The translations under genes and the position numbers were made by a program. Positions 1-20,426 of a DNA stretch of 20,426 bases are shown one piece after another (positions within the stretch are counted from its first letter, which is position 1; each line of letters begins with the position of its first letter). The notes beneath the pieces were generated by a model. The model was not told the DNA's origin. It saw only the letters and a list, made by a program, of their open reading frames with translations, and searched no databases. Source of the stretch: Octopus sinensis (taxonomy: Eukaryota); the NCBI RefSeq assembly GCF_006345805.1, contig NW_021823981.1:1-20426 (forward strand). The letters run 5' to 3'.

Positions 1-88
1 TGATTTTAATATCCGGCCATTTGGTTACTGGATCCCTTCACTGTTAACTACCTGTCCCCTTCTCGTGACTAATATTGCACACGTTTCT

Positions 89-253
89 AAGAAATTTAAA
101 ATGCCTGCGTGATAAGTGTAAACCTACTTTTGGGCCATCTTGTATATATATATTAGTCAATTGTAAGGTAGAAATCGAAATGTAATAAAATATTTTAAAA
201 GAAATTTAAAATGCCTGCGTGATAAGTGTAAACCTACTTTTGGGCCATCTTGT
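89..253 (+). repeat. 55-bp exact direct repeat (89-143 and 199-253, period 110)
   Basis: AAGAAATTTAAAATGCCTGCGTGATAAGTGTAAACCTACTTTTGGGCCATCTTGT occurs twice, each copy followed by a (TA)n run. Confidence 0.95.
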
Positions 254-359
254 GTATATATATATATTATATATTTATACATATATATGAGTGTGTGTAA
301 GCGTATGCACTCACGTGTGTGTGTGTGTGTGTGTGTGTGCGTGCGTGGGTGTGTGCGTG
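254..359. repeat. compound (TA)n/(TG)n microsatellite
   Basis: direct reading. Confidence 0.95.
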
Positions 360-797
360 AAAGATTGTAACTGAAAGAAAAGATGACAATAATGCTCAGA
401 GAAACGTAGTGTTAATTCATAAATTTGTTTAAATTGCAATTTCAGTCGCTGCTCGATTTCATGCCCTGCAATCTTTCACAAACACAAACAAGAAACCGCT
501 TATTGATAATCGAACCTTCCCACCACCTCTCACCTTCTCCAATCTCTGGCCTACTTACAATTTGCTATGCTCTCTTTCTTTTCATACAACTACTATCAGA
601 TCTTTTGTTCACTCTCTACTACCACTACTGCCCCCATCACCATCCGTATTGCACTTGGTACCCTTTCTCTTGTTACGTACAGAAGAACTACTCCAGACTA
701 CAGAACTATTCCTTCAACCCTTCCCGCCATTACATCGGTGTTGTTTTATTTCTCTCACAGTCGTCGTTCTTTCTCTTCCATATCTCTTCTTCTATTA

Positions 798-887
798 AGG
801 TAGCAGAATCGTTCGAGAGTCGGACAATATGCTCAGCAAGATTTCTTCCGGCTCTTTACATTCTGAGTTCAAATGCAACCGAGGTCA
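798..887 (+). mobile_element. tRNA-derived SINE family B, 5' fragment
   Basis: GCAGAATCGTT...ATGCTCAGC...TTCTGAGTTCAAAT...CCGAGGTC matches the copies at 4603, 8199(-) and 13711-14127(-); B-box-like GAGTTCAAAT. Confidence 0.8.
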
Positions 888-900
888 GGCTACATCGGAC

Positions 901-1062
901 ATCCCAAACATGCATATTAGAGACCACAGACTACAGGAGGTGGAAAAGTTTACCTATCTTGGCTCTAACGTCACCTACAACCTATCCCTTGATGCCGAGA
1001 TCAATATACGCATTGGCAAGGCAGCTGCTGTGATGGCCTAACTCTCCAAACGGGCATGGGAC
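901..1062 (+). mobile_element. RTE-clade LINE ORF2 fragment (region just C-terminal to the RT core), pseudogenised
   Basis: Translates IPNMHIRDHRLQEVEKFTYLGSNVTYNLSLDAEINIRIGKAAAVMA*LSKRAWD, the typical RTE/BovB 'LEVVEKFTYLGS...EINxRIxKA...F.xL..RVW' motif; in-frame TAA at 1039-1041. Confidence 0.9.
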
Positions 1063-1192
1063 CTCAATACATATATATACATATATACATATATATATAT
1101 AATAATAAGTGTAGATCGTATACTAGTGGGTATATATTTATAAAAAAGAAGTTTGAAAACGCCACTATATAAGATAAATTTTAATTTTCTTA

Positions 1193-1248
1193 GAAATTTT
1201 ACATGTTTCGGTTCTTCTTGAAAAAACGAACCTTATCAAAAATATTTT
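1193..1248 (-). ncRNA. type-I hammerhead-ribozyme-like motif (U3:A8 core variant)
   Basis: Minus strand: ATATTT-TTGATAA-GGTTC(13 nt)GAACC-GAAAC-AT-GTA-AAATTT, with stem II GGTTC/GAACC, minimal stem III and AT-rich stem I. Confidence 0.55.
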
Positions 1249-1387
1249 AAAAAGTCAAGTGTAATAAAAAGTTCATAATTGTTTCTTACTGGTCTCAATA
1301 GGACCCACGTGGTTGTTTTTCGCTGTCTTGTGTTCGAATGAACTGCGGCTGAAATGGCTGAAATATATATATATTTATATATATACA

Positions 1388-1551
1388 CGACGGGTTTCTT
1401 TCAGTTTCTGTCTACTTAATCCACTCACAAGGCTTTGGTCAGTCTGAAGCGACAGAAGAAGACACTTGCTTAGAGTATTACCCAGTGGGACTGAACCCAG
1501 AACCATGTGGTTGGGAAGCAAGCTTCCTACCACACAGCCACGCCTGCACCT
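1388..1551 (-). mobile_element. tRNA-derived SINE family A, head
   Basis: Reverse complement of GGCGCAGGxGTGGCTGTGTGGTA...CCAACCACATGGTTCxGGGTTCAGTCCCACTG...CCCGTCG; aligns with 2098-2244 and 16290-16421. Confidence 0.9.
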
Positions 1552-1699
1552 ATGCATATAAAATATAATAAACAACGTGTTTTAACAATTTTTTTTAATG
1601 CAATTCCTAACAACAACTAATTATAAAAGTACTTTAAAACATCGAATGGCTATGAAGGTTTGTCCAAGTGAAATAGAAATCAAAGGAGTCGATGAGCAA

Positions 1700-1970
1700 A
1701 GTATGTTCGAGAACCACTGTCGTAACACCACTGCTAATTCCCTGCCCCCACACAACATAATCAAAAAAATTTTAATCTTAACAGGCCTAACTAAACAGAC
1801 ACACCTTCACTGCATCAGTTACGTCTTTTCCCTACACGCCCCAGACTTTCTACTAAGTACGTCACTCACTCACAGCTTCCCATCATTTCAACACTATGGA
1901 ATTTCCTCTTGACTCATTTAGTCTTATTTTTTGTATTTTGTCTTTCCTCTTCTTCAAACGGGCGTTGACT
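1700..1970 (+). mobile_element. possible highly decayed CR1/L2-group LINE 3' end
   Basis: Frameshifted peptides in the expected order: 'HCRNTTANSLPP', 'HSF..TLWNFL' (TGG at 1897) and 'LFFKRAL' (~1947-1967), resembling the 'SFFPRT..LWNSLP....L..FK..L' C-terminus; weak similarity only. Confidence 0.3.
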
Positions 1971-2097
1971 TGCAGCAAAAAATTCCAGCTGCGAAGGTCA
2001 GGGAAATCGATATTTCTTGTTTAAAGAAACGAAGTGTAAACTAGGAAATACGGAGTTTGATAAGGCGTGGTAATACATACATACATACATACATATA

Positions 2098-2244
2098 CGC
2101 AGGAGTGGCTGTGTGGTAAGTAGCTTGCTTACCAACCACATGGTTCAGTCCAACTGCGTGGCACCTTGGGCAAGTGTCTTCTAATATAGCCTCGGGCCGA
2201 CCAAAGCCTTGTGAGTGGATTTGGTAGACGGAAGTAGCCCGTCG
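2098..2244 (+). mobile_element. tRNA-derived SINE family A, head (small internal deletions)
   Basis: CGCAGGAGTGGCTGTGTGGTAAGTAGCTTGCTTACCAACCACATGGTTCAGTCC...GGCACCTTGGGCAAGTGTCTTCT...GCCCGTCG, followed by (TATG)n. Confidence 0.92.
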
Positions 2245-2333
2245 TATGTATGTATGTATGTATGTATGTATGTATGTATGTATGTATGTATGTATGTATG
2301 TATCTATGTATGTATGTATATATATATATATAT
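2245..2333. repeat. (TATG)n + (TA)n microsatellite
   Basis: direct reading. Confidence 0.95.
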
Positions 2334-2531
2334 AAATGGAAAGTTTACGAAAATAAACAAAAGACGAAGGCAGGTGGAGTACAAACAAACAAATGTATTA
2401 GTGTAGCGCTCAGGAATAGAAAAAAACTCTTTTACGTTTCAAGCCTACGCTCTTCGACAGAAAGATACACAGAAAAAAAACACGGAGAGAAAAAACTAGG
2501 AGCTAACGATCTATCATGGCGTCCTGACTTC
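2334..2531 (-). mobile_element. ~200-bp insert in (TA)n carrying a hammerhead-like motif (Penelope-like terminal relic?)
   Basis: Flanked on both sides by (TA)n; its left end is similar to 9740-9792; contains the HHR-like motif at 2428-2465. Confidence 0.55.
2428..2465 (-). ncRNA. minimal type-I hammerhead-ribozyme-like motif (degenerate core)
   Basis: Minus strand: TCTTT-CTGTCGA-A-GAGC GTAG GCTT-GAAAC-GTA-AAAGA; perfect 5-bp stem I, 4-bp stem II, palindromic ACGT stem III; core A6 is replaced by T. Confidence 0.55.
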
Positions 2532-2567
2532 ATATATATATATACATATATATATACATATATATAC

Positions 2568-2612
<45 letters not shown>

Positions 2613-2682
2613 TGGCTGTGTATGTGTGTGTGCTTGTGTGTGAGTATGTGCATGTGTGCATGTGTATGTGAATATGTGTGTG
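2532..2682. repeat. compound (TA)n/(TG)n microsatellite
   Basis: direct reading. Confidence 0.95.
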
Positions 2683-2689
2683 AAGATAT

Positions 2690-2852
2690 GATGGGCTTCT
2701 AACAGTTTCCGTTTACCAAATTTATTCACAAGGCACTATTCGACTTGTAATTAATGTAGATGCTATTTGCCCAAGGTACAGCACAGCGAAACTGAACCCG
2801 AAACCATGTGAATGCAAACCGAAACTCTTAACCACACACACTCATGCCTGCA
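2690..2852 (-). mobile_element. SINE family A head, diverged
   Basis: GGGCTTCT..CAGTTTCCGTTTACCAAAT...CACAAGGC...TTGCCCAAGGT...ACTGAACCCG.AACCATGTG...ACCACAC...GCCTGC. Confidence 0.85.
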
Positions 2853-3057
2853 CGTGCGCATGCGCGCAGATACACACACATTCATACGTACAAGCGTATG
2901 TGTATATGTGTATGGGGAGACAGTAGGAGGGACGGGGTGTAAGAAACGAGCAAGCGGAAGGGAGATCGGGTGGGGGTGTATATGTGTATGTGTGTGTGTG
3001 CGTGCGCATGTATCTGTATACCGGATGTTAATGAGACTTGAGAGATTTGTTTTCTAT

Positions 3058-3128
3058 ACACACAAACACTCATACACAAACACACACACATACACTGTAA
3101 ATAGAAAAAGTAAATAAAAATATACATA

Positions 3129-3167
<39 letters not shown>

Positions 3168-3669
3168 TACACACACATACACACACTCATATGTCAAATC
3201 TATGTCTAACTGTGAATAAATAAAAACTACAGACAAACATAACATGTTTATATAAAAGCATTTGCGTATACATAAGTGTGAGTGTGTGTGTGTGTGTGTA
3301 TGTGTGTCTGTCTGTCTGTCTGTCTGTGTGCATGTTTGTCTGTGTATGTCCATGTAGGCGTGTATATGTGTGTGTATGTGTTTCAAACGTGTTTTCGTAG
3401 TTTTTAAAGAAAAAAAAACGGAAATGTTCAGACGCTACAAGAAAGAACGAAAGAAAGAAAGAGTGAAGGAAAGGAAGAATGAATCAAAGAAAGAATGAAA
3501 GAAAGAAAGAGCGAAATAAAGAAAGAAGGAAAGAAAAAACTGAATGAAAGAAAGATTGGATGAAATATGCAGTAAGAGCGAAAAAAAAGGGGAAAAAGGG
3601 AAAAAAATGCAAACTTACACAAATAAAATACATACACACAGACAGACAGACGCACAGACACATATATAC

Positions 3670-3731
<62 letters not shown>
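3058..3731. repeat. simple-repeat block: (CA)n, (TA)n, (TG)n, (TCTG)n, (GAAA)n, (GATA)n
   Basis: direct reading; source of the spurious ORFs at 2882, 3054 and 3428. Confidence 0.9.
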
Positions 3732-3733
<2 letters not shown>

Positions 3734-3819
3734 GCGCAGGAGTGTCTGTGTGGTAAATAGCTTGCTTACCAACCTTCGGCAAGTGTCTTCTACTATAGCC
3801 TCGGGCCGACCAAAGCCCG

Positions 3820-3875
<56 letters not shown>

Positions 3876-4110
3876 AAATATTATGTATGTGTGTGTATTT
3901 GTGTGTCTACGTTTGCCCCACCACCACCACCACCACCATCACTTGACAACCGATGTTGGTGTGTTTACGTCTCCGTAGCATAGCGGTTCAGCATAAGAGC
4001 CCGATAGATTAAGTAAGAGGCTTACAGAGAAAAATTCCTGGGGTCGATTTGTTCGAATAAAGCGGTGCTCCAACATGGCCGCAGTCAAATAACTGAAATA
4101 AGTAAAAGAA
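3732..4110 (+). mobile_element. SINE family A, bipartite copy: head 3732-3820 (internally deleted), central microsatellite, tail 3915-4110
   Basis: Tail CTTGACAACCGATGTTGGTGTGTTTACGTC...GGGGTCGATTTGTTCG...GCGGTGCTCCAACATGGCCGCAGTCAAATAACTGAAA; same layout at 10300-10760, 11321-12122(-) and 15808-16421(-). Confidence 0.9.
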
Positions 4111-4186
4111 GATATATATATATATATATATATAAATATATATATATATTATATCTGTAATATAATACGCGACAATTCAGTTGCCA

Positions 4187-4250
4187 TCATAAAACTCCGA
4201 GTTTCGGATGTCGGGGCGGAAACCTGCTCCGGCATTTCGTCAATTATCGA
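4187..4250 (-). ncRNA. decayed hammerhead-ribozyme-like motif with long stem II
   Basis: Minus strand: ATAA-TTGACGA-(31-nt imperfect GC-rich hairpin)-GAAAC-TCGGA-GTT-TTAT; stem I ATAA/TTAT; the base of stem II is mismatched. Confidence 0.45.
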
Positions 4251-4278
4251 GGGAATCAAAAAAAATTTTATATATATG

Positions 4279-4418
4279 TAAACAACTTATAAATAAGGGC
4301 AAACGAAAAAATTTTCTAATGCCAAATATGCCGAAATTAGACACCCTGTCCATAACCATATAATTTTTTCACAATACGCACGCTACTCAAAAAAGGTCGA
4401 CAGAAATTTCTAAAAAAT
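4279..4418. repeat. ~140-bp interspersed repeat adjoining (TA)n
   Basis: TAAACAACTTATAAATAAGGGCAAA...TGCCAAATATGCCGAAA...ATAACCATATAATT...CGACAGAAATT; homologous to 11676-11751(+) and 11752-11888(-). Confidence 0.85.
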
Positions 4419-4423
4419 TACCT

Positions 4424-4488
4424 CATTACCATACCGGACCGATTTCAGGGTTGGTTCATAAGAACCCTCCCTTCGTCAGTGATAAATG
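4424..4488 (-). ncRNA. type-I hammerhead-ribozyme-like motif with intact core
   Basis: Minus strand: TTATCA-CTGACGA-AGGG AG GGTTC TTAT GAACC AA CCCT-GAAA-T CG-GTC-CGGTA; canonical CUGANGA/GAAA/GUC core, 9-bp interrupted stem II; first pair of stem I is an A-C mismatch. Confidence 0.65.
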
Positions 4489-4602
4489 TGGCAAAGAAAT
4501 AAATGAGATACTTACTCATACCCATGGAAGAAGCAAACACTAAGTCATGAGCACAATTAAGTACCCCAAATACATCCAAAATAGAAATTCTCCAGCCCAT
4601 TT

Positions 4603-4787
4603 AGCTGGCAGAATCGTTAGCACACCGTGCGAAATGCTTAGCATTCTGAGTTCAAATTCCGGCCAGGTCGACTTTGCCTTTCGTCCTTTCGGGATCGATT
4701 AAATAAGTGCAGTGGGTCGATGTAATCGACTTAATCCTTTTGTCTGTCCTTGTTTGTCCCCTCTATGTGTAGTCCCCGAGGGCAATA
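4603..4787 (+). mobile_element. SINE family B, near full length with internal deletions
   Basis: AGCTGGCAGAATCGTTAGCAC...TTCTGAGTTCAAATTCC...GGTCGACTTTGCCTTTC...AATCGACTTAATCC...TGTCTGTCCTTGTTTGTCCCCTCT. Confidence 0.9.
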
Positions 4788-5137
4788 TATATATATATAT
4801 CGTACGTATATGAAATATGTATGTATATAAATATATATAGTATGTGTATATACCTACCACTCACTCTACTAACCTGTGCGTCCACTGCTATCATTCTCTG
4901 TCAGACTTAATTATTTCACCAGAACTAATTATTTCCTAGAGATGTTGTGGCTGTCATTAATTACTCCTGACAACTGTTTTATGTGGTTCGGTCTGAAGGA
5001 AGGAAGAAGTTCTGGTGTTGGCAGATATTCCCCGCGTACCGTCCCACCCACCTCCGTAGACCAATGAACGCAGCACAATTAATATTCCTCATTAGGAATT
5101 GCTGGAGATTGATATGCATGGAGACAAGTGAAAGAAG

Positions 5138-5310
5138 CGGACTTCCTACATGGCAGCTTGATGTGCTAGAAATAGCAACCAAATGTCACCTAACTCTCAG
5201 CCTATCATTTCTTTAATAAAGAAGAATAGTTTTGGATAATGTACTCCTAAATCCATAGTGTATGTATCAACGACGGGATGGTCACAGCTAGAATGTCTTT
5301 CGATTAGGGT
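5138..5310 (+). repeat. diverged interspersed repeat (unclassified, probably SINE/LINE 3' region)
   Basis: GGACTTCCTACATGG...TGCTAGAAATAGCAACCAAAT...TTGGATAATGTA.TCCTA...GACGGGATGGTCACAGCTAGAATG resembles a common octopus repeat as I recall it; not verified by search. Confidence 0.5.
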
Positions 5311-5574
5311 AGACATCAAGTATAAAAAACAATGAAGATATGGATGGGTTGGTAATTCCAATGGTTAAGGTCCTGGTGAAAAGGGTCGCAGATGAATTCT
5401 TAGTAAAGTACCTGATGTGGGTAGGGTAAAATGAGGGCAGACTCGCTATTATTCAGCTGTGAAGAACAGTCTGTTGTACAAGACGTAACGTCAGCCAACA
5501 TTAATTAGCAATTATACATGTCATTACTGATACTGGTTATTATTATCATTGGTTATTACTGAGGTTGATCATTA

Positions 5575-5915
5575 CTGGTATTGTTTTCAGTCGTGTTTGT
5601 TTGTCAGTGGACAAGATATCTCAAGAACCGCTGGATGGATTCGGATGAAACTTTCAGGGATGTTTGGCCTCGTGACTGGCACGAACTGATTAGATTTTGG
5701 GATCGATTCGGTCGGACGAGAATTCTGGATTATTTTTCTTTTTTTTTTTTTTACTTAATTTTTGATAGCGGCCGGGTTCATTTTTAGTATTCTCGTCTGT
5801 GATAGCAGGCGAGTTTATTTCAGACATTCTCATTTAAAAAATCATCTCTGGCTAATCGTTGAGAGGACGTTCGTGTTGCTTTGGCGGAGGTTTGCGCTCT
5901 CTAAATGCTCTTTGC
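5575..5915 (+). mobile_element. non-autonomous Helentron-associated (HINE/DINE-1-like) element
   Basis: GTTTGTTTGTC microsatellite seed, then CAAGATATCTCAAGAACCGCTGGATGGATT..GATGAAACTTT; 3' subterminal TTGGCGGAGG followed by a degenerate stem-loop GCGCTCTCTAAATGC and a T-rich end; 5' end degraded. Confidence 0.7.
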
Positions 5916-6386
5916 TTTTACTGATATTGTGATTCCTGACATTATTTGTATCCCACATTTATCATTACTATTATTGTTTATTACTCATATGGACATTAGA
6001 GATATTAGTTGTTACTTTCATTATTTATTAATCTCATTATAAACACCATGCCGATATAAGGTATACTAATGCGACAAAGCTAGCGACGAAAGACTCAAGA
6101 CTCGAACCCCTTCTCTACATCTTGCCTGACCACCACGTTAACAGTTACACTGTAGAACACCTCCCTTTGATTCCCCTCACATTAGCGATACCAGGTGTTC
6201 TATAGTGTTGTAGGTAAATGGGTAGGTGGTGGATACATGACTCGAGGGATACCCTGACTTTTAGTCGTCACCGGATTTTTCGTGGGCAAATTCGTTTACT
6301 GTAAAATCAAATCTAATCGTTTCAAAACTATGCTTATTCCCATTAACTTTACTTTCATTCAAATAATAAATTGTTATTATACAACT

Positions 6387-6814
6387 GGGACCTTTTCGGT
6401 TTGAACGGCAGTTTTTCTAGCAGTGTCATATGAAATTGTCACCCATAATTATGACCCTAGTATCGATCTATTGCATTTCAATCTTTTTTAGGGTTAAGAT
6501 TAGTTATGGTTAGGGTTAGGGGTGGGGGGAAGGGTATCTTTTTTTCTTCAGAAATGTAAATAAACCCAATCTGTTTCTTAAACGAGGGACTTAATTCATA
6601 CGGCACAGAATGTTTTCACCTCAATAGACGTCAATGATTGGTTGAAATTGCAGAAATTGAAGAAAAAAAACCCCAAATATTTTATAAACTATAGAATTTT
6701 CTCAATAAAGCCAAGAGAAAAAGATGTTTTATAAACACATTCTACCAGTATACGAAGTTTAAAAGTTGCGTGGAAATTATTTTTAAATACTGGCGTTCAA
6801 ACCGAAAAGATCAC
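6387..6814. mobile_element. MITE / non-autonomous DNA transposon, 428 bp, ~29-bp TIRs, 6-bp TSD
   Basis: Left end GGGACCTTTTCGGTTTGAACGGCAGTTTT vs reverse complement of right end GTGATCTTTTCGGTTTGAACGCCAGTATT; ACAACT is duplicated at 6381-6386 and 6815-6820. Confidence 0.92.
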
Positions 6815-6888
6815 ACAACTGTTGACGAAACACTCAGTCATACATTGCAAGACACGTGATTCAGTGAAGCTTATTTTTTCTGTTGTTG

Positions 6889-6914
6889 ATGATGATGATG
6901 ATGATGATGATGAT
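6889..6914. repeat. (GAT)n microsatellite
   Basis: direct reading. Confidence 0.95.
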
Positions 6915-7774
6915 ATTGTTATTGTTCTATCTCAGATTACTATTTAGAATATCTAATATAATTGGCATTAGATTATTAGTAGTTAACAGCAATGTTTTGG
7001 CATTTCGTTATGAATAATTCCGGGATATCTTCATAGGATATTTGTTTAACATTGTAAGATAGAATTGCTTTAAAACTTACTGATTGTTATTCTTTCTCAG
7101 CAGGTCTTTCAGCTAAATCTACAAAATATATTTTCTCAACATCATACACAATATTTTTTTTCAATAGTTATATATATTTTTTTTGTATATCTTTTTTTTA
7201 CGTTTTTCTTTCTATCAACGCAGCAATTTCATTCCATAAAACTATGTAATTTTTTCCCCCCTGGCATCATATTAGTTCTGTCAATCCTCATTAAATAATC
7301 TTCGAATTTAAAAGTAACTCCTCCAGCAGATTTCTCTGGAGATTATGTAAAACATGAATGTACTCTACAACATTTTAATCTACTTCGAGGTAACATGAGA
7401 AAAATTTAATTATTTATTTTTCTTTGTGTAATTTTTATCACCTGTAGTGGGTTTTCATTTTTCTTTATCTTTGTAAAAAATTTTCTCTCCAAATAATTTT
7501 TTTTTTTTTTTTTTAGAAACTTTTTTTTCTTTTTTTTCAGAAGAATGTTTTCTCGCAAAAATGTTTTTGGCTTTTCTTCCGAAACGAATTTTTTTTCCTC
7601 CTGAAACCTGATGCAACTATTTCTATGATAAGTATAACAGTAAACCATGACAGGAAAAAGCTTAAAAGTGCATCATTTCTGAAAAAGAAAGAAAAAACTT
7701 CAGAAGAGACGATAATAATTATATTTTGTATAAAACTGAAATTGACAGAAACGAGCTTTAAATAAATTAAACAT

Positions 7775-7995
7775 AGGCGCTAAAAATTCCTGTGTGGTAA
7801 GTACTTGCTTACCAACCACATGTTTCCGGGTTCAGTTCCACTGCGTGGTACCTTGGGCAAGTATCTTCTGCTATGGCTTCGAGCCGACTAAAGACATAAT
7901 GAAGTTGATATAATCACCCACCACATATACATGTACAAACAAATTTTAAAGGTGGTGCTCCAGCATGGCCGTTGTGCTAAAGCCAATTAAAGAAT
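7775..7995 (+). mobile_element. SINE family A: head 7775-7895 and short tail remnant 7948-7995
   Basis: TGTGTGGTAAGTACTTGCTTACCAACCACATGTTTCCGGGTTCAGTTCCACTGCGTGG...; AAAGGTGGTGCTCCAGCATGGCCG. Confidence 0.85.
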
Positions 7996-8198
7996 CAACC
8001 TTTTTGGTTCAATTACACAGCGATGTACATAGTAGTCCTCCGGGCGAGAGAAAGTTCGATTCTTTCAGAGTGACGTTGTGTCAGTCGTCGACGTGCATTC
8101 CTTTTGTTGTTGTTGTTGTTGTTGTTTAACCCCGCGCCATCTCTGACGTAGAAAATCAGTCATCAAAACCTTCTAACCATAATCTTTAAAAAAATTTT

Positions 8199-8425
8199 TT
8201 TTTTATTGCCCACAAGGGGCTGAACATAGAGGGGACAAACAAGGACAGATAAACGGATTAAGTCGATTACATCGACTCCAGTGCGTAACTGGCACTTAAT
8301 TTATCGACCCCGAAAGGATGAAAGGCAAAGTCGACCTCGGCGGAATTTGAACTCAGAACGCAGCAGCGGACGAAATAACACAAACAATTTCGCCCGGCTT
8401 GCTAACGTTTCTGCCAGCTCGCCCT
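8199..8425 (-). mobile_element. SINE family B, near full length
   Basis: Closely matches 13895-14127; A-rich tail appears as a T-run at ~8195-8205. Confidence 0.93.
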
Positions 8426-8889
8426 CCACTTACTTTCCGCCTTGTACCCAGAATTATATTATTATTTTTCTACCGTTCCTTGCGTTTTTTTTTTGTATTT
8501 GTTTTATCTTATTTTAGGATGATAAGTGGTTTGAGGGTAATTCGACTACTATTTTTAGTAGAGAGAATGACTAAGCTCCCTCGATGGCTCGTTGTTGATG
8601 ATTAAATTTCTCCTTAGTGAGAGGAGGGAGAAGAACGGAACCGCCATTTGGCATTTTCCTGGTCTAATACGCTCGACCTTCAGAGTGAAATGGGTTGATG
8701 TAAACCTGTGTAGAATGTCCATCGGATGGTGGACTCTGCCACCCCTTATAGATAGTGGTATCTCCTCCTACTCTGTTCTCACCTCCTCACACGCACAGAC
8801 AGACAGACAGACTCACCCACAGACACACACAAACACACAGCAAGGGTTCCTTGACGCTGTTCTATGTCTACTAGTGAAACCGTAAAAGA

Positions 8890-8995
8890 AACTTTTAAAA
8901 TTTTAAACTCTACATCGGCGGGATTTGAACTCATGATATTAAGCATCTGATTAAATACCGCGAAGATGTTTCTGACGACACTCTACCAATTCCAT
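8890..8995 (-). mobile_element. SINE family B head, diverged
   Basis: TCGGCGGGATTTGAACTCA...AAATACCGC...CGACACTCTACCAATTC. Confidence 0.55.
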
Positions 8996-9147
8996 CATTC
9001 TAATGAAATCGTACTGAAGATATTAATATTTGGCGCAAATGCAAGGTAACCTATATTTGAAGGAGGAAAACACACTTCACTTCTGTTTTTATAGTTTTAC
9101 AATCACGCATATCATATGATTGGCAGTTTTATTAACAGTGACTACAC

Positions 9148-9377
9148 ATCTATCTATCTACCTATCTATCTATCTACCTATCTATCTATTTATCTAATAT
9201 GTCTATCTATCTATCTACCTATCTATTTATCTAATCTGTCTGTCTATCTATCTACCTATCTATTTATCTAATCTGTCTATCTATCTACCTATCTATTTAT
9301 CTAATCTGTCTGTCTATCTATCTACCTATCTATTTATCTAATCTGTCTGTCTATCTATCTATCTATTTATCTATCTG

Positions 9378-9428
<51 letters not shown>

Positions 9429-9585
9429 CCTATCTATCTATCTACCTACGTATCTATCTAATCTATCTAATCTATTTACCTATCTACCTATCTGTCTATC
9501 TATCTATTTATCTAATCTATCTATCTATCTGTCTGTCTAAGTTATCTACCTAAATAAATAGATTAGCAGATATCTATCTATCTAT
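9148..9585. repeat. (TATC)n satellite with higher-order 32-36 bp unit
   Basis: Unit CTATCTATCTACCTATCTATTTATCTAATCTGT(CTGT) repeats about 5 times between ~9165 and 9350. Confidence 0.92.
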
Positions 9586-9685
9586 AGTACATAAATATAA
9601 TTGATCCATATATATAAATATTTAAACAAATGTTCATCATATGAGCATAGACAGAAACAACTAAATAGATACAGAGGTGTGTATA

Positions 9686-9721
<36 letters not shown>

Positions 9722-9804
9722 TGTATGTATGTATATCTAGTTGAAATTTTCAGAAAAATAAAATACGAAGACAGGTGTATAAACAACAAGCATATATATA
9801 TGTC

Positions 9805-9841
<37 letters not shown>

Positions 9842-10121
9842 GGGGTGGGGGTGGGGGGAGAGATTAATTATCCATTACTAATAAATCTGCCAATCAGTCT
9901 AGTAGTTTGAGTTTCTGAAACCGTAAAGCAAAAGCGAAGGATGTCCTCCATTAGCGTCAGGTAAATAATTTATGAGACCAGACCAGTCAAATCACTCTTC
10001 TGCCTTTTTCCTCAAGGAAAGTCACGTGACAAAGTAGGTCAAACTAGAAACAATTCTATCAAAAGACAGTCTCTGTCAGACAACCTCACAACCTAACATC
10101 TTCCTCACAACTTTCCTTTCT

Positions 10122-10270
10122 TCATTTTCGTTCTCTTTCACATTTTTCATGTCCTTCTTTCTTTCCTTCCTTCCTTCTTTTCTTTCTTTCATCCTCCCTC
10201 TCCTTTTTCTTTCTTCTTTCGTTTCTATTTCTTATTTCTTTTGTGATTATCCTCCTTTCCTTTTTTTTTC
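10122..10270. repeat. polypyrimidine (CTTT/CCTT) low-complexity tract
   Basis: direct reading. Confidence 0.85.
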
Positions 10271-10299
10271 CCCCTGTTCTTCTTAATATATTTTTCGCT

Positions 10300-10760
10300 T
10301 TGCAACCAAGTTGTCCTAGTTCAATCCCACTGCACGGTACCTTGGGCAAGTGTCTTCTATTATATAGCTCCGGACCAAAGTCTTGTGAGGAGATTTATTA
10401 GACGGATACTGAGTGAAAGCCCATCCATCCATCCAGCCAGCCACCCAGCCATCTATACATACATATACACACACATGCCCCCCACACACACACATAAATA
10501 TATTTATAATACATGTATGAATGTATCTATATATATATTATGTGTGTATTTGTGTTTGTCCCACCACCACCGCGTTTCCATCGGTGTTAGTGTGTTCACG
10601 TCCTCGTAACTTACGATTCAGCCCAAGCGAGGATAGAATAAGAGCCCAACTTAAAACGAGTACTGGGATCGATTTACTCGACCAAGATCCTTCGAGGCGG
10701 TACTACCCCAGCATGGCCTCAGTCCAATATCTGACAGAAATATATGATAACAGATAAAAG
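10300..10760 (+). mobile_element. SINE family A bipartite copy, diverged
   Basis: Head ...GTTCAATCCCACTGCACGGTACCTTGGGCAAGTGTCTTCT...; central simple repeats 10421-10555; tail GTGTTCACGTCCTCGTAACTTA...GGCGGTACTACCCCAGCATGGCC. Confidence 0.85.
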
Positions 10761-10776
10761 ATTAATTCTTGTCTTA

Positions 10777-10845
10777 AAGGCGGTAAGACTGACAGAATCG
10801 TTAGAGCGTCAGACAAAAATGTTTTGTGGTATAAGTTCAAACCAG
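10777..10845 (+). mobile_element. SINE family B head fragment
   Basis: AAGGCGGTAAGACTGACAGAATCGTTAGAGCGTCAGACAAAAATG...AAGTTCAAA. Confidence 0.7.
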
Positions 10846-10950
10846 GCAGTAGTCTGCTTTTCTTTTACTTCATTCCACCCACTCCTATACTTTCTCCCTC
10901 TCCTGGGTGTTCCATAAACTTTCCGTCTTACCCCCTCTTCCTAGTCGTTG

Positions 10951-11200
10951 TCATCATCATCATTGTTCGACCGTGGTCGAGACAATGGAATTTACCATGC
11001 TACGCCAGACTTCACGGTCCATCATGGCATTACGGAGGTCCTGTTGCTGGATGCCTGTATCCCTGGAGATTACATCAGGGTAGGGAGAGTGTGCGCCCTC
11101 TGGTATTGCGAGTAGATGGCTTCCAGAGGAGAAGAGGAGAAATTACTTCTTTTTCAGCTCTACAACAATGTCCAGCAAACTGGACTCTCCTACCTTTCAC
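10951..11200 (-). mobile_element. 5'-truncated RTE-clade LINE 3' end with (TGA)n tail
   Basis: Minus translation VKGRRVQFAGHCCRAEKEVISPLLLWKPSTRNTRGRTLS/(frameshift at ~11084)YPDVISRDTGIQQQDLRNAMMDREVWRSMVNSIVSTTVEQ* fits the RTE C-terminal 'RRLxFAGH..R...LW.P...RGR....D......A.DR..WR'; stop at 10960-10962 runs straight into TGA repeats. Confidence 0.92.
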
Positions 11201-11320
11201 AGTATCGATGGTAGTTTTGGGGAGTACTCTTCATTCATCTTCATCGATATGAAACTCCTTACAACCCTACTATTGTAGATAGGCATTATACATAGACCTA
11301 TTTCTGTTTCTTCTTCGATT

Positions 11321-11594
11321 TTGTTTCAGTCCTTGGAAGGCGGCGATGCTGGAATTTCGCCTCGAAGGGTTTTAGTTAATTATATATCTATCCAAGTATT
11401 TATCGGTAAGCCACATACTTGACAATTCTGTTAATCGAACCGCTAAGTTACTGGACATGAAGACCGGCCATTAATTTCAATGAAGGCAGACAGGAATGTC
11501 AAAGACGTAAACATACACACGCGCACACCACACACACTCACATACGTATATACATACATAGATACATACATACATACAGACACACACACACACA

Positions 11595-11682
<88 letters not shown>

Positions 11683-12122
11683 AACTCATAAACAAGGTCA
11701 AAGGAAAAATGTTCTAATGCCAAAGATGCCGAAAACAGACACATTGTCAATTTCTTTTAGTAATTTCTGTCGGCTTTCTACGAGACGCGTGCTTATAGTG
11801 ATGAATTATATGGTTATTGACGATGCGTCTCTTTTCGGCATATTTGGCAGTAGAAATTTTTTCTTTTGCCCTTTATAAGTTGTTTATAAATTTAACCTTT
11901 AAAGGTATTTTTTAATATGCTGGCCATTGATAGAATTTTTTTTTAAAAATTTTATCCTATATTAGATGTAAATTTTATATATATACATACACATGGACTA
12001 TCAGTTTCACTCATATGAGACTGGTCACTCCCAAGATAACTACTCAGGTACCACACAATGAGGCCGAACCCCAAATCACGTTGTAGCCAAGCAAACTTCT
12101 TAAACCCACAGCTATGTTTATG
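11321..12122 (-). mobile_element. SINE family A bipartite copy (tail ~11321-11510, head ~11995-12122) with an insertion in its central microsatellite
   Basis: TTGTTTCAGTC...GCGGCGATGCTGG...GAACCGCTAAGTTAC; head TCAGTTTC...CAGGTACCACACAATG.GGCCGAACCC...AAACTTCTTAAACCCACAGC. Confidence 0.7.
11676..11888. repeat. inverted pair of the 140-bp repeat (short + copy 11676-11751, longer - copy 11752-11888)
   Basis: TATAAACAACTCATAAACAAGG...GACACATTGTCAAT is the imperfect reverse complement of ATTGACGATGCGTC...CCCTTTATAAGTTGTTTATA (11816-11888). Confidence 0.88.
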
Positions 12123-12123
12123 C

Positions 12124-12162
<39 letters not shown>

Positions 12163-12315
12163 TGAAGATATAGAAGTAGTTTTCCTTTGAAAGAAAATAT
12201 TCTTTCTTATCGCCTTTCTTTCCCTCTTTCTCTTCTTTCACACTTCTTCTTTCTGTCGTTTCTTAACACTTTATTTCTTTAAACTTCTTTAAGCTCTAAA
12301 TTTGAAACAGATTTG

Positions 12316-12347
12316 TATAAAATAAAATAAAATAAAATAAAATAAAT
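12316..12347. repeat. (TAAAA)n pentanucleotide repeat
   Basis: direct reading. Confidence 0.95.
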
Positions 12348-12654
12348 AGTTCTTAGAATAATATAACTTTTAACTCTTGGCCGCGATTCTTGGTGCAACA
12401 GGAAATCTGGCTTCCTAATGTACCAAGAAAGCAAAACAACAGGTCACCTGGCGCATCCCCCCTCTCTCTCTCTCTATCTCTCTCTCTCTCTCTCAGAAGG
12501 GTCTCTTTTATAAAGGCCGTTTGCTGCACTCTTTTCAGAAAATCAATGATACTGCATTGTAAGCGGGTTGTAATTGCACTTGGCTGGATGTGCAGTGGCA
12601 ATAGTGCAGGATATTATAGTAAGGATATGGATATTCATGAGGGCATGCAGGGTC

Positions 12655-12738
<84 letters not shown>

Positions 12739-12876
12739 TTCATTGGCTTTCAGTATGTTTGTACGTATGTATAATCGTAAGAGGATATATTTAATTACAC
12801 TTGTACACACGCCCCACACACCCACACGTATATTGTATGTATACATATGTATGCATGTTAGTATGTATGTTCCCCC

Positions 12877-12913
<37 letters not shown>

Positions 12914-12928
12914 ATATATATATATATA

Positions 12929-13036
12929 TCACCGTGACCGACCAGGCTATCAGATGTTGCTACACATCGCTGGTCACAATGCGCTTCGCATTGTTTTAGC
13001 CTTCAAATGACGCCACCCCGCTGGCTAAGCGAGCAG

Positions 13037-13040
<4 letters not shown>
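12929..13040. mobile_element. 112-bp GC-richer repeat fragment embedded in (TA)n
   Basis: TCACCGTGACCGACCAGGCTATCAGATG...GCTAAGCGAGCAGGCCA sharply bounded by pure (TA)n on both sides; recalled as a common octopus repeat, class unverified. Confidence 0.6.
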
Positions 13041-13082
<42 letters not shown>

Positions 13083-13444
13083 TAATATATAAATATATGC
13101 ATATATGCATACATATATGTACATATCCACATATATATGTATATATACATGCATATATGGGTACAGGGCATCAAAAAAACGTAGAGGGTGAGGCAAATGC
13201 CACGCATTTGACAAATCATTCATATTAGGCCATTATTATTATTCATTTTGTTCAACAGGAACGAGTACGTGAGTATTCATCATTATTTTATTTACTTTAT
13301 TAAATTTTAGAAAGATTGAAGCAATTTACGATCTTTTCAATATCCGTAAACAAACCCTATTTTATTCCATGCAACATATAAAGTTATGCTAAATGTATAA
13401 TGTATGTAAACATATGAAGTAAAATAAAATTATTGTTGTTCATT

Positions 13445-13530
13445 CACATCTTAGCTTTTCATCCTTTCGGAGTTGATGCAATCGACTACCCATTTCCCCT
13501 CAAATTTCAGGCCTTGTGCCTATAGTGAAG
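13445..13530 (+). mobile_element. SINE family B 3' fragment
   Basis: GCTTTTCATCCTTTCGGAGTTGATGCAATCGACT...CCCCTCAAATTTCAGGCCTTGTGCCTATAG. Confidence 0.7.
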
Positions 13531-13710
13531 CAAATATCATGCATATTTCATTATGTCTTGGATTGCGAAGTAATCAATTACAATTTAACCGATGTTTCTT
13601 CTGAATACTAAGCTACACAGGTTCCTACATAAAGCGCTGATTATAATTATTCCTTCAATGTATATATATATATATATATATTATTACCGCCTTAGTAATA
13701 TCAATGTATT

Positions 13711-14127
13711 TATTTATTTATTGCCTACAGAGGGCTAAACATAGAGGGGACAAACAAGGACAGACAAGGGGATTAAGTCGATTATATCGACCCCAGTGAC
13801 TTACTGGTACTTATTTAATCGACCCCGAAAGGATGAAAGGAAAAGTCGACCACGGCGGAATTTGAACTCAGAACGTAACGGCAGACGAAATACCTATTTC
13901 TTTACTACCCACAAGGGGCTAAACACAGAGGGGACAAACAAGGACAGACATAGGTATTAAGTCGATTATATCGACCCCTGTGCGTAATTGGTACTTAATT
14001 TATCGACCCCGAAAGGATGAAAGGCAAAGTCGACCTCGGCGGAATTTGAACTCAGAACGTAAAGACAGACGAAATACCGCTAAGCATTTCGCCCGGCGTT
14101 CTAACGTTTCTGCCAGCTCGCCGCCTT
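13711..14127 (-). mobile_element. SINE family B partial tandem dimer (full unit 14127-13895 plus headless unit 13894-13711) with TSD
   Basis: Two highly similar units; flanking direct repeat CCGCCTTAG(T/C)AATATCAATG(T/C)ATT at 13687-13710 and 14121-14144. Confidence 0.93.
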
Positions 14128-14751
14128 AGCAATATCAATGCATTGCCATCCAGAAAGTTGCTTCTCTATGTATGCACGTACGCGTGTGCGTAGGCACTTA
14201 TCTGTGAGCGCGTGAGAGTGTTAAGTGAAGCTATTTAGCCGAACACCGCAAACGAAAAATCTGGTTTTTCCTTCCCAACAACTACTACAAAAATAATCAA
14301 AACCAAACACAAACATAAAATTCAGATGTTAATATCATAACAGTTTTCTGACGAGCGTTAAGGAGGAGGAACCGGTTTCGATACCATGAAAATCTTCGGT
14401 TGTTAAACACACGTGAGAATATTTGCTCTTCACTTTACCCACATCAAAAATAATAAGATGCTCCTCCTAAAATAAGGGGGTTGGTGTTTTATGTTATCGT
14501 AGCTGGTGAAATCATTAAATATTTCCGCATTTCTTCTTCTGTTTGCTGATTAAGGGTCTTGGCTGCCTTTCAAAATTGCCTGGCCTCCCAGTAATAGGGA
14601 GGAGTCACATGTTCGAAAACTGTTTACAATCAATATATTACAACCGGGTTCTTGTCAGACTTTCGGTTTGATTTATTTATTCATTTATTTTCTGTTTTTT
14701 TTTTTGTCGCGCTCTTTTTCGCTCGACTGTGTTACGTCTTTTCTGTCTTTT

Positions 14752-15018
14752 CCCCTCCTCCTCCTCTTCTTCTTTCTCCTCCTCTTCCTCCTCCACCACG
14801 ACCGCCACCCCTCCTCCTCCTCCTCCTCCTCTTCATCACCATCGACTTCTTTTTGTTCTTGTTCTTGTTCACCACCACCACCACCAAAACCACCACATTC
14901 ACAACCACCACCACTACCATCACCACTACCACCATCTCCAGCACCATCACCACCACTACCATCACCACACTCACCACCACCACCTATACCACCACCACCA
15001 TCATCATTATCGTCATCA
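14752..15018. repeat. compound trinucleotide tract (CCT)n-(TTCTTG)n-(CAC/CAT)n
   Basis: direct reading; open in four frames because of composition. Confidence 0.9.
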
Positions 15019-15215
15019 TTAGCGTGTCAGACAATATGCTTAGCGGTGTTTCTTCCGGCTCTATACGTACCAGAGTTCAAATCTCGCCGCAGTCAACTTC
15101 ACTTTTCGATCTTTCAAGGTCGATAAAAATAAATTACCGATCGAGTACTGGGTTTCGTAAACGCTAACTGACCCCTTCCTCCTAAATTTGATGGCTTTAT
15201 GCCAAAATTTGAAAC
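15018..15215 (+). mobile_element. SINE family B, diverged
   Basis: TTAGCGTGTCAGACAATATGCTTAGCGG...AGAGTTCAAAT..CGCCGCAGTCAACTT...GGTCGATAAAATAA...GAGTACTGGG...TTTATGCCAAAATTTGAAA. Confidence 0.85.
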
Positions 15216-15807
15216 TGTTACTACAATTACTGTTGTTGTTATTGTTGCCGCTATTGTTGTTGCTCTCGTTGTTGTCTGTAGTGAACGGTCTTGATTAGCA
15301 GAGCTCCCACCTGGAAGGTGTGTTCTGGAATTATCTCATGAGGAAATGGGATTTGATTTTGTTCCCTTTTCGAAAAGTGGCCTACGAATATAAGAACGTG
15401 TGCTTTCACTTTCTGAGGTTACTGGAATTGTATTTCCTTTGGTAATTATAGAACTGTTTACGCATTTTTGAGAAGTCGCCATTTGTAATATTCTATGCTT
15501 TGCAAAATGACTGCAACGAAATCGAGAGAAATAGATGTCCACTACAATGGCGGACGCTGCCGTATGAGGCGTTGCCACTATTAAAGTATGAAGCATGGGT
15601 ACATCTTAACTTGAATGAAATGTGGATGCAGATGAACAAACAGGATGCAAACGAAATGAAAGCCACATTGCTAAGTGTATAAGCAGCACGAACATATGTC
15701 GGAGAGAGGTTTAGATTAAATTTGCTGTAAAAACGACGGCAATAATAAATGCTTATTTTTTTCTAATTCTCCTCATTTATTTGAATTATCTCTTAACTTT
15801 TATTTTT

Positions 15808-16051
15808 TACTTGTTTAAGTCATTGGGCTGGAGCAATACTGGAGCACTGCCTTGAAAAATTTTTAGTCGAATGAATTGACCCCCAGCAGTTTTTCCTTCT
15901 TTTAAAATCTCCGGTAGGAATTTCATCAGTTTGCTTTGGTGAACTGTTAAGTTTCAGGGACATGGACATACCATCTCCTGTTGTGAAGCGATGGTAGTGG
16001 ACAAACACAGGCTCAAAGACTCACACGTATATATATATATATATATTATAT

Positions 16052-16100
<49 letters not shown>

Positions 16101-16421
16101 TTATTATTATTATTATATGTAGAAAAATACAAACTGGGACAAGACGTAAAACATTTAGAAGACGATACAAAAAAACACGGACGGGACATTCGAAGCCTTC
16201 AATCTTCAGTCAAGAACCGGATCATCGTAGCAATTTCGGCTGATATATATATATACATATATAATATATATATATATATATTATATATGCGATGGGATTC
16301 TTTCATTTTCCGTCTACCAAGGCTTTGGTTGCCCGAGGCACTTGCCCAAGGTGCCACGCAGTGTGACTCAGCCTGGAACCAAGTGGTTGGGAAGCAAGCT
16401 TCTTACCACACAGCCACGCCT
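15808..16421 (-). mobile_element. SINE family A bipartite copy (tail 15808-16015, head 16290-16421) with a ~120-bp insertion in its central (TA)n
   Basis: TTGTTTAAGTCATTGGGCTG...CTGGAGCACTGCCTTGAA...; head CACTTGCCCAAGGTGCCACGCAGTG...CTTCTTACCACACAGCCACGCCTG. Confidence 0.85.
16120..16243. mobile_element. short foreign insert within (TA)n
   Basis: Mixed-sequence 124-bp segment bounded by (TA)n/(TTA)n; minus strand has CTGAAGA-TT-GAAG G CTTC-GAA, at best a remnant of a hammerhead core. Confidence 0.5.
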
Positions 16422-16623
16422 GACTATACAAATTGTCTTGGATATATATTCATAAATATATACATATGTGTGTGTATACGATTGAGTGGACAAATAAAGA
16501 CTATGTATATCTATCTATCTATCTCTATTTCCTTCTCTATATACGTGTATGTGCTAACACATACACACACATCAGTGTGTGTGTGTATGTTTGTGTGTAT
16601 GTGTGCTGCCTCTCCAAATGTTT

Positions 16624-16744
16624 AGTTAATTGTTTCAGTCATTTGACTGCGGTCATGCTGGGGCACCGCCTTGAAGAATTTTTAGCCAAATGCATAGACA
16701 CCAGGACTTATTTATTTTAAAGCCTGGCACTTATTCTATCAGTT
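16624..16744 (-). mobile_element. 5'-truncated SINE family A tail with 13-bp TSD
   Basis: TCTCCAAATGTTT at 16611-16623 and 16745-16757 flanks TTGTTTCAGTCATTTGACTGCGGTCATGCTGGGGCACCGCC...CTTATTCTATC. Confidence 0.9.
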
Positions 16745-16817
16745 TCTCCAAATGTTTTGTAAACCTGTGTATGAGCCTATTATTGTTTGTATGGGGCCCA
16801 CATGGCCAATAAAGGAA

Positions 16818-16965
16818 AGCGGTGAGCTCGCAGAATCAGAGCATCGAGCACAATGCTTTACCATATTTCTTCCGATTATTTACATTTAGAATTCAAATCC
16901 TGCCAAGGGTCAACTTTATCTTTCATCTTTTCAAGGTCAACAAAATAAAGTATCAGTCAAGTCTT
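16818..16965 (+). mobile_element. SINE family B, diverged
   Basis: AGCGGTGAGCTCGCAGAATC...AATGCTTA...AATTCAAATCCTGCC..GGGTCAACTTT..CTTTCATCTTTTC. Confidence 0.8.
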
Positions 16966-17139
16966 GGAGAAACCTCTTCTCTTCTTCTGTCATAAATCAC
17001 AAACCTTCATCTTTTTTCTTTATTCTTTTGTCTGCTTCTGTCTTGTCTGCTTCTGTCTTCTAACTTCATCTTTTTCTTCTTTCTTCCTTATTTTCAGGCG
17101 GGAACAACAATAGTAACTGGTGTAGTAACAGTTATAAAA

Positions 17140-17660
17140 CTAGCAGATGCAGTAGTAATGAACCAGATAATTGTAGTAATAGTAGTAGTGTCGGTAGTGG
17201 AGGTGGCGGTGGTGGTGGTGAGGATAGTAGTAGTAGTAGCAGCAGCAACAGTGATAGTGGTGGTGGTGATGGTGGTGGTAGTGTGTGTGTGTGCGTGTGG
17301 TAGTGGAGGTGGCGATGGTTGTGTGGCTATGTGAGGATAGTAGTAGTAATAGCAGCGATAGTGATTGTGGTAGTGATGATAAAAGTAGTAGTAGTAGTGT
17401 TTGTGGTGGTAGTGGCGTTGGTGGTGTGTGTATGTGGTAGTGGTTGTTGTGGTGCTTTTGGTAGTTGTGGTGGTGGTGGTGGTGGTGGTGGTGGTGTGTG
17501 TGATGGTGGCGGTGGCAGGGATGATAGTAGTAGTGGCGGTGCTGGTATTGGTGGTAGTGTGGGCGTGGAGGTAATGGTAGTTGTGGTATCGATGATAGTA
17601 ATAGTAGTGTTGGTGGCGGTGTTGGCAGTAGTAGTAGTAGTAGTATTAGTAGTAGTGGAT
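17140..17660. repeat. compound (AGT)n/(GGT)n low-complexity tract with (GT)n interruptions
   Basis: direct reading. Confidence 0.9.
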
Positions 17661-18371
17661 GTGTGTATCTGGTAACCGTATAATTACCGGTGGGAGGAGC
17701 GGTCGTCTTGAAAGAGTTAATAGAAGGTAATTTACTGTTGCCCTTGGAAGACAAGACTTCAATTTCAGCTTCCAAGGACGATAAACAGCAGCAGCAGCAA
17801 CGGCAGCGCAACCGACAGGAGCAACAAGAAAACAAAAAACTGCGAGCAACAACATCAAGTAGAACATGACATGAAATAAACAGTAGCTTATGGGTGAGAG
17901 GGAGAGAGAGGAGTAAGAGAGAAGAAGAAAATAGTGGGGGTGGAATGAAGGAGAGGGGTTGAGAAGAAGGAAGAGGTAGAAAAGAAGGAGGTAACGGTGT
18001 GGTGTGGAGTAGGAAGGAGAGGTAGGGTTGAGAGATAACACTTCTTGTGCGCTGTTGATGGTCAATGATAATTATGTTTATGGCTTTGTAGAAGCCGTGA
18101 TAAAGTGTATCCGTCAAAAAGAAACTTCGCTGACTGCCGTGACTCTACGAATGCTACTTCTGAACTGGGTCAAAGAAACGGCAATCAGCATTAAGAAAAT
18201 ATAAAAAAAAAAAAAAAAAAAAAAGATGTTTAGAATTATCGCCCCGGAATGATGAAAGACAAAGACGACCTCGGCAATACTTTCAAATTTTGGCACAAAG
18301 CCAGCAATTTTGGGGGAAAGATGTAAGACATGCGCTGCTCTTTCACTCAATACTACTACTAATAATGATTT

Positions 18372-18425
18372 CAAAGTTTTGCCACAAGAGCAGCTTGGGG
18401 GGAGGGGGTTAAGTCGATTACATCA
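18372..18425 (-). mobile_element. SINE family B tail fragment (a related piece lies at 18280-18320)
   Basis: TTTCAAAGTTTTGCCACAAG...GGGGGAGGGGGTTAAGTCGATTACATC; cf. TTTCAAATTTTGGCACAAAGCCAGCAATTTTGGGGG. Confidence 0.7.
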
Positions 18426-18429
18426 ACGC

Positions 18430-18534
18430 TAATAAACACTCAGTAAACACTCACAACGCCCGGTCTGGGAATCGAAACCGCGGTCCTACGACCGCGAGTC
18501 CGCTGCCCTAACCACTGGGCCATTGCGCCTCCAC
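18430..18534 (-). mobile_element. third tRNA-derived SINE head (CpG-rich, young)
   Basis: Minus strand GTGGAGGCGCAATGGCCCAGTGGTTAGGGCAGCGGACTCGCGGTCGTAGGACCGCGGTTTCGATTCCCAGACCGGGCG: A-box TGGCCCAGTGG and B-box-like GGTTTCGATTCC, but no canonical anticodon arm or acceptor stem. Confidence 0.8.
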
Positions 18535-18744
18535 ACATACACACATAAATATGTATATATATAACATTGATAACGAAGAGGAGAGTGGAGATTTTATTCA
18601 CTTCTAATAACTTATTTATTTAAAAGTTTCCTACAGTATGTATATCTGACCTACATATGTGTGTATGTATGTACATATGTAAGTATATACGTATACATCA
18701 GTGTGTGTGTGTGCACAAACAAGCCTTTATATATGTGTATCAAG

Positions 18745-18990
18745 CCTGACAACACACACGGTCATATATTTTTTGCTTTGTCCTCTTCGAATTCCGATCC
18801 AACAATAACATTCCAAGTGGTTCGCCGGTCTCCTGTTCCCATTCTAATTTAAATCTAAGGTTTCTGGATATCATTGAAACAACATTGTATTTTATATATC
18901 GTTCATCTAAAGAGATGACGGCTGACTTCACACTCACAAAAGATCTTGGACTCACATTTAACTTAGTGACTTCAATTCTCATTTTATTTT
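18745..18990 (+). mobile_element. possible ancient CR1/L2-group RT relic
   Basis: Frameshifted peptides in the right order: PDNTH..IFFALSS (cf. ADDT.I), KWFAGLLFPF*FKSKV (cf. W...W.L.FN..KCKV), TKDLGLTFN (cf. KDLGV.FD). Confidence 0.35.
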
Positions 18991-19238
18991 ATCTACTTTA
19001 TTTATTTAGGCTTCTCTTCATTATCTTTTGAGAGGGAAATAAACACGAGTCCATAAACATGATGGGAGAAGAAGAGGAAAATATTCTTAGACCGAAGACC
19101 CGGCCCTAGTTTTTGCATATGAGTAGACTTCATGAAGGGCCAGCTAGGGGTTTTAAACTAGACTGGAAACATTTATGGTAATATTCTGTTGGTTACGAGG
19201 TTCTTGTGATCAAATGGATAATGGACTCGCGCTCTCAA

Positions 19239-19334
19239 ATTGTTTCAGTCATTTGACTGTGGTCATGCTGGGGCACCGCCTTGAAGAAATTTTAGTCAAA
19301 TGCACAGACACCAGTACCTATTTATTTTAAAGCC
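19239..19334 (-). mobile_element. SINE family A tail fragment
   Basis: Near-identical to 16629-16724. Confidence 0.9.
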
Positions 19335-20165
19335 ATGTCTTGGGCCCTTGTGGCCAATAATAGAAATCATCACCATTGTTGTTGTTGTTATCATCATCTG
19401 TCTCAGTAAACCTTTCACCTTCTCTTTCTCTCTCTTTCTGCGACTCTTTGCCTTTGACTCTCTTTCTTTTCCCTCCCCTCTCTTTGTTTCTAACTCTTTC
19501 ATCTGTTCTCTCCCTTCTGCCTATCACTTCGTCTCCCTCTCTCCCCCCTCTCTCTCTCTCTTTCAAAAGCCTCACACTGTGAGAAAGATGATGTAAAACA
19601 GGCACTTTCCATCCAGCATTCTTTTATCCAGAAATGAAGACCGTTTTGGAGGAAGAGAGAAGATAAAAAAGCCAAAACCTGTAACGCCACTAAAAAAAAC
19701 GTTATACGTTTTGTCTTCTGACTCGTCTAGACATTGATTGGTCAGTGCAAACATTGACCAATGTCCAGTGCAACGCAGAATACAGATACAATCATTGAAG
19801 ACAAATGACTAAATGACCTAGTGACCGGATGACCTAGTGACCTAATCCTCCCCGAAAACTTCACAGTGCTAAACAACCAACACTAGAAGCAACGCATTGT
19901 GTCTTGGTAGAAGAGAAACAAAAATCACTTCAATAAATTATTTACAGGAAAACTTTCTATTGTTTGTTGTTTATGGTTTATTTGTTTTGTTGTTTTATGG
20001 TTGTTGATTTATTTACATTTCTCTCATCTTTTTTCATTCATTACCAATGTCTTCTTTCCTTCCTTTCTTCCTTCCTAATTATCTCTTCCGTTTTGCTACG
20101 TTTTTTTTAAAAATGTAAAACAAAAAGATCTTTTCATGTATTTCTCTACGTTGTCTGTCTCTCAT

Positions 20166-20214
20166 TATATGTGTGTGTGTGTGTGTTTGTGTATGTATAT
20201 GTATGTATGTAAGA

Positions 20215-20269
<55 letters not shown>

Positions 20270-20272
20270 TAT
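20166..20272. repeat. compound (TG)n/(TATG)n/(TA)n microsatellite
   Basis: direct reading. Confidence 0.95.
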
Positions 20273-20426
20273 ATTTCTTTTCTGCTACACTTCTGCTACA
20301 ATGGATAACATAAAACACAAAAAACTGCAAACAAACAGAAAAAGCAAATAAACAGAAACTGTTCAAAAAAACACCAAATCGAATCAAATTTAAATTCGAT
20401 CGTAATCGAATTCCAGTCTGTTTAGT

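Follow-up and report, generated by a model that had tools for sequence, protein, structure and literature searches.

The 20.4-kb window, the whole stretch of Octopus sinensis DNA analysed here, carries four hammerhead-shaped RNA motifs that belong to four separate repeat families. The motifs lie on the minus strand where they had been reported (1193-1248, 2428-2465, 4187-4250 and 4424-4488), and each resides in a different insert, whose own multi-copy family shows a conserved type-I hammerhead fold; single-copy inserts are ruled out for all four. In all probability motifs 1 to 3 are part of the 3' terminal repeats of Penelope-like elements (PLEs) and motif 4 is part of a 475-nt unit lacking an ORF that is likely mobilised in trans, with self-cleavage predicted for the dimers. 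The proposal that several different families of ribozyme-bearing retroelements target (TA)n in this genome is supported, and both kinds of element that it named occur: pLTRs of PLEs in three cases and a retrozyme-like element in one.

GAAA, a palindromic helix III, a UH site and helices I and II are present in the motifs, and the CUGANGA core, or its U3-A8 covariant, is found in families 1, 3 and 4, the family 3 copy in the window being damaged. The predicted type-I topology stands as a conserved fold with a palindromic helix III in each family, except that motif 2 has U at core position 6. The “very short” stem III does not apply to motif 4, in which the palindrome amounts to 5 bp.

Hammerheads in Penelope pLTRs and in retrozymes are already known, so the cluster is ordinary for such a genome. 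This kind of element has been published, including one octopus family that carries a hammerhead and targets (TA)n, and the four families represent the known arrangement with the exception of A6U, which is fixed in the very abundant family 2. The expectation that the families are probably uncurated has to be qualified: the supplement of PMC8557442 lists one Hydra PLE from octopus that has a hammerhead and prefers (TA)n, and a repeat library made for an octopus (PMC13282606) includes annotated PLEs.

Penelope-like families 1 to 3

Family 1 is represented at 1097-1358 (minus strand) by the 3' end of a 5'-truncated pLTR of a putative Neptune-type PLE, followed at its 3' end by a (TA)n-rich tract (1067-1101). 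The piece matches the pLTRs of the tandem pLTR-ORF-pLTR units at locus G000:C19 (4.33 kb, RT and GIY-YIG). Its hammerhead (1196-1243, minus) has a 6-nt palindromic helix III, a predicted cut between 1200 and 1199, and the U3-A8 core variant already described in PMC4209133, which is conserved among copies (U3 in 36/36, A8 in 35/36). GIY-YIG coding sequence is located upstream in 4 of 30 loci, and its Pfam match (E=0.001) scores under the gathering cut-off.

Family 2 (2333-2531, minus), flanked on both sides by TA tracts, appears to be the pLTR, truncated at its 5' side, of another PLE of the Neptune type. Hammerhead 2 (2428-2465, minus; predicted site 2433) is of the minimal type with a 4-nt palindromic helix III, an extra A after A9 and U at core position 6 (window position 2457). 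Of 30 long copies, 5 have sense-strand GIY-YIG-like sequence upstream. RT and GIY-YIG coding sequence precedes the pLTR in longer copies, including a 328-aa RT frame (RVT_1 E=5e-6), then the endonuclease, then the hammerhead, with Pfam scores under the gathering cut-offs.

Family 3 (4155-4263, minus), a short 3' piece of a probable Hydra-type PLE pLTR, ends at the inner 3' end of its family beside (TA)n at 4112-4154. Hammerhead 3 (4187-4250, minus), with a 9-nt near-palindromic helix III, is a damaged version of a motif that the family retains intact: U3 is opposite G8 and A replaces G10.1, and across copies the core is intact (C3 in 57/60, A6 and G8 each in 59/60). Among seven extended loci, four contain endonuclease frames and a fifth an RT-thumb frame, and no RT core motif was recovered for the family. 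GIY-YIG was matched in Pfam for two of the three tested (E=0.003-0.013; scores under the gathering cut-offs), and queries with family 1 proteins did not pick up the family 3 endonuclease. One apparent link, at L154, turned out to come from another PLE family lying next to it.

RT and/or GIY-YIG coding sequence, sought by extension of the inserts as had been suggested, is located upstream in longer copies of motifs 1 to 3. The EN+ PLE order, RT and then C-terminal GIY-YIG upstream of the pLTR, is seen in families 1 and 2, and endonuclease with RT thumb only in family 3. Tandem pLTRs, 5' truncation, an inverted truncated partner and a microsatellite target are observed as well, the full tandem in family 1 only. 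In every copy examined, the ORFs of the three families are broken into pieces.

Families 1 and 2 are provisionally assigned to the Neptune type and family 3 to the Hydra type by motifs read by eye rather than by a tree. Families 1 and 2, which have just about 32% identity over the RT thumb, share with Neptune-clade PLEs (Craig et al. 2021, PMC8557442) the C-terminal GIY-YIG, a CX4CxxC linker (CX2-5CxxC in that clade), two cysteines between GIY and YIG, the CCHH motif, tandem pLTRs and inverted truncated partners, the linker and CCHH having been read by eye in the translations. The nearest named element to family 3 in supplement files S1 and S2 of PMC8557442 is Hydra-1_Obim; shared Hydra features include, as judged again by eye for the protein, a CxCX5C linker, no cysteines from GIY to YIG, C-terminal CxxC and CxH and no CCHH, and in addition the (TA)n target. 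Helix III of family 3 is that listed for Hydra-2_aMil and Penelope-16_HM. Its hammerhead is unlike the listed Hydra-1_oBim motif, which makes family 3 another family.

The motifs share with the min-HHRs of metazoan PLE pLTRs (PMC4209133; Cervera and de la Pena 2014) the type-I arrangement, a short helix I, a palindromic helix III, G10.1-C11.1, an additional base following A9 (family 2), the U3-A8 variant (family 1) and a predominance of solo truncated copies. This is in contrast to the U6 found throughout family 2, which lacks the A at core position 6: among 13,792 exact core matches, 13,318 have U6, 140 the canonical A6, and 334 C or G. No A6U core was found in our literature searches, whose range excluded Lunse et al., the largest survey of PLE hammerhead variants, nor any U6 core in the text or one searchable supplement of PMC4209133. 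The change is predicted to weaken self-cutting.

It is a serious possibility, although of somewhat less than even probability, that motif 2 is a catalytically dead hammerhead whose fold is kept for protein binding or for positioning the RT start, cleavage being dispensable. The near-uniform U6 would fit such a role, as would the low in vitro activity of hammerheads with changes in the CUGA turn (PMC9901934, PMC3088659) and the normal in vitro insertion of ribozyme-dead RNA by a purified anole PLE (PMC11167929). Against it, 23 copies collected with an anchor outside the motif are polymorphic only at N7 and N17 among 36 motif columns, compared with 21 of 82 flanking columns (Fisher p=0.008, the columns not being independent). 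The base at N17 is A or U throughout, which is needed for cleavage, and a natural A6C ribozyme still cleaves, slowly (PMC3088659). Since the subfamilies vary only at N7 and N17, the pattern suggests selection on the fold. Most likely, family 2 keeps its fold with U6 and cuts slowly or with dependence on protein. Because its fold looks selected while its core change is predicted to do harm, the family offers a natural test of whether PLE hammerheads must cut.

The family 4 unit and its ends

Family 4 is present at 4271-4601 (minus) as 331 nt of a circularly permuted unit, running from unit position 306 to 159, and its 3' end lies within the short TA tract that divides it from family 3. Hammerhead 4 (4426-4485, minus) has a canonical core, a 6-bp helix I, an 11-nt palindromic helix III and a predicted cut after 4432. 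A second, older insertion of this type, devoid of a hammerhead, occupies 11670-11979 as two inverted arms: 11670-11751 (minus) ends at unit position 159 and 11755-11979 (plus) near 245.

The unit, 475 nt in the reference and about 455-505 nt across copies, has a GC content of 34% and a longest ATG ORF of 61 aa, and is arranged head to tail, each unit with a type-I hammerhead. Arms exceed one unit in 36 of 73 cases, which is no unbiased rate because half of the loci were chosen for length; the longest array has 3.8 units. Two sites 83 nt apart account for the 3' ends of 55 of the 73 arms. In each of the 11 inverted pairs that could be scored at both ends, the two arms use different sites, and the other 13 of 24 have at least one ragged end. 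The covarying stems that were predicted are found in a family 4 clade, where 9 of 18 pairs change on both sides (nine variants; 1 of 500 shuffles; rows hand-picked and related); copies of families 1 to 3 are too alike to show covariation.

Family 4 is a retrozyme-like element with the marks of Penelope insertion: its 3' ends fall at two fixed sites, it is flanked by (TA)n, and its arms are inverted. It shares the absence of an ORF, low GC and head-to-tail hammerhead units with metazoan non-LTR retrozymes (PMC7229834; bioRxiv 10.64898/2026.07.22.740005). Its unit is just above their 150-450 bp range, and the preprint gives unit lengths of 51-972 bp. It differs in that its copies are mostly dispersed and under two units, and in the PLE-type fixed ends and inverted arms, absent from the available portions of these retrozyme descriptions. 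The published case for Penelope-driven retrozyme mobility is built on co-occurrence and sequence likeness; the insertion anatomy of family 4 points to Penelope RT/EN as the mover from the DNA ends themselves. Mobilisation in trans by a Penelope enzyme appears likely.

Family 4 could instead be the pLTR of an undetected autonomous PLE, its short tandems having arisen by DNA recombination rather than by copying of circular or multimeric RNA. We regard this as improbable. No autonomous partner was found in 68 loci, and PLE protein matches near family 4 (3/60 loci and 2/8 more) are separate insertions. The extent of this search, with the best 40 candidates scored per search, and the modest longest array leave the idea some room; on the other side, copies long enough to be informative have the preceding unit on their 5' side, the same ends recur in relatives at 70-80% identity without an adjoining ORF, and copies longer than one unit are dispersed and retain fixed 3' ends together with inverted partners, as single insertions do. 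The unit is covered in four sets of sequencing-run contigs that are presumed, as a guess, to derive from RNA, and two span the unit-to-unit junction, which is uninformative on expression or circles because genomic copies contain the same junction.

Proposed copying mechanism

A tandem or read-through transcript would be produced first. Two hammerheads would then pair via the palindrome of helix III, and cutting would follow, probably at a slow rate or aided by protein, as the palindromes and the literature (PMC4209133, PMC11167929) lead us to infer; in Xenopus, 8 of 9 retrozyme dimers failed to cleave (bioRxiv 10.64898/2026.07.22.740005). The element protein would nick (TA)n DNA and reverse transcription would start at fixed sites about 90-240 nt downstream of the ribozyme; fixed ends and TA flanks are seen. 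The anole Poseidon PLE likewise has in vitro two RT start sites downstream of its hammerhead, which give a “tail”, and an AT-rich target (PMC11167929); the tail is about 80 nt in families 3 and 4 compared with 30-40 nt in that element. Copying would usually halt early and leave the short 3' pieces of the window, 5' truncation being observed.

The template of family 4 is likely a circle or multimer, since copies exceed one unit, and two priming events at the two start sites would likely give the inverted pairs. A combined scheme is offered tentatively, and we lean against it as a whole: family 2 would be a natural, functional A6U hammerhead that selection has maintained in several subfamilies and in over 13,000 copies, with activation by dimerization or the Neptune protein, and family 4 would arise when a Penelope enzyme copies a circular ribozyme RNA simultaneously from both fixed start sites, each serving one DNA end. 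Such copying would explain both the inverted ends of PLEs and the spread of retrozymes.

Motif controls, (TA)n adjacency and strand

A type-I hammerhead descriptor, run over the window and 200 local dinucleotide shuffles, matched three of the four motifs (1196-1243, 2428-2465 and 4426-4485) and nothing else in the 20.4 kb; motif 3 was missed because the window copy is damaged. The shuffles gave means of 0.055 matches per window and 0.005 for 1105-4490, none reaching three, so the motif frequency is well above that of shuffled sequence. An earlier descriptor without the extra base after A9 had caught just two of the four. In the first look, families 1 to 4 had 1542, 2485, 1391 and 2618 candidates, of which the best 40 were scored each. 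Flanking sequence contains 10 further hammerhead clusters (14 matches), nine with a Watson-Crick 3-8 pair, against 0-6 matches per shuffle pass.

That all four inserts are non-autonomous retrozymes or SINE-like is very unlikely: the window pieces are short and non-coding, as expected of such inserts, but families 1 to 3 extend 5' through UTR into same-strand GIY-YIG coding sequence, and the tandem ORF-bearing locus of family 1 contradicts it. It is scarcely credible that AT-rich repeat DNA has matched the motifs by chance, or that family 4 is a TA-targeting MITE with TIR arms, even though Rfam gives no hammerhead, single-strand MFE folds have no three-way junction and family 4 loci often resemble inverted repeats, given the shuffle controls, family-wide core conservation, covariation, and arms that differ from terminal inverted repeats in that their inner breakpoints vary and their outer ends are of two kinds. 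None of the 111 Rfam matches at E<=10 is to a hammerhead family, as these minimal forms fall outside its models. Neither MFE folding nor cofolding gave the active fold; in cofolds, motifs 1, 3 and 4 pair across the helix III palindrome and motif 2 does not.

The adjacency to (TA)n that had been noted is real and is enriched at the 3' ends of family copies: (TA)3 occurs within 16 nt of the end in 27/30 copies of family 1 and 25/30 of family 2, compared with 8.4% of 24,000 random positions, and in 43/55 family 4 arms at fixed ends. The shared orientation is likewise correct, all four motifs being on the minus strand, but it was rejected as a signal, four of four having p=1/8 by chance. Neighbours of different families at other loci are on the same strand in 10 of 16 pairs (p=0.45), and the family 2 pattern is strand-balanced genome-wide (6574 vs 6744).

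Four hammerhead families in the window

Four minus-strand hammerheads had been predicted in the window, and all four are found there, at 1193-1248, 2428-2465, 4187-4250 and 4424-4488 (motifs 1-4). Motifs 1, 2 and 4 are the sole matches of the type-I descriptor in the window, against a mean of 0.055 per window in 200 local shuffles; motif 3, a damaged copy, is not among them. Hammerhead is absent among the 111 Rfam matches for the window. The cluster is real and its first reading right, yet the kind is mostly known. Minimal hammerheads of this sort are described in PMC4209133, together with the U3-A8 variant, truncated copies that stand alone and the weak activity of dimers; PMC8557442 lists a Hydra element from octopus that carries a hammerhead and prefers (TA)n. 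What adds value is a family with U at core position 6 (A6U; family 2), along with the way in which family 4 inserts.

The inserts are distinct families rather than single-copy sequences, each motif belonging to a repeat of its own; first-look candidates in the genome number 1542, 2485, 1391 and 2618 for families 1-4, respectively. The best 40 candidates per family were scored and 30 loci per family were fetched. Among the rows listed, the alignments reveal that folds are conserved and 3' ends fixed, and that the extent of 5' truncation varies. Core columns are kept family-wide: U3 (36/36) and A8 (35/36) in family 1, U6 (60/61) in family 2, C3 (57/60) and A6 (59/60) in family 3, and A6 (65/65) in family 4. 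When 798 kb from the fetched loci was searched with the descriptor, 10 further clusters appeared (14 hits, compared with 0-6 per pass in 10 shuffles), in which the 3-8 pair is C3-G8 in six, U3-A8 in three and U3-G8 in one. A small unrelated hammerhead cluster at L035 and one other locus carries U6 in two of three hits.

The window is otherwise repeat-rich animal DNA. A LINE-type RT fragment at 790-1060, read by eye in translation, is interrupted by the TA tract that contains family 1. SINE-like copies at 1386-1554, 2097-2243, 3733-3820, 7790-7890, 8189-8423 and 13704-14122, which we take to be two tRNA-type families, are present in many copies and include a 184-bp tandem pair. The segment 6360-6810, with matching ends at ~6386-6420 and 6780-6812 seen by eye, may be a non-autonomous DNA element.

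Penelope-like element ends and the (TA)n target

As predicted, several distinct ribozyme-bearing, (TA)n-targeting families are present: three ends of Penelope-like elements (PLEs; families 1-3) and one ORF-less 475-nt unit (family 4). In family 1, 4 of 30 loci have sequence coding for GIY-YIG upstream in the sense orientation, and at contig G000:C19 head-to-tail 4.33-kb units are arranged as pLTR-ORF-pLTR-ORF-pLTR-(TA)n (pLTR, PLE terminal repeat), with a short inverted piece on the 5' side. The family-1 3' UTR holds three 102-bp tandem repeats directly upstream of the hammerhead (L121:2196-2570, 6530-6900). One upstream walk for family 2 yielded endonuclease sequence in 5 of 30 loci and an RT piece in a sixth; at one locus a 328-aa RT frame (RVT_1, E=5e-6) is followed by endonuclease and hammerhead. 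Seven extended family-3 loci include endonuclease frames in four and an RT-thumb frame in a fifth. Throughout families 1-3, every Pfam score is under the cut-off and every ORF is broken. On the basis of motifs set out in PMC8557442, families 1 and 2 are classed as Neptune-type and family 3 as Hydra-type; the family-3 protein resembles the printed Hydra-1_Obim, as judged by eye. Octopus PLEs are annotated in PMC13282606, where the word ribozyme is absent. A further Neptune-type family (L121:208-1343, plus strand; L154:1-640) has a hammerhead of the U3-A8 kind whose helix II is very short, and Ty3/gypsy-like protease, RT and integrase pieces are inserted upstream of one family-3 copy (L189:4366-7881).

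The expected (TA)n enrichment at insertion ends is borne out, (TA)3 adjoining the 3' end in 27/30 copies of family 1 and 25/30 of family 2 versus 8.4% of random positions. Family 3 has two 3' ends, with (TA)3 at the inner end in 5/30 copies; 13 of the 16 copies reaching the outer end run into TA (by eye). The sequences themselves display the folds, the link to ORFs, ends at fixed sites, truncated copies, flanking TA and copies longer than one unit. In the mechanism we propose, dimers would cleave through helix III, and GIY-YIG and RT would nick and prime at (TA)n.

The A6U core of family 2

A 27-nt family-2 pattern is matched exactly 13,318 times with U6, 140 times with A6 and 334 times with either C or G at this position (88 C and 12 G in the first 100), and reversed patterns gave 0 matches. 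Ten A6 copies examined apparently belong to the same subfamilies, and A6 may therefore have arisen by sporadic mutation; it may also mark small lineages of its own. Sampling 30 copies via an anchor outside the motif gave 22 that are gap-free over the core, all with U6, one with a one-base deletion and seven short of the core. Of the 36 motif columns just two are polymorphic, N7, where every base occurs, and N17, where either A or U is found, compared with 21 of 82 columns in the flanks (p=0.008; columns not independent). Since N7 and N17 are the positions that a hammerhead leaves free, this pattern suggests selection on the fold. Counted against activity of the A6U core are the poor activity of CUGA-turn mutants in passages of PMC9901934, the slow cleavage (<0.1 per minute) of a natural A6C hammerhead in those of PMC3088659, and an anole PLE that, as described in part of PMC11167929, inserts in vitro without need of cleavage; the ribozyme of that element cut in vitro only with protein present. 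No A6U PLE hammerhead was found in print, the survey by Lunse et al. lying outside that search.

Family 4 and a permuted fifth family

Family 4 is a circularly permuted, retrozyme-like 475-nt unit (GC 34%, longest ATG ORF 61 aa); the core pattern of its hammerhead is matched exactly 741 times. Metazoan retrozymes are defined in PMC7229834, octopus being absent from its main text, and are proposed in a 2026 preprint (bioRxiv 10.64898/2026.07.22.740005) to be non-autonomous PLE derivatives. The predicted covarying stems are seen, 9 of 18 helix pairs being changed on both sides among nine variants picked by hand (1/500 shuffles; slid controls 1-3). Mapping of 73 arms (strand-continuous parts of an insertion) in 60 loci places 28 of the 3' ends near unit position 159, 27 near 242 and 18 elsewhere, with TA next to 20/28 and 23/27 of the ends at the two sites, respectively. 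Thirty-six of the 73 arms exceed one unit and the longest reaches 3.8 units, half of the loci having been picked with a long query. The 24 inverted pairs include 11 with both ends at fixed sites, and each site is used once in 11/11 (~0.0005 if independent, counted after the pattern had been noticed); the other 13 are unscorable for end use. Family 4 would be mobilised in trans, probably from a circular or multimeric template. A partner PLE was looked for in 68 loci and none was found, and no ORF adjoins relatives of 70-80% identity. The biggest array observed, G000:C434:150-2720 (L202, L207), comprises 3.8 units on one strand with 1.4 inverted units attached and belongs to a subfamily with compensatory helix-II changes.

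A fifth hammerhead-like family is present on the minus strand at 16111-16244, where the window copy is truncated 5' of the GAAA block; fuller copies are found at L006, L042, L076 and L255. Its blocks are permuted in the order site, GAAA, CUGAAGA, which is SGC-like (compare PMC10085705). A paired helix-III difference distinguishes L006 from L076 by eye.
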